A stretch of 64,000 nt of DNA from Polyangiales bacterium (lineage in GTDB: Bacteria; Myxococcota_A; Polyangia; Polyangiales; Ga0077539). The notes under the pieces were generated by a model. It saw nothing but the letters and a program-made list of their open reading frames with translations. It had not been told where the DNA came from and ran no database searches. The stretch covers positions 32,001-96,000 of the forward strand of contig JBGARZ010000006.1 of NCBI GenBank assembly GCA_044229975.1, read 5' to 3'. This document shows positions 1-64,000 of this stretch, in pieces; the stretch's first letter is position 1, and every line of letters begins with the position of its first letter. The translations under genes and the position numbers were made by a program.

Positions 1-202
1 GGTCGTGGCGGTGCGGCGACCGCATCGCAACGCGCTCGCCCGACGTCACCTCGCGACCGCCGATGTACGCGCCGACCTCGATGGGCGTCGCCGCCATGGA
101 CGACAGCGTCCGCAGGAGCTCGTCGCGCTCGGGAGATCCCGGTGCGTACCCCCGCACCGACTCGTTGATCGCCGTCGGAACCTCGATGCTGCTCTCGATC
201 AT
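1..202 (-). CDS. pruA: L-glutamate gamma-semialdehyde (1-pyrroline-5-carboxylate) dehydrogenase, N-terminal part; runs off the left edge
   Basis: Manual translation from ATG at 202 gives MIESSIEVPTAINESVRGYAPGSPERDELLRTLSSMAATPIEVGAYIGGREV. The P..NE.V..YAPGSPER..L motif is typical of ALDH4A1/PruA N-termini. Not in the ORF track. Confidence 0.75.
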   Translation of the reverse strand, partial: MIESSIEVPTAINESVRGYAPGSPERDELLRTLSSMAATPIEVGAYIGGREVTSGERVAMRSPHRHD

Positions 203-310
203 AGGTGCGTGCACGGTACCAGCGACGGCGTGCGGACGGCGATCCACGGCGCCGCGATTGTGCTGCCACCCGCTTGCGCCACAGACCTCGGCTGCGTTGC
301 TATCCGGCGC

Positions 311-2425
311 GTGAAGACTCCCTCCTGGCTTGCCCAGTCCCTCGCCGTCTCGGCGGTGCTCGCCGCGTGTTCGCCCGAGGACAACGACCAGACCTCCTGC
401 GGCGCCGGCGTGGTGTGCCCGACCGGCGAAGACTCCGGCGTGCGGCGCGACGTCACGACGGGCGATGGTTCGAGGACCAACGACCTCGGCCGCGACGTGG
501 GCGTGGTGCGCGATGCCATCCCCATCCGCGAGCTGAGCCGCATCGTCATCGACCCGCCGATGGCCACCATCACCTCGCGCGACGGCGCCACCGCCACGCA
601 GACCTTCACCGTCGTCGGAACCTTCGACGACGGCACCTCCCGCCCCCTCGCCAACGGCACCTGGTCGCTGCCCACCACCCTCGCCGCCACCGTGGATTCC
701 GCGACCGGCGTCGTCACGGCCACCGGACGTGCGGGTGGCCTCGTCGAGCTGCGGGTGGAGGTTCCGAGCCCCATGCGCGCGCTCACCGCGACGGCCATGG
801 TGGATGTTCGCGTCGCCCGCAGCATGCTCGTCGATCGCCTCGTCCCCGACGTCGTCGAGAATTTCGCCCGCCCCGCCGTCGACGACGCCGCGCGCCGGGT
901 GACGCTGCACTATCCGCTCGATCGCGCGGTGATCCCGAGCAATCTCCCCGCGCCCGACGTGCAGTGGGAGGGCGGCAATTCGGGGGACGTCTACCGCGTG
1001 CGCGTGCAGAAGCCCCACGCCGACGTCTCGGCGTACCTCGCGCACACGGGCTCGGGCTTCGGCTTCCATTGGCTGGTCGACGCGGAGCTGTGGCGCACGC
1101 TGCTGGAGACCGACCCGGCCGCCCCGCTGTCGATCACCGTCGACCGCTGGGACAACGCCGCCAGCGAGCACATCGCCGGCGCGCCCGTCACCCTCAACGT
1201 CGCCCGCGCCGTGCTCTCCGGGACCATCTACTACTGGGACCTCTCGGCCGGTCGGCTCATGCGCCTCGACGCCTTCACGGGCGCACGCTCGCTCACCATC
1301 GCCAACCCCCCGGCGACCACCGGCAACAACCGCTGCGTCGCCTGCCACACGGTCTCGCGCGACGGCCGCTACCTCAGCGCCGAGCTCTGGGGCGGCGACG
1401 AACCCTCCGTCACCTTCGACCTCACCGCCGCCAACCTCAGCGCCGACCCGGCGCCCACCGTGTACGGCCCGACGTCCGATCTCCGGTACCTGTTCTCGAC
1501 CTTCTCGCCGGACTCCACGTACCTCGTGGTCAACCGCGGCAACACCATGCGCCTGCTCGACCGCGCCACTGGTGCCGTCGTCCCGGAGAGCGGCCTGCCG
1601 GCCGATCACGCCGCGCACCCCGACTGGTCGCCCGACGGCATGAGCGTCGCGATGGTCACCAACACCAACGGCGGCTGGGCCGTGGACTTCACCCGCGGCG
1701 ACGTGGCCATCGTCCCGCGGCTCACGGCCACCACCTTCGGGGCGCCGCGCGTCATCCACCGCGGCACCACCGAAGACATGCCCGGCGACGACGTCATCCG
1801 CGTCGACGCGCACCCGACCTTCTCGCCCGACAACCGCTGGATCGCCTTCCAGCACGGCACCAACTCCCGCGGCGGCAACGAGACCGCCCGCTACCCCGGG
1901 CGCCTGGAGATCACCTCGGTGGACTCCGCCGCCGACGCCGCGTCGACCGTGCTCGCCAACGCCAACGGGACGGGCGAGCCCAACTCGTACTGGCCGCAGT
2001 TCTCGCCCTTCGACGCGGGCGGGTACTTCTGGGTGGCGTTCTATTCGAGGAGGGATTTCGGCAACGCGCAGGTCGGGACGCGAGGCACCCGACGACGGCA
2101 GATCTGGGTCACCGCCGTGGCCAACCGACCGACCGCGGGCACCGACCCGTCGAGCGTCCCGTACTGGCTCCCGGGCCAGGATCCCGCGGAGGAGAACATG
2201 TCCGCGTACTGGGCCCCCGTCGCGTGCCGCCCCAACGGCACCGGCTGCGGCGTGTCGTCCGAGTGCTGCTCCGGGCTCTGCGATCGCAACGCCGAAGGGA
2301 TGTTCGTGTGCACCCCGCCGCCGCCCGCCATGTGCCGCCGCGAAGGGACGACCTGCACCACCACCGCCGACTGCTGCAACGGGCTCATGTGCTTCGGCAA
2401 CGTCTGCGGCCGCAACCCGGGCTGA
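311..2425 (+). CDS. Lipoprotein with Ig-like domain, TolB/PD40-like beta-propeller and Cys-rich C-terminus
   Basis: GTG at 311 gives a lipobox signal (VLAAC). HPDWSPDG and HPTFSPD propeller motifs, a CVACH motif, and a C-terminal CC..C knot repeat. Confidence 0.7.
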   Translation: MKTPSWLAQSLAVSAVLAACSPEDNDQTSCGAGVVCPTGEDSGVRRDVTTGDGSRTNDLGRDVGVVRDAIPIRELSRIVIDPPMATITSRDGATATQTFTVVGTFDDGTSRPLANGTWSLPTTLAATVDSATGVVTATGRAGGLVELRVEVPSPMRALTATAMVDVRVARSMLVDRLVPDVVENFARPAVDDAARRVTLHYPLDRAVIPSNLPAPDVQWEGGNSGDVYRVRVQKPHADVSAYLAHTGSGFGFHWLVDAELWRTLLETDPAAPLSITVDRWDNAASEHIAGAPVTLNVARAVLSGTIYYWDLSAGRLMRLDAFTGARSLTIANPPATTGNNRCVACHTVSRDGRYLSAELWGGDEPSVTFDLTAANLSADPAPTVYGPTSDLRYLFSTFSPDSTYLVVNRGNTMRLLDRATGAVVPESGLPADHAAHPDWSPDGMSVAMVTNTNGGWAVDFTRGDVAIVPRLTATTFGAPRVIHRGTTEDMPGDDVIRVDAHPTFSPDNRWIAFQHGTNSRGGNETARYPGRLEITSVDSAADAASTVLANANGTGEPNSYWPQFSPFDAGGYFWVAFYSRRDFGNAQVGTRGTRRRQIWVTAVANRPTAGTDPSSVPYWLPGQDPAEENMSAYWAPVACRPNGTGCGVSSECCSGLCDRNAEGMFVCTPPPPAMCRREGTTCTTTADCCNGLMCFGNVCGRNPG

Positions 2426-2481
2426 CCCTTCCACTCGCTGCGTCATGGACGGAGAGGCTTGGAAAGAAGCCCTCGGCCGGG

Positions 2482-2526
2482 TTGACAACGCGACGCGTTA
2501 GTCTAGACATTGACGCGTCGAGTCAA
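2482..2526 (+). promoter_or_regulatory. Putative sigma70 promoter with a downstream palindromic operator
   Basis: TTGACA at 2482-2487, a TAGACA-like -10 at 2504-2509, and TTGAC-N7-GTCAA at 2510-2526 just upstream of the 2535 ORF. Confidence 0.4.
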
Positions 2527-2534
2527 CGACGAAG

Positions 2535-2972
2535 GTGATGACCATGGAGACGCAATCGCAGGACACGACCTCGAAGACCCGCCTGGAAGCCGCGCGCGAA
2601 GCCGTGCTGGGCTCGCTGGCCCGCGCGAAGGAGACGTTGCAGGTGGCGGCGACGACGGTCCCGGCATGGGCGCGCGACGTGGAGCTGCGGGCGGGTGAGC
2701 AGGCCGACGCGCTGCTCGAACGGGTCGGCCTGGTGCGCCTCGCAAAGGTGAAGGCGACGACGGCGGCGCCCGCGGCGGAAGAGCCCGCGACGATCGAAGC
2801 GACGGCGCCGGCGATCGACGCGACGGAAGAGCCCGCGACGGAAGAGCCCGCGACCGAGCCCGCCGTCGAAGCTGCGACCGAAGCGCCCGCCACGACCGAA
2901 GCGCCTGCCGTGAGCGCGACCACGCCCGCCGAGACGACGCACGACCGCGGGGGCCGGCGCCGCCGTCGCTGA
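2535..2972 (+). CDS. Hypothetical protein with helical N-terminus and acidic ATEEP/ATE low-complexity tail
   Basis: ORF with a GC-rich third position and repeated ATEEP units, preceded by a promoter-like sequence. Confidence 0.65.
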   Translation: MMTMETQSQDTTSKTRLEAAREAVLGSLARAKETLQVAATTVPAWARDVELRAGEQADALLERVGLVRLAKVKATTAAPAAEEPATIEATAPAIDATEEPATEEPATEPAVEAATEAPATTEAPAVSATTPAETTHDRGGRRRRR

Positions 2973-3100
2973 TCGTCGGCACGCGTCGCGGAAGCCGCGG
3001 TCGCGCGCCTCGTCTCGGTTGTTGATTCCAGCGTGGGCAATGGTGTTCGATCGGCGCCGCCGGCCGGTTGTTGCACCGCCGCGCGGGAGTCACGACAGCC

Positions 3101-6094
3101 ATGAGATCACGTCACGTCTGGATTGTTCTGTCGGCCACGCTCGTCGCCATCGCGGGCTGTGATGGTCGAGCGTTGCTCGGTCCACCGACGGTGTCCGGTG
3201 ACGCGGCGGCTGACGTCACCACGCTCACCGACCTTCCGGCCCCCGACGGCGGCAACGACGTCACCACGCCGACCGACGTCCAGCGCACCGACGTCGCCAC
3301 CGACAGCGGCACGGATGGCGGCCTCGTGTGCGGCGCGGGGGAGACCCGCTGCGGCAGCGCGTGCGTCGACGTCGCCAGCGACCCCGCCAACTGCGGCGCG
3401 TGCGCCAACGCCTGTACCGCGGGTCAGGTGTGCAACGCCGGGGCGTGCGCGACGACCTGCGGCGCGGGCCTGAGCGCGTGCAGCGGCGCGTGCGTCGACC
3501 TCGGGTCGAGCAACGACCACTGCGGCGCGTGCGGCACCGCCTGCGCGGGCGGGACGAGCTGTAGCGCGGGCGTCTGCGTGTGCCCGGCGGGGACCACCCG
3601 CTGCGGCAGCGCGTGCGTCGACCTCGCCAGCGACCCGACCCACTGCGGCGCCTGCGCGACCGCGTGCACCGCGGGCCAGGTGTGCTCCTCGGGCGCGTGC
3701 GGCGCGACCTGCGCGACGGGCCTCACGGCGTGCAGCGGCGCGTGCGTCGACACCCGCAGCGACTCGTCGCACTGCGGCGGCTGCGGCGTGACCTGCACCG
3801 GCGGAACGAGCTGCGTCGGGGGTGGATGCGCGTGCCCGGCGGGGACGACCCGCTGCGGCGATCGCTGCGTCGACCTCACCTCCAGCGGCACCGACTGCGG
3901 CGCGTGCGGGACGGCCTGCGCGACGGCCCAGGTGTGCGCCGCGGGCGTGTGCGCGACGACCTGCCCGGCCGGGCGCCTCGCCTGCGGCCGCGACTGCATC
4001 GACGTGGGCTCCGACGCCGCCAACTGCGGCGCGTGCGGGGTGCGCTGCGCCGGCGGATCGACCTGCGTCGCGGGCACCTGCGCCTGCCCGACGGGCCAGA
4101 CGCTGTGCTCGGGCGTGTGCGTCGACCTGCGCACCGACCCCGCCCACTGCGGCGCGTGCGGGACGACCTGCGCGGCGGGCCAGGCCTGCGGCGCGGGCAT
4201 GTGCGGATCGACCTGCGCGGCGGGCACCACGGCGTGCGCGGGCTCGTGCGTCGACACGCGCACCGACGCGGCCAACTGCGGCGGTTGTGGCGTCGCGTGC
4301 ACCGGCGGGACGGCCTGTGTGGCAGGCACCTGCGGCTGCCCGATGGGGCAGATGGCGTGCGGCGGGATGTGCGTCGACACGCGCGCCAGCAACATCCACT
4401 GCGGCTCGTGCGGCAACCGCTGCGCGCCGGGGACGTTCTGCGCCAACGGCGGGTGCGCGTGCAACGAGGGGACGACCAACTGCGCGGGCATCTGCTCCGA
4501 CCTGCGGACCAACCCCGCCCACTGCGGAGCGTGCGGCAACGCGTGCGCCGCGGGGCAGGCGTGCAGCGGCGGCGCGTGCACTGCGACCTGCTCGACCGGG
4601 CTCACCCGCTGCGGCGGCGCCTGCGTCGACACGCAGAGCGACCGCGCCAACTGCGGCGCCTGCGGGACGGCCTGCACCGGCGGAACGGTGTGCAGCCTCG
4701 GGGCGTGCGTGTGTGATCCGGGGCGCACCAACTGCGGCGGCACCTGCGTCGATGCGCAGAGCGATCCGGCCAACTGCGGCGCCTGCGGGCGCGCGTGCGC
4801 GGCGGGCCAGACCTGCTCGGCGGGCGCCTGCGCGGCGGCCTGCGCGGTGGGCCTCACCAACTGCGCGGGCGCCTGCGTCGACCTGTCGAGCAACGGAACG
4901 AGCTGCGGGATGTGCGGTCGCACCTGCACCGGCGGCACCCGCTGCGTGACCGGCGCGTGCCAGTGTCCGGCGGGCCAGAGCAACTGCGGCGGGACGTGCG
5001 TGAGCCAGCAGAGCGATCCGGCCAACTGCGGCGGCTGCGGAACGCGCTGCGGCGCCGGGCGGGTGTGCTCCTTCGGGGTGTGCCTGATGGGCTGCGTTCC
5101 GGGGCAGACCCAGTGCGGCGGCGGGTGCTTCTTCACGCAGGTCGACGAGCGCAACTGCGGCGGCTGCGGCATCGCCTGCAACGCGGGTCAGACCTGCATC
5201 AACAGCCGGTGCCAGTGCCCGGCGGGCCAGACCCTCTGCGGCGGGGTGTGCGTCGACACGCGCACCAACAGCGCCAACTGCGGCGCGTGCGGGACCGCCT
5301 GCATGACCAACCAGCTCTGCTCGGGCGGCGTCTGCGGCGTGACGTGTCCGACGGGCAGCACGGCCTGCGGCGGCGCCTGCGTCGACACCCGCTCCAACGA
5401 CCGCAACTGCGGCGGCTGCGGCGTCGTCTGCACCGGCGGGTCGGCCTGCACCGCGGGCGCCTGCGCGTGCCCGGCGGGCAGCGCCCTGTGCAGCGGCCGC
5501 TGCGTCAACCTCCGCACCGACGCGCTCAACTGCGGCGCGTGCGGGACGGCGTGCACCGGCGGCGCGACCTGCACCGCGGGCGTGTGCGCGTGCCCGACGG
5601 GGCAGACCCGCTGCGGCGCCACCTGCGTCAACACGCAGACCAGCAACGCCAACTGCGGCGCTTGTGGGACGGCCTGCCCGGCCGGCCAGGCGTGCACCGC
5701 CGGGGCCTGCGTGGCGGCCTGCCCGATGGGCCAGACCCGCTGCGGAACCACCTGCGTCAACACCGGCACCGACGAGGCCAACTGCGGCGCGTGCGGCAGC
5801 ACCTGCGCGGGCACCTGCATGGGCGGTCGCTGCACGTGTCCCCTCGGCGAGCAGCTCTGCGGCGGTCGCTGCGTGGGCGTCATCGACGACCCGACCAACT
5901 GCGGGATGTGCGGTCGCGCGTGCCCGACGGGGCAGGCGTGCGTGGCCGGCTTCTGCACGGCGCGCTGCTTCATCCCGGGGCAGACGCTCTGCAACTCGAT
6001 GTGCGTCAACACGCAGGTCGACGCGGCCAACTGCGGGACGTGCAGCAACCGCTGCCCGGGCACCCAGATCTGCCGCGGGGGGATGTGCCGATGA
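3101..6094 (+). CDS. Lipoprotein made of 22 Cys-rich repeats (STIG1/MXAN_6577-like, C.D...D..NCG.CG..C)
   Basis: Lipobox IAGC after ATG 3101. I counted 22 [NHDS]CGxC units of about 42 aa. Confidence 0.85.
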   Translation: MRSRHVWIVLSATLVAIAGCDGRALLGPPTVSGDAAADVTTLTDLPAPDGGNDVTTPTDVQRTDVATDSGTDGGLVCGAGETRCGSACVDVASDPANCGACANACTAGQVCNAGACATTCGAGLSACSGACVDLGSSNDHCGACGTACAGGTSCSAGVCVCPAGTTRCGSACVDLASDPTHCGACATACTAGQVCSSGACGATCATGLTACSGACVDTRSDSSHCGGCGVTCTGGTSCVGGGCACPAGTTRCGDRCVDLTSSGTDCGACGTACATAQVCAAGVCATTCPAGRLACGRDCIDVGSDAANCGACGVRCAGGSTCVAGTCACPTGQTLCSGVCVDLRTDPAHCGACGTTCAAGQACGAGMCGSTCAAGTTACAGSCVDTRTDAANCGGCGVACTGGTACVAGTCGCPMGQMACGGMCVDTRASNIHCGSCGNRCAPGTFCANGGCACNEGTTNCAGICSDLRTNPAHCGACGNACAAGQACSGGACTATCSTGLTRCGGACVDTQSDRANCGACGTACTGGTVCSLGACVCDPGRTNCGGTCVDAQSDPANCGACGRACAAGQTCSAGACAAACAVGLTNCAGACVDLSSNGTSCGMCGRTCTGGTRCVTGACQCPAGQSNCGGTCVSQQSDPANCGGCGTRCGAGRVCSFGVCLMGCVPGQTQCGGGCFFTQVDERNCGGCGIACNAGQTCINSRCQCPAGQTLCGGVCVDTRTNSANCGACGTACMTNQLCSGGVCGVTCPTGSTACGGACVDTRSNDRNCGGCGVVCTGGSACTAGACACPAGSALCSGRCVNLRTDALNCGACGTACTGGATCTAGVCACPTGQTRCGATCVNTQTSNANCGACGTACPAGQACTAGACVAACPMGQTRCGTTCVNTGTDEANCGACGSTCAGTCMGGRCTCPLGEQLCGGRCVGVIDDPTNCGMCGRACPTGQACVAGFCTARCFIPGQTLCNSMCVNTQVDAANCGTCSNRCPGTQICRGGMCR

Positions 6095-7476
6095 AGGCGC
6101 GACGACGACTGGGCCTCGCGGCCTTCGCGGCCCTCGCGGCCACCGGACTGAGTAGCGGAGAAGCGGAGGCGCAGGTGCTCCAGCGCTTCACGCTGCGCGG
6201 CGAGCTCGGGCTCACGACCATGGTGACGGACGTCCAGCGCGACCTGCTGGGCTACGGCTTCGGCGCGCAGGGGACGCTGCGCCTCGGGTTCTCCATCATC
6301 GACCCGCTCGCGGTGCAGCTCTCGGCGGGCTACTGGCTCTTCCCGTCCGATCAGGGCAGCGGCTTCGGCACGCCCCTCACCGCGGGCCTGCGCTTCGAGC
6401 CCGCCATCTCGACGCTCGGCCGCCTCTTCGTCGACGCCAACGCGGGTGTCGTGCTCACGGGTGACCTCGCCCGCTTCGGCTTCGACGTGGGCGTCGGGTT
6501 CGAGTTCACGCTCAACCGATACATCGCGCTTGGGCCGATGGTTCGGTATGGGCACATCGTCGCCGACAGCACGGCCGACAACCCCACCGACGCGCAGTAC
6601 CTCTCCTTCGGCGTGTCCGTGGCGCTGCGCATCCCGCGCGCCGAGGCACCGCCGCCTCCGCCACCACCACCGCCTCCGCCACCGCCGCCTCCGCCCGATC
6701 GTGACGGCGATGGGGTGCTCGATGGGGACGATGCGTGTCCGACGGAGGTTCCGGGTGAGCACCCCGACCCGGCGCGTCGTGGATGTCCCGCGGTCGATGG
6801 CGACCATGACGGCGTCTTCGATCACGAAGACGTGTGCCCGACCGTCCCGGTCGGAGACATCCCCGACCCCGAGCGCCGCGGCTGCCCCGACGGCGACGCC
6901 GACGACGACAGCGTGCGCGACCACGCCGACCAGTGCCCGCAGGTGCCGCAGGGAACCCCTGGTGACTCCGCGCGACCGGGCTGCCCGGCGCCCGACCGCG
7001 ACGGCGATGCGGTCCCCGACGTGACGGACGCGTGCCCCGATCGACCGGGCGCGCCCAACGCCAACCCGCGGCAAAACGGCTGCCCCGGGCTCGTGGTGGT
7101 CACCGGCGGGCTCATCCGCATCAACCGCCCGGTGTTCTTCGCGACCAACAGCGACCGCATCCTGCCTGGCAGCAACGCCATCCTCCAGGCGGTGGCCGAC
7201 ACGCTGCGGCTCGCGACGCAGATCCGCCGCGTGCGGGTGGAAGGGCACACCGACAACGTCGGTACCGCCGAGCACAACACCGACCTCTCGCAGCGCCGCG
7301 CCGCGAGCGTGATGGCGTGGCTCACGCAGCACGGTGTGGAAGCCGAACGCCTCGAAGCGCAGGGCCTCGGTCCGACCCGCCCGCTGCGGCCCAACCTGAC
7401 CATCGCCAACCGCGCGATGAACCGTCGGGTGGAGTTCCACATCACCGACCCGGCGCCCGCGACCCCGCGGCGGTAG
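6091..7476 (+). CDS. OmpA-family outer membrane protein: N-terminal beta-barrel, poly-Pro linker, TSP3-like repeats, OmpA C-terminal domain (TraB-like architecture)
   Basis: ATG 6091 overlaps the upstream stop (ATGA). Signal peptide, DxDGDGV.D..D.CP repeats, and EGHTD...N..LS..RA and NRRVEF OmpA motifs. Confidence 0.9.
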   Translation: MKARRRLGLAAFAALAATGLSSGEAEAQVLQRFTLRGELGLTTMVTDVQRDLLGYGFGAQGTLRLGFSIIDPLAVQLSAGYWLFPSDQGSGFGTPLTAGLRFEPAISTLGRLFVDANAGVVLTGDLARFGFDVGVGFEFTLNRYIALGPMVRYGHIVADSTADNPTDAQYLSFGVSVALRIPRAEAPPPPPPPPPPPPPPPPDRDGDGVLDGDDACPTEVPGEHPDPARRGCPAVDGDHDGVFDHEDVCPTVPVGDIPDPERRGCPDGDADDDSVRDHADQCPQVPQGTPGDSARPGCPAPDRDGDAVPDVTDACPDRPGAPNANPRQNGCPGLVVVTGGLIRINRPVFFATNSDRILPGSNAILQAVADTLRLATQIRRVRVEGHTDNVGTAEHNTDLSQRRAASVMAWLTQHGVEAERLEAQGLGPTRPLRPNLTIANRAMNRRVEFHITDPAPATPRR

Positions 7477-7518
7477 CGCCCCCCGTCAGCGCGGGGGTAT
7501 ACCGACTCCCCCGCGCCG

Positions 7519-8841
7519 ATGGACCTCCAGCGAAAGCTCTCCCGCCTCTCCGCCGCGCGCGCCGCCAAGGCGCCTCCCGAGCCACCGCCCGAACCCGTCG
7601 CCGCTCCTCCTGAGGAGGCCGTGTTCGAGGCGTTGCGTGCGCAGCTCCAGCGCCGACGTGGTCGCCTTGCGCGTGCCTCGGTGGGGGCCGACGTCGCCCT
7701 CTTCCACGACGAGGCGCCGTGGCCCTTTGCGCCGACGGAGTCCGAGCACGGAACCCTGCACCGCTCGCGCACCCGCCTCGACGCGGCGGCGAAGCACGGC
7801 GCCGTCCCGGTGCAGCGTGCGTTGGCGGCGCGTGGTCCGTCGCTCGCGACGCTGTCGTTGGATGCGGCGCTCGGCGCGGTGGACGTCGGGCGCGCGCTCT
7901 TCCTCGACACCGAGACCACCGGGCTGTCGGGCGGATCAGGGACCATCCCCTTCCTCGTCGGCCTCGCGTACTTCGAGGACGACGAGCTCGTGGTGGAGCA
8001 GCTCTTCGTCGATGATCCCGACGCCGAGGCGGCGTTGCTCGCGCGCGTCGCGGGGCGCATCGCGGAGGCGTCGGCGCTCATCACCTTCAACGGCAAGAGC
8101 TTCGACCTGCCGTTGCTACGGTCGCGCTTCGTGTTGTCGCGGGTGGCTGCCCCGACGGCGCCGCCGCACCTCGACCTGCTGCACGTGGCGCGGCGCATCT
8201 ACGGGGCGCGGGTCGATCGCTGCTCGCTCACCAGCCTGGAGCGCGACGTGCTGCGCTTCGAGCGCACCGACGACGTCGCGGGCGAGGAGATCCCCGAGCG
8301 CTACCGGCGCTATCTGCGGGAGGGTGATCGGGCGGGGATCGTCCCCGTGGTGCGCCACAACCTGTGGGACCTGGTGGCGCTCGCGGCGCTGACGGGCGAG
8401 CTCGCGGCGCGCGTGGCGCGGGCGCCGTCGGAGGGGCGCTTCGAGGTGCACGACCATGTGGGCATGGCGAGGACCTCACTGCGGGCGGGCGACGCGGCGG
8501 CGGCCATCGCGCACGCGAGCGACGCGGTGACGCACGGCGAGGCGGGCGCGGGATCGTCGCGCGAGGCGCACCTCATCGCGGCGCAGGCGCACCAGAAGAC
8601 GGGCGACGCGCAGAGCCGGTGTGGTCGGCTGCTGGACGCGCTGGCGCACGCGCCGGGCGACGCGGGCATCCACCTGGAGCTGGCGCGCTGCTACGAGAAG
8701 GACCTGGATGACCCGCACGAGGCGCTGGTGCACGCGCAGCACGCGCACGGGGCGGAGGCGCCGAGCACGCTGGCGAAGCGGGTGGCGCGGCTGACGAAGC
8801 GGTGCCGGCAGGGGGTTCAGTTGCGGCTGCCAGGGTTTTGA
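7519..8841 (+). CDS. RNase H-like (YprB/RNase_H_2, MrfB-like) exonuclease with C-terminal TPR-like helices
   Basis: FLDTETTGL, ITFNGKSFDLP, HLDLLH and HN..D DEDD-type motifs. Confidence 0.85.
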   Translation: MDLQRKLSRLSAARAAKAPPEPPPEPVAAPPEEAVFEALRAQLQRRRGRLARASVGADVALFHDEAPWPFAPTESEHGTLHRSRTRLDAAAKHGAVPVQRALAARGPSLATLSLDAALGAVDVGRALFLDTETTGLSGGSGTIPFLVGLAYFEDDELVVEQLFVDDPDAEAALLARVAGRIAEASALITFNGKSFDLPLLRSRFVLSRVAAPTAPPHLDLLHVARRIYGARVDRCSLTSLERDVLRFERTDDVAGEEIPERYRRYLREGDRAGIVPVVRHNLWDLVALAALTGELAARVARAPSEGRFEVHDHVGMARTSLRAGDAAAAIAHASDAVTHGEAGAGSSREAHLIAAQAHQKTGDAQSRCGRLLDALAHAPGDAGIHLELARCYEKDLDDPHEALVHAQHAHGAEAPSTLAKRVARLTKRCRQGVQLRLPGF

Positions 8842-8869
8842 GCGGGCGAGCTCGCCGGCATCGCGGCGC

Positions 8870-10327
8870 TCACAGGTGGAGCGCGGGCGAGGCGACCGGG
8901 CGGTGTCGGTGAGCGGTGAGCACCTCGTCGACGCGCACGAGGCGGCGCACGAGGGACTCGATGGGCTCGTGCACGAGCGTCATGCGAAACGACGCGTGCC
9001 CGCGCGTGATGGGGAGGCCGAAGGCGTTGCCCGGGAGCACCGCGATGCCATGGCGACAGAGGAGCTCGAAGAGCTCGATGTCCGTCCCGGGGAACACCTC
9101 CGGGTCGACGCGCAGGAGGCACACGTTGCCGATGTCGTCGTTGACGCACTCGGAGAACGCCCGCGACTGCCGCACGAAGGCGCGCACGCGATGGATGGCC
9201 TCGCGCTGGAGCAGGACGGAGGCGTCGAGGTTGCGGCGGAAGCGCTCGACGAGGCGCGTGTCGGTGATGCGCTCGAGGGCCTGCGCGCGGTCGATGCGCT
9301 GGCCCCAGCCGAACATGCCGTCCTGGAGGAAGCGCATGTGGTCCTCGGCGAGGGTTTCGCCTGAGGCCTCGACGGCGCGGAGGAGGAGGTTCACGCCGAA
9401 GAGGGCCATCGAGAGGGGGTTGGCGCTGTTCTCGGCGACCCAGGCGTGCTCGCGGCAGGGCTCCTGGAGCCGCGGATCGCCGAACCAGTAGCCGATGCGG
9501 TAGCCCGCGAAGAAGGGCGTGTCCTTCGACGGGCCGTAGAACTTCACCACGTAGTCGAGCCGGTCGGTGTGCGCGAACACCTCCTCGAAGCGCCGCCCGT
9601 AGACGAGCTCCTGGTAGATGTTGTCGACGAGCAGGAAGATGCCCTCCTCCTGGCAGAAGCGCACGAGCGCGCGGAGGTCGTCGAGGCGCTCGCCCTCGTA
9701 GGTGGCCTGCCCCGGATTGTTCGGGTAGGTGAGGGTGATCTGCACCGTGCGGTCGGTCACCGCGGCGGCGATCTCGTCGAAGGTCGGGAGGTAGCCGTTG
9801 GCGGCGCGCGCGTGGACGTACCGCGGCGTGAGCCCGCGCATGTGGCGGTGCTGCGCGGCGCACACCGGGTAGTTGGGCACCGGCACCACCACCTCGGGCG
9901 CGTCGTTGGCCCGCGGAAACACCGCCTTCGGGAGCCGCGCGATGGCGTTCATGACGCCCATGATCGCGCCGGTGGTGCCCGTGCCGCATCCGACGCCCGC
10001 GCCCTCCACGAGCGCGCGGTTGACCCGCTCGCGGTGCGGGCTGTGGCGCTGGAGGCGCGCGTACTCGAAGTACCGGATCAGCGCGCCGAGCTCGGGCCCG
10101 CCGTCGGGCGACGCGTAGCCCGACTCCAGCGCATGGATCGCCGCCACGTCCGAGACGCGCAGCACCTCGGGGAAGTGCCCGAGGGAGAAGTTCATGCAGT
10201 CGAGCGGCGCGAGCGCGTTGCGCCGGTCGAACATCACGCCCCAGTACTGGATCATCCGTTGGTAGGCGTCCATGCGTTGGAGGTCGCCGTCGAATCGTCC
10301 CGCGAGGCTGTGGAGGGTCTGCGTCAT
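8870..10327 (-). CDS. PLP-dependent aminotransferase, class I/II
   Basis: YPNNPG, DNIY, SK..FAGYRIGY and VLPG..F fold-type I motifs. Start uncertain (10327 or 10357). Confidence 0.8.
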   Translation of the reverse strand: MTQTLHSLAGRFDGDLQRMDAYQRMIQYWGVMFDRRNALAPLDCMNFSLGHFPEVLRVSDVAAIHALESGYASPDGGPELGALIRYFEYARLQRHSPHRERVNRALVEGAGVGCGTGTTGAIMGVMNAIARLPKAVFPRANDAPEVVVPVPNYPVCAAQHRHMRGLTPRYVHARAANGYLPTFDEIAAAVTDRTVQITLTYPNNPGQATYEGERLDDLRALVRFCQEEGIFLLVDNIYQELVYGRRFEEVFAHTDRLDYVVKFYGPSKDTPFFAGYRIGYWFGDPRLQEPCREHAWVAENSANPLSMALFGVNLLLRAVEASGETLAEDHMRFLQDGMFGWGQRIDRAQALERITDTRLVERFRRNLDASVLLQREAIHRVRAFVRQSRAFSECVNDDIGNVCLLRVDPEVFPGTDIELFELLCRHGIAVLPGNAFGLPITRGHASFRMTLVHEPIESLVRRLVRVDEVLTAHRHRPVASPALHL

Positions 10328-10427
10328 GGTGGGCGGTACCCTGACGGAGACGGTCACCCGCTGACGATCACACGACGATCACACCGAACAGGGTGCGGGA
10401 CGTGACGCGCAACGAGGGCGCGGGTGC

Positions 10428-11066
10428 TCACTTCGCCGTGAGCAGCGTCACCAGATCACCCGGCGCGTCAGCCACATGTGTCGGCGCGTGCGCCACCAGC
10501 GCGTCGCGCGCGGTGTACCCCCAGCTCACGGCGATGCTCCGCACGCCCGCCTTGGTCGCCGCCTCCACGTCGCGAACCTCGTCCCCGATGTACACGACGT
10601 CCTTCGCCGCCACGCCCGCCCGCGCCATCAGCCGCGTCAGCGCCCGCGCCTTGCCCGACATGCCGACTCCCCCCGCCACGTGCTCAAACATCCGCAGCTC
10701 ATGCTTCGCCAGGAAGCGCTGGATGTTCTCCGTCGAGTTGGTCGACAGCACGCTGCAACGCACCCCGCGCTCGGCCAGCGCGCGCAGCGCCTCGATGATC
10801 CCTTCGTGCGGCTCGATGGCCTCCACGTGAGCGCGCATCGTCTTGCGGATGGTCGCCACCAGCAGCGGCAGCTTCCAGAACGACACCCCGTGCTCCTTCA
10901 GAATCGCGCTCGCCGGGAGCGCCCGCAGCCGCGGCAGCTCTTCGCGCACGACGGGCTTCACCCGGAAGCGCGGCGCGAGCTGGTTGTACTGCGCCAATAC
11001 GAAGTCGAGCGAGTCGGCGATGGTCCCGTCGAAGTCGAAGATCGCGATGGTCGGTGACGTGCTCAT
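10428..11066 (-). CDS. HAD-family hydrolase (phosphoglycolate phosphatase-like)
   Basis: FDFDGTIADS motif I and YIGDE.RD motif IV. Confidence 0.9.
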   Translation of the reverse strand: MSTSPTIAIFDFDGTIADSLDFVLAQYNQLAPRFRVKPVVREELPRLRALPASAILKEHGVSFWKLPLLVATIRKTMRAHVEAIEPHEGIIEALRALAERGVRCSVLSTNSTENIQRFLAKHELRMFEHVAGGVGMSGKARALTRLMARAGVAAKDVVYIGDEVRDVEAATKAGVRSIAVSWGYTARDALVAHAPTHVADAPGDLVTLLTAK

Positions 11067-11069
11067 CGC

Positions 11070-13568
11070 TCAACCCACCGCGCCCGTTGCCATCTCGCCG
11101 CGCACCCGCGCCAGCAGCGCGCCCGCGTCCGGAATCGCCGCGTCCGTCAGCACCGTCCGCAGCCTTCCCCCGCGCGTGAAGTACGTCACGCACGACGAAG
11201 CCCGGTTGCCCCGCAGCATCACCAGCATCTCCTCCAGCACATCCGCCCCCTCGCCCCCCGCGTCGGCGACGAAGCCCGGTGCGAGCCGATCGAGCGCCTC
11301 CATCGTCCGCGCCAGCCCCGCGTCGTCACCCTCACCGCGCTGGAGCAACCCCAGGTTGACCCACGCGCCCACCCGCGACGGGCTCATCGTCACCGCGTGC
11401 TCCAGATCACGCCGCGCCTCCACCCGATGGCCCAGTCGACGGTGCGCCTCGCCCCGATACACGAAGGCCGTCGGACCCGGTGGACCCGACACTTCGATAC
11501 CGCGCTCCAGCACCGCCAGCGCGTCCTCGCAGCGCCCCTCCAGCACCGCCACCGCCATCAACCCGATGAAGGCCCAGCGCGAGCGCTCGTAGCTCGCCAG
11601 CGCCCGATCGAAGCACCGCCGCGCCTCGGCGTACGCGCCCCGGTAGAGGTGCATCTCGCCCTCGTAGTTGTAGGGCTCCGCCGCCCCCGGGTACGCCGCC
11701 CTGATCGCCGCAAACTCCCGCGCGCCCTCCGTCGCATCGACCGTGCTCGTGAAGCGAACCAGCGCCCGCTTCGATCGCACCCGCGCGGAGGTCGTCACGA
11801 AGACCCGCGCGAGCGTTCCGTCGGGGCGCACCACCGTCGGCGTCCACGATCGGTTGCCCCGCAGCGCCGCGAGCCCGCGCGCGAAGAGGGCATCGTCATC
11901 AGCCGGGATGTCCGCGCTGCCCAGCGCCACCAGCGCCGTGACCGTCTCCCGCAGCGAGCGATCGGGTGACCCCGCCGGGAGTCCCCGCCGGGCGCGGATG
12001 ACGTTCTTGACGAGCTGACCCGCGACGTAGGAGGCGCTGTCGTCGCTGAGCTCGCAGCCACGCGCGGCCTCGCGGTGCGCCTCGTCGAGCGACCCGAGGT
12101 GCATCAACGCCTCGGCCCGACCGATGACCGCCTCGGGGTCGCGCGGGTCGATCTGCATCGCGACGTCGAACTCCCGCAACGCGCCCGCGGCATCACCCGC
12201 CAGCATCGTCGCCATCCCACGAAGCACCCGCGCCGCCCCGCTCTCCGGGTGCGATCGCAGCACGTCGTCGGCGCCGGCCAACGCTCCGGCGAGGTCACCG
12301 CGCCAGGCGCGCAGCGTCGCGACGGCGGTGAGCGCGGCCTCGTCGTCGGGCGCCACAGCGAGCACACGCTCGTAGAGGGCGACCGCGCGATCGTAGAGGC
12401 CGAGCGCGCTCGCGAGGGATGCGGCGGTGGGCAGGAGGTCGGCGGCGATCCCGTCGTCGCGAGCGGTCACCGCGTCGAGCAGCGCCCTCGCGTCGGCCTC
12501 GCGTCCCACCGACCACAGCACCCGCGCCGCGCGCAGACGCAGCTCGTCGGAGTCGCCACCGAGCTCGATCGCCGAGTGCGCCCATGCCGCAGCGCCGGCC
12601 TCGTCGTGGAGCTCGGCGAGCAGCGCGGCGCCGGCCATGCGAAGCGGCGCGTGCGAGGGGAAGCGCGCGACCGCCGCGTCGAGGCTCTCGCGGGCCTCGT
12701 GAAACCACCCCATGCGGCGCTGAACCTCGTAGCGCATGCACCACGCGGGCAACGTGGCGGGAGAGCGGGCGAGCAGCGCGTCGAGCGCCTCGACGGCGCG
12801 CGTGGGCGACTGCTGGCAGAAGTGGATGAGCGCTCCTGCGAGGGCCACGGCGAGCGAGTCGGGCCCGGCGATCGCGGCGACGGAGAGAGCACGGCGAGAC
12901 TCGTCGCGACGACCCTCGGAGGCGTGGTCGAGGGCGTCGAAGAGCGATGGGAGCGCGGTAGCGGTGGACGGCGCGCGGAGGTCGGCGGCGAGGAGATCGT
13001 CGAGGCCGACGCCGAGCGGGCCGAGGAAGCTCAACAGGGTGCGCGGATCGCGGGTGACGGGCGGGCGCGGCAGCCACTCGGGCGAGTCGGCGATGTCACC
13101 CGCGGGCGTGGCAGCGGGCACTTCGGGCGGCGGGCGCGGCGACCAGTCCTGCGCGTCGGCGGGGTCGCCTTCGGGCGTGGGCGCAGGCAGCGGAACAAAA
13201 GGCACAGTCGTGGCCACGACGGGCGGCGGAGGCGGCGCGACGGGAGCCGCGAGGACGGCCCAGCGCACGTCGGGTTCGAGCGCGCGCACCGACGTGAAGA
13301 CGCTGGCGACGAGCGGGTTGACGACGGCGGCGCCCGCGGAGGCCCGGACGCGGATGGCGAAGTGGGCGGTGACGAGGCCGCCGTCAGCGGGCGTTCGGCG
13401 GGAGAGGCGCACCTCGGCGCGCGCGCCCTCGACGTGCTGGTAGCGGGCCTCGATGTCGGCGCCGCGGATGTCGGCGCGAACGAAGCGCCACCCCGGCGGG
13501 AGCGTCGGGGCGACCATGCGCCGGACCAAGGCCTCCTGACCTCCGAGAATCATCGCGCCTGCGCTCAT
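11070..13568 (-). CDS. Large TPR-repeat protein
   Basis: Many Ala/Leu-rich TPR helices (e.g. AVALYERVLAVAPDD, AWVNLGLL). Start inferred at MSAGAM. Confidence 0.75.
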   Translation of the reverse strand: MSAGAMILGGQEALVRRMVAPTLPPGWRFVRADIRGADIEARYQHVEGARAEVRLSRRTPADGGLVTAHFAIRVRASAGAAVVNPLVASVFTSVRALEPDVRWAVLAAPVAPPPPPVVATTVPFVPLPAPTPEGDPADAQDWSPRPPPEVPAATPAGDIADSPEWLPRPPVTRDPRTLLSFLGPLGVGLDDLLAADLRAPSTATALPSLFDALDHASEGRRDESRRALSVAAIAGPDSLAVALAGALIHFCQQSPTRAVEALDALLARSPATLPAWCMRYEVQRRMGWFHEARESLDAAVARFPSHAPLRMAGAALLAELHDEAGAAAWAHSAIELGGDSDELRLRAARVLWSVGREADARALLDAVTARDDGIAADLLPTAASLASALGLYDRAVALYERVLAVAPDDEAALTAVATLRAWRGDLAGALAGADDVLRSHPESGAARVLRGMATMLAGDAAGALREFDVAMQIDPRDPEAVIGRAEALMHLGSLDEAHREAARGCELSDDSASYVAGQLVKNVIRARRGLPAGSPDRSLRETVTALVALGSADIPADDDALFARGLAALRGNRSWTPTVVRPDGTLARVFVTTSARVRSKRALVRFTSTVDATEGAREFAAIRAAYPGAAEPYNYEGEMHLYRGAYAEARRCFDRALASYERSRWAFIGLMAVAVLEGRCEDALAVLERGIEVSGPPGPTAFVYRGEAHRRLGHRVEARRDLEHAVTMSPSRVGAWVNLGLLQRGEGDDAGLARTMEALDRLAPGFVADAGGEGADVLEEMLVMLRGNRASSCVTYFTRGGRLRTVLTDAAIPDAGALLARVRGEMATGAVG

Positions 13569-13647
13569 AGCGGTCTTCACGGCGCGCGACCAGACCACCC
13601 ACCCATCGACACGCCGCGCCCCGTGGTGCTCTCCTCCGCGGCACCCC

Positions 13648-15123
13648 ATGGCCCTCGCACCCATCGACCGCCTCGCCCTCCTCACCGCCCCGCAGGCCGC
13701 CGCGCTCCGTGCGCGCTTCGTCGAGGTCCGCTACGACGAGTCCGCCATCGGGCGCGGCGAGTCCATCGCAGGGACCCAGTTCGATGCCCTGCGGCTCCCG
13801 CTGGTGCACGACGCGCTCCGCCTCGACGACGCGCCCGCGAGCGACCTCGCGCTGCTCTTCGCCTACTACGCCGGCGTCACCCGCGAGCGCCTCGACCGCG
13901 CCCTCACCCCCGCGCTCGCCGCCCTCGCGCTCGACCTCGGGCTCGTCACGCAAGGCGACGACGGCCTCGTCCGCTCGCCCTTTCTCCTCATGCCCTTCGT
14001 CGGGTTGTGGCTCCTGTCCGATCCGCTCTCCGACGACGGCGATGCCGTCATGGGCCCCGGCCCCACCACCAACCAGCTCGCCCGGCTCGTCCCGTGGCGC
14101 TGCCCTCCGTCGGTGCTCGACGTCGGCTGCGGCGCCGGAACCCTCGCCCTCCTCGCCGCCGCCCGCGGCAGCACCCACGCCGTCGGAACCGACATCAACC
14201 CCCGCGCCATCCCCATGGCCCGCTTCAACGCCGCGCTCAACGATCTCTCCGCGGAGTTCTTCGCGGGCGACCTCTACGCCCCCGTCGGCGACCGCCGCTT
14301 CGACCTCATCCTCTCGCAGCCGCCCTTCGTCCCGAAGGCGCCCGAGAGCCGCGACGTCGTGTACCTGTACGGTGGGTCCTTCGGCGACGAGCTCGCCCTC
14401 TCGCTGCTCGCGCAGACCCCCGCCCGGCTCAACCCCAACGGCCGCGCGCTGGTGCTCCTCGACACGCCCATCCGCCCCGACGCTCCGCTGCACGCGCGGG
14501 TGCGCTCCGCCATCGGCGACGCCCCCGTCGACCTCGCGCTGTTCACCACCGCCGGCATGTCGCCCGACATGGTGTCCATCGGGTACAGCGCCCGCTCGCT
14601 CGTCGACCTCGACGCCTACGCCGTCGACGTGCGACAGCACCGCGCGCACCTCCACTCGCTCGGGGTGACGGAGTTCACGCACGCCGTGGTGATGCTGCTC
14701 GCGCCGGGCGGACGCTTCACCATCACCCTGCCGGTGCGCTCCCTCGACGCGCTCGACGGCGACTCGCTGGAGCGCTGGAGCGACGCCATCGACCTCGCGT
14801 CGGGCGACGACCACGCGCTGCGCTCGGCCGCCCTCCAGACCGCGCCGGGGTTGGTGTTCGTCGAGGAGCGCGCGACCCCCGACCGCAGCATCGAGCCGAA
14901 GTGGTGGGTGCGCGCCGAGCGCGGTGTGGCCACGAGCCGCGAGCTCACCGAAGCGAGCTGGGCCCTGCTGGAGTGCGTCGCCACGACCGCCACCGTCGAC
15001 GAGGCCATCGCGGCCTACGCCGAACTCTGCCAGGCCACACCCACCGAGGTGCGCCCGCAGGTGCTCGGCTTCGTGCGCGAACAGCTCGCCAAGGGATTGC
15101 TCGTCCGCGCCTCCGCGGAGTGA
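13648..15123 (+). CDS. Class I SAM-dependent N-methyltransferase (HemK/MTS-like) with PqqD-like C-terminal winged helix
   Basis: VLDVGCGAG, TDINPRA and SQPPF motifs. The C-terminus TVDEAIAAYAELCQ...VLGFVREQLAKGLL looks PqqD-like. Confidence 0.8.
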   Translation: MALAPIDRLALLTAPQAAALRARFVEVRYDESAIGRGESIAGTQFDALRLPLVHDALRLDDAPASDLALLFAYYAGVTRERLDRALTPALAALALDLGLVTQGDDGLVRSPFLLMPFVGLWLLSDPLSDDGDAVMGPGPTTNQLARLVPWRCPPSVLDVGCGAGTLALLAAARGSTHAVGTDINPRAIPMARFNAALNDLSAEFFAGDLYAPVGDRRFDLILSQPPFVPKAPESRDVVYLYGGSFGDELALSLLAQTPARLNPNGRALVLLDTPIRPDAPLHARVRSAIGDAPVDLALFTTAGMSPDMVSIGYSARSLVDLDAYAVDVRQHRAHLHSLGVTEFTHAVVMLLAPGGRFTITLPVRSLDALDGDSLERWSDAIDLASGDDHALRSAALQTAPGLVFVEERATPDRSIEPKWWVRAERGVATSRELTEASWALLECVATTATVDEAIAAYAELCQATPTEVRPQVLGFVREQLAKGLLVRASAE

Positions 15124-15162
15124 GCTACCCGTCGAGCGGCGGAGGTACTACTACCCGTGGCC

Positions 15163-15699
15163 ATGCTCGCCGTTCACCTCCCCTCGCTGGCGCGGAAGTA
15201 CCGCGCGCTCCTCGCGCTGCGGGCCGAGCACGCGCGGGACGGCGTCGCGGCCGACCGTGAGCGATTGCGGGCGTTGGCGGCGGAGTTTCCGGGTGCCTTG
15301 CGCGAGCTCGACGCGCTGCCCGTGGCGGAGATGGAGGCGCGCGTCGCGGCGCTCGAAGCGGGCGGCGACGCGGCGCCGTGGATGACGGCGATGGCCGGCT
15401 ACCACGCGCTGATGCGAGCGGCGCTGGCGATCAAGCGGGCCTACGCCGCGGGCGAGACGGCGGAGGGCGAGGCGGTGCGCGCGGCGGTGGAGTCCCTGCG
15501 CGCGGAGTGCGGGATCACGCTGGACGGTGACGACCTCACGGCCATCGCGACGCCGCCGCGCGGGAGGGTCGGGGTGTTCGTGTTCGGGCGGCTGGGGCGG
15601 GCGCTCGGGCGCGACCCCGACGAGCTCTGGCAGGCGATGTTTCCGACGAGCCGCGCAGACCGCTTCGCGCCGCTGGACAGAGGGATGAGCGATGAGTGA
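15163..15699 (+). CDS. Hypothetical protein
   Basis: ORF with host-like codon usage whose 3' end overlaps the start of the next gene. Confidence 0.65.
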   Translation: MLAVHLPSLARKYRALLALRAEHARDGVAADRERLRALAAEFPGALRELDALPVAEMEARVAALEAGGDAAPWMTAMAGYHALMRAALAIKRAYAAGETAEGEAVRAAVESLRAECGITLDGDDLTAIATPPRGRVGVFVFGRLGRALGRDPDELWQAMFPTSRADRFAPLDRGMSDE

Positions 15700-16588
15700 C
15701 CCGGTGGATTTCGACGACGTGGCGGGCGAGCGGGCGGCGCTCGACGCGCTGTCGCCCGCGCTGGACGAGCGGCTCTACGCGCGATGGATCGCGGGGCCTG
15801 CGCCCCTGGCGGCGGGCGCGGCGCTGGTGCGGCGGGGTGACGTTCGGGCGACGCCGGGGGTGCTGGGCGCGGCGGTGTTTCTGGCGGCGGACGACCTGGC
15901 GACGCTGCGCTCGGCGGGCGCCGCGGGCAGCGACGCGCTGGCGGCGGTGATGCTGTGCACATGGACGCCGGTGGCGCAGCGGGTGGCGGCGGCGGAGGCG
16001 CTGGCGGGCGCGACGGTGACGTCGGCGATGTACGCGGCGCTGGCCGAGGTGGTGGCGGGGCCGAAGGTTCCGGTGCGGGCGTCGGCGGAGCGGGTGCTGG
16101 CGGACGTGGCGCCGCAGGCGGCGGGCGCGACGCGCGAGGCGGGCGAGCGGTGGCGGCTCTACGCGAAGCAGATGCGGGACGGGAAGCGCAACCCACTGCA
16201 ACGGCAGGAGCTGCAACGGGCCATCGCGGCGGCGGACGTGCACCCGGTGGTGGGGCTGCTGCTGGGCGACGACGGGGGCTTCCTGGCGGGGGTGGTTCCG
16301 CCGATCGACGACGCGGCGAGGGGGCCGTTGTTGCCGTACCTGATGGCCGCGGCGCGCACCGACCAGGAGGCGTTACGGGGGAAGGTATTCGGCGTGTTTC
16401 AGCGACGGTGGCGCGAGGTCGCGGCGGGCACGCTGTCGGCGCTGGCGCGGACGCCGTTGAAGGCGCGCGAGGCGGGCACCGGGGCGCTGGCGGTGCGGGC
16501 GTTGGTCGCGATGGGCGACGCGGAGGCGGTGGCCGCGGCGGCGGCGTTCGGCGGGGCGGCGGCGAAGGCCGAGGCGACGAAGCGGTAG
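15692..16588 (+). CDS. Hypothetical helical protein
   Basis: ORF overlapping the previous stop, with a GC3 bias. Confidence 0.6.
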   Translation: MSDPVDFDDVAGERAALDALSPALDERLYARWIAGPAPLAAGAALVRRGDVRATPGVLGAAVFLAADDLATLRSAGAAGSDALAAVMLCTWTPVAQRVAAAEALAGATVTSAMYAALAEVVAGPKVPVRASAERVLADVAPQAAGATREAGERWRLYAKQMRDGKRNPLQRQELQRAIAAADVHPVVGLLLGDDGGFLAGVVPPIDDAARGPLLPYLMAAARTDQEALRGKVFGVFQRRWREVAAGTLSALARTPLKAREAGTGALAVRALVAMGDAEAVAAAAAFGGAAAKAEATKR

Positions 16589-16636
16589 GGCGACGGGCGC
16601 GTCGCTGTGCAGTGAAGTGCTGTCGTGCCCCTCGCG

Positions 16637-17806
16637 CTACGGCGCGCCGCACATGCCGGGCACCGGGCCCGACGTGGTCGCGAGGACCAGCGCGCGCACC
16701 GCCTCGAAGCCGACGCCGATGCCGATGCCGCCCGCGGGGTTGTCGCACGAGCGCTCGCCGTTGCGCGCGGGGGTCGCCATGTCGGCGAAGCCCTGGATGA
16801 GCGGCGCGAGCGCGTCTCGCAACTGCATGAGCGCAGGCACGGTGGTGATCGTCTCGATGAGCTCGGTCTGATCGATGTAGCCACCGAGGTTGCCGAGCGT
16901 TCCGCTGGTCTCGGTCAGCGACACGCGGAGCTGAGGGGCGCGGAGGTGGGAGGTGCCGCCGAAGCCGAGCGCGAAGGGCAAGGCGCTCGTCGCCGTGGCC
17001 GCGACCCGCAACCGTCCGCGGACGATGCTGCCGGTGAAGCGCAGGCGCGCGGAGCCCGGATCACCCGCGGTCGTCAGGTGCCGGTTGTCGATGGCGTACG
17101 GCTGCCGCGGCTGACCGATGCTCGCGCACTCCGCGAAGAGCGGGCGCGCGTCCGGGTAGAGGCTCACTGTCACCGCGGGGTCGTCGAGGTCGGGTCCGAG
17201 CGTCCCGTCCACATCGGCGACGCGCAGGAGGATCAGCCCGCGCCCCCGCGAGGACCTCTGGCCGGGGCACGCCCCGACGTTCGTGCCCTGATGGAACTGC
17301 TCGAAGAGCTGGGCGACGTTGGCGTACTGGTTGTCGACGCCGCCCTGGCAGCCTGATCCTCCGGTGCAGCCGTCGCGGTTCTGATCGGGGTCGACGGTCG
17401 AGACGTAGTCGCCGTGCGAGCAGTCCTGGGCGGCCTGCGTGGAGGTGATGCTCGGAGAGAAGCGACCGTCCAGGTTGAAGCCGTAGAAGCCGCGGGTCGA
17501 TGGAGGCTCCGCGTACTGGTCGACGACGAAGCGGTGGATCACGAAGTCGTAGGTGCGCGGATCGGCCGGGGGGACCGCGCCCGGTGACGCGTCGGGGACG
17601 TCGGGGACATCGGGCGCTCCGCCGTCGTCAGTCGACGCGTCGGCGGACGAGTCGTCGCGGCACAACGCTTCGCCGGGGGGAGCTGCGTCGCCGAGGTCGA
17701 AGAACGAGAAGCCCTCGAAGTTGCAAACGACAACGGGGTGGCAGCCACCCAGCAGCGCGCAGAGCGCGAGCGATCCGATGCGTGTGTGCGGCCCCTGCGG
17801 TGCCAT
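16637..17806 (-). CDS. Hypothetical lipoprotein
   Basis: Lipobox LLGGC, a D-rich linker, and GFNLDG and GVDNQ motifs of the kind seen in myxobacterial surface proteins. Confidence 0.7.
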   Translation of the reverse strand: MAPQGPHTRIGSLALCALLGGCHPVVVCNFEGFSFFDLGDAAPPGEALCRDDSSADASTDDGGAPDVPDVPDASPGAVPPADPRTYDFVIHRFVVDQYAEPPSTRGFYGFNLDGRFSPSITSTQAAQDCSHGDYVSTVDPDQNRDGCTGGSGCQGGVDNQYANVAQLFEQFHQGTNVGACPGQRSSRGRGLILLRVADVDGTLGPDLDDPAVTVSLYPDARPLFAECASIGQPRQPYAIDNRHLTTAGDPGSARLRFTGSIVRGRLRVAATATSALPFALGFGGTSHLRAPQLRVSLTETSGTLGNLGGYIDQTELIETITTVPALMQLRDALAPLIQGFADMATPARNGERSCDNPAGGIGIGVGFEAVRALVLATTSGPVPGMCGAP

Positions 17807-17918
17807 CCGCGACGACGGTGTGCCCAGTCAGCGTCTGGCGTCAAAGCCCCTGGACGTCGCCGCGCAGGGCCGCCATCGCTTCCCAACACATCCCGGCGCT
17901 ACCATCGCCGCCAGACCG

Positions 17919-19379
17919 ATGCGCACCAAAGCCACCGCTGCACCGCGACGTCGTCCGCTGCTCGCCGTCCTGCGCTTCGTCCTCTCGTTTCTCTGGCTCG
18001 CGCTCGTCGTCGTCGCACCGCTCGTCGCCGCCTGGGTCGCGTCGTCGCTCGCCGCCCACGCGGGCGCCTCGACCCGGCTCGCGCTCGCCTCCGCGCTGCT
18101 CGTCTTCCCCGTCGTCCCGCTGCTCTGGGAGGCCGTCGCCGCGTGGCGCCGCTCCCGACGCCCCGCCACCGAGCGCTTCCTCACGCTCTCCGATCGCCTC
18201 GTGCTGCGCACCCTCGCGGTGAGCTTCGTCTTCGTCGGCGCCCTCCTCGCGCGCAGCCCGCAGCGCGCCTTCGAGGCCCTCAACGGACGCGGCGACTGGA
18301 TGCTCGACGGCCGCCACGACCGCCGCGCCGAGACCGCCCGCCGCGGCCTGTTCTGGGTCGCCACGAAGTCCGCCTGGCTCTACCGCCTCGCCAACGCTCC
18401 GCCGCCGCGTCCGCAGCCGCTCCCCGAGCGCGAGGTCGCCCGCGTCGACCCGACGCCGTCCGACACCGAGTCCGCCACGGCGCCAGTTCTACCGCCTCCG
18501 CCGCGCGACCCGCACGCGTGGCCCTGGCCCGACGACGGGCCGCACGCCGCGGTGCTCGCGCTCACGCCCGCTGACGAGACCTCGCCCGAGGCTGTCGGCC
18601 GCTTCCTCGCCGCTCACGAGCACGACCAGTGGCACCTCGCCCGCGCGGTGCACGACTACGTCGCCGACCGCATCGCCTACGACGTCCCCTCGTACCGCGC
18701 GCACCGCTATCCCCCGCAGGACGCCGAGACGACGTTTCGCACGCGCCTCTCGGTGTGCGCGGGCTACGCCGCCCTCTTCACGGCCGTCGGTCGCGCGGCG
18801 GGGCTCACCGTCGAGACCGTCGTAGGCCGCGCGCGGCACGCGGTCACCGACGGCATGGGCGAAGGCCACGCCTGGAACGCCGTGAAGCTCGACGACCACT
18901 GGTACCTCGTCGACACCACCTGGGACGCGGGCGGAGTCGACGCTCAGGGCTTCCACAAGCGTTACGGGACCAGGTATTTCCTGACGCCCCCGGAGGTCTT
19001 CTTCTCGAAGCACTACCCCGACGAAGATCGCTGGCAGCTCCTTCCGGTTGTGCGCACGCCGGGTGACTTTCTTCGCACGCCGCCGCTCCGCCCCGAGTTC
19101 TTCGGATACGGCCTGCGCCTCGTGAGCCCCGACCGCGCCGAGAGCGACGCGCGCTCCTTCGTCAACGTCGTGATCGACAACCCGCGGCACGTCTGGATGA
19201 TGGTCTCCGTCCACCCGGAAGGGGGCGAGGAGACCCGCTGCGAGGTCACCCGTGGAGCGTCCACGACCGCCCGCTGCCCGCTCCGCGGCACAGACCTCCA
19301 CGAGGTCGTGTTCTTCGCATCGAACCAGCGCTACGGCAGCTACGAAGGCGTCGGCTCGCTGAGCGTGCACAACCGCTGA
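17919..19379 (+). CDS. Membrane-anchored transglutaminase-like domain protein
   Basis: N-terminal TM helices and a Cys-His-Asp triad: VCAGYA, HAWNAV, DTTW. Confidence 0.85.
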   Translation: MRTKATAAPRRRPLLAVLRFVLSFLWLALVVVAPLVAAWVASSLAAHAGASTRLALASALLVFPVVPLLWEAVAAWRRSRRPATERFLTLSDRLVLRTLAVSFVFVGALLARSPQRAFEALNGRGDWMLDGRHDRRAETARRGLFWVATKSAWLYRLANAPPPRPQPLPEREVARVDPTPSDTESATAPVLPPPPRDPHAWPWPDDGPHAAVLALTPADETSPEAVGRFLAAHEHDQWHLARAVHDYVADRIAYDVPSYRAHRYPPQDAETTFRTRLSVCAGYAALFTAVGRAAGLTVETVVGRARHAVTDGMGEGHAWNAVKLDDHWYLVDTTWDAGGVDAQGFHKRYGTRYFLTPPEVFFSKHYPDEDRWQLLPVVRTPGDFLRTPPLRPEFFGYGLRLVSPDRAESDARSFVNVVIDNPRHVWMMVSVHPEGGEETRCEVTRGASTTARCPLRGTDLHEVVFFASNQRYGSYEGVGSLSVHNR

Positions 19380-19532
19380 CGCCGCAGGTCGCGCCGACCT
19401 CGCGCGAGTTGCGCCGAATCTGCTCAATCACCACAACCACCCGTGCCACGAAACGCGCTCAACGCCGCGCGGGCACGATCGCTGCTCAAGGGACACCTCG
19501 TCCTTCCCCACTTCCAACGAGGTCTAGATCCC

Positions 19533-20750
19533 ATGAAGCATCTCGCGCGCACTCCACTCGTCACCGGCGCTCTCGTCGCAGCGCTCGCCGCCGCCTGCGG
19601 ATCGTCCTCCAGCGCCGTCGACTCCGGCGCTCCCGACACCGGGACGACGACCGACGCGGGCACCACCACCGACGTCGGGACGACCCCTGACGCAGGCACG
19701 CGGACCGACACCGGAACGTCCACGGACACCGGCACGACCACCGACGCGGGCACCGACACCGGGATCCCCGATGCTGGCACCAGCACCGATGCCGGAACCG
19801 ACGCGGGCCCCCAACAGCCCGGTGCGATGCGCGTCGCCTACGTCGAATACACCGCGGCGGGTCGCCCGCTCCTCTGGGTGCAGCGCCCCGACGGAACCGA
19901 CCGTCGACAGCTCCACTTCACCGGCATCGTCGACGACGTCCCCGAGCAGGACCCGTCCGCGCCGACCGTTACCGACGACCATGTGCGGAGCGTTCATCAG
20001 CTCGCGTGGAGCCCGGATGGTGTGCACCTCGCGGTGGTGGTCTCGACGGCCATCGACCAGGGCGAGGTGGTGGTGCTCGACGCCGACGCCGGGGGCGGCG
20101 CGGTCGTCAGCTACAACGGGCAGTACGTGATGCCCGCGCTCGACTGGTCGGCCGACGGTCGCAAGCTCGCGTTCGTGATGAGCACGCAGCCGCGCGCCCG
20201 TGGCCTGGAGCTGGTGGTCTCCGATGTCCCCGCGCACCGCTGGCGACGCGTGACCACGGGCGCCAACCTGCGCGGCGTCTCGGTGCAGCTCCGCTTCGTT
20301 CCTGATGGCAACACGGTCATCGTGTCGCGCGTCGAGGACCAGGGGACCTCGGCCCCGTGGGACTGGCACTCGACGCTCCTCCGCGTCGACGTCGCGACGG
20401 GTGTGCGACCCACCATCGAGACCCTCTTCACGGGGCGCATCGACGCCATGCGCCGCGACCTCACCGCCGTGTACGCGATGCGCAACCGCACCGACGGCGG
20501 CGGCACGCTCGTCGCGCGCGGCATCGAGATCAGCAGCGCCGACTCGGTGGTCGCCGACAGCCCCACGCTCATCTCGGCGGCCGCGACCCCGCGCGACGGA
20601 ACGCTCCTCCTCACCCACGACGCCCGCAGCGCCGGCAGCACCGACAACGCGTTCCAGTACCGGGTGGTGCGACTGCCCGACGACACGACGCGCATCGATG
20701 TTCCGCCCGCGGTCGAGCGCATCGCGGTGTGGGTCGACCCGACGCCGTAA
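19533..20750 (+). CDS. TolB-like beta-propeller lipoprotein with DTG/DAG repeat linker
   Basis: Lipobox LAAAC, (D-A/T/V-G-T-T-T)n linker, and WSPDG and WSADG motifs. Confidence 0.75.
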   Translation: MKHLARTPLVTGALVAALAAACGSSSSAVDSGAPDTGTTTDAGTTTDVGTTPDAGTRTDTGTSTDTGTTTDAGTDTGIPDAGTSTDAGTDAGPQQPGAMRVAYVEYTAAGRPLLWVQRPDGTDRRQLHFTGIVDDVPEQDPSAPTVTDDHVRSVHQLAWSPDGVHLAVVVSTAIDQGEVVVLDADAGGGAVVSYNGQYVMPALDWSADGRKLAFVMSTQPRARGLELVVSDVPAHRWRRVTTGANLRGVSVQLRFVPDGNTVIVSRVEDQGTSAPWDWHSTLLRVDVATGVRPTIETLFTGRIDAMRRDLTAVYAMRNRTDGGGTLVARGIEISSADSVVADSPTLISAAATPRDGTLLLTHDARSAGSTDNAFQYRVVRLPDDTTRIDVPPAVERIAVWVDPTP

Positions 20751-20768
20751 GGTACTGTCCGCGGCGCC

Positions 20769-21701
20769 ATGCGCCCCATCGGTCTCGCGCTCCTCGCTCC
20801 GACGCTCGTCCTCGCCTGCGCTTCGGCGCAGCGTCCCACTGCCTCACAGCCCGCGCCGCGCTTTCTCCGCGTCACCGAAGGGACCACCCTCCGAACGCGC
20901 GCGGACGACGGCGCGCCCGGCGTGACCGTCGCGGGCGGGGCGACGTTTCGGCGGGTGCGGGCGCGCGGTGAGTGGGTCGAGGTGGAGACGCTCGCGGGGT
21001 CGCGGCAGTGTGTTCCGGTGCTGCGAACGCCGCGCGGGATGCGGCTGCGGTTCTTCGTGCGGGCGTCGTCGGTGGGGCCGGTGCTGGCGTCGTCGATGAG
21101 CGCGTCGGGGCCGCAGGGGTCCCTCGCCATCGAGCCCGGTGTCGCAGTGCGAGAGGGCGCGGAGCTCGTTCATGCGGGGCTGCGGCTCACGCTGGCGAGC
21201 GCGCCGACGACGGCGATGGATCACCCCGCGCCGCAGACACTTCGCGTGGAGCCGAGCGCCGAGCGACTGGCGCCGGGCACGCGGGCGACGCTCCCGGAGG
21301 GAGCGCGCGTGGAGGTGGGGCGCGACGTTCCGGTGTACGTGCGGTCGCGGCGGGCGACGGGGGATGGCGCGCGGGTGACGGTGGCGACGCCGTGTGTGCG
21401 CTTCGAGGCGGTGGTTCCGGCGGAGGCGGTGCTGCCCGCGATGGAGCTCGAAATGGAAGACCGCGGTGACGAGCCGGCGGGCGCGCGGTGGGTGGTGCGC
21501 GAGGGGGCGCGGCTGCGCTGGGCGGACGGGAGTCCGGCGGGGCGCGCGACGGCGGCGACGCGGCTCAGCGACGAGGGAAGGGCGAGCGAGGGGGCGCGGT
21601 GCTTCCGGGTTCCGCTGCGGATGGTGGGCGGGGTGCCGGGCACGGCCGCGGTGGAGGCCGAGGTGTGCGCGGCAGAGGCGGACGTCGCGCGGGTGGAGTG
21701 A
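20769..21701 (+). CDS. Hypothetical lipoprotein
   Basis: Lipobox VLAC and a beta-rich body. Confidence 0.6.
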
Positions 21702-22346
21702 GCGTGAAGGTCATCGGACGCAACGATCCGTGCCCGTGCGGCAGCGGGAAGAAATACAAGAAGTGCTGCACGCCGAAGTTCGACCCGGCGCCGACGCAGA
21801 GCCGCGGGGAACTCGGGCCCGACGGGAAGTCCTGGCAGGGCAACGTCTCCAAGGACAACGCGCAGACGTTTCGCGAGAGCTCGCGGTCGAACGATGCCGC
21901 GCGCGCTGATCGAGGTGGTCGACGCGCACAGCCACCTGATGGAGGCGAACGAAGGCGGCGCCGAGGTGGCGATCTTTGCGAGCGCGGAGTTCGTGCTCAG
22001 CGACCCGGTGGCGGCGATCGCGGCGTTGCGGGCACGGGCGCCCGAGCTCGACCTGAACGAAGGGGCGGAGGGAGTGGCGTTCGAGTTCACGCAGCCGTCG
22101 AAGCCGGGGCAGCGGTCGCCGCTCAGCCGCATCGAGGGGCGTCGAGTGCAGGGGCTGGTGACGATCGAGGGCAACAGCCTTCTCGCGACCAGCGGCGCGC
22201 TCAGCATGGCGGCGAAGCTGATCGACGCCGTGCTGGAGGCGCTGCCCGAGCGCCCGCAGCTGGAGAGCGTCGTGTGGACGAGCCCGACGCTGTCGCGGGA
22301 GTGGTCATGGCGAGCCGCGGACGAGCCGCTCGCGATGCATTGGTGA
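21698..22346 (+). pseudogene. SEC-C motif protein, apparently frameshifted near 21870-21895
   Basis: GTG 21698 gives [18 protein letters not shown]. That frame degenerates into Arg/Gly off-frame sequence, while a protein-like frame runs 21894-22346. Confidence 0.55.
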
Positions 22347-22386
22347 CTGGAAGATGGCGGGTGAGGCGGGCGGCGGTGGGCTGGGA

Positions 22387-22482
22387 GCCGGGGTTCACCG
22401 TGCAGGCTCTGCGCTCGTCGGGCTCGGTTCACCCCGGGCAATGGCAGGGGGTCACCCCATCGCTTTGCGATGGGGTTGCAGG
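22387..22482. repeat. Family-A REP-like arm (left), 96 bp, inverted to 23043-23138
   Basis: 92/96 identical to the reverse complement of 23043-23138. Internal hairpins CCGGGG..CCCCGG and ACCCCATCGC-TTT-GCGATGGGGT. Confidence 0.95.
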
Positions 22483-22494
22483 CAGCAGAGGCCG

Positions 22495-22947
22495 CTACTT
22501 CACGGCCAGTTTATCGCCGGTTGTTGGTGTGGGAGATGGGGGACGGCATCGCTCCCACTCGACGAGGGTTGTTCCGTCGGCATGGTGACGTCGCTGGTCG
22601 ACGATGTATCGCTGAACGACCTCCAGTTCCGAGTCACGAACCGAAAAGACTCCGTAGCCCGCCTGCCACGCGAAGCCGTCGACGTGGAGGGTGCGGGAGA
22701 TGAAGGAGGACGTGACGACCTTCAGGTCACGTACCAGGTCGGCCACGCTCGTCGTGGTGTGGAGTCCCACCAGCACATGAACGTGATCCTCGACGCCTCC
22801 GACCGCGATCGGCACGCAGTCCCGACCGCGGCAAAGGCGGCCAAGGAGCCCGTGAACGCGCGCCGCTCGCAGCGTGTCGAGCACCGCCCTCCGCCCCTTC
22901 GTCGCCCACACCAGATGAACATACAACCGCGCGTACACTGCACTCAT
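22495..22947 (-). CDS. tnpA: IS200/IS605-family HUH-Y1 transposase
   Basis: [15 protein letters not shown] (HUH), [10 protein letters not shown] and YIVDQRRHH (catalytic Tyr). Confidence 0.95.
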
Positions 22948-23042
22948 GACGCGCTATCGAGTTGACCGCGTCGGAGGTTGAGCCGCGCCCGCATTTCGGT
23001 GCGCCCCACCAATCTCTGCACGGAGACAGACCTCCGCCTTCC

Positions 23043-23138
23043 CCTGCAACCCCATCGCGGAGCGATGGGGTGACCCCCTACCATTGCCCGGGGTGAACCG
23101 AGCCCGACGAGCGCAGAGCCTGTACGGTGAACCCCGGC
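23043..23138. repeat. Family-A REP-like arm (right)
   Basis: Reverse complement of 22387-22482 with 4 mismatches. Confidence 0.95.
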
Positions 23139-23153
23139 CCTCCGCCGCTACCG

Positions 23154-24875
23154 CTACCGCGGCCGCGGGTTGCGGTACACCGATACGATCGGCACCCCAT
23201 CGTGCACGGCCACGTAGGCCGTCGCAGGTGAGTCGTAGGCCGTCCAGATCTGATAATCGACTTCGTTCATGTGCAGCTCGTGGTGCACGATGGCGAAGAC
23301 CCCTTCGCCCACCTGCCACACCGGGTGCATGTCCGTTCGCAATCGCCCGTCGCGCTGCAACATCTCGAAGGCGCGCGGCGTCGTGTCGTGGATGTACACG
23401 CCCGCGTTCTGCTCCGGTTGTCGGTTGAACCACTCCGTCAACGAGCCCGTCGTGAAGCCCCAGAATTGTCGGTTGAGGCCCATGTCGGCCGCGCCCGGCG
23501 CGCCGCCCGCGATGGGGGTGTAGTTGCTCAACCCGAACGGATGCGAGTGCGCGCTCTGCGCGATCGGCGGCAGCACCACCAGCGCCCCGAGCACCGCCGT
23601 CACCACGCCCTCGCGCTTCACCCGATCGCGCAGCAGCTCTTCCAACAACGCCGCGACCTTGGTGAAGGCCACGCCCGCAAACAGGGCGAGGAAGGGGTAC
23701 GCGGGAAACCAGTGCTTGGTTCCGCCGAAGATGGGGGTGTTGCGCGAGAGCCACGGCGCCATCGGCACCATGAACCCCAGAAACACCAGCGACCACGTCC
23801 CGCGCGGGTCGTCGCTCTTCTGCGCGTCGGCCCACGCGCGGACGCGCTTGATGGGCAGCCACCCGAAGAGCCCGCTCGACTCCCGCAGCATGGTCGGGAA
23901 CATCACGATGAACCCGATGAGCGCGAGCAGCAGGGTGATGCCCGGCACCGTGAAGAGCATCATCCCCCACGAGTACATTCGCGGAAACGGCGGATGAAAC
24001 CAGTTATATCCCATCCACTCCATGTTGTAATAGGCGTGGTGGAGGTGGAAGCCCGCGTACTCCTGAAAGCGCCCCGGTCCGCCCGCGGGCGTCGAGAGGG
24101 TGTCGAACCACATCCACGGCCACAGCGCGACGAACACCAGCGGCCCCAGCACCGCCATGGAGATGAGCCCGAGCGGAACCGGGAAGTTTCCGCGCGCCGC
24201 GTCGCGCCGCATGTCTCCAGCGCGGGTGAGCACGAAGTGCGTCACCACGAGAAACGGCACAAACCACGCGTTGTGCTTGGTCTCCAGCGCGAGGCCCCAG
24301 GCGAGCCCGGTGGCGAGGGCCCAACCGATACCGCCCGAGAGCGACCGCCAATAGGCGTACAGCACCACGACCCACATGGTCATGACGGGCACGTCGAAGC
24401 AGTCGAGGTGAGCGTTGTAGAAAACCCGCGGCATGAAGGCGAGGGAGATGGCCGCGATGAGCCCCGCGCGGGTCGAGTGCGCGCGGTGTCCGAAGATGAA
24501 CGTCACCCACACCCCGAGCGCGCTCATCACCATTCCAGGGAAGCGGAAGCTCAGGCCCTCGGAGGTGATCCAATGCCACTTGTTGTGGAGGAAGAGCCAT
24601 GACAGTCCGAAGAGCGACTTCATGAGCGAGGGGTGTTCGTGGTTGGCCTGCCACGCGCCGTCGATGGCGCCGCGGGTGAGCGCCTCGCGGCGGTTGTGCA
24701 GCAGCAGGTCGAACCAGTTGGCGTAGGAGGTCGCCGCGTCGAAGTAGAAGCCCTCGTCGCGGGCGTAGCCCAGCGTGCGCGCCGTGCGCACCAGCACGAT
24801 GAGGTACACGAGCGCCAGCAGCGCACCGAGGCAATGTGGCTTGAGCGCCGTCCAGAGGCGTTGGGCGCGCGTCAT
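23154..24875 (-). CDS. GT-C superfamily glycosyltransferase (ArnT/PMT_2, GT39/83-like)
   Basis: RDEGFY and EHPSL motifs, and multiple TM helices. Confidence 0.85.
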   Translation of the reverse strand: MTRAQRLWTALKPHCLGALLALVYLIVLVRTARTLGYARDEGFYFDAATSYANWFDLLLHNRREALTRGAIDGAWQANHEHPSLMKSLFGLSWLFLHNKWHWITSEGLSFRFPGMVMSALGVWVTFIFGHRAHSTRAGLIAAISLAFMPRVFYNAHLDCFDVPVMTMWVVVLYAYWRSLSGGIGWALATGLAWGLALETKHNAWFVPFLVVTHFVLTRAGDMRRDAARGNFPVPLGLISMAVLGPLVFVALWPWMWFDTLSTPAGGPGRFQEYAGFHLHHAYYNMEWMGYNWFHPPFPRMYSWGMMLFTVPGITLLLALIGFIVMFPTMLRESSGLFGWLPIKRVRAWADAQKSDDPRGTWSLVFLGFMVPMAPWLSRNTPIFGGTKHWFPAYPFLALFAGVAFTKVAALLEELLRDRVKREGVVTAVLGALVVLPPIAQSAHSHPFGLSNYTPIAGGAPGAADMGLNRQFWGFTTGSLTEWFNRQPEQNAGVYIHDTTPRAFEMLQRDGRLRTDMHPVWQVGEGVFAIVHHELHMNEVDYQIWTAYDSPATAYVAVHDGVPIVSVYRNPRPR

Positions 24876-25825
24876 CGGACGTCCCCCTCGTAGCAGTAGT
24901 GGCGCATCCCGGGGTTCTCGGCGCGGATCTCGATGGAGAGCTGATGGGGTCGGTTGTCGGCCCATTGATGGGTGTCGATGTCGAAGGTCTTCCAGCCTTC
25001 GCCGTCGTGGTGCACCGAGCGCCCGGCCTCGTTGCCGTCGATCATCAAGCGCAGCTCGACGGGGCCGCCCTGGTTGCCGAGGTCGTCACCGCGCTCGGCC
25101 TCGTACGCGATGCCGTGATGTCCGTGGAAGGTGTTGCCGATGGGGACATCGCGGAAGCGCGTGACCATCGCGCCGCCCGCGATGGGGTGCGACCAGATGC
25201 AGCGGCGACCGCGGTGTTGCATGTCTTCGATGATGGTGAGGCCGATGTAGTTCCAGCCCTCGGGGGAGCAGAAGAAGCGGTTGGGCGAGGCGAGCGCCCC
25301 CTGGCCGAGGCCGCCGCCGCCGACGAAGGTTCCGGTGTGCCAGTCGCACGCGGCCGGGGTGTCGTTGATGAGCCGAAAGGCCTCGGCGTCGGGCGGGTGC
25401 AGGTGCTCGATGAGGTCGTAGCGCACGGTGGCGGGCGCGGGGTTGACCAGGGTGCGAACGGTGATGCGACCGAAGTCCTGGTGGGCGGTCTCGCGCCAAC
25501 CACGCAGGTCGGGGTTTTCGCCGCCGCGGATGGTGGCGACGAGGGCGCGGCGGTAGCGCGTGGCGTCGGGGCGCGCGGCGTCGGCGAGGGGAATGTCGGC
25601 GGCGAAGTACTGGCGCGCGAGGGGGTCGGTCCAGAGGGGCGCGGAGGTGACGAGGTCGCCGGGGCGGCGCTGCGCGTGGATGTACGACGCGGCGGCGCGC
25701 CAGTGGGCGGGGGTGGGGACGCGGGCCTGGATGACGAACTGCGCGACGAGCTCGACGGCGGCGAGGAGCGGGATCGCGAGGGCCGCGCGGCGCCAGCGGG
25801 GGTGCGGGGAAGAGGGCTGTTCCAC
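24872..25825 (-). CDS. Hypothetical membrane-anchored protein, coupled to the glycosyltransferase
   Basis: One N-terminal TM segment. Its stop overlaps the ATG at 24875. Confidence 0.65.
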   Translation of the reverse strand: MEQPSSPHPRWRRAALAIPLLAAVELVAQFVIQARVPTPAHWRAAASYIHAQRRPGDLVTSAPLWTDPLARQYFAADIPLADAARPDATRYRRALVATIRGGENPDLRGWRETAHQDFGRITVRTLVNPAPATVRYDLIEHLHPPDAEAFRLINDTPAACDWHTGTFVGGGGLGQGALASPNRFFCSPEGWNYIGLTIIEDMQHRGRRCIWSHPIAGGAMVTRFRDVPIGNTFHGHHGIAYEAERGDDLGNQGGPVELRLMIDGNEAGRSVHHDGEGWKTFDIDTHQWADNRPHQLSIEIRAENPGMRHYCYEGDVR

Positions 25826-25884
25826 GGGGGCGGCGGACTCTAGTCGGAGGGCGACGGGGAGCACAACCAAAGGGGTGGGCGACC

Positions 25885-26256
25885 TCACACGGGCGGAAGC
25901 CACCCCGCGAGCCGCACCGCCCACACCGCCAGGAAGGCCACGCCGAACACCGTGAGCACATGGCGCACGTAGCGTTCCCAGAGCGGGTGACCCGGTCGCA
26001 GCGTGGCGGCCAGGACGATGGCGAGCCCGAGCGCGAGCGCCGACGGCAGCGCCAGCGGGTGCAGCGTGACGCTGCCGTGGAGGTCGCCGCGCAGCAGCCG
26101 GAGCGAGGCGCGGGTCATGCCACACGCGGGACAGGGGTGTCCGGTGGCGATCTTCACCAGGCAGGTGCTGACCGGGACGAACGCGAGGAGTGAGCAGATG
26201 AGGGCGGGAGGGACGATGGGCCCCAGGCGGCTACGAATGACCGACCATGGGGCCAT
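25885..26256 (-). CDS. DUF2752 family membrane protein
   Basis: C....TG.PCPACGMTRA...L.G and HP motifs. Confidence 0.85.
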   Translation of the reverse strand: MAPWSVIRSRLGPIVPPALICSLLAFVPVSTCLVKIATGHPCPACGMTRASLRLLRGDLHGSVTLHPLALPSALALGLAIVLAATLRPGHPLWERYVRHVLTVFGVAFLAVWAVRLAGWLPPV

Positions 26257-26268
26257 TGGAGAGGGCGT

Positions 26269-27243
26269 TCAGCCGATGTGCTTGGCTTCCCAATCCCACT
26301 GATTGGACATCGCCCACGGGGTGTAGATGCCGCCAGTGCACATGATGAGCACCGTGTTGAGCAGCCACATGCCGAAGAACCCGCCGGGGTCTTTCTGGAA
26401 GCGGAAACCACGGCCCGAGATGGACGTGTTGTTCCAGTAATATTCGAGCAGGTTGTTGTGATACCAGGGGAAGTAGATGCCGAAGGTCAGGCCGGTGAGA
26501 ATCGAGCCGATGAGCCAGATGCCCAGGAGGCCGCCGCCCTCACCGGTGAACTGGAGCCGTTCACCCTGCACATCGACCTGCGAGAGAATCCAGTGGTGGA
26601 GCTTGCACGCAAACCACGGGCTGTAGATGCCCATGGTGCAGTACACGAGCAGCAGCGGGACGATGATGACCCCGAAGAGGCCGCCCGCCGTGCCGTGATA
26701 GGTGCAGCGCTTGCCCTCGATGGTGACGTTGGACCAGTAGTACTGGAGCATCTTCGTCGCGCCGTGGAGACCGGCCATCAAGAGACCGGCGAAGAGCGCG
26801 AGGCCCAGCACCCCCATCAGCGCGATGCCGGCCCCTGAGGGCTGCCCGCTGCTGTCGCGCGTGGCCGCCATGACGCCGCCCATACAGACCGCGCCGCCGA
26901 TGTACACGCCCATGAGCGGGAGCATCACGCTCACCAGGTACACGGCGAAGAGCGAGCCGCCGGCGCCGCCGTAGTTCACGCGCGCGCCGCCCATCATCGG
27001 ACCGCCGCCCGCCGCGAAGCCGCCGCCCGGAGGCGGGCCGAAGCCACCCGCGCCCGGAGGCGCGCCGAAGCCGCCGCCCGGAGGCGGACCGAACCCACCA
27101 CCACCCGGAGGCGCGCCGAACCCGCCGCCGCCCGGAGGTGCCCCGAAGCCACCGCCGCCCGGAGGTGCCCCGAAGCCGCCGCCAGGGGGATACCCGGCGG
27201 CCTGCATCGGACCCAGCCCATTGCTACCTGGAGTCTGCATCAT
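26269..27243 (-). CDS. DUF898 (YjgN-like) inner membrane protein with Gly/Pro/Phe-rich N-terminal repeat
   Basis: Three T.GIY.PW repeats and F.G.GG.L motifs. Confidence 0.8.
   Translation of the reverse strand: MMQTPGSNGLGPMQAAGYPPGGGFGAPPGGGGFGAPPGGGGFGAPPGGGGFGPPPGGGFGAPPGAGGFGPPPGGGFAAGGGPMMGGARVNYGGAGGSLFAVYLVSVMLPLMGVYIGGAVCMGGVMAATRDSSGQPSGAGIALMGVLGLALFAGLLMAGLHGATKMLQYYWSNVTIEGKRCTYHGTAGGLFGVIIVPLLLVYCTMGIYSPWFACKLHHWILSQVDVQGERLQFTGEGGGLLGIWLIGSILTGLTFGIYFPWYHNNLLEYYWNNTSISGRGFRFQKDPGGFFGMWLLNTVLIMCTGGIYTPWAMSNQWDWEAKHIG
26999..27190 (-). repeat. Coding tandem repeat (GGGFG[A/P]PP) x ~6
   Basis: Visible at the DNA level (ccgccgcccggaggtgccccgaag) and the protein level. Confidence 0.85.
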
Positions 27244-27438
27244 TCCGAAAAACCCTCCGTGTTGAGACTGCGCGTGTCGTGTGTGGGACGTCCGACGATC
27301 AGGGTCCGTCGGGAGACGGCGCAGGTTACAGCACGGTACGCCGTGGCGCGGAAGACCCTCCCCCCGACGACGCGTCATTCCCTGACAAACCTGCGACCGA
27401 CCTGTGGTACCGCTCAGCGCCGGAGGGCCTTGGACCCA

Positions 27439-28077
27439 ATGGACCGCGAACAACGACGTGCGCAGATCTTGACCATCGCCGCGGAGGTCTTCGCGGAGAA
27501 GGGCTATCACGACGCCAAGATCGACGACATCGTGGCGCGGGCCAAGGTCGCGCGAGGCACGTTCTACCTGTATTTCGAGGACAAGCGCGGCATCTTCGAG
27601 GAGCTCGTCAACGGCTTCGTGCGGCAGCTCGCCGAGACCATCGAGCCCATCGAGACCGTCCCCGAGGCCGACCCGGTGCGGGTGATGAGCGAGCTGCGCA
27701 CCAACCTCGTGCGCCTCGTGCAGCGCTTCGTGGCCGAGCCCGCCATGGCCAAGGTGCTGCTCTCCGCCGCCGTCGGCCTCGATGCCGAGTTCGATCAGCG
27801 ACTGCTGGCGTTCTATGAAGAGATCGCCGACCTGCTGGAGCGCTCGCTCTCGCAGGGGGAAGACGCCGGGCTCGTGCGGCCGGGGCACCGGCGCATCTGG
27901 TCGTTCTGCCTCACCGGGATCATCAAGGAGCTGCTCTACCAGCTCATCCTGCGGCGCGCGGTGACCGAGCCCGAAGAGCTCGTCGACGCCATGATCGACC
28001 TCGTGGCCGACGGGCTGTTTACGGATCCAGCGCGGGCGGCGGTGCGGGCTTCGATCGACCGACGCGCCACGCGATGA
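27439..28077 (+). CDS. TetR/AcrR family transcriptional regulator
   Basis: FAEKGYH...IDDI...A.VARGTFYLYF.DK HTH signature. Confidence 0.95.
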   Translation: MDREQRRAQILTIAAEVFAEKGYHDAKIDDIVARAKVARGTFYLYFEDKRGIFEELVNGFVRQLAETIEPIETVPEADPVRVMSELRTNLVRLVQRFVAEPAMAKVLLSAAVGLDAEFDQRLLAFYEEIADLLERSLSQGEDAGLVRPGHRRIWSFCLTGIIKELLYQLILRRAVTEPEELVDAMIDLVADGLFTDPARAAVRASIDRRATR

Positions 28078-29086
28078 CCGTCGCGATGAGGGCCACCACC
28101 CCCACCGCCAGCCCGATGCGCCCATCGAACAACGACACCGCCACCGTGATGCCCGCCGCGATGACGGTGATGACCACGCGGTCGACGAGGCGGATACGAT
28201 CACGCTGCGCGATGGCCGTGCGCACCTCGGCGAGCTGACGCTGAAACGACGTGTTGGCGGAGTCGCGCGCGCGGCACTGGGCGAGCAGCTCGGCGGCTTC
28301 ATCAAGGGCCCCGCGCTCGCGCAGGGCGACCACGAGGTTGGTCATCGCGGACGGCAGACCCGGGCGGATGCGCAGCGCCTCGCGGCTGGCCGACTCGGCC
28401 TCGCGGTAGAGGTGGAGTTCGAGCGAGGCGTACCCGAGGTTGGCCCACGCGGCGTAGTGGTTGGGGTCGAGGCGGATGGCCTCGCGCGCGGCCTCGGCGG
28501 CCTCGGGGAAGCGCCGACGCTCGGTGAGCAGCCACGCGAGGCGGCCGAAGCCGGAGGCGCTGTCGGGTTCGAGCTTGATGAGCTCGCGGGTGATGGCCTC
28601 GGCGCGGTCGTAGTCCTTGAGGGTGCCCAGCACGCGGGCGGCCATTTCGAGCACCACGCCGTCGCGCGGGTCGAGCGCGAGCGCGCGGTCGATGGACGCC
28701 TTGGCTTCGTCGAAGCGGGAGACCTCGACGAGGCTGAGCGCGCGGCGGATCTGGTAGCGCGCGAAGTCGGGCTCGAAGGCCAGGGCGCGCTCGATGGGCG
28801 CGAGGGCGTCTTCGTAGCGGCCCATGCACTGGAGCGTAAAGCCCGCGAGGTAGTGGGCGTACCCGGTGCCGGGCGCGGCGCTGACGGCGGCCTGGACGGA
28901 CTCCCACGCGGCGTCGTAGCGGCCGGCCCCGAGGCGGGCGCGGGTGAGCAGGATGAGCGAGTCGGCGTCGGTGGGCGCGGCCCCGAGGGCGGCGCGGGCC
29001 TCGCGCTCGGCGGCATCATAACGACCCAGGTCGAGGGCCACGCGGGCGCGCTTGCGGTGCCTCTCGGCGACCTCGGTGGGGGTCAT
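28019..29086 (-). CDS. TPR protein with C-terminal TM pair
   Basis: Canonical TPRs (AIRLDPNHYAAWANLG) and a hydrophobic C-terminus. Confidence 0.85.
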   Translation of the reverse strand: MTPTEVAERHRKRARVALDLGRYDAAEREARAALGAAPTDADSLILLTRARLGAGRYDAAWESVQAAVSAAPGTGYAHYLAGFTLQCMGRYEDALAPIERALAFEPDFARYQIRRALSLVEVSRFDEAKASIDRALALDPRDGVVLEMAARVLGTLKDYDRAEAITRELIKLEPDSASGFGRLAWLLTERRRFPEAAEAAREAIRLDPNHYAAWANLGYASLELHLYREAESASREALRIRPGLPSAMTNLVVALRERGALDEAAELLAQCRARDSANTSFQRQLAEVRTAIAQRDRIRLVDRVVITVIAAGITVAVSLFDGRIGLAVGVVALIATVIAWRVGRSKPAPPPALDP

Positions 29087-29135
29087 GCGCCGTGTCGTAG
29101 CAGAGACGCCCGCGCGCAACCACTACCCCGGCGGC

Positions 29136-29804
29136 CTACGGCTTCGTGGCGAGGTAGACCACGAAGCGGGCGCTGACCCGGGAGGGGTGCTCGCAGGTGA
29201 CGGCGAAGCCCGCGCGCTGGAGGCGCTCGACGTAGCTCTCGACGCGCGCCTCGGCCCAGATGGCGAACACACCACCCGGGCGCAGCGAGGCGAAGGCGCG
29301 CTCGCAGGCGATGGTTCCGTAGAGGGGGTCGCGGGGGCGGGTGCGGGCGTCGGGGCCGACGTAGAGGTCGATGACCACGGCGTCGAGCGTGCCCGGGGAG
29401 GTGCTCGCGGCGCGGAGGGCGTCGGCGAAGTCACCGACGGTGACGGTGACGCGCGGGTCATCCACGGCGCCATTGGTGACCGGGGCGATGGGGCCGCGGC
29501 ACCACGCGACGATCACCGGGTTGAGCTCGGCGACCTGCACCGCGGCGGTGGCCGGGAGCGCATCGAGGACAGCGCGCAAGGTGATCGCCATGCCGAGGCC
29601 GCCGACCAGGACACGCGGCGCGGGGCGCTCGGCGAGGCCGCGGCAGGCGAGCGTTCCGAGGGCGACTTCGGAGCGGCGGTCGGCGCTGTTCATCAGCATG
29701 CGGCCGTCGATGGTGATGAAGAAGTCGCGGTCGCCGCGGCGCTGGAGGACGAGCTTGCCGTCGGGCGTCGCGGCGGTGTCGAGGGTGACCAGGGGGAGGC
29801 TCAT
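29136..29804 (-). CDS. Spermidine synthase-like / class I methyltransferase fold protein
   Basis: LMNS....SE..L and VLVGGLGM..T, AELNP motifs. Confidence 0.8.
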   Translation of the reverse strand: MSLPLVTLDTAATPDGKLVLQRRGDRDFFITIDGRMLMNSADRRSEVALGTLACRGLAERPAPRVLVGGLGMAITLRAVLDALPATAAVQVAELNPVIVAWCRGPIAPVTNGAVDDPRVTVTVGDFADALRAASTSPGTLDAVVIDLYVGPDARTRPRDPLYGTIACERAFASLRPGGVFAIWAEARVESYVERLQRAGFAVTCEHPSRVSARFVVYLATKP

Positions 29805-29855
29805 ACGGCGGGCCGTAGTACCCCATCGCGGAGGGGTGTGTCCTATGATCGGGCG

Positions 29856-31544
29856 ATGGACGAGTCCGCCGCGCGAGAGGACGACTTCGACCGGGTGATG
29901 GCGCCCGCCCAGCAGGCGCGCTGGCTGGTCGAACCGCACTGGCGCGACCGCGACGGGCAGCGCCCCGGCGACGCCGACTGGCGCGAGCGGGACGCACCGC
30001 GCTTCGAGCGGCTGCGCGCGATGAAGGTGTGGCCCGAGGTGGAGGACGTGCTGCGGTGGTACCTGCACGCGGGCGTTCCGGCGGCGCGGCGGAGCGAGTG
30101 GGCGTACTGGAGCTGCCTCTGCGTGCCCGACTCCGAGGAGGTGATGACCCTCGCGGAGATCTACGTGGGCGCCGAGCTCGTGTGCGCGGCCGTCATCGAG
30201 GACGACCTGGCCTTCACGTTTCATTTCGCGCTGAGCCTCGCGGACGTCGCGCGCTTCACCCAGCGCCCCAACGTGGACGTCACCGAGCTGCGCCCTCTGT
30301 CCGGCAAGGACGTCGAGGTGACCGTGCGCGCCGTCGGCCGCGACGCCGCGGTGTCGGTGCTCGACGACGAGGTGGTGATCCGCGCGCTGCGCCGCAACAA
30401 CCTGGAGCTGGTGCGCGCCGGGCGCTGCGTCGCCAGCGATCGGCACAACATCGTGCTCGCCGACGCGCTGCTGCTGGAGCCCGGACTGGTGCTGGTGCCT
30501 CCACCGGACAGCGACGCGTACAAGGACCTGGTGCCCCGCAAGGCACCGTATCGCGGGCCGACGAAGCTCGACCCGACGCTCTCCGTGGACGACGCGCTCG
30601 CGTTCGTCGACGGGCTCATCGTGGCGAGGCAGTACGACGCGGCCGTCGACGCGCTGCAAGATCTCGGGGACCGCCTCGACGCCGTGCACGACGGCGCGAT
30701 GGTGACGCGCCTCGAGAAGATCGCGCCGATGCTCATCGAGCCCGGGCGCTTGCGGGCGGCGCTGAGTTCGATCGTCACGTACCACTCCGACCGCGGCGAC
30801 GACGCGCGGGTGTTCGAGTGGCTGCCGCGGACGAAGGCTGCCTTCGAGGGCTCCGAAAGCTTCGACCAGATGGCGGTGATCACCGCCGTGACGGGGCGCT
30901 CGCACCGCCGCACGGGGCACCCGGCGCGAGGCATCGAGCTGCTGTCCCGCGGGCTCGCGAGCTTCACCGAGGTGGGGAGGACGCAGGTCGGGACCATGGC
31001 GGCCTTCACCATGGAACTGGCCCGCTGCTACACGGCGCTCGGGGACTTCGGGGCGGCGCGCGAGCACCTCACCACGGCCCTGCGCTCGCTCAAGGAAGGT
31101 CACCCGCTGCGGGCAGCGTTGTGGTGCGCCATCGCCGAGCGGCACCAGCGGGAGCGCGACCTGCCGCCCATGCGGTCGTCCCTGGAGGAGGCGCTGGCGG
31201 GGGGCGAGACGTTGCTCCCGCGCGCCGAGTTGGCGCCGCTGCTCGCCGCGGTAGGCTGGTGCGACGAGCGGCTCGACTTCCACCACGTCGCCGTCGAGCA
31301 CTACACCGAGGCGCTCGCGGGCCTCGCCGACGGCGCGAAGGTGGGGCTGCGGCGGGGCGTTCTCGCGGGGCTGGTGCGCTGCCTCGACAAGCAGGGGAAG
31401 CGCGCGGAGGCCGATGGCTACCTCGCGCGCGCCGAGGCGCTGGAGGGCCTCGCGTGGCCCGTCGAGGGCGAGTGGCCGCTCGACGACGTCATCGAGCTGT
31501 TGCTGCAAGCGGCCTGGCTCGACGACGACGAGCCCGCGGCGTGA
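29856..31544 (+). CDS. Hypothetical protein: unassigned N-terminal globular domain plus TPR region
   Basis: ATG 29856 and a helical TPR-like C-terminal half. The stop overlaps the sirtuin start. Confidence 0.7.
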   Translation: MDESAAREDDFDRVMAPAQQARWLVEPHWRDRDGQRPGDADWRERDAPRFERLRAMKVWPEVEDVLRWYLHAGVPAARRSEWAYWSCLCVPDSEEVMTLAEIYVGAELVCAAVIEDDLAFTFHFALSLADVARFTQRPNVDVTELRPLSGKDVEVTVRAVGRDAAVSVLDDEVVIRALRRNNLELVRAGRCVASDRHNIVLADALLLEPGLVLVPPPDSDAYKDLVPRKAPYRGPTKLDPTLSVDDALAFVDGLIVARQYDAAVDALQDLGDRLDAVHDGAMVTRLEKIAPMLIEPGRLRAALSSIVTYHSDRGDDARVFEWLPRTKAAFEGSESFDQMAVITAVTGRSHRRTGHPARGIELLSRGLASFTEVGRTQVGTMAAFTMELARCYTALGDFGAAREHLTTALRSLKEGHPLRAALWCAIAERHQRERDLPPMRSSLEEALAGGETLLPRAELAPLLAAVGWCDERLDFHHVAVEHYTEALAGLADGAKVGLRRGVLAGLVRCLDKQGKRAEADGYLARAEALEGLAWPVEGEWPLDDVIELLLQAAWLDDDEPAA

Positions 31545-32365
31545 GCCACTCCGTCGACGAGCTCGCGAGCCTCCTTCGTGGGCGACGCGTCTGCGTGCTC
31601 ACCGGCGCGGGCGTGTCCACCGACTCCGGCATCCCCGACTACCGCGGTCCGCTCACCCGCGCGAAGGCGCGCAACCCCATCCAGCATCGCGCGTTCATCA
31701 CCGACCCCGCCACGCGAGCCCGCTACTGGGCGCGCAGTGTCCTCGGGTGGCCGCGCTTCCGGGCCTTCGAGCCCAACGCCTCGCACCACGCGCTCGCCTC
31801 CCTCGAAGGCGCCGGGCTGCTCACCGGGCTCCTCACGCAAAACGTCGATCGCCTCCACCACAAGGCCCGCAGCCGCGACGTCATCGAGCTGCACGGCGCC
31901 CTCCACGAAGCCCGCTGCCTCGACTGCGGCGCGACCGAGACCCGCGACGCGCTCCAGCAACGATTGCTCGCGCTCAACCCCGGCGCCGACACGCGCACCC
32001 ACTCGCTCGCCCCCGACGGCGACGCCGACCTCGACCCGGCGGCCGTCGCAGGCTTCCGCGTGGCGGAGTGTCTCGCGTGCGGCGGGGTGCTCAAGCCCGA
32101 CGTGGTGTTCTTTGGGGACAATGTTCCGAAGCCGCGGGTGGAGGCGGCGTTTGCGAAGCTCGACGAGGCCGACGCGCTGCTCGTGGTCGGGTCATCGCTG
32201 GCGGTGTTTTCGGGCTACCGCTTCGTGCTGAGGGCCGTGGCCAAGGGCGCCCCGGTGGCCATCGTGAACCTGGGCGAGAGCCGCGGTGACGAGCATGCCG
32301 CGGTGCGCGTCGACGCCCCCGCGGCGGAGGTGCTGACCGCGCTGGCCACGAAGCTGGTCGATTGA
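31541..32365 (+). CDS. NAD-dependent protein deacylase, Sir2 family (class II/SIRT4-like)
   Basis: TGAGVSTDSGIPDYR, RYWARS..GW, TQNVDRLH, ELHG, CxxC..CxxC, APDGDA and KPDVVFFG motifs. Confidence 0.95.
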   Translation: MSHSVDELASLLRGRRVCVLTGAGVSTDSGIPDYRGPLTRAKARNPIQHRAFITDPATRARYWARSVLGWPRFRAFEPNASHHALASLEGAGLLTGLLTQNVDRLHHKARSRDVIELHGALHEARCLDCGATETRDALQQRLLALNPGADTRTHSLAPDGDADLDPAAVAGFRVAECLACGGVLKPDVVFFGDNVPKPRVEAAFAKLDEADALLVVGSSLAVFSGYRFVLRAVAKGAPVAIVNLGESRGDEHAAVRVDAPAAEVLTALATKLVD

Positions 32366-32395
32366 GATGGTCGCCGCTGCGGTAGCATCGCGGCG

Positions 32396-33514
32396 ATGAG
32401 GTCAAGCGCCGTTCTCGTGTCTTTGCTCTTCGTCGGCTGCAACGAAGCGACGCCCGCGCCACGCAGTGACGCCGCGGTGACGGACGCACCCGACGTCGCG
32501 GTCGAGGAAGACGTGGTGGTCGCCGAAGACGTGGTGATGGAAGTGAGGGACGCCGGGCCGCCGTGCCCTGGTCCGTTGGGCACGGCCGCGGCGCGCACCG
32601 GGCCGGCGCCCACGCCCGGCCCGATGGACAGCGTCCTGCGCATGAACCACCTCCAGGCGAAGGGGACGCACAACAGCTATCACCTCCGGCCGATGATCGT
32701 CGGGCCCGACTGGGACTACGACCAGGCGCCGCTCGACACGCAGCTCGAATCGCAAGGCGTGCGCGCGCTGGAGCTCGACCTCCGATGGGACGCGCGGTGC
32801 GGGCGGTTCAGGGTGTTTCATCTGCCCATCCTCGATCCGCGCTCGACGTGTGACCTGTTCACCGACTGCCTCTCGGTCGTGCGGCGCTGGTCCGACGCGC
32901 ACACGGCGCATCACCCGTTGTTGATCCAGATCGAGCCCAAGGACGCGTGGGACGCGGCCACCACCGAGCTGCGGATGACGGCGATGGAGGCGGAGATCCT
33001 GTCGGTGTTTCCGCGCCCGCTCGTGGTGACGCCCGACGAGGTGCGCGGTGATTCACCGACGCTGCCCACGGCCATCGAGACCCGCGGCTGGCCCACGCTC
33101 GCCGCGTCGCGGGGGCGGGTGCTGTTCTTCATCGACCGCACCGACGCGCTGCGCGACGTCTACACGCACGGAGGCCGAGACCTCAACGGGCGCCTCGCCT
33201 TCATCGACTCGGAGGTGGGCGACCCCTTCGCGGGCGTGATGGTGCTCAACAACCCGCGCGGCGCCGACGTCCCAGTGGCGGTGCGCGCGGGCTATCTCGT
33301 GCGGGTGTTCTCGTGGACGGCGGGCGACGAGATCCTCGACCCGGCCGTGACGGAGGCGGGCCTCGCGTCGGGCGCGCACATCATCAGCACGGACTTCCCG
33401 GTGACGGCGCGCGGCGGCATCGACGGCGTGCGCATCCCCGGTGGGACACCCTCGCGATGCAACCCGCTGGTCGCGCCGAGCGGGTGCACGTCGGCGGCGA
33501 TCGAGAGCCTCTGA
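32396..33514 (+). CDS. Ca2+-dependent phosphoinositide-specific phospholipase C-like lipoprotein
   Basis: Lipobox FVGC, GTHNSYH, GVRALELD, WS..H..H.P..I.IEPKD and GAHIISTDF motifs. Confidence 0.85.
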   Translation: MRSSAVLVSLLFVGCNEATPAPRSDAAVTDAPDVAVEEDVVVAEDVVMEVRDAGPPCPGPLGTAAARTGPAPTPGPMDSVLRMNHLQAKGTHNSYHLRPMIVGPDWDYDQAPLDTQLESQGVRALELDLRWDARCGRFRVFHLPILDPRSTCDLFTDCLSVVRRWSDAHTAHHPLLIQIEPKDAWDAATTELRMTAMEAEILSVFPRPLVVTPDEVRGDSPTLPTAIETRGWPTLAASRGRVLFFIDRTDALRDVYTHGGRDLNGRLAFIDSEVGDPFAGVMVLNNPRGADVPVAVRAGYLVRVFSWTAGDEILDPAVTEAGLASGAHIISTDFPVTARGGIDGVRIPGGTPSRCNPLVAPSGCTSAAIESL

Positions 33515-33681
33515 CTCAACGAGACGGGTGCCGCTCCGAGGCCGCACATGCGCAGACCGGAAAGCGCCCGTGCGTGGCCGTCGCAGGGCCTCCCACATGC
33601 CCGCCTAAATCATTGGTTTCGCCGTAGAATTGGCCCACCCGGAGGTTCGCGCGGCGGGGGTCGTGGTCCATAGTGGACGCC

Positions 33682-35346
33682 ATGAAGTCCCGACCTGTTC
33701 CGACCCTGTCGGGTGACCTCGGAACCACTTCAATCGCCTCCCTCCTCTGGTCCGCCCGACAGCGCGACCTCACCGGCACGCTGTCGATACAGGCCGAGTG
33801 CTACGCGGGAGTGTCTCCGGGCGAGACCCTCGTGACCTTCAAGGAAGGTGCGCTCACGCAGATCCGTCAGCCGCAAGCCCTCGACACGCTCGGCTGCGTG
33901 CTGCGCGAGCAGGGCGCCATCACGGCCGAGCAGTTCGACGAGTCGCTCGCGCGCATGGCGGCGCGCGAGGGGCTCCAGGGCAAGGTGCTCGTGGCGATGG
34001 GCGCGTGCAGCGACGAGGCGGTGTCGCGCGCGCTGCGGGCGCAGCTCCGGCGCAAGGCGCAGCGGCTCTTCGCGCTGGAGAAGGGAGCGATGGCGTTCTT
34101 CAGGGGCGTCGACCTGCTGGCGGACTTCGGCGCCGAGCGGCGGCCCGAGGACATCCTCCCGCTGCTCTGGCCGGGGCTCCGCGCGCACCCCGACCACGGG
34201 GCAGTGCACGCCGCGATGACCCGCCTCGGGATGCAGTCGCTCCGCCTGCTGCCCAACGTCGGGCTCGCGGGCTTCGGCTTCGACGCCGCCGAGACCAAGG
34301 CGCTCGAAGCGCTGCGCCCCGGTCCGGCGACCTTCGCCGCGCTCACCCACGCGGGCTGCTCCCCGGCGACCGCCCGCTCGCTCGTGGCGCTGCTGCTCAT
34401 CACCGGGCTCGCCGAGCTCACCGACGAGAAGCCGCGGCTCGCGTCGGGTGTTCAGCCGGTGCTGCAACAGCGGGCGCCCGACCCCGCGCGGCAGATCTCG
34501 TCGAGCAACCTCCCGGCGGTGCGCGACCTCGGCATCCAGCCCACCGTCATCCCGCAGTCGCCCCCGCGGGTCGCCGCGCCGAAGCCACCGCCGGTCGACG
34601 TTCGCGCGCGGCTCGCGGCGGCCGAGACGCGCTTCGCCGCGATGCAGGACGAGACGTACTTCCAGATGCTGGGCGTCGCTCCGACCGCGGCGGCGCCGGA
34701 GGTGCGGGCGGCGTACGCCGAGCGCAGCACGCAGTGGAGACCCGAGGCGGTTCCGGAGAGCGCCATCGCGCTGCGCGAGGTGCACCAGCGGGTGCAGGCG
34801 CTGCTCGACGAGGCGCACGCGGCGCTCACCGACGAGGAGTCACGGCGGCGTCACTTCTCCGAGATCGTCGCCGGGAGCGGAACGCCCAACGCGCGACAGG
34901 GCCTCGCCGCGCAGGCCGACGCGCAGACGAAGCTGCACACCGCCGAGGTGTGCCTGCGCTGCGGCGCCTACGACGAGGCGTCGAAGCTCGCGCGCGAGGC
35001 GCTGGCGGCGCAGCCCGAGCTCGCGGGCGCCATCGTGGTGCTGGTGGCCGCGCTGCTCGCGAAGACGCCGCAAGGTCCATGCATCGAGGCGCTGGGCTGG
35101 GTGACGCGCGGGCTGAAGCTGAGCCCCGACGACGACCAGATGCAGGTGCTCGCGGGGCGGGCGTACGCGCGTCGGGGCGATGAAGCGCGCTCGCTGGAGC
35201 ACTTCATCCGCGCGTACAAACTCAACAGCACCAACATGGACGCGGTGCGCGAGCTGCGCGCCATCGCGGCCCGTCGACGCACTGGCCGAAGCCAGGAGGT
35301 CGCCGCGGGGGGCGGGGGGCTGCTCTCGCGCATCTTCGGGCGCTGA
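33682..35346 (+). CDS. DUF4388 - DnaJ-like - TPR protein
   Basis: GDL..TSIASLL....TGTL N-domain, YFQMLGV...A...EVRAAY J-like domain, and C-terminal TPR. Confidence 0.8.
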   Translation: MKSRPVPTLSGDLGTTSIASLLWSARQRDLTGTLSIQAECYAGVSPGETLVTFKEGALTQIRQPQALDTLGCVLREQGAITAEQFDESLARMAAREGLQGKVLVAMGACSDEAVSRALRAQLRRKAQRLFALEKGAMAFFRGVDLLADFGAERRPEDILPLLWPGLRAHPDHGAVHAAMTRLGMQSLRLLPNVGLAGFGFDAAETKALEALRPGPATFAALTHAGCSPATARSLVALLLITGLAELTDEKPRLASGVQPVLQQRAPDPARQISSSNLPAVRDLGIQPTVIPQSPPRVAAPKPPPVDVRARLAAAETRFAAMQDETYFQMLGVAPTAAAPEVRAAYAERSTQWRPEAVPESAIALREVHQRVQALLDEAHAALTDEESRRRHFSEIVAGSGTPNARQGLAAQADAQTKLHTAEVCLRCGAYDEASKLAREALAAQPELAGAIVVLVAALLAKTPQGPCIEALGWVTRGLKLSPDDDQMQVLAGRAYARRGDEARSLEHFIRAYKLNSTNMDAVRELRAIAARRRTGRSQEVAAGGGGLLSRIFGR

Positions 35347-35401
35347 GGGGGTCGAGCTCATCGCAGGCGGGTGGTGATGTTGTCCGGCGGCGCTCGCTTC
35401 G

Positions 35402-35536
35402 GAGCGCCCACTACGCGGTTGCGGACGGCCCGCGAGCGGGCCTGCAACCGCTGAAGTGGGAGCCTGGAGCTGGGCGTCCCGCCTGCGCGGGACTTCCTGG
35501 CGGCGCGTCGAGCGCTGGAGCGCTCGACGAGAAGGT
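35402..35536. repeat. Family-C REP-like arm (left), 135 bp, inverted to 35994-36128
   Basis: 131/135 identical to the reverse complement of the right arm, with three internal hairpins. Confidence 0.95.
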
Positions 35537-35543
35537 CATGGGG

Positions 35544-35954
35544 TCACGCCGGTAGTTCTCGTCGAGGGTCGTGAGTGTTGTTCGCGTGGTGCCGCGGCTG
35601 ATCGCGGATGTACGCGGCGAGCGAGTCGACGTCCGAGTGGTCGACGCTGAAGAGCGCGTACCCCTCGCTCCAGGCGTAGGACGAGTCGACGCCCAGCTCG
35701 GCGTGGGCGACGTGCGATGAGACGCCCTTGAGGTGACGGACGAGATCGGAAGGAGCCAGCGTGGGCGGAGCTCGGACGAGCACGTGGACGTGTTCGCTGA
35801 CGCCACCCACCTCGACGAACGAGCAGCCCTGCTTTCGCGCGACCGATGCCACCACCGCGTGCAGGTGGGGTTGGATGGCGGCGTCGATCCACGGGTGCCG
35901 GTCCCAGGTGCTCCAGATGAAGTGCAGGTACAGCTCGATGTGGCGATGAAACAT
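35544..35954 (-). CDS. tnpA: IS200/IS605-family HUH-Y1 transposase
   Basis: LYLHFIWSTWDR, EHVHVL, LKGVSS, WSEGYALFSV and YIRDQPRHH motifs. Confidence 0.95.
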   Translation of the reverse strand: MFHRHIELYLHFIWSTWDRHPWIDAAIQPHLHAVVASVARKQGCSFVEVGGVSEHVHVLVRAPPTLAPSDLVRHLKGVSSHVAHAELGVDSSYAWSEGYALFSVDHSDVDSLAAYIRDQPRHHANNTHDPRRELPA

Positions 35955-35993
35955 GTCGGGTGTCGTGCCGAGTTCCAATAGGGTTGCGCCTGC

Positions 35994-36128
35994 ACCCTCC
36001 CGTCGAGCGCTCCAGCGCTCGACGCGCCGCCAGGAAGTCCCGCGCAGGCGGGACGTCCAGCTCCAGGCTCCCACTTCAGCGGTTGCAGGCCCGCTCGCGG
36101 GCCGTCCGCAACCGCGCAGTGGGCGCTC
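35994..36128. repeat. Family-C REP-like arm (right)
   Basis: Reverse complement of 35402-35536 with 4 mismatches. Confidence 0.95.
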
Positions 36129-36160
36129 TCTCCAGCCGCTCTCTCGCTCGCTGAGGCACT

Positions 36161-37117
36161 TTACGTGGCGGCGATCTCCCCCGACAGCGCCGACAGCGCC
36201 GCACAGAGCGCGCGACGATCGGGCCAGAGACCGGCCTCCCGCAGACCCGCGACCGGCTCCGCTTCGATCTCGGCCGCGAGCGTCGCGAGGGCCGCGCGCA
36301 TCGACGCAGCGATCTTCGCGCGCTCACCCTTCGACAGCCTCGGAGAGCCCCAGCCGTGAACCTGCCATGCGAGCGCCGCGTGCCGCGCCTCGTCCCGCGC
36401 GATGCCCGCAAACGCCGACCGCGCCAACGGGTCTCGCGCGTGCTTCGCCTGCCACGTCGCCAGCAGCGCGCCGAAGGTCTCGCGCACGCAGCCCTCGACG
36501 GCGTTTTCTTCGAGCATCGCGAGGAGGGAGCGCTTCGTGGGTGACGGCGGGTCGATGGTCTTCGCCACGGGTGCACCCGCTCGACGGACGAAGGCCGCCA
36601 TCGCCCGCGTGTGGCGCACCTCGTCGCGGCGCGATCGGTGCGCGAGCGCGATGAGGGGCGCCGGTGCGCGGTGGGCGGTGAGCTCGTCGGCGAGGCGCGC
36701 GAAGGCGACGATGGAGGCGTGTTCGAGGCGCATCTGGTGGGCCCACCACGCGGTCATCGGGTTGGCGACGTCGGCGCCCGGGTCGCGCCATCCTTCGGGG
36801 CGGCGACCGCAGGCGGGCTCGCCCGGGGTGTAACAGTCGGTGATGCGCACCTGGCAGTTGAACGGCGCGACGGCCCCGGAGCACGAGAGCAGCTCCTCCT
36901 CGGCGCACGACACGGTGTAGTCGAGCATCCGGGCGCACGCGGCCTGGCAGGCGGAGCCGTCGGCGAAGGTTCCGGCGTCGCGGGTGGCCTGTTGGCGGGC
37001 TTCCTCGGCGGTGACGACGATGGTCGGCTGGGTGACGGTGCACTCGCGTTGCGAGCACGAGGCGAGGGCCATCGCCGCGAGGCCGTGGACCAGAACGTGT
37101 TGGAGTCGAAGGGCCAT
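36161..37117 (-). CDS. Ferritin-like domain lipoprotein (myxobacterial type)
   Basis: Lipobox LASC, CGRRPEG, EHAS..AF, DEVRH, ENAVEGCVRET and DEARH diiron-type motifs. Confidence 0.85.
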   Translation of the reverse strand: MALRLQHVLVHGLAAMALASCSQRECTVTQPTIVVTAEEARQQATRDAGTFADGSACQAACARMLDYTVSCAEEELLSCSGAVAPFNCQVRITDCYTPGEPACGRRPEGWRDPGADVANPMTAWWAHQMRLEHASIVAFARLADELTAHRAPAPLIALAHRSRRDEVRHTRAMAAFVRRAGAPVAKTIDPPSPTKRSLLAMLEENAVEGCVRETFGALLATWQAKHARDPLARSAFAGIARDEARHAALAWQVHGWGSPRLSKGERAKIAASMRAALATLAAEIEAEPVAGLREAGLWPDRRALCAALSALSGEIAAT

Positions 37118-37238
37118 CGGGCGATCATCGTCGGCTCAAGAATCGGGCGCAACGCGATGGGCGTCGGTGGTCACCGAGCGGGGACGGCGACGCAGTCTTT
37201 GACCGTGCGGGGCGATCCGCGATACCCCGTCGGCAGCG

Positions 37239-37640
37239 ATGAAGGTCCGCGGAGCAAGGCAGTTGGCGACGGTGGTGATGGCGGCGGCGCTCGGAGCGGC
37301 GTGCGATCCGACGCCCGTGCAGACGGCGTCCGGGGCGTCGCAGTCGTCGGGTGGCAGCAACGCCAACCGCCCGCGGCGCGCGGCCAACGACCCGCCCGAG
37401 ATGGTCGAGGCCGGGCACCAGCGCTTCAACACGGCGTGCCTGCGGTGCCATGGTCCGGAGTCGCCGGGCGGCATGGTCAACAACCTCGACGTGACCAACG
37501 AGCGCCTCGAAGCGGTGCTGCACGCGGGCTCCGACAACGGGGGGCTGCTGCCGTCGGTGGCGCCGGAAGACCTGCGGGTCGAGCACCTGCCGGCGCTGCG
37601 GGCGTACCTGCGCTCCATCGGCGCGCTGCGGGTGGAGTGA
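37239..37640 (+). CDS. Monoheme cytochrome c lipoprotein
   Basis: Lipobox GAAC and a CLRCH heme motif. Confidence 0.8.
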   Translation: MKVRGARQLATVVMAAALGAACDPTPVQTASGASQSSGGSNANRPRRAANDPPEMVEAGHQRFNTACLRCHGPESPGGMVNNLDVTNERLEAVLHAGSDNGGLLPSVAPEDLRVEHLPALRAYLRSIGALRVE

Positions 37641-37654
37641 AGTTTCCGCGGGTC

Positions 37655-37684
37655 TTGACGCGCCGACGTCGCGTCGCGTAGAAC
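37655..37684 (+). promoter_or_regulatory. Putative sigma70 promoter of rplU-rpmA
   Basis: TTGACG (37655-60), an 18-nt spacer and TAGAAC (37679-84). GGAGG SD before rplU. Confidence 0.45.
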
Positions 37685-37760
37685 CCGCCCCCTTCCGTCG
37701 AGGACGGTCGAGGGCAAGTACGCCCACGACGCCTCGGGACAACTTGGAGGATTCATCGAC

Positions 37761-38072
37761 ATGTACGCCGTCATCAAGACCGGTGGAAAGCAGTACCGGG
37801 TCTCCCCGGGCGACCGGCTCCGCGTGGAGAAGCTCCCGGGCGAGCCCAAGGGAACCATCACCTTCGATCAGGTGCTCATGGTCGGCGGCGACGCCACCGT
37901 CCGCGTGGGCAAGCCGTCGGTCGAGGGCGTGAAGGTCAACGCCGAGATCGTCTCGCAGGGCCGCGCCAAGAAGATCATCGTCTTCAAGATGAAGCGCCGG
38001 AAGAACTACCGTCGCAAGAACGGCCACCGTCAGCCGTTCACCGAGCTCCACATCACCGGCATCGAGGGCTGA
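37761..38072 (+). CDS. rplU: 50S ribosomal protein L21
   Basis: MYAVIKTGGKQYRV...GHRQPFT. Confidence 0.99.
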   Translation: MYAVIKTGGKQYRVSPGDRLRVEKLPGEPKGTITFDQVLMVGGDATVRVGKPSVEGVKVNAEIVSQGRAKKIIVFKMKRRKNYRRKNGHRQPFTELHITGIEG

Positions 38073-38078
38073 AGCGCC

Positions 38079-38363
38079 ATGGCACACAAAAAGGGTCAGG
38101 GATCGTCCCGTAACGGCCGCACGAGCAACGCGCAGTACCGCGGCATCAAGGTGTACGCGGGCCAGGACATCCGCGCGGGCGGCATCATCGTCCGCCAGGT
38201 GGGCAGCAGCGTCCACGCGGGCAACAACGTCGGCACCGGCAAGGACTACACGCTCTATGCCCTCATCGACGGCATCGTGAAGTACGAGCGCACCAAGAAC
38301 GACCGCAAGAAGGTCTCCGTCTATCCCCTCGGCGCGGCTGCGCTCGCCCCCGCCTCCGCCTGA
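38079..38363 (+). CDS. rpmA: 50S ribosomal protein L27
   Basis: [14 protein letters not shown]...GIIVRQ. Confidence 0.99.
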
Positions 38364-38440
38364 GCCACCAAGGCTCTCCCCTCCAGATTCCCCCAGTGAC
38401 CGACCACGTGGACTTCGCGTCCGCGAGGTAGCGTTACGCC

Positions 38441-39739
38441 ATGACGTCCGCGCTGCCTTCATCGTGGAAGGCGCTGACCATCACGGTCGGCCTGAGCACC
38501 TTTCTCGGCAGCTTCGTCGCGGCCTTCTCCTACGAGAACCACAACGTGGCGTTTCCCGTCTCCGCGCTCTGCTCGATCGCGGTGCTGTGGATCACCGCGC
38601 GGCGGGCGAGGGAGACGTTCGCGGTCGATGCGCGGGGTGCGTTCACGCTGGCGGTCGGCGCGTCGGCGGTGACGGTCTTCCTCGTCATGGGGGTTCACGT
38701 CTTCCACGTGCGACCCGCCTGGGTGGAGTCGACCTTCAACTGGCGTGACCACAATGAGCCGCCCGCGTGGCTCGTCCTGCCCTCCCTGGTGTCGATGGTC
38801 GGTCTGCCGCTCGCCATCGCATTCACGGAGAGCCTCGTCTTCGAGCTGCATCGCCCGCTTCGCCGCGTCATTGGTGTGCTGCTGCCGTGGCTCGCCGTCG
38901 CCGTTGGTGTGCTCTCTGTCATGGGTGTCGCCCGCGCGAAGTCCCATGCCGCGCCACGGTCGCCGATCGATGGGCTGCCGGTGGTCGCCTCGTTCCAGGC
39001 GCCTTCCGCCGCGGGCGCCATCGAGCGCCACCCGCTCGGCGCGCTCACGCTGACCGTCGCGTGCGTGCAGGGCTACGACGTCGACTGCCATGTTCTTCTC
39101 CAGAGCGACCCGACGTTGCCGCTCCCCGCCGACTGGCCGCTCAACGTCAGCCGTCTGCGCTACCCCAGGCGCCAGGAGTCATCCGTCCGTAGCGATGCGA
39201 CGCTCCAGGTGCTCCGCGACCAGCGCCACGACCTCTGGATCATCCAGACCCCGATGCTCCACGGCCGCCCGCATCCCATCGCGGCGTTTCGCGGGCCGTC
39301 GCTCCAGCGGGTCAACGTCGGCCTCCGCGACTTCCCCGGTGAGTTCGCGCCGCCGCTCGGGTGGCCCATCGCCGCGCTGCTGGGTGTCGTGCTGGCAGCG
39401 TGGTTCGTGCGACGTGCGCGCTACGTGGACGCGATGCCGAAGAGGCCGCTCGCGGATGCGACGATGGGCGCCGACGGGACGCTGCTGCTCGCTGATGGGA
39501 GCACGCACGCGGCGGTGGGCAACGCGCCCGCTGGGCCGGTGGTGGTCGCTGCGGTAGCGACCGCGACGGCGCCGTATCGCGATGGTGCGCCGGTGGATGT
39601 GGTGCGTGTCGGGACGCTGGCTCAGTGGAAGGACGCGCTCCGTGATGAGCGCGATGTCCGGTATGGGCTCGCGTTCTCGACGCTGGTTTTGTTGGGGACG
39701 CCGATGGCGATCGCCGCGGGGCTGCGACTGCTCTGGTAG
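38441..39739 (+). CDS. Hypothetical multi-pass membrane protein
   Basis: Several TM helices flanking a soluble domain. Confidence 0.65.
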   Translation: MTSALPSSWKALTITVGLSTFLGSFVAAFSYENHNVAFPVSALCSIAVLWITARRARETFAVDARGAFTLAVGASAVTVFLVMGVHVFHVRPAWVESTFNWRDHNEPPAWLVLPSLVSMVGLPLAIAFTESLVFELHRPLRRVIGVLLPWLAVAVGVLSVMGVARAKSHAAPRSPIDGLPVVASFQAPSAAGAIERHPLGALTLTVACVQGYDVDCHVLLQSDPTLPLPADWPLNVSRLRYPRRQESSVRSDATLQVLRDQRHDLWIIQTPMLHGRPHPIAAFRGPSLQRVNVGLRDFPGEFAPPLGWPIAALLGVVLAAWFVRRARYVDAMPKRPLADATMGADGTLLLADGSTHAAVGNAPAGPVVVAAVATATAPYRDGAPVDVVRVGTLAQWKDALRDERDVRYGLAFSTLVLLGTPMAIAAGLRLLW

Positions 39740-39866
39740 CGGACGGAGAGATCGGTGGCTGAAGCGTGGGCGGGCGCGTCCCTTCAGGTGAGGGCGCGTT
39801 GGGTTGACGGGGAAAGCGTCGTTGATGGCGTCGTCGAGCGCGAGGCGTCGTGGCACTCTGCCGCCC

Positions 39867-40538
39867 ATGACGTCGACCGCGCGACGGGTCCACACGGTGC
39901 ACTACCCGGAGACCGATCACATGGGGGAGGACTTCCTGCAGCGGCTCATCGCCGAGGAGCTGCGGCCGTTGATCGCGCGGTGGTTCAGGTCCCGTCGGGT
40001 GCGGGCCTTCACGGGTGCGGATCAGTTTCTCTACTGGGTCGAAGGGGACCCGACGCGGCGTGTGGCGCCGGACGTCTACGTGCTGCCGAAGGTCGACCCG
40101 GGGGCGGTCCCAACGTCGTGGCAGCTTTGGGAGGTGGGGCCGCCTTCGTTCGCGCTGGAGATCGTCTCCCGTGACGTGGGCAAGGACTACGAAGATGCGC
40201 CCGCGGAGTACTCCGCCATGGGCGCGAAGGAGCTCGTGATCTTCGACCCGGGCGCGACCTCCCGCAGCCGCACGCGGGTGCGCTGGCAGGTGTACCGGCG
40301 GCTCGCCCGACGGGGCTTCGTGCGAGTCGCGCAGACCACGAGCGACCGCGTCGAGGTGGCCTCGCTGGGCTGTTGGCTACGCGCAATGGGAGAAGGCCGT
40401 GACGTGCGTCTCCGACTCGGGACGGGCGTCGATGGAGGGGAGTTGTTCTTGACCGCGGAGGAGGAGCAGGCCCGCGGGCGCGCGGAAGCTGAGGCCGAGG
40501 TCGCACGTCTGCGAGCCCTGCTGGCGTCGCGCGGGTGA
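39867..40538 (+). CDS. Uma2/DUF820 family PD-(D/E)XK endonuclease-like protein
   Basis: YPE.D.MGE, APDVYV, LEIVS and Y..MG.KE..IFDP motifs, with a coiled tail. Confidence 0.9.
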   Translation: MTSTARRVHTVHYPETDHMGEDFLQRLIAEELRPLIARWFRSRRVRAFTGADQFLYWVEGDPTRRVAPDVYVLPKVDPGAVPTSWQLWEVGPPSFALEIVSRDVGKDYEDAPAEYSAMGAKELVIFDPGATSRSRTRVRWQVYRRLARRGFVRVAQTTSDRVEVASLGCWLRAMGEGRDVRLRLGTGVDGGELFLTAEEEQARGRAEAEAEVARLRALLASRG

Positions 40539-40561
40539 CTGCGAGACCCTCCGCGCCACCC

Positions 40562-41932
40562 ATGCACTCGCGCATCATCGTCGCCCTCGGGGTGCTCGCG
40601 CTCACCGCGTGCGGAGAGTCCCCGTCGAGCACCGACGCCGGCGCCGACGTCCGCACCGCCGACGTCCCCGTCAACGCTCCGCCCCGATGGACCAGCGCGC
40701 CCGCGACGCTCTCCATCGGCCAGGGCCAGCACCAGACGCTCATCGTCGCGATCGTCGACCCCGAGGGCGATGCCGTCACCCACGTCGTCACTGCGCCGCC
40801 CGGCGTCACGCTCTCCATCGACGGCGACGGCGCCACCACCCGCTGGAACCTCTCCGCCGACTACGCCACCACCGGCCCGCAGTCGGTCACCATCGAGAGC
40901 ACTGACGCGCGCGGCGCATGCACCACCCACGCCGTCGAGGTGACCGTCCGCCCCCTCACCTGGCTCTCGCGCGTGCAATGGACCGCCGACCCGCAGGCCC
41001 GCGAACACGCCGCGCTCATGGTCGACGCCGCACACAACCAGCTCCTCATGCTCGGCGGCTCCGGCTATCAGCCCTACGGAACGCCCCTCGGCGACGCGTG
41101 GCGCTACAACCTCGCCACCAGCACGTGGCAGACGGCCGCCGTCGATGGCGACGTCATTCCCCCGGCCGGGTCACGCCGCGTCGCGCTCATGCCCGACGGG
41201 CAATCGGCGCTGCTCTTCGGCGGATACGGCGCGTCCAACGCGGTCAACAACGAGCTCTTCCGGGTGACGTTTCGCGAGGACGGCGCGACGGTGCGACGCA
41301 TCGAGCAGCGCACCCCGCCGCCCGCGCGATCGCTCCATGCGTTTGCGTACGACCCGGTCACGCGGCGCTTCGCGGTGTTCGGTGGGGCGGGGCGCGCGTC
41401 TCCGCTCGGCGACACGTGGACCATGACCCTCGACGGTGACGTCGCGACGTGGACCGAGCTCGCCGCCAAGGAGGGTCCGTCTCCGCGCTACGGGTTCTTC
41501 TCGGGCTTCGATGCGGAGCGCGGTCGGCTCGTGGTGTTCAGCGGCGCGCAGGGGTTCTCGCCGCTCGACCCGGCGCCCGACACCTGGGCGCTCGACCTGC
41601 GGAGCGATGCGCCCGCGTGGCATCGGCTCGCGTCGGGCGACGAGCCCGGGTCGCCGCCGGGTCGTCGCAACGGCGTCGCGGAGTGGGACCCGACCGGGTC
41701 ACAACTGTTCGTGTTGGGTGGGACCGCCGACGCGCGCGGCAGCGAAGCCGGGCTGTGGGCCTTCGACGCAACACCCGGCGCCGAGCGCTGGGATCGCGTC
41801 GAGCGGGAGATGTCTCCGCCCGTCCGGTCGAGCGCCTTCGGGGTGTTCGACGCGACGCGCGGACGCGTGGTGTTCGGCTTCGGCAACACGACGTCGGCGG
41901 TGTACCGCGACCTCGCGAGCCTCCAGCTCTGA
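40562..41932 (+). CDS. Kelch-repeat lipoprotein with an Ig/cadherin-like domain
   Basis: Lipobox LTAC and repeated P.R..H..AYD....FGG.....DTW units. Confidence 0.85.
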   Translation: MHSRIIVALGVLALTACGESPSSTDAGADVRTADVPVNAPPRWTSAPATLSIGQGQHQTLIVAIVDPEGDAVTHVVTAPPGVTLSIDGDGATTRWNLSADYATTGPQSVTIESTDARGACTTHAVEVTVRPLTWLSRVQWTADPQAREHAALMVDAAHNQLLMLGGSGYQPYGTPLGDAWRYNLATSTWQTAAVDGDVIPPAGSRRVALMPDGQSALLFGGYGASNAVNNELFRVTFREDGATVRRIEQRTPPPARSLHAFAYDPVTRRFAVFGGAGRASPLGDTWTMTLDGDVATWTELAAKEGPSPRYGFFSGFDAERGRLVVFSGAQGFSPLDPAPDTWALDLRSDAPAWHRLASGDEPGSPPGRRNGVAEWDPTGSQLFVLGGTADARGSEAGLWAFDATPGAERWDRVEREMSPPVRSSAFGVFDATRGRVVFGFGNTTSAVYRDLASLQL

Positions 41933-41935
41933 CGC

Positions 41936-42703
41936 CTACAGGTTGAAGTAGATGCGACCGCTGAGGTTGACGACCCAGAAGTCGGCGTAGATGGCGTCGT
42001 TGCGACCCGTGGCAAGGAAGAGCGGGAAGTCGAAGCTCGCGGTGATGTCGGCGAGCGGAGAGGCGCCCGCGCCGTTGGCGATGGTGTAGCCAACGAAGAC
42101 GCCGAGGGGCATCGCGAAGGAGTCGAAGTTGGGGAGCAGCACGCCCGTGCGCGCGCCCAGGAAGAGGTTGGGGTTGAGGTTGGCCGCGAACGACACGGGG
42201 ATGCTGAGCCCCTTGCCCAGCGGGTCGCTGAAGGACAGTTCGAGGAAGGCGCCGGTGTCGAGGCGCATCGTGTCGCCGAGGTGGAAGAGCACCGGGACAC
42301 CCGCGCGCAGGCCGAAGTTGCCGTTGACGGGGAAGGAGACGTCGAGCCGCGCGCCCACGTCGACGTTGCCGCGCACGAAGCGATAGACGCCGTAGATCGA
42401 CGGGTCGTTGTAGCTGAAGCTCGGGCTCAGGGTGAGCGGGATGACCGTCGCGCCCACTTCGAGATCCTCGGTGATGCCGAAGCCCGCGCCGAGGTTGAGG
42501 CCGACGCGCGTCGCCGTGGCGATGCCAAGCGAGATCTGCGAGACGCTGAAGTCGACGTCAGCGCGGAGGGTGCGCGCCGTGAGCGTGAGCGGACGTCGTG
42601 CGAAAGGCAGGGGTAGCTGCGTCTGCTGGGCCTGCGCGCTGGATGCGGCGGACACGACCGCGAGCGCGGCGAAAGCAACGGACAGACAGGTGATGTTCTT
42701 CAA
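41936..42703 (-). CDS. Outer membrane beta-barrel protein, hypothetical
   Basis: TTG start with a GGAGG SD, signal peptide ending AQA, amphipathic strands and an aromatic C-terminus (IYFNL). Confidence 0.7.
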   Translation of the reverse strand: MKNITCLSVAFAALAVVSAASSAQAQQTQLPLPFARRPLTLTARTLRADVDFSVSQISLGIATATRVGLNLGAGFGITEDLEVGATVIPLTLSPSFSYNDPSIYGVYRFVRGNVDVGARLDVSFPVNGNFGLRAGVPVLFHLGDTMRLDTGAFLELSFSDPLGKGLSIPVSFAANLNPNLFLGARTGVLLPNFDSFAMPLGVFVGYTIANGAGASPLADITASFDFPLFLATGRNDAIYADFWVVNLSGRIYFNL

Positions 42704-42952
42704 GGGGTGGTTCCTCCAAGTGAGTGGCGCCGCGACCCTGCGGCGCGCCGAGGCTATGCGATGCACGACGAAGGCCACGGATTCCGTGCAGGATCACTCG
42801 CACGAAATCGCGGCGCGTCAGGGAGATGGCGCGGGGGCGGGCGTGAAGCACGGGTGCCGTCGGGGTGTGAAGCGCGAGTGACGCCTTCGATAAGTCGGTA
42901 GGTGGCGTCGGGGGCGTCGATCGGATAGAGCCGTCGCCCCGGTTGCCAGTTC

Positions 42953-44119
42953 ATGGGTCGACGTCGCCACCAGGCCAGGAAGCGCTCGCAGGGACTCGCG
43001 TACCGCGCGGCCGCCCTCGTGGCCATCGGCGCTGCCATCATCACAGGCGCGCTCGCGGCGGTCTCCACGGCGCCGCGGCCGCGCATCGACGGCACCCCGC
43101 TGCGCATCCCGATCTTCCCGAGAATACTCGCGCGGGTAAACGACGGCGGTCACATCGAGCCCATCGGGATGGTGATTCCGCCCGACGCGTCGCGCGAGAC
43201 GGCGTGGCCGCCGGCGCTGCTCAACCCCGACGCGCGCCTGCGCTGGGGCTGGGACCTCTCGCTGGGACGACCGAGCTCCCGCGAGGTGCTCTTCACCTTC
43301 GACGACGGGCCCAACCCGGGCACCACCGATCGGCTGCTGCCCATCCTGGCGAGGGCCAACATCCACGCGGCGTTCTTCGTGTGCGGGTGGCGGATGGAGT
43401 CGAGCGAGGAGCCGCTGCGAACGCGCTCGCGACAGATCCTCCGCGACACGCTGGCGGCGGGTCACATCATCGGCAACCACACGGTGCACCACCACCAGCT
43501 CTCGCTGCTGACGCCCGACCGGGTGCGCTACGAGATCGAACACAACGCCGACCTCATCGAGGAGGTCATCGGCGAGCGGCCGCACCTGTTCCGACCGCCG
43601 TATGGGGCGTACAGCGAGGACGTTCGACGGCACCTCGTGTCGCGCGGCAACGAGCTGTGGATGTGGTCCATCGACCCGCACGACTACCTGCTGGTCAACG
43701 ACTCCGACACGGTGGCCCAACGGGTCATCACCAACCTGGGCAACCACGCCGGCGGAACCGTATTGCTCCACGACACGCACCCGTGGAGCGTGGCCGCGGT
43801 GCCGAAGATCCTGCGTTGGCTCGACCGCGAGAACCGCGACCGCGAGCAGGCCGGGCGGCCGCCGTACGTGGTGCTCGATCCGGCGCGCTACATGGAAGGG
43901 GCGCGGGCGCGCATCCCGATGATCCAGGCGGCCGACGCGCTGGCGCAGGGCAATCCCCGGACGCGTGACGCGGGTCGAGCGGACGCGGCGGTGGAGCCGA
44001 CCACGGGCCCGGTGGCAGAGGGCCCGGTGGATGCGGCGGCTGCGACGGCAGTGGTGGACGCGAGGGCGACGGACGCGGGCGTGCGGCGGGCGCCGATGGA
44101 CGCGGGCGACGGGCGTTAG
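42953..44119 (+). CDS. Polysaccharide deacetylase (CE4/NodB)
   Basis: TFDDGP, GNHT..H, FRPPYG and LLHD motifs. Confidence 0.95.
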   Translation: MGRRRHQARKRSQGLAYRAAALVAIGAAIITGALAAVSTAPRPRIDGTPLRIPIFPRILARVNDGGHIEPIGMVIPPDASRETAWPPALLNPDARLRWGWDLSLGRPSSREVLFTFDDGPNPGTTDRLLPILARANIHAAFFVCGWRMESSEEPLRTRSRQILRDTLAAGHIIGNHTVHHHQLSLLTPDRVRYEIEHNADLIEEVIGERPHLFRPPYGAYSEDVRRHLVSRGNELWMWSIDPHDYLLVNDSDTVAQRVITNLGNHAGGTVLLHDTHPWSVAAVPKILRWLDRENRDREQAGRPPYVVLDPARYMEGARARIPMIQAADALAQGNPRTRDAGRADAAVEPTTGPVAEGPVDAAAATAVVDARATDAGVRRAPMDAGDGR

Positions 44120-44802
44120 GGCAGCTTCGCTCCCTGCCCGAAGAGAACCTTCCTGGCCTCGTCGTCGAGGGGCCGGATGGCGTCCTTGCCGACCTTCAGC
44201 GCGCGCTGCACGGCGGGGCGTTGGTCGATGCGGGCGAGCCACGCGGCCACCCTGGGGAAGCTCGCCGCGTCGATGTTGAGGCGGTCGTGCAGGCGCGCCC
44301 ACGGGAAGGCCGCCATGTCGGCGACGGAGTACTCGCCCGCGAGGTAGTCGCGGTCGGCGAGGCGGCGCTCCATGACGCCGAAGAGGCGCTCGACCTCCTT
44401 GGTGTAGCGCTCCATGCCGTAGGCGATCTTCTCGGGCGCGTAGTGAACGAAGTGGTTGGCCTGACCCATCATCGGGCCGAGGCCGCCCATCTGCCACATG
44501 AGCCACTCGTGCACGGCGACGCGACCGCGCAGGTCGTCGGGGATGAAGCTGCGGGTCTTGTCGGCGAGGTACAGGAGGATGGCGCCGCTCTCGAAGACCG
44601 AGACGGGCGTTCCCCCGCCGGGCGGGTCGTCGTCGACGATGGCGGGCATGCGGTTGTTGGGAGAGATCGCGAGGAAGTCGGGCTTGAATTGCTCGCCGCG
44701 CCCGATGTTGACCGGGAGCACGCGGTAGGGAAGGCCCATCTCTTCGAGGGCGATGGTGATCTTCCACCCGTTGGGGGTGGGCCAGTAATGGAGGTCGATC
44801 AT
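44116..44802 (-). CDS. Glutathione S-transferase / GSH-dependent disulfide oxidoreductase (YfcG-like)
   Basis: TPNG.K, PN.RMPAI, FESGAIL and WQMGGLGPM.GQ motifs. Confidence 0.95.
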   Translation of the reverse strand: MIDLHYWPTPNGWKITIALEEMGLPYRVLPVNIGRGEQFKPDFLAISPNNRMPAIVDDDPPGGGTPVSVFESGAILLYLADKTRSFIPDDLRGRVAVHEWLMWQMGGLGPMMGQANHFVHYAPEKIAYGMERYTKEVERLFGVMERRLADRDYLAGEYSVADMAAFPWARLHDRLNIDAASFPRVAAWLARIDQRPAVQRALKVGKDAIRPLDDEARKVLFGQGAKLP

Positions 44803-44816
44803 GGGTGCGCGCAGGC

Positions 44817-45602
44817 TTAGCGCACGGCGCAGACGTACGCGATCATGGCGCCGCGTTCGTCGGGTGTTTCGTCGTCGAGCTGCGGGCGAGAGAGGTCGAC
44901 GGGGAGCTTCCAGCGGGTGGTTCGCCAGCGGAGGTCGAAGCCGTGGGCTGCGAGCAGCGCGCGGGTCTCTTCAGGGAAGAACTGCCGCTGCGAGATGGTC
45001 CATTGCCGGGCGGCGGCGCGGTCGAGGACGGGCGTGAGCGTGAGCCGCGTGGTGAGCACCTGGGCGAGCGCGTCGTAGTCGAACTCCTCGCGCAGCGTGA
45101 CGGGCTCTCGCGTGGATGGGTCGAGGAAGCGGCCGGTCTCCAGGGTCTCGCCTGCGAGCAAGCGTGGCTCCGGGAGCCACAGGTCGAAGGCGAAGAGACC
45201 ACCGGGCGCGAGGTGCTTACGGACCAGGGTAAAGAAGGAGGACTGCTGCTCGGCGGTGTGGAGGTGGGCGAGTCCGTTGAAGGGGAAGAGCACGCGGTCG
45301 AAGCGGGCGTCGAGGTCGAGCGTGGTGGCGTCGCCGAGCACCGGGGAGACGCGGTCGTGGATGCGGGCGCGCTCGCGGGCGAGGCGCGCGCGGAGGGCGT
45401 CGAGCATGGCGGGCTCGCGCTCGACGGCGACGACGGTGCTGCCCGCGAGGGCGACGGGGAGCGTGATGCGCCCGGTGCCCGCACCGTATTCGAGCACGCG
45501 GGCGTGGCCGCGGGTGAGGCCGGCGTAGAAGCGTACGTCGTCGGTGCGGTCGTCGAAGAGGAGGTCGTAGACGCCGGGCGCGGCGTAGAGGTCGGGGGGC
45601 AT
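44817..45602 (-). CDS. Class I SAM-dependent methyltransferase
   Basis: D..FY, VLEYGAGTGR and HL.PGG motifs. Confidence 0.9.
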   Translation of the reverse strand: MPPDLYAAPGVYDLLFDDRTDDVRFYAGLTRGHARVLEYGAGTGRITLPVALAGSTVVAVEREPAMLDALRARLARERARIHDRVSPVLGDATTLDLDARFDRVLFPFNGLAHLHTAEQQSSFFTLVRKHLAPGGLFAFDLWLPEPRLLAGETLETGRFLDPSTREPVTLREEFDYDALAQVLTTRLTLTPVLDRAAARQWTISQRQFFPEETRALLAAHGFDLRWRTTRWKLPVDLSRPQLDDETPDERGAMIAYVCAVR

Positions 45603-45648
45603 TGGGTTGCGTTCTGCTGGCGGCGTGACGGTGTTACGGTCGGCGGCG

Positions 45649-47103
45649 ATGGCGGGTCAGGGTGACGTTCTCGGCGGGAAATACAAGCTCCTGAGCCCGC
45701 TCGGGGAGGGCGGCATGGGGGCCGTCTGGGTCGCCGAAAACATCGCCATCCGCGGCGCCGAGGTCGCCGTGAAGGTGCTCCACGCCAGCTTCGCGCGCGA
45801 CCCCGCGGCCGTGCGTCGCTTCCGCACCGAGGCCGAGGCGACGGTGCTCATCGGGCACCCCAACATCGTGCGCGTCTTCGACTACGGCGAGTCCGACGAC
45901 GGCGCGCCCTTCATGGTCATGGAGCGCCTCCGCGGCGAGAGCCTCGCCCAGCGCCTCGAACGCGACGAGTCGCTCCCCGTGGCCGACGCCGTGGGCATCG
46001 TGGTGGCCGTGCTCGAAGCGCTCGACGCCGCCCACGAGAAGGAGATCCTGCACCGCGACCTCAAGCCCGAGAACATCTTCCTCGCCGAGCACGGCGACGT
46101 CGTGCAGCCGAAGATCCTCGACTTCGGGGTGTCGAAGTTTCTCGGCGACGACGCCGAGCGCGTCCGGCTCACCCGCACCGGCGCGCTCATCGGAACGCCC
46201 GCGTACATGTCCCCCGAGCAGGCCCGCGGCGAAGCCACCATCGACCTGCGCAGCGACGTGTGGGCGATGGGGGTGATCCTCTACGAGCTGCTCACGGGAC
46301 GGCTCCCGTACGAGGGCCCCAACTACAACGCCGTGATGATGCGCATCGCCACCGAGGGGCACGTCCCGCTGCTCGACGCGCTGCCGTCGCTCGACCCGGT
46401 GCTGGCCTCCGTCGTCGAGCGGGCCCTCGCTCGCACGGCCCGCGAGCGCTACCCGACGGCGCGCTCGATGCGCGAGGCGCTGCGGGCGTGGGAGCGCGGC
46501 GAAGGCGTGCTCGAAGCGCCGCCGCGCGGGAGCCTCGCCCCGACGCGCAGCTCGAAGACGCCGACGCCGACGCTGGTGCACGCCGACACGCTGCCGGGTG
46601 ATGGCGCCGTCACGCTGCCGCGCGCGAAGCCGCAGCCGAAGTGGCTCATGGCCGTGGGCGCGTTGGCGCTCATCGGCTCGGTGGGAACCGCGTGGCGGAT
46701 GAGCGCCGTGACGCCAGTGGTGACCCCGGCGGTGGCGCCAGTGGTGGCGCCCGCGGCGACGCACAGGCTGAGCATCACGGGGGTTCCGGCGGGGGCGCGG
46801 GTGCTGGTGGATGACGCGGTGGTGACGCTGCCGACGGCGCTGCGGGCCGACGGCGACCATCGGGTGCTGGTGGAGGTCGCGGGGGCGCCCGCGTGGATGG
46901 CAGTGGTGTCGCGGCCCACGGCGGATGTGTCGCTGGCCTACGTGGCGCCGGCGGTGACGACGGTGGCGGCGGTGGTCGACGCGGGAGTGGCGGTGGTGGC
47001 GCCGACGGTGCGGGCCCCGGCGCGGCGAGCGGTGGTGCGGGAGCGCCCGGATGCAGGGCGGCGGCCCATCGAGACGCTGATCGAGCGCGGTACGCCGTTT
47101 TGA
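45649..47103 (+). CDS. Membrane Hanks-type Ser/Thr protein kinase
   Basis: LGEGGMG, VAVK, HRDLKPEN, DFG and GTPAYMSPEQ motifs, plus a TM and a PEGA-like tail. Confidence 0.95.
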   Translation: MAGQGDVLGGKYKLLSPLGEGGMGAVWVAENIAIRGAEVAVKVLHASFARDPAAVRRFRTEAEATVLIGHPNIVRVFDYGESDDGAPFMVMERLRGESLAQRLERDESLPVADAVGIVVAVLEALDAAHEKEILHRDLKPENIFLAEHGDVVQPKILDFGVSKFLGDDAERVRLTRTGALIGTPAYMSPEQARGEATIDLRSDVWAMGVILYELLTGRLPYEGPNYNAVMMRIATEGHVPLLDALPSLDPVLASVVERALARTARERYPTARSMREALRAWERGEGVLEAPPRGSLAPTRSSKTPTPTLVHADTLPGDGAVTLPRAKPQPKWLMAVGALALIGSVGTAWRMSAVTPVVTPAVAPVVAPAATHRLSITGVPAGARVLVDDAVVTLPTALRADGDHRVLVEVAGAPAWMAVVSRPTADVSLAYVAPAVTTVAAVVDAGVAVVAPTVRAPARRAVVRERPDAGRRPIETLIERGTPF

Positions 47104-47109
47104 GCAGGT

Positions 47110-47181
47110 TGGGGACGGTTTCAGCTTTTCACCTTGTCGGGTTTCGGTCCGGCGAAAGGTGAAAAGCTGAGTCCGTCCCCA
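47110..47181. repeat. Orphan inverted doublet, 26-bp arms with a 20-bp spacer
   Basis: TGGGGACGGTTTCAGCTTTTCACCTT ... AAGGTGAAAAGCTGAGTCCGTCCCCA (2 mismatches). Confidence 0.9.
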
Positions 47182-47284
47182 CCCCCGGAACCTCTCGACC
47201 CCGAAGGCTGTCTCGGCGTATGTGCGAAGTCGTGCCGATGCGCTGCCGCTGGGATGGTCGACGCTCCACGCCGAGGCGTTGTCC

Positions 47285-47887
47285 ATGACGCTCGACGTCG
47301 AGGCTGAGCGCGTCCTCGTCGAGCGGCTGCGGCGCCGTGACGAGGCGGCGTTCAACCTCTTCGTGCGGGCGTATCAGGCCAAGGTGTTCTCGCTGGTGCA
47401 ACGGATGCTGGGCAATCGTGCGGAGGCGGAAGACCTCTCGCAGGAGGTGTTCATCACCGTCTTTCGCAGCATCGACAGCTTTCGCGGTGACTCACGGCTC
47501 GGGACGTGGCTCTACCGGGTGGCCGTCAACCACTGCAAAAACCGCATCAAATACCTCGATCGGCGCGTGACGCGCGGCCACGACGCCATGGACGACGAGG
47601 GGGCGAAGGCCCTCACCGAGGGCGGTCCCGTGATGTCGCGGCCCGACCGACCCGACGAGTCGATGCAGGGCGCCGAGCTGGGCAAGGTCATCGACCGGGC
47701 CCTCGGGCTGCTCGAAGAGGAGCACCGCACCCTCGTGGTGCTGCGCGACCTGGAGGGCCTGAGCTACGAAGACATCATGGCCATCACCGGGCTCCCCGAA
47801 GGAACCGTGAAGAGCCGCCTCCACCGCGCCCGCGCGGCGCTGCGCGAGGCCATCGAGCGAGGTCTGGGATGCAAGCTGCCGGAGTAA
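47285..47887 (+). CDS. ECF RNA polymerase sigma factor (RpoE/SigW-like)
   Basis: AEDLSQEVF, TWLYRVAVN and GLSY..I...GTVKSRLHRAR motifs. Confidence 0.95.
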   Translation: MTLDVEAERVLVERLRRRDEAAFNLFVRAYQAKVFSLVQRMLGNRAEAEDLSQEVFITVFRSIDSFRGDSRLGTWLYRVAVNHCKNRIKYLDRRVTRGHDAMDDEGAKALTEGGPVMSRPDRPDESMQGAELGKVIDRALGLLEEEHRTLVVLRDLEGLSYEDIMAITGLPEGTVKSRLHRARAALREAIERGLGCKLPE

Positions 47888-48333
47888 CGCTGACCGACGA
47901 CGAGGTGCGCGACCTGTTCAGCGCCTACCACGACCGCGAGCTGTCGCCCGAGCGCAACGACGCCGTGCGCGCGGCGCTCGACGCCAACGAGTCGCTCAAG
48001 CGCGAGTACGACGGCTTCTGCAAGATGCTCGACCAGCTCTCGGCCATGGCCGCCGAGACCGAAGCGCCCGTCGCAGGCATCGCCGCCGCGAAGAGCGCCG
48101 AAGCACCGGCGCCTGACCTGCTGGTGGGCGTTCAGAGGCGGTTGCAGAAGCGGTCGGGGGGACGGTTCTACCAGGACGGCTGGTCGCGCATGGCGGGCAT
48201 CTTCCCGCTGGAACTACTGGCCACGCTGGTGCTCATCGCCCTCGTGGTGGCCTACGTCGCGATGACCATGGTGTCCGCGCGTCCCGCCCCGTCGCCCGCT
48301 CCGCCGCGGCCGGGGACGACCATCGCCCACTGA
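47869..48333 (+). CDS. Putative anti-sigma factor (single TM)
   Basis: Overlaps the sigma gene end. L.SAY.D.EL anti-sigma-like N-terminus and a C-terminal TM. Confidence 0.7.
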   Translation: MQAAGVTLTDDEVRDLFSAYHDRELSPERNDAVRAALDANESLKREYDGFCKMLDQLSAMAAETEAPVAGIAAAKSAEAPAPDLLVGVQRRLQKRSGGRFYQDGWSRMAGIFPLELLATLVLIALVVAYVAMTMVSARPAPSPAPPRPGTTIAH

Positions 48334-48358
48334 TCGCTCGTCTTCCCCAGCATGGCGT

Positions 48359-48622
48359 TCGCGCAGCGGGCCGGGGTTCACGGTGCAGGCTCCGCGTCCG
48401 TCGCGCTCCGTTCACCGCCGGGCAATGGTAGGGGGTCACCCCGCCGCTGCGCGACGGGGTTGCAGGTCCAGATCCATCGCGATCCCGGTCGACGAAGTGG
48501 AGGCAGTGACATCCGCTGCAACCCCGTCGCGCAGCGGCGGGGTGACCCCCTACCATTGCCCGGCGGTGAACGGAGCGCGACGGACGCGGAGCCTGCACCG
48601 TGAACCCCGGCCCACTGCGCGA
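48359..48622. mobile_element. Non-autonomous REPIN-like doublet of family A (107-bp arms, 50-bp spacer)
   Basis: Arms 48359-48465 and 48516-48622 are reverse complements with 1 mismatch and are homologous to the arms flanking tnpA at 22495-22947. Confidence 0.9.
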
Positions 48623-48625
48623 CCG

Positions 48626-49066
48626 TCACCGCTTCTTCTTTTTCTTCTTCGCGGGCTCGTCGTCCTCCTCCGCGTCGGGCTCGATGTCGCCCAGGTCGGG
48701 CAGCGTGAGTCCCGCCAACGGCTCGCGGAGTCGCTTTCGCTTCCGCTCCTGGAGCCGCTCGATCATCGCCATGAGCTTGGGGTCGCCCCAGCGCTGGTTG
48801 TCGTGGCGAATGCCCTTCGCGCCGTTGCAGCGACCGCACGCGACGGCGAGGTTCTCCAGCGCGTTGGTGCCTCCGTGCGTGCGCGGAACGATGTGCTCCA
48901 GCGTCGCGCGCAGGAGGCGCGAGCCGTCGAGGTCGACGCACACGAGGCAGTTGCAGTGGATGCACTTGCCCGCGAGCACTTCGACGCCGCGCAGCTCGGC
49001 GCGGTCGAAGGTGCGGTCGGTGGCCGCGCACCAGAGGAGGAGGGCGTGTCGGCGGGCGGTTCCCAT
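48626..49066 (-). CDS. HNH endonuclease
   Basis: CIHC...TLEHIVPRTHGGTN..ENL..AC.RCN..K motif. Confidence 0.9.
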   Translation of the reverse strand: MGTARRHALLLWCAATDRTFDRAELRGVEVLAGKCIHCNCLVCVDLDGSRLLRATLEHIVPRTHGGTNALENLAVACGRCNGAKGIRHDNQRWGDPKLMAMIERLQERKRKRLREPLAGLTLPDLGDIEPDAEEDDEPAKKKKKKR

Positions 49067-49118
49067 GGCCGGCGACTCTAGCGCCGGCCGAGGGGGAGGC
49101 GAGCGGGCGCTTACCCGA

Positions 49119-49538
49119 TCAGAGCAGCTCGTAGCCCGCGAAGTAGTAGCCGATCTCGCGCGCCGCGCTGGCGGCCGAGTCCGAGCCGTGCGTCGCGTTC
49201 TCGCCCTTGCTGGCGCCGAAGAGCTTGCGGATCGTGCCGTCGGCGGCCTGCGCCGGGTCGGTCGCGCCCATGGTCTCGCGCCACTTCGCGATGGCCCCGT
49301 CGGCCTCCAGCGCGAGGATGTACACCGGGCCGCGCGACATGAACGTCGTCAGCTCGCCGAAGAAGCCGCGGGCGCTGTGCTCCGCGTAGAAGCCCTCGGC
49401 CTGCGCCTTGGTGAGGTGGATGCGCTTCGAGCCGCGCACCTTGAAGCCCGCCTTCTCGATGTGGGCGAGGATCGCCCCCGCCAGGTTCTTCTCCACCGCG
49501 TCGGGCTTGATCATCGCCAGGGTCAGTTCGGTCGCCAT
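49119..49538 (-). CDS. ndk: Nucleoside diphosphate kinase
   Basis: [14 protein letters not shown] and NATHGSDS motifs. Confidence 0.99.
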
Positions 49539-49677
49539 AATTCTTCGGTGTCCTTTCGCGGCGCCTTCTAGACGCACCGCGCGCCGATGGCAAGCGACGC
49601 GCTCGCTTTACGGGTTCACGTAAAAGTCACCCGTGACTTCACGGAGGGCCGCGCCTACCGTCGCTCGCACTGCCGCC

Positions 49678-50988
49678 ATGAACCCGCTCCTCGCCGCCCG
49701 CGCGCAGATGGAGGTCTCGCTCGCTTTCCACATGGTGTTCGCGGCCATCGGCATCGGATTGCCGCTGCTCACCGTGCTCGCCGAGGCCATCGGCCTGCGC
49801 ACCGGCGACCCCCGCTGGAAGACCCTCGCCCGTCGGCAGGCCCGCGTCACCGCCGTGCTCTTCGCCATCGGCGCCGTCTCGGGCACCGCGCTCTCCTTCG
49901 AGCTCGGCCTCCTGTGGCCGCGCTTCATGCGGCTCGCCGGCCCCGTCATCGGCCCCACCTTCGCGCTCGAAGGCTACGCGTTCTTCCTCGAAGCCATCTT
50001 CCTCGGCCTCTACCTCTACGGCTGGCAACGTCTCTCCCCCCGCGCCCACCTCCTCGCCGGCGCCGGCGTCGCGCTCACCGGTCTTCTCTCGGGTGCGTTC
50101 GTCGTCGCGGTCAACGCGTGGATGCAGTGCCCGCCGCCCGGATCGCTCACCACCCTCGACCCGTGGGCCACCTTCAAGAGCGCCGCGTGGCTCAACATGG
50201 CCGTGCACTCCACGCTCTCCTGCTACGTCAGCGTCGGCTTCGCCGTCGCGGGCGCCCACGCGTGGTCGCTGCTCAAGAAGCGCCCCGAACCGTGGCATCG
50301 CCCCGCGCTCTCCCTCTCGCTCACCGTCGCCTCCATCGCCGCTGTTCTCCAGCTCGTCTCGGGTGATCGCACCGCCAAGATGGTCGCCGCCACGCAGCCC
50401 GTGAAGCTCGCCGCGATGGAGGCCCACTTCCACACCGCGAGCGGCGCCGCCATCGCCGTCGGCGGCCTCGTCGATCAAGACGCCGCCACGCTGCGCGGCG
50501 CCGTCACCGTGCCGAAGGTGCTCTCGGTGCTGGCCTTCGACGACCCCGATGCGACGGTGCGCGGGCTCCATGAGTTCCCGCGCGAGCTGTGGCCGCGGGT
50601 TGGTATCGTGCACTCGGCCTTCGACGTGATGGTCGGCGCCGGAACCGCCCTCGTCGGACTCTCGCTCGCGTGGTGGGTCTGGCGCTTTCGCACGCGCAAG
50701 GAGAAGGAGGCGCCCATCCCGCGGTGGCTGCTGCGCGCGCTGGTGGCGGCCGCGCCGATGGGCTTCATCGCGCTCGAAGCGGGCTGGCTCGTCACCGAGG
50801 CGGGCCGTCAGCCATGGACCATCCAGGGGGTGTTGCGCACCGCCGACGCGGCCACGCGATCGCCGCACGCGGGCCTCACCTTCGCGGCCTTCAGCGCGCT
50901 GTACCTCTTCCTCGGGGTGGTGGTCGTCGGGATGCTCCGCTACCTCGCGAAGACGCCCGTGAAGGGCGAAGCGGTCGTCGACGCATGA
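49678..50988 (+). CDS. cydA: Cytochrome bd ubiquinol oxidase subunit I (short Q-loop type)
   Basis: FH..F, FA.EG..FF.EA.F, QP.KLAAME and GW..TE.GRQPW motifs. Confidence 0.97.
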   Translation: MNPLLAARAQMEVSLAFHMVFAAIGIGLPLLTVLAEAIGLRTGDPRWKTLARRQARVTAVLFAIGAVSGTALSFELGLLWPRFMRLAGPVIGPTFALEGYAFFLEAIFLGLYLYGWQRLSPRAHLLAGAGVALTGLLSGAFVVAVNAWMQCPPPGSLTTLDPWATFKSAAWLNMAVHSTLSCYVSVGFAVAGAHAWSLLKKRPEPWHRPALSLSLTVASIAAVLQLVSGDRTAKMVAATQPVKLAAMEAHFHTASGAAIAVGGLVDQDAATLRGAVTVPKVLSVLAFDDPDATVRGLHEFPRELWPRVGIVHSAFDVMVGAGTALVGLSLAWWVWRFRTRKEKEAPIPRWLLRALVAAAPMGFIALEAGWLVTEAGRQPWTIQGVLRTADAATRSPHAGLTFAAFSALYLFLGVVVVGMLRYLAKTPVKGEAVVDA

Positions 50989-51980
50989 CCCCCGCCGACG
51001 CCATGGCCGCGCTCGTCGTGCTGGGTCTCTGCGCCTATGGTGTCTTCGCGGGCGCCGACTTCGGCGGCGGCATCCTCGACGCCCTCGCGCGCGGCCCTCG
51101 GCGTGACCAGCAGCGCGACGCCATCTCCCACGCCATGGGCCCCGTGTGGGAGGCCAACCACGTCTGGCTCATCTTCGTCATCGTGCTGCTCTTCACGGGC
51201 TTTCCGCGCGCCTTCTACGCGCTGGTGGAGGGGCTCTTCGTGCCGTTTCACCTCGCGCTCGTGGGCATCACGCTGCGCGGCGCGGCCTTCGTGTTTCGCG
51301 CGTACGGGCCGCGTGAGGCGTCGTCGTTGCGCGGGTGGGGGCGGGTGTTCGGCGTCGCGTCGGTGTTCACGCCGGTGCTGCTCGGGATGTGCCTCGGCGC
51401 CGTGTCGTCGGGGCTCATTCGCGCGGGCGAAGATGGCGAAGTCATCGACGGCACGAGCGCGTGGCTGTCGCCCATCGCGCTGGTCACGGGGCTCTTCGCG
51501 CTGTCGCTGTGCGCGTACCTCGCCGCGGTGTTTCTCACGGTGGAGACCGAGGGTGAGCTCCGCGAGGACTTCCGCCGCCACGCGCTCACCGTCGGAACGG
51601 TGGTCGTGGTGCTGTCGGCGGTGCTGGTTCCGGGGGTGTTCGTGGCGGCGCCGCACCTCGGCGGGGGACTGCTCTCGCCGCGGGCGCTGCCGGTGCTCGC
51701 GGTCGGCGGCGTGGCAGCGCTGACGTCGGGCTACGCGCTGTGGCAGCGGCGGTTTCAGCTCGCGCGGGTCGCGACCGTCGCGCAGGTGACCTGCCTGCTC
51801 ACGGGCTACGCGTTGGCGCAGTATCCGTTTCTGCTCTACCCCGACGTGACGCTCGCGGGCTCGGCCGCGCCGCGCGCGACGCTGGTCGCCGTGCTGTGGA
51901 CGGTTCCGCCGGGGTTGGGGCTGCTGCTGCCGTCGCTGTGGTGGCTGTTTCGGGTGTTCAAGGGCTCGGACACCCCGTAG
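50985..51980 (+). CDS. cydB: Cytochrome bd ubiquinol oxidase subunit II
   Basis: GADFGGG, GPVWEANHVWL and LRG.AF.FR motifs, with an ATGA overlap with cydA. Confidence 0.97.
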   Translation: MTPADAMAALVVLGLCAYGVFAGADFGGGILDALARGPRRDQQRDAISHAMGPVWEANHVWLIFVIVLLFTGFPRAFYALVEGLFVPFHLALVGITLRGAAFVFRAYGPREASSLRGWGRVFGVASVFTPVLLGMCLGAVSSGLIRAGEDGEVIDGTSAWLSPIALVTGLFALSLCAYLAAVFLTVETEGELREDFRRHALTVGTVVVVLSAVLVPGVFVAAPHLGGGLLSPRALPVLAVGGVAALTSGYALWQRRFQLARVATVAQVTCLLTGYALAQYPFLLYPDVTLAGSAAPRATLVAVLWTVPPGLGLLLPSLWWLFRVFKGSDTP

Positions 51981-52055
51981 AAACCACAGTCCCTCCTGAC
52001 GCATCCTACGGGCGCTGCAACGCCCTCCCTCAACCCTCACCAGAGCAACAACACC

Positions 52056-52520
52056 ATGGCACTCGCGGTCGGAACCCAGGCCCCTGACTTCACCCTCCCC
52101 GCCGGATCCGGCGAGACCGTCACGCTCTCGTCGCTGCGCGGCAAGAAGGTCGTGCTGCTCTTCTTCCCCGCCGCGTTCACCGGCGTCTGCACCAAGGAGA
52201 TGTGCGCCGTCGCGGACGACTACTCCGCCTACGAGAAGCTCAACGCGCAGCCGCTCGCCATCAGCGTCGACATGCCGTGGTCGCTCAAGAAGTTTGCCGC
52301 CGAGTCCAAGGCGACGTTTCCGTTTCTGTCGGACTTCAACAAGACCGCGACCCGCGACTACGACGTCTACCGCGAGAAGTTCGCCCTGGGCCTCGTCGGC
52401 GTCTCCGAGCGCGCCGTCTTCGTCATCGACGAAAACGGCGTCATCACCTACGCGTGGGTCGGCGAGAACCCGGGGGTCTTCCCCGACCTCGACGCCGTGA
52501 AGGCCGCGCTCGCGGGCTGA
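52056..52520 (+). CDS. Peroxiredoxin (AhpC/TSA, AhpE/BCP-like)
   Basis: APDFTL, FFP.AFT.VC..E and RAVFVID motifs. Confidence 0.95.
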
Positions 52521-52579
52521 TCCCGCCGCTCGCTCACGGCCCACGACGCGAGACCAGATTCGTCAGCCGCACTCCTTTC

Positions 52580-52661
52580 AAGGTCGTCGCGCCCGCCTTC
52601 GGACCGGGGTGCAGGCGCGAGACGCGACCAACCCCGGTCCGAAGGCGGGCACGACGACCTT
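52580..52661. repeat. Orphan inverted doublet, 31-bp arms with a 20-bp spacer
   Basis: AAGGTCGTCGCGCCCGCCTTCGGACCGGGGT ... ACCCCGGTCCGAAGGCGGGCACGACGACCTT (1 mismatch), between convergent genes. Confidence 0.9.
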
Positions 52662-52677
52662 GGGAGGGATAAACCCC

Positions 52678-52974
52678 TCAGCCCTTCAGCCGACGAACGC
52701 CGCCCTGTCGCTCGGCGGCGAAGCGCTCCAGCACGGCGAGGTCCTTCGCATAGAGCTCGGTGTACCCGCACTTCGCGCAGACGACGGCCTCGGCGCGCAC
52801 GACCGAGCGCGCCATCTTCGCGCCGAAGAGGCCCGACTCACCGGTCTCGCCGTAGTGCGCCGTCAGCGTGAAGGCGTCGACGCCGTTGGCCGAGGTTCCG
52901 TCGGCGAGCAGCACCTGTTGGATGGCGTAGCGATCGTCGCCGCCGCAACGCGGGCACTTCCAGGTGGAGCTCAT
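52678..52974 (-). CDS. Small zinc-ribbon protein
   Basis: CPRCG ... CAKCGYTELY motifs. Confidence 0.8.
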   Translation of the reverse strand: MSSTWKCPRCGGDDRYAIQQVLLADGTSANGVDAFTLTAHYGETGESGLFGAKMARSVVRAEAVVCAKCGYTELYAKDLAVLERFAAERQGGVRRLKG

Positions 52975-52984
52975 GTGCTCGTCG

Positions 52985-53326
52985 CTACCGCCGCCCGCCG
53001 CCCGCCTTGCGCGCGTCGACCCTGATCGGCGCGTCGTACGTCTTCACCGGCGCGCTCACCTTCGCGACCACGCCGGAGATGTTCGACGCCATCGTCCACG
53101 TCCCGCGCGGCACGTTGAAGATCGTCCACAGCCGGTTGTGGCCCGTCGCCACCCACAGCCCGCCGTCGGCGCGCAGCACCACGCATGAGCTCCCCGCGCG
53201 CGACGGCGCGGCGTCCTCCAACAGGGCCACCTGCCGATCGAGGTCTTCCTCCAGCAGGCGCAGCACCCACGCGTCGATGCGCACGGCCGTGAACGGAGCA
53301 GGAACACCTCGCAGCAACGGCACCAT
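52985..53326 (-). CDS. Hypothetical protein
   Basis: ORF between co-oriented genes. Start uncertain. Confidence 0.45.
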   Translation of the reverse strand: MVPLLRGVPAPFTAVRIDAWVLRLLEEDLDRQVALLEDAAPSRAGSSCVVLRADGGLWVATGHNRLWTIFNVPRGTWTMASNISGVVAKVSAPVKTYDAPIRVDARKAGGGRR

Positions 53327-53440
53327 CGTCGGCTCCCGTTCGGCCGCGACGGACGCCGGTGGTCGGCGCGCGTGCGTCCGATGCAGACGCTCACCCTAGC
53401 GCCCGATCGCGCGCGCTGTCACTGCGACCGAGGCCCCGCG

Positions 53441-53800
53441 CTACTTCTTGAGCTGTCCGGCAGCCTTCAGCTTCACCAGCTCGCTGTGCCCACCCAGGAG
53501 CACACCGTCCCTGAACACCATCGGGAAGGTGGGAAAGCCCGCCCACAGCTTGAGCGCGAGGCGCTCCTTCCACTTGGAGAGATAGCTCCCGTATTCGAGG
53601 TACGTGTACGTGATGCCCTCGGCGTCGAGGAGCTGCCGGGCCTTCTTCACCACGGGGTTTTGCGCCATGCCCACGACCACCACCGGGTCGCGCGCCACCA
53701 CGGCGGCCACCTCGTCGACGAAGGCGCGATGGAAGCCGGCCACCACGGCGTCAGCCTCGGGAGAGATCTTGTCAGCAGCCAGAACAGGTCGGGTCGTCAT
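53441..53800 (-). CDS. Glutaredoxin-like protein (no cysteine)
   Basis: VVVVGM..NP and W.G.PTFPMVF.DG.L.GG Grx-fold motifs. Confidence 0.8.
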   Translation of the reverse strand: MTTRPVLAADKISPEADAVVAGFHRAFVDEVAAVVARDPVVVVGMAQNPVVKKARQLLDAEGITYTYLEYGSYLSKWKERLALKLWAGFPTFPMVFRDGVLLGGHSELVKLKAAGQLKK

Positions 53801-53851
53801 GGGCGCCGTCTCTATCACCAATCTGGTAAGCCGTTGGGGCTCCCCTCCCCC

Positions 53852-55912
53852 ATGAACGCCACGAAATCGTCCCCCTCCGCCGACGAGCTCACCGCCTTCG
53901 CGGCCCAGGTCGAGCGCGGCCTGCTCAACCTCTATCACGGTGACGTCGCCGACCGCCGCGTGCGCTACCGCGTCACCGAAGGCGCCTGGCCCGACGGCCT
54001 CTCGGGGCGCGTCTTCACCACGGTGTTCCCCTACCAGGCCGTGATGTCCACGCCGCAGCAGATCGCCGCTGCTCCCAACATGCTCGCCGCCCCCGGCCGC
54101 GTGCTCACCATCGACCTCACCGCGACGCCCACCACCGACGGCCCGCACATCGCGCTCTCCACGCAGGCCGTACGCAACGACGCGTGGCACCTCCGCAGTC
54201 TTGCCCCCGAGGCCTTCGTACGAACCGACTTCGCGGAGTTCTCGTGGTTCGGTCTGTCCAACCTCTCCAACACGACGCCCATCCCGACCTTCCCCGTCGG
54301 CCGCGACGGCGTTCGGATGCTGCTCACCTACGACGCCGGCCGCCCCGTCGAGACCTCCCCCGTCGACCTCGACGTCATCTCCCCCGTCGGCCGCTTGCGC
54401 GACTACCACGCCGCCGCGCGCGGGGTCTTCTCGCCGATGATCATGACGACGGGCCACCCGGTGTACGACCCCGCGTTCGAGCCCGGCCGACCGCGGCTCA
54501 TCTACACCAACCTCGTCCCACGCATCGACACCTTCCTCCGTCCGAGCGCGCCCGTCCGCGCCGACCTCTACGTGGTTACCTGGGACGGCGAAATGCCTGG
54601 TCCCACCGCGCCGATGCGCGTCCACGTCGACGGCCGCCCCGTGGTGATGGAACACGCCAGCGCCCACCAGATCTGCCTCACGCGCGACCACGTCGTGCTC
54701 CTCGGATCGACCCTCGTGCTCGGCGTCGCCTCGCTCATCAACCCGCTGCGACCGCTGCTGCGTGACGCCCTCCGCGACACCATCGGCGAGACCTTCGGCG
54801 CCGCCGGGACCGCCACCTTCGACAGCCTCAACGCCCGCGTGCCCGGCCGCCACGCCGCGTCGGTTCCGCCGTCCGAGACGCGCGTCTACGTCATCGAGAA
54901 GGCCGCCATCCGCCGCGCGCTCGCGGAGGGTTCATCGCACGTCGACGCGCGGGTGTTCACGCTCGACTGGGAGGCCACGCACGCCGTCGCCGATCACGAC
55001 TGCGACGACGACCGCATCACGCTCTACTGCCAGCACAACATCGGCGCCGACCCCGCCGACCAGCTCGAACCGGGTGACGTGCTGCTCGGTGGTGGTGTGG
55101 TGCGCCCCGAGCTCGAAGGCATCCTGTCGTCGTCCACCGACCTCAATCAGGTGCGCAAGCACGTCATCGATCTGCGCGACGGAACCATCACCACGACGGC
55201 CTACCCCGACCCCGATGGTGACGGCTTCGTGCACGGGCTCAACCTGTTGCCGCCGCTCCAGGTGCTGCCCTACCGGCCCGATGGTGATGAACGCGGCCAC
55301 GACCTCCAGCGCTGCGTGTCGCGCGTCGATCACACGGTCTGGGTCACCGGCGGTCACCTGCCATGCACCATGGATCAGCGCGTCTTCGACATCTTCTACC
55401 GCGCCCGGGTGTTGGGTCGTGACGAGCCGCGACGGTTGGTTCCCATCAACGAATACCTGCGGCGGGTGAACGACCCGGCGCACACGGTTCGGATGTTTCG
55501 GCTCGATCGCGATTTGAAGCTGGAGAGCGAGCACGTCTTCCCGGCGGGGTGGTTCATGGGGGCGCCGATCTTCGTTCCGCGGGAGAGCGCCGCGACGCTG
55601 CGCGACGGTTGGCTCGTGGGTCAGGTGTGGAGTCCCGACGCGCCGCACATGGAGCTGTGGGTGTGGGACGCCGCGCGCCCGTTGTCCGATGGGCCCGTGG
55701 TGAAGCTGGGGCCCGATACGCCGGGCGACGCGTTGCAGCCGGGCTTCCCGCTGCACTCGTCATGGATCGACGACGCCGGCGTGCGCGGGTGGGAGCGGCC
55801 GGCGTACGGGGTTCCGACGCTGGAGGTGCCGCGCTCGGTGAAGGCGCTGACGCTGATGACCGTGGCGGGGACGGCGCTCTCGCGCTGGGTGCAGCAGCGG
55901 CTGCGGGGGTGA
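53852..55912 (+). CDS. Carotenoid/stilbene oxygenase (RPE65) family protein
   Basis: G.WP..L.G start, D.G.P.E, and four spaced His motifs (TGHP, AHQI, THAV, LHSSW). PIFVPR and DGWL near the C-terminus. Confidence 0.8.
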   Translation: MNATKSSPSADELTAFAAQVERGLLNLYHGDVADRRVRYRVTEGAWPDGLSGRVFTTVFPYQAVMSTPQQIAAAPNMLAAPGRVLTIDLTATPTTDGPHIALSTQAVRNDAWHLRSLAPEAFVRTDFAEFSWFGLSNLSNTTPIPTFPVGRDGVRMLLTYDAGRPVETSPVDLDVISPVGRLRDYHAAARGVFSPMIMTTGHPVYDPAFEPGRPRLIYTNLVPRIDTFLRPSAPVRADLYVVTWDGEMPGPTAPMRVHVDGRPVVMEHASAHQICLTRDHVVLLGSTLVLGVASLINPLRPLLRDALRDTIGETFGAAGTATFDSLNARVPGRHAASVPPSETRVYVIEKAAIRRALAEGSSHVDARVFTLDWEATHAVADHDCDDDRITLYCQHNIGADPADQLEPGDVLLGGGVVRPELEGILSSSTDLNQVRKHVIDLRDGTITTTAYPDPDGDGFVHGLNLLPPLQVLPYRPDGDERGHDLQRCVSRVDHTVWVTGGHLPCTMDQRVFDIFYRARVLGRDEPRRLVPINEYLRRVNDPAHTVRMFRLDRDLKLESEHVFPAGWFMGAPIFVPRESAATLRDGWLVGQVWSPDAPHMELWVWDAARPLSDGPVVKLGPDTPGDALQPGFPLHSSWIDDAGVRGWERPAYGVPTLEVPRSVKALTLMTVAGTALSRWVQQRLRG

Positions 55913-55928
55913 GGGGATGGGGATGGGG

Positions 55929-56061
55929 ATGAGCGAACCAACGCCCATCACTGGTTGGCACGACTCCGCGCGGGTTGGCCAAATTCCCATGGATGCGAAG
56001 CGCTGTCTGTGGTTGGCGCGCATCGAGAGTTCCGCCGCGCCCACAAGGGGAGCTCACTGGC
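55929..56061. repeat. Direct repeat copy 1 (~133 bp)
   Basis: Aligns to 57451-57584 with 8 substitutions and 1 indel. Confidence 0.95.
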
Positions 56062-56146
56062 AGGCGAGTTCGTACGAGGATGCGCGTCTCCAGGGGCGTG
56101 CCGCAAAGGGCGAGGCGCAGTAGCTGGGGTGGTGTAGCGTGCGGTC

Positions 56147-56614
56147 GTGACGTGCGCCCTGCTCGACGGATTGTGGCCTGCCATTGAGTCGGGCGAGATC
56201 GACAGCATCGAGTTCGCCTTGGAGTATGTGGAAGTCGAGGTCGCGCGCGGACACCTGCACGGCGCCGAAGAAGCCTACGTCGAGGCGTTCGTGGTGGGCA
56301 TCGGTCAGTGCGCAGCGGCGGCCCGCAGTCAGTTCCAGACAGTGAAGATCGCCTGCGAGGTCGGAGGCGCGGGAGGCATCGGCGGCGTCGGTACGCTGCT
56401 CGCCAACGTCCTCGACGTGAACTCCGTGGGGCTGGCCTTCGGATTCGCGGGCGCCTTTATCACCCTCGCGGGACTTGCGGCTGTGGCGCTGTTTGGGCGA
56501 CGGAACGCCGAGGCAGGGCTGCTTATCCTGCCGAGACTCGCAAAGCTTCGGGAAGCTGGGCTCGCGGTCATCGCGGAGCGCGCCACGCTGCGGCGCGAGG
56601 GCGACAAGTCGTAG
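56147..56614 (+). CDS. Hypothetical membrane protein
   Basis: ORF with two hydrophobic segments inside the repeat-bounded islet. Start uncertain. Confidence 0.5.
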   Translation: MTCALLDGLWPAIESGEIDSIEFALEYVEVEVARGHLHGAEEAYVEAFVVGIGQCAAAARSQFQTVKIACEVGGAGGIGGVGTLLANVLDVNSVGLAFGFAGAFITLAGLAAVALFGRRNAEAGLLILPRLAKLREAGLAVIAERATLRREGDKS

Positions 56615-56670
56615 TCCGCGCAGGACGGGCCTTGTCTTCGGCCATTCGGCCGCCTACCGTGAGTCCGGCC

Positions 56671-57054
56671 ATGACCTATTACGGGCTCACCCACACCGAA
56701 GCTCGGCACGGAACTCGAGCTGACTCCCGCGAGGGAGCGAGCGATGCTCTGATCGGGTTGGCGATCGTTACCGTCCTCGTGTTGCTGCTCGCCGCGTCGG
56801 TGACTTCGTTCGTGGTCGTGGCGATCTCCGGGGCGATCCCGATCGGCTCGCGGGCACTCGTGTTGGCATGCCTGTTCGTGTCCCTGCTGAGCGTGGCGCA
56901 CCGGGTTCGTTTTTTCCTTCGACGCGACCCGAGCAGCTACCAGCGCTTCCTCCATTGGCAGCGCCGCGCGATCGAGGAACCGGGCGTAGCCGACCGCATG
57001 GGAGCAGCCCGTGCGGCCCGCAACGCGCCCCCTCTGCCTCCCTTCACGCCGTAA
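56671..57054 (+). CDS. Hypothetical small membrane protein (2 TM)
   Basis: ATG 56671 followed by two long hydrophobic helices. Confidence 0.55.
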   Translation: MTYYGLTHTEARHGTRADSREGASDALIGLAIVTVLVLLLAASVTSFVVVAISGAIPIGSRALVLACLFVSLLSVAHRVRFFLRRDPSSYQRFLHWQRRAIEEPGVADRMGAARAARNAPPLPPFTP

Positions 57055-57130
57055 AGCCCGCCCTTTCCCGTGGAAAGCTCGATCGCAGTACGCCGTATTG
57101 CGGGCATTGCGGACAGCGTGCCGCGTCCAT

Positions 57131-57403
57131 TCACCCACCCCTACTACGGGTCGACCACGACGCTGCTGACGTGGAGAGCGCCGCTGCTAGCGCGACCAGC
57201 TCCCCGGCGTAGCGCGCGTCGTAGAACCGCTCCCACGTCGTCTGATCGACGCGCAGCGCCGCGCCACGTTGCCGCTCGAGCACCGCGCCCGCCACGCACT
57301 CCGAGAGCAGCGCGTACGCCTTCGCGCGCGACACGCCGGGCTGCTCCGCGACGTACTGCCAGCCGATCGCGCGACGGGAAGGAGCGGGACGCGGCGCGGT
57401 CAT
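57131..57403 (-). CDS. Small HTH/excisionase-like DNA-binding protein
   Basis: VAEQ.GVSRAKAY.L HTH followed by R.G.ALRV....W..F, resembling HTH_17/Xis. Confidence 0.55.
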   Translation of the reverse strand: MTAPRPAPSRRAIGWQYVAEQPGVSRAKAYALLSECVAGAVLERQRGAALRVDQTTWERFYDARYAGELVALAAALSTSAASWSTRSRGG

Positions 57404-57450
57404 CAGCGGTCTCTCGGCGAGATGCTCGGAGGCCCCTTCGACGAAGAGGC

Positions 57451-57584
57451 ATAAGCGAGCCAACGCCCTACCACTGGTTGGCACGACTCCGCGCGGGTTG
57501 ACCCAACTCCCATGGATGCGAAGCGCTGTCTGTCGTTGGCGCGCATCGAGAGTTCCGCCGCGCCCACAAGGGGAGCTCGCTGGC
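57451..57584. repeat. Direct repeat copy 2 (~134 bp)
   Basis: Aligns to 55929-56061. Confidence 0.95.
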
Positions 57585-57620
57585 CACTCGCCGTGGGCGC
57601 AGGGGCTCCGGGTATATGCC

Positions 57621-58754
57621 TCAGGGAATGCAGACGCGGTTGAAGGAGTCAGGGCTGCACCGCCCGCTGCAACACTGCGCGTCGCTCGTGCAGCTGCTGC
57701 GGTTCCCGAAGCAGCAGCGCCCGCCCTCGCAGTTGCCACCGGCGGACCGCAGGCATCCCGAGTGTTGAGTGCAGGCCGCCCCGAGCCCGCCTCCGCAACG
57801 ATCGCCGAAGAGCATCCCGCCCACCGAGCCGCACGTCCGCCCGGCGGCACAGCACGTGGGCGGGACCCCTCCTGCCGTGTGGGTGCAGAACTCGCTCTCC
57901 CCCCACACGCACGCCGTCCGGCAGCCGCCCGCGTTGCACTCCTGGCCGCCCGCGCAGGCGCTGCCGCAGGCGCCGCAGTGGGCCGCGTTCGTCCGGGTGT
58001 CCACGCACGCCCCGGCGCACGCCGTCTGCCCGCTTGGGCAGAGCACGCACGCGCCCGCGACGCACACCCGCCCCGCCGCGCACGCGGCCCCGCACGCGCC
58101 GCAGTGGGCGGTGGTGGTCGCGAGCGTCACCTCGCAGCCGTTGGCGAGCGTGCCGTCGCAGCTCGCGTAGCCGGGCATGCATGCCACCGTGCATGCGCCA
58201 CCGCCGCACACGGGCGAGGCGTTGGCAGCCGAGGGGCACGCGACACCGCAGCAGTTGCCCGGTGTCGTGGCAGCGCACCCGGCCGGCAGCACGTCGGCGC
58301 CCGAACCGGCGTCGACGGGCGGTCCCACGTCCGGCGTGCCGACGTCCGGGGCGCCCGTGTCCGGCCCGCCCACGTCGGGCGCGGGACTCCCGGTGTCGGT
58401 CGCAGGAACGCCGGTGTCGACGAGCGGACTGCCTGTGTCGGTCGCGTCCGCGTCGATCACGCCCGCGTCGATCGCAGGACCACCCGTGTCAGGCGCTACC
58501 GCGGCATCGCCCGCATCCGCGGCGTCCATCCCGCCCGCGTCCCCGCCGCACTGGCAGGCGCCGTATGTCCGGTCTGCCTGGCAGACCTGCACGCTGCTGG
58601 CGCCGCCGGGGCACCCGCAGGTGATCTGGGTGCCCTGCACGCAGCCCGACGAGGGCAGCGGCACCGGGTCCGTCGGGCAGCCCGTGGGCAGCGCCGCCGC
58701 CGCCAGCATCCCCACCAAGTTGTTCGGGCGCCCACCCTTCGCCACCGTCTTCAT
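57621..58754 (-). CDS. Cys-rich secreted or lipo-protein with DTG/DVG linker and STIG1-like repeats
   Basis: C.CPGG..S.Q.C N-module, a DxG linker, and NGCE and HCGACG..C repeats. Confidence 0.75.
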   Translation of the reverse strand: MKTVAKGGRPNNLVGMLAAAALPTGCPTDPVPLPSSGCVQGTQITCGCPGGASSVQVCQADRTYGACQCGGDAGGMDAADAGDAAVAPDTGGPAIDAGVIDADATDTGSPLVDTGVPATDTGSPAPDVGGPDTGAPDVGTPDVGPPVDAGSGADVLPAGCAATTPGNCCGVACPSAANASPVCGGGACTVACMPGYASCDGTLANGCEVTLATTTAHCGACGAACAAGRVCVAGACVLCPSGQTACAGACVDTRTNAAHCGACGSACAGGQECNAGGCRTACVWGESEFCTHTAGGVPPTCCAAGRTCGSVGGMLFGDRCGGGLGAACTQHSGCLRSAGGNCEGGRCCFGNRSSCTSDAQCCSGRCSPDSFNRVCIP

Positions 58755-59345
58755 GCTTGTGCCTCCGCCGTACTCGGTATCACGGGAAGCGGTTCGGTGA
58801 GATTGCCCTCCCTTCGGGCCGCGCGCGCTCGGGGCGACACTATCCCGGCGATCAACTCGCCGTCACCTGTTCAACCGACGCCACGTCAGGGCCCAGGGCG
58901 ATCATCGGCCGACCCGACCCCGACCTTTGGCCAATTTCGGCGAAGCATCGCCCACCCGTCGACGAAGCATCGGCCACTCATCGGCGAAGCATGGACCACC
59001 CGTCGGTGTCCCATCCTCCAACGATTGGCCTTCCTCGCATGCTCCGGCGTGCTGTCGTCGATGGCCGAGCGCTCGCCCGACCTCGCCGCCGAGCTTGAGA
59101 CGGTGGTCGACTTCATGGCCACCGGCCCGCGCAAGGAGCCCGCGACGCCCGCCCAGGGCTGAAGAGGTGTTGACTCGTCGTCGCACAGATCGCGGAGCAC
59201 GCGCTCGCGCTCTACCGAGAGCTCGGAGTCGTCGACGGGTACGTCGGGGGAAGCGATCGACGCGGCGTCGCGGCACGCGATACAACCGCTCGCATGTCCC
59301 CACGGGGTCGGAACCTGTCGATCGCCGGCGCGGCGTCCTAGCGCG

Positions 59346-62300
59346 ATGACGGAGCGCATCGCGGGCCGCTTCGAGCTGCAACGCGTCGTCGGAGCGGGCG
59401 GCATGGGCGAGGTGTGGCTCGCGCTCGACGCGACCACCGGCGAGCGCGTGGCCCTCAAGCGAACGCACACCAACGCCGACCTCGTTCGCTTCGTTCGCGA
59501 GGCGGAGGTGCTGGCCTCGCTCGACCACCCGGGCATCGTTCGTCACGTGGCGCACGGCGAGGTCGATGGCCGCGGATACCTCGCCATGGCCTGGCTCGAC
59601 GGCGAGGACCTGTCGGCCCGCCTGAAGCGCGGTCGCCTCGGCGTCGCGGCGTCGCTCGACCTCGTCCGCCGGGTCGCGGAGGCGCTCTCCGTGGCGCACC
59701 GCCGCGGCGTCGTCCACCGAGACGTCAAGCCGGCGAACCTCTTCCTCGCGGGCGGCGAACTCGCGGCCGTCACCGTGCTCGACTTCGGCATCGCGCGGGT
59801 CGAGGGCGCCGTCCGCACCGGCACCGGGACCGTCATCGGAACGCCCGGCTACATGTCCCCGGAGCAGGCGCGCGGAGAGTCGTCCATCGACGCGCGCACC
59901 GACGTCTTCGCGCTCGGCTGTGTGCTCTTCGAGTGCATCGCAGGCCGCGCGCCCTTCGTCGGCGCCCACGCGATGGCGGTGCTGGTCAAGCTCCTCCTCG
60001 AAGCGCCGCCCCGGCTCACCGACCTCGCGCCCGAGACCCCTCCCGCCGTGGAGTCCCTCGTCGCGGCGATGCTCGCGAAGGATCCGACGGCCCGCCCGGC
60101 CGACGGCGCGGCCCTCGCCGAGCTCATCGCACGCGTGATGGAGGGTGGAGCCGTCGAGGCCGTCGAGGTCGCCGCCCTCGGCGCGGGCGAACGACGCGTC
60201 GCGACGGTGATGCTCTGGCGCGCGGGCGACGCGACGGCGCTCCCTGGCGCGCGCCTCGACCCGCTCGCCGACACCCTCGGCCCCAGCGACACGGTGGTCG
60301 ATGGGAGAAGCGCGCTGCGCGTCGAGCGGCTCGTGGACGGCACCTTCTTCGCGCTCCTGTCCTCCCTCGGCACGCCGCGAGACCACTGCCTCGCCGCCGG
60401 TCGGCGCGCGCTCGACCTCGTCCGCTCCGACCCCGGGGTGCGCGTCGCCATCGCGACCGACCACGCCGAGGACGCCGCCGCGAGCGCGACGGGGCCCGCC
60501 ATCGACCGGGCGAGCGCGATGCTGATGGACGTTCCGGCGGGGCAGGTGCTGCTCGACCCGCTGAGCGCGGCGCTCGTCGCAGAGCGCTACGTCGTCGAGC
60601 GCGACCCCTGGGGCGGGCGCCTCGTCGGACCGCACACGTCGTCAGCCGACGCTGCGCCCGCGACGCAGGACCGGCCGCTCCTCGGTCGCGACCGCGAGCT
60701 GCGGGTGCTGGAGTCGGCCCTGGAGGACGCCGCGTCGGGCCACGCCGGAACCGTCCTGGTGCTCGGGGACGCGGGCCTCGGCAAGTCGGCGCTCGCGCGG
60801 GCGCTCCGAGCGCTCGTCGCGAGGAGGAGCGGCGCGATCTACCTCGACGCGACGGCGGAGGCGCTCGACGTGGACGTCCCGTACGCGCTGCTCGGCGCGC
60901 TGCTCGCCCGCCCGTCGGGCGCGGCGGTGACGGTCGGGCCGGCGCTCGCGGCGATCCGGCGCCGTGGTGTCCCGACGCACGAGGACGTGGCCGACGAGCT
61001 CGCGGCGTGGCTGCGGTCGCTCGCGGAGGGGAGGCTGTTGGCGCTCGTCGTGGACGACGCGCACTGGGCGGACGAGCCGAGCATGCGCGCCCTGGTGCGG
61101 GCGCTGGACGGCTGTGACGACGCGACGCTGCTCGTCGTCGTCCAGGGTCGCCCGTCGACCGCAGAGCGCTTCGGAGTGGCACTGCAACGCCTCGGTCCCA
61201 TCGAGCTGCGGCTGCGCCCGCTGTCGACCGCCGCGGCGGGCGAGCTGGTGGCGCGCCTCGGCGGCGACCCGACCGGGTCGATCGTCGGTCGCGCGCAGGG
61301 CAACCCCTACGTCCTGGAGGAGCTCGTGCGCGCATCACAAGGCGCGACGCCCTCGGCCATGCCCGCGAGCGTCCTGGGGGTGGCGCAGGCCAACGTCGAC
61401 CACCTTGCTCCCTCGGCGCGACGAGCGCTGCGAGCGGCCAGCGTGTTGGGTCAGCGCTTCACCCGCGCGGCGCTGCTCGCCGTGCTTGGTGGCGACCCGC
61501 GCACCGCGGCGGACGCCCTGGACGAGGCCGTGCGTGCCGAGGCCGTGCGCGCCGACGGACCAGAGGGCTTCTCGTTCCGCCACGCGCTCACCCGCGACGC
61601 GGTCTACGCGATGATCCCGGAGCGCGATCGGGTCGCGGCGCACGGCCGCGCGGCGCGATGGATCGAGGCCGAAGGCTCGGTGGTCCCCGCGGTGCTCGCC
61701 CACCATCTGGCGCGCGCGGGCGAGGTCGAGCGCGCCGTCGCCTGCTACCGCGACGCGGCGCAGGAGGCCCTGCTCGCGAGCGACCGCGGCGCCATCGAGC
61801 GCATCGACGCGGAGGTGGCGGCGCTCGCCCCGGCGCACCCGACGCGGGTCGACCTGCTGGCCATGCTGGCCGACCGCCTGCTCGGGGCTGACGGGCCCGC
61901 GCGCGAGGCCGCCGCCCGCGGTGCGCTGGCCATGCTCGCACCCGACTCGCCGCGTCGCCCGCTGCTGCTCGCGCGCCTCGTCGCTGCGCGCCCCGATGAC
62001 GACACCGTCGCCGAGGCGGTGGCCGAGCTACGCCTCCTCGCGGCCCCCGACCCGCGGCTGCTCATGCCGCTCGACGGCATCTTCAACTTCACCAACGCGG
62101 CGGGCGCGCTGCGCCACCAGGGCGAGGTCCTCGCGCTCATCGACCGCCATCAGACCGGGACCTGGCCCGGCACCGCGCTCGTGCAGCGCCGCGAGCTCGA
62201 GCGCGCGTTCGACGAGGCGCGTGTTCCGAACGGGGCCACCGGGGCCGATGCGTTCCGTTGTCACGAGTGGCGCTTCTACCTGCTGCGGCACCTCGGGCGC

Positions 62301-62954
62301 GTCGAGGAGTGCGCGACGGAGGTCGCGGCGTGTGAGGCGCTGGTGCGATCACCGCGGTCGTACATCGCGGCGCAGCTCGCCCACTGCCAGGCGGAGATGG
62401 CCGCCGCGGCGGGTGATCTGCCGCGCGCGTCGGCGCTGCTCGACGCGGGCGTGGCGACCTTCCGGGCGCTCGGCGGTCCGTACGAGCGCGAGGTGACGCG
62501 GCTGGCGATTCGCGGAGCGGAGGTGCTCGTCGCCCTGGGCCGGTACCGCGAGGCGGTGGAGGCGATCGCGGTCACCGAGGCGGGGCTGTCCGCGATGCGC
62601 GGGATGCGACCGCTCGCGGACGCGGTGCTCGCGTCGGCCTGGGTGGCCCTCGGTCGTCACGACGAGGCCGAGGCGGCCGCGCGTCGCGGGCTCTGCGACC
62701 TGCACCCGCGCTGGCACTTCGACGGCGGGGCGTTTCGTCCGCGGGCCGTCTTCGCCGGAGCGCTGCTGGCGTGCGGAGCGCGGGAGGAGGCTCGCGCGCT
62801 GGTCCAGGAGGCGCTCGCCGACATCGCGCTGCACCTCGCGGAGGTCTCCACGCCGGAGCGTCGACGCCTGTACCTCGCGCACGCGCCCGGCGTGGCGCCT
62901 GCGCTGCGGTTGGGGCGAGAGCTCGGGGTCGAGATGCCCACCGTTCGGCGGTGA
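59346..62954 (+). CDS. Ser/Thr kinase - degenerate cyclase-like region - AAA/STAND ATPase - TPR fusion
   Basis: HRDVKPAN, DFG and GTPGYMSPEQ motifs, then GRDREL, GDAGLGKS (Walker A), VVDDAHWAD (Walker B), GNP and FRHAL. Confidence 0.92.
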   Translation: MTERIAGRFELQRVVGAGGMGEVWLALDATTGERVALKRTHTNADLVRFVREAEVLASLDHPGIVRHVAHGEVDGRGYLAMAWLDGEDLSARLKRGRLGVAASLDLVRRVAEALSVAHRRGVVHRDVKPANLFLAGGELAAVTVLDFGIARVEGAVRTGTGTVIGTPGYMSPEQARGESSIDARTDVFALGCVLFECIAGRAPFVGAHAMAVLVKLLLEAPPRLTDLAPETPPAVESLVAAMLAKDPTARPADGAALAELIARVMEGGAVEAVEVAALGAGERRVATVMLWRAGDATALPGARLDPLADTLGPSDTVVDGRSALRVERLVDGTFFALLSSLGTPRDHCLAAGRRALDLVRSDPGVRVAIATDHAEDAAASATGPAIDRASAMLMDVPAGQVLLDPLSAALVAERYVVERDPWGGRLVGPHTSSADAAPATQDRPLLGRDRELRVLESALEDAASGHAGTVLVLGDAGLGKSALARALRALVARRSGAIYLDATAEALDVDVPYALLGALLARPSGAAVTVGPALAAIRRRGVPTHEDVADELAAWLRSLAEGRLLALVVDDAHWADEPSMRALVRALDGCDDATLLVVVQGRPSTAERFGVALQRLGPIELRLRPLSTAAAGELVARLGGDPTGSIVGRAQGNPYVLEELVRASQGATPSAMPASVLGVAQANVDHLAPSARRALRAASVLGQRFTRAALLAVLGGDPRTAADALDEAVRAEAVRADGPEGFSFRHALTRDAVYAMIPERDRVAAHGRAARWIEAEGSVVPAVLAHHLARAGEVERAVACYRDAAQEALLASDRGAIERIDAEVAALAPAHPTRVDLLAMLADRLLGADGPAREAAARGALAMLAPDSPRRPLLLARLVAARPDDDTVAEAVAELRLLAAPDPRLLMPLDGIFNFTNAAGALRHQGEVLALIDRHQTGTWPGTALVQRRELERAFDEARVPNGATGADAFRCHEWRFYLLRHLGRVEECATEVAACEALVRSPRSYIAAQLAHCQAEMAAAAGDLPRASALLDAGVATFRALGGPYEREVTRLAIRGAEVLVALGRYREAVEAIAVTEAGLSAMRGMRPLADAVLASAWVALGRHDEAEAAARRGLCDLHPRWHFDGGAFRPRAVFAGALLACGAREEARALVQEALADIALHLAEVSTPERRRLYLAHAPGVAPALRLGRELGVEMPTVRR

Positions 62955-63116
62955 CGCCCAAGGGGTGCCCTTGAGCGGGGTGGCTCTGAGCGGGCCGCGC
63001 GCGCGACGAAGACCGAGCTTCGCCATGCGATCCCGAGGGATCCTCTCAGGGCGGCGCCTCTTTTTGGAAAGCGTGGGGAGAACTCGTCACACTCAACCAG
63101 TGGGTCATCGCACTCC

Positions 63117-64000
63117 TCAAGAAAATTCACCGACGATCGGTGGCAACTGAGACAGGTCCAGTGCGCGAAGCGCGCGGTCGCAGTTTTCGCAGAACTCTTG
63201 CAGCGCGCCGTCAGTCGCTACCCCGACCATGATGCACGGCTTCGTTCTCAAGCAGTGGGGGCCTTCACCGATATCTATGTGTAGGGTGTTTTTGCTATTC
63301 GTATCGTCGGGCAAGCGGGGGGTGACCAGACCGAAGTAATGACCGATCTCGTGGAGGACCGTATGGAGGGTCGATGCCTTCATCGCGTCGACGTCGCAAC
63401 CCTGGAAAACATCACTGGCCGGCGTCGTGGTCCTTTTTTGGTCGCTTTTGCCCCTCCCGATCTGGGTTTGACGCGCCCATCGAAAACGCATCGCGACTGA
63501 CACCATCCGGGCACGATCGACCTGAAGGCCTGCGGGGCCGTCGAACGCCTTGAGGGTGATGTCGACTTTGATCGGGGCGTTGAAAACCCAATCGGGCCCT
63601 CTGCGCTTGAGGGTGACGGCCTTCTGGTGATCTTCACTTAATCTTTTTATTGTGCCGTGATAAAAGCACTTTTCTTGCCAGCTTCGCTCCTCTGCCAGGT
63701 TGAATGCGTGGTCGTATCCGTCCATGAAAACGGTTTTTACCCCCTTGTGCTCGACGAAGAAGCTGCGCTTGTGAATGGTGTCGACAAAGGCGATTACGAA
63801 GGTTTGCGGTGGCAGCGAATGGTCTGCGTTGCTAGATGACGGGCTGTAATCCGCATAGGTGTTGTCGCCGTCTCGCACGAGCTCGATGAAGCTGTTTTTG
63901 TATATCCCCTTCATGCCTTCTTCGTCGAATAGCCTTTCGTAGTCAGTGCTCTTGTCGTGCATTCGCATGACCGACACCCGGTAGTAGACCTTCTTCCAGA
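63117..64000 (-). CDS. Zinc metallopeptidase-like protein, C-terminal part (5' end beyond the window), AT-richer than host
   Basis: HEIGHYFGL...HC....CIM.......FCENC. The frame stays open to the window edge, and many codons end in A/T. Confidence 0.7.
   Translation of the reverse strand, partial: WKKVYYRVSVMRMHDKSTDYERLFDEEGMKGIYKNSFIELVRDGDNTYADYSPSSSNADHSLPPQTFVIAFVDTIHKRSFFVEHKGVKTVFMDGYDHAFNLAEERSWQEKCFYHGTIKRLSEDHQKAVTLKRRGPDWVFNAPIKVDITLKAFDGPAGLQVDRARMVSVAMRFRWARQTQIGRGKSDQKRTTTPASDVFQGCDVDAMKASTLHTVLHEIGHYFGLVTPRLPDDTNSKNTLHIDIGEGPHCLRTKPCIMVGVATDGALQEFCENCDRALRALDLSQLPPIVGEFS

Follow-up and report, generated by a model that had tools for sequence, protein, structure and literature searches.

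Transposases of TnpA-Y1 subclass 1.2 carry the signature DHVH, WQ and Y---Q--HH (Quentin et al. 2018, PMC6006769). The subclass is tabulated there as "REP: no", and no row for it turned up when the supplementary REP table was searched. According to the same source, the split between subclasses 1.1 and 1.2 is absent from the classification of Bertels et al., and the 26 TIRYTs are spread over subclasses 2.1, 2.2 and 2.5, the first of which has a C-terminal HTH. For group 3 TnpA-REP, the guide positions are described as selecting the dinucleotide that is cut, GTAG specifying CT and GTGG specifying CC (PMC8266576). As far as these sources go, the architecture of the locus described here is already known from REPtrons and TIRtrons (Di Nocera 2013, PMC3733652), and an IS200 group has been termed RAYT-like (Bertels 2017, PMC5581495). 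Because the REPtron and TIRtron architecture is known, the importance of the locus is tempered.

The window, that is, the whole stretch of 64,000 nucleotides that was analysed, belongs to a genome (G000) of 10 Mb with about 71% G+C. At 22495..22947, on the minus strand, it carries tnpA-A, an intact gene for an HUH/Y1 protein of 150 amino acids with D54-H55-V-H57, W94-Q95 and Y114---Q118--H121-H122. All of the subclass 1.2 motifs (DH[IV]H, WQ and Y---Q--HH) were found in TnpA-A, together with the length, low copy number and divergent paralogs (three genes at 55-64% nucleotide identity) that mark this subclass, to which we assign it by motifs and length. In an alignment of 81 sequences (TnpA-A and 80 of its 98 homologs) the motifs for catalysis and metal binding vary little if at all: H55, H57, W94, Q95 and H122 are invariant, and Y114, Q118 and H121 are present in at least 90%. 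The subclass also has a C-terminal domain of its own, of ~30 aa. After the HH pair the consensus of this alignment, used here in place of the published profile, reads FxxExE, and TnpA-A differs there. Y1_Tnp is the sole Pfam domain. TnpA-A scores above the cut-off of the IS200 profile NF033573 (69.7 against 55 bits) and below that of the RAYT profile NF047646 (20.6 against 80 bits), and it has Y---Q--HH instead of Y---NP. The RAYT reading of the protein was thus not borne out, and membership in RAYT/TnpA-REP (class 2) was rejected. A structure model (pLDDT 93.9) matched the ISDra2 and IS608 TnpA folds best (E ~1e-8), with TnpA-REP 4ER8 lower (3e-6). The dN/dS of tnpA was 0.11-0.31 in all five pairs tested, and the best named homologs among the matches listed come from metagenome-assembled genomes of Polyangiales and "Deltaproteobacteria".

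tnpA-A lies between two inverted arms, hereafter family A. The left arm (22387..22482, plus strand) is downstream of the gene and the right arm (23043..23138, plus strand) upstream; a conserved unit, described below, is read on the minus strand of the left arm and on the plus strand of the right arm, facing outward in both. The initial annotation had given the arms as 92/96 identical with two nested stems, and both statements held: blastn aligned 104 nt at 93% (E 7e-39), and DNA folding recovered an outer stem of CCGGGGT/ACCCCGG, an internal loop and ACCG/CGGT, and an inner stem of 10 bp, with z-scores between -2.1 and -3.5 for the four strands of the two arms. In the left arm the outer hairpin, H2, occupies 22388..22437 (7-bp foot, internal loop, 4-bp stem and variable apex) and the inner hairpin, H1, occupies 22454..22476 (10-bp stem, 3-nt loop). 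In the right arm folding placed H1 at 23049..23071, with the loop C-GGA-G on the plus strand, and H2 at 23088..23137. A GTAG in the H1-H2 linker of the right arm (23078..23081, minus strand, opposite to the conserved unit) and a GCAG in the left arm (22444-22447, plus strand) indeed stand 6 nt ahead of the inner stem, as had been noted.

A single Y1 ORF occupies the 560 nt between the arms, with a PMT_2 gene and a SEC-C ORF as neighbours; the locus therefore has no tnpB. Within 95 nt of the ends, direct repeats reach 7 nt at most, and the longest stands at distances that do not match; locus A is therefore without a target-site duplication; on both points the initial annotation was right. A scan of 22300-23250 found no promoter-like site and one terminator-like site, within the gene (shuffle mean 0.3). 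Rfam gave no gathering-level match in the window, with two chance hits on locus A. The SEC-C ORF, directly to the left (21698-22346), is apparently split over two frames. Further repeats in the window are a 118-nt direct repeat (55944-56061 and 57467-57584, 94% identical, 1.5 kb apart), a long array of 123/129-nt units at 3300-6064 that look like Cys-rich coding repeats, an inverted stretch related to this array at 57901-58124, and a short tandem repeat of 22 nt at 58937-59024.

Four Y1 genes are present in G000, three of which are of the TnpA-A type: A and B, both in the window, and C, at 47422-47850 on contig C34. Each is single-copy, they share 55-64% nucleotide identity, and each has its own type of inverted arm. 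The second unit in the window, locus B (35402..36128), has 135-nt inverted arms (35402-35536 and 35994-36128) around tnpA-B (35544..35954, minus strand), which encodes a 136-aa protein with Y---Q--HH that is 41% identical to TnpA-A over 120 aa. A blast catalogue of G000 seeded with four arm types comprised 191 arms, i.e. 89 pairs and 13 singles. Sixteen pairs belong to family A, 39 to C and 14 to B, each figure including one tnpA unit, and 20 to a family D; gene-less pairs thus number 15, 38 and 13 in A, C and B. In one A doublet the right arm is degenerate, and one pair of family B extends over 1.2 kb. A cognate tnpA for the 20 doublets of family D was not found in the 93%-complete G000 assembly. 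Doublets at C4:76694, C11:600432, C19:117306, C36:424126, C36:156171 and C32:718550 have arms like those that flank tnpA in G002/G005 and G001/G007, and no cognate gene for them was found in G000; judged by their sequences, they suggest gain and loss of enzyme-arm pairs. The fourth Y1 gene (C26:71016-71297; 163 aa with EHVH, WS and YVCDEHH) is enclosed by long inverted arrays of a tandem repeat, clusters of which are also found elsewhere, and by motif it resembles class 3 of Quentin.

The gene-less family-A doublets of G000 measure 237-244 bp each. The one in the window (48370..48611) consists of an arm, a spacer of ~51 nt and an inverted arm, and lies between two convergent genes. Spacers are inherited with the arms: the identity to the best partner is at least 70% in 11/15 A and 34/38 C doublets, with shuffled maxima of 0.65 and 0.68, respectively. 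The A spacers have no similarity to the interior of the tnpA unit. Since spacers are homologous among doublets and unrelated to that interior, the doublet is the unit that replicates. Arms of one element are also more alike than arms of different elements (95 vs 90% identity in A, 97 vs 86% in C, 97 vs 89% in D), the partner arm being nearest or tied for 21 of 32 A arms and 69 of 78 C arms. Departures from the family C consensus were found in both arms in 266 cases and in one arm in 93. By a crude in-house gene caller, on which all gene-context counts rest, convergent gene pairs host 9/16 A, 28/39 C and 7/14 B elements, against 1399 of 7559 adjacent pairs (18.5%) in the background; family D shows no such preference (3/20).

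Two sites were found empty elsewhere. In G001 and G005, the two of eight congeners that keep both neighbours of the window doublet (48370-48611) adjacent, its site is empty and the stop codons abut. A C doublet on contig C33 is missing from contigs of runs X2, X5 and X9 (three of four runs, three studies), which join across the site with 11 letters between the stops; in this single case, with strains about 8% apart, the left junction is compatible with C|T cutting on the ATAG strand and the right has one mismatch. When cut sites were inferred from the flank lengths that copies share, the ends came out ragged and no dinucleotide stood out clearly.

At locus A the picture is as follows. In 14 of 14 relatives (three of these loci being short) tnpA is absent downstream of the orthologous PMT gene. 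The search for empty orthologous sites that the initial annotation had proposed found no exact one among eight congeners, because seven of them have a kinase gene after the PMT gene. In G000 this kinase is about 56 kb away (C23:110506-112046), and by gene order locus A (window 23154) lies at a synteny break. A contig of run X2 carries the gene ending at 21701, followed directly by a C-type arm. No contig from the sequencing runs spans locus A, and the depth of run X2 falls to 5-7 over 21840-22307 and 22542-23009, a drop to which we give no weight. Seventeen public runs were listed with matching DNA, all with small shares, and no RNA run was among those listed. In G043 an arm-like sequence starts just past the PMT ortholog, and a 182-nt palindrome lies nearby in G044; this gene end may have been used repeatedly.

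We searched 31 genomes of the family for the arm pattern. At least ten matches were found in 11 of the 13 genomes that have a close tnpA (E <= 1e-30) and in none of the 18 that lack one, in a comparison where related genomes do not count as independent and where the pattern had been derived from arms next to such genes. Within the genus, genomes with a close tnpA have 26-145 arms and those without have 0-2. The exceptions are G044 and G045, with the gene and four and zero matches, and G018, G021 and G012, without a close tnpA and with nine, seven and six. Among the 49 of 50 loci of relatives that were listed, 37 have an inverted repeat, two of them from G000, a descriptive and control-free count.

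A broader set comprised 79 named loci, drawn from the best 80 of at least 553 confirmed stretches, from Planctomycetota, Verrucomicrobiota, Acidobacteriota, cyanobacteria, Chloroflexota, Armatimonadota, Bacteroidota and others; five short loci were left out, giving 74. The initial annotation had named homologous tnpA genes without such flanks as one part of what would speak against it. Inverted arms in fact flank 44 of the 74 homologs, from many phyla, and one of 125 control stretches; the other 30 homologs have none at the threshold used. Viral contigs gave 15 pattern matches, none of which was confirmed. The 627 plasmid records that matched are all below 60% identity (best E 4e-21).

Most of the 79 named loci share a unit that is read on one strand. 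In an unbiased scan for tandem hairpins (50.5 kb of flank) the trinucleotide before the second stem was TAG in 65 cases, CAG in 31 and AAG in 14, and in the control (41.8 kb) no trinucleotide occurred more than four times. A strict scan identified 121 H1-linker-NNAG-H2 units in 59/79 loci and one in 69 control loci, with TTAG (26) and GTAG (25) as the leading tetranucleotides. The H1 loop on the NNAG strand is C-GNA-G in 61 of the 121 units and C-TNC-G in none. GNA triloops are stable in DNA. The distance from the H1 apex to the H2 foot is 19-20 nt in 105 of the 121, and the units face inward in 32 loci and outward in six. Locus A departs from this cross-phylum unit in having TG in place of AG, a longer spacing (27 nt) and an outward direction.

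The positional equivalent of NNAG at locus A is an ATTG at the 5' foot of H2, in the left arm at 22439..22442 (minus strand) and in the right arm at 23083..23086 (plus strand). At this position 26/32 A arms read ATTG, and ATAG is found in 76/78 C and 35/40 D arms; from this alignment of positions, ATTG is the candidate guide of locus A. GTAG, to which the initial annotation had given this role, is probably not the guide: it occupies the linker, on the opposite strand, in 26 (and, shifted by one base, two more) of 32 A arms, and in none of the 78 C or 40 D arms (0/118), the position there being TCAG, TCAC or TCAA in C arms and TCAC in most D arms. As a general guide GTAG was rejected, being absent from C and D arms while NNAG is conserved on the other strand; within family A it may have a role.

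The REP-like reading of the locus holds, since pairs of the arms are found without a gene elsewhere in the genome and such arms also flank homologous genes in many phyla. We consider it probable that locus A is a REPtron/REPIN-like system on the IS200 branch, with TnpA-A as the source enzyme of the 15 doublets, working in the manner of a RAYT. It starts from observations, namely the anatomy of the locus, the population of doublets with their homologous spacers, two sites that are empty elsewhere, and the joint presence of gene and repeats from genome to genome. In the proposed mechanism the enzyme would bind the single-stranded unit H1-linker-ATTG-H2, and the inverted layout would offer one binding unit per strand. 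By analogy with TnpA-REP, Tyr114 may cut at a dinucleotide that the two final bases of the guide specify, which would be C|A for ATTG and C|T for the ATAG of family C. Cutting would occur at variable distances, which could leave ragged ends without target duplication. Strand transfer would then move the whole doublet to new sites, mostly between convergent gene ends, and during or after the move one arm would likely be re-copied from the other, by fold-back synthesis or by conversion in a long hairpin.

A wider version of this reading is put forward tentatively, as a possibility we would not yet call probable. Subclass 1.2 might represent a second, independent domestication of IS200 into a system that spreads REPINs and occurs in many phyla. 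Its enzymes would read a two-hairpin ruler of single-stranded DNA, with 19-20 nt between H1 apex and H2 foot in most phyla, and this ruler would be what Rfam lists as the orphan sRNA Acido-Lenti-1. In the myxobacterial branch the unit would have come to face outward and grown longer, with ATTG replacing NNAG as the guide and the cut shifting from C|T to C|A; every move would rebuild one arm from the other, and the doublets would at times be handed to DDE MITEs.

In an unlikely alternative, doublets spread mainly as MITE passengers moved by DDE transposases and tnpA only made the arms or travels along. Family D doublets have two fixed asymmetric tails of about 54 and 66 nt (e.g. C34:144670-144891), and target duplications of 7-10 bp lie at the fixed tail ends in 8/20 of them (null 14/380). 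Five of eight long-tailed A doublets have a 3-bp repeat (TCA/TGA/TTA), which in four of the eight is TCA on one strand, so that a TC|A target fits too. Some B copies are flanked by 9-bp duplications, and by eye 9-10 bp direct repeats surround two of the four tnpA units of G002. The duplications in D and the 3-bp repeats in A imply that part of the spread is DDE-like. Against this alternative, ends are ragged at locus A, at the window doublet, in short-tailed A copies and in most C copies, and direct repeats of at least 9 nt in C (7/39) are near the null rate of 10.6%. Repeat abundance, moreover, follows the presence of tnpA. Small MITEs without arms, their ends matching the tails of the D and B families (C32:914523-914743 and C33:219082-219195), bear on both sides of the question. 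That they exist at all lends the alternative some support, yet for the same reason arms must have entered MITEs by another route and then been amplified with them. The arm-less MITEs seem to be recurrent landing sites, and the arm-bearing ones were most likely amplified by DDE enzymes. The B-tail MITE also hosts other hairpin-doublet families (C10:155956, C33:4587). A cognate DDE element with matching ends was not found, in noisy motif searches and with PF01609 as the only family searched; the two PF01609 loci gave no flanking inverted repeat.

It is also improbable that tnpA and its arms form an autonomous IS with inverted hairpin ends, with the doublets as short-lived internal-deletion MITEs rather than domesticated REPINs. 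The protein does score as IS200 family, relatives do not share the site of locus A, and four of them have 2-4 near-identical copies of a tnpA unit (89-98% identity), namely G002, with four copies, G011, G005 and G016. Against this stand the single-copy tnpA genes of G000 beside 15 (A) and 38 (C) doublets, and the single close tnpA in each of G001 and G019 beside 145 and 100 arms. The A spacers do not resemble the interior of the tnpA unit, and an orthologous tnpA locus is shared by G001 and G007 (92% over 2760 nt). IS200/IS605 ends, as described in PMC8266576, act on one strand, which inverted arms do not give.

Least of all do we credit a role of the arms as RNA (terminators, stabilisers or the Acido-Lenti-1 sRNA) spread by recombination with an incidental tnpA: elements are enriched at convergent 3' ends and Rfam RF01687 matches arms in 2/20 homologous loci, on the strand opposite to NNAG, but inverted arm pairs bracket a transposase gene across phyla and track its presence, and the loop preference, C-GNA-G and never C-TNC-G, is seen on the NNAG strand. 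A secondary effect of the arms at the RNA level may exist.

On the REPtron-like reading, the arms would supply a substrate for a widespread, uncharacterised Y1 branch, and they contradict the published entry of no repeats for it. The way in which REPIN-like doublets replicate and keep their symmetry, unsettled even for canonical RAYTs, finds a natural test system here. As paralogous enzyme-arm pairs with different candidate guides (ATTG and ATAG) coexist in one genome, specificity and retargeting can be tested by swaps. The matches to Acido-Lenti-1 suggest that what has been classed as an abundant RNA family of unknown function serves as a recognition element in DNA. Our literature search, with most subscription papers outside its reach, found no description of such arms for subclass 1.2; the R. 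baltica transposases with flanking repeats that are mentioned in additional files of PMC3733652 may hold examples.

Among known systems, Acido-Lenti-1 (RF01687; Weinberg et al. 2010, PMC2864571) is matched above the gathering score by both arms at two of 20 loci, L131 and L151, and its seed sequences are the reverse complement of H1-NNAG-H2. It is described as an sRNA of unknown function, and it has no match in the window, whose arms are longer. With IS200/IS605 elements (IS608, ISDra2) locus A shares the fold, the catalytic core and a hairpin with a 5' tetranucleotide. Unlike these elements (subclass 1.1), which occur in multiple near-identical copies, have distinct left and right hairpin ends on one strand and often carry tnpB, it has no tnpB, is single-copy in G000 and ends in inverted, near-identical copies, which puts one unit on each strand. 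The IS200 Group 3 of Bertels et al. (2017, PMC5581495), as far as it is described there, is alike in lacking duplicates and plasmid copies and in its abundant flanking 16-mers, and is termed RAYT-like.

The TIRtron (Di Nocera et al. 2013, PMC3733652) also has a tyrosine transposase gene between long TIRs, some of them doubly palindromic, and TIR dimers dispersed elsewhere, and this is the layout found here. The TIRtron motif GGGGWSAS given in that source occurs in 30-31 of 32 A arms and in none of 40 D arms. TnpA-A, however, is a protein of 150 aa without a C-terminal HTH that scores above the IS200 cut-off, and it is neither a RAYT nor, by protein class, a TIRYT. It agrees with subclass 1.2 as published (PMC6006769) in motifs, length (150 aa here, about 148 there), low copy number and divergent paralogs. 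The long inverted two-hairpin arms, present at 44/74 homologs, and the dispersed gene-less doublets differ from the subclass as far as it is described there, with no REP or terminal structures.

The closest parallel in organisation is the REPtron, or RAYT-REPIN system, of E. coli TnpA-REP and Pseudomonas groups 2 and 3, as described in PMC3116915 and PMC8266576. Here as there, a single-copy HUH-Y1 gene lies between inverted hairpin repeats, and gene-less, extragenic inverted doublets with conserved arms and inherited spacers are dispersed and replicate as a unit; several enzyme-specific repeat types coexist per genome, and a tetranucleotide is found on one strand 5' of a hairpin foot. In textbook REPtrons the transposase unit does not multiply and passes vertically. 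The tnpA unit is single-copy in G000 and lies at an orthologous locus in G001/G007; four relatives have it in 2-4 near-identical copies, and relatives lack it at the site of locus A. Further differences from the REPtrons are the enzyme, which is on the IS200 side, the arms, which have two hairpins and 88-135 nt compared to 20-50 nt, and the tetranucleotide, which is NNAG across phyla and ATTG or ATAG at the H2 foot in G000 instead of the fixed GTAG 5' of the hairpin that RAYTs recognise.
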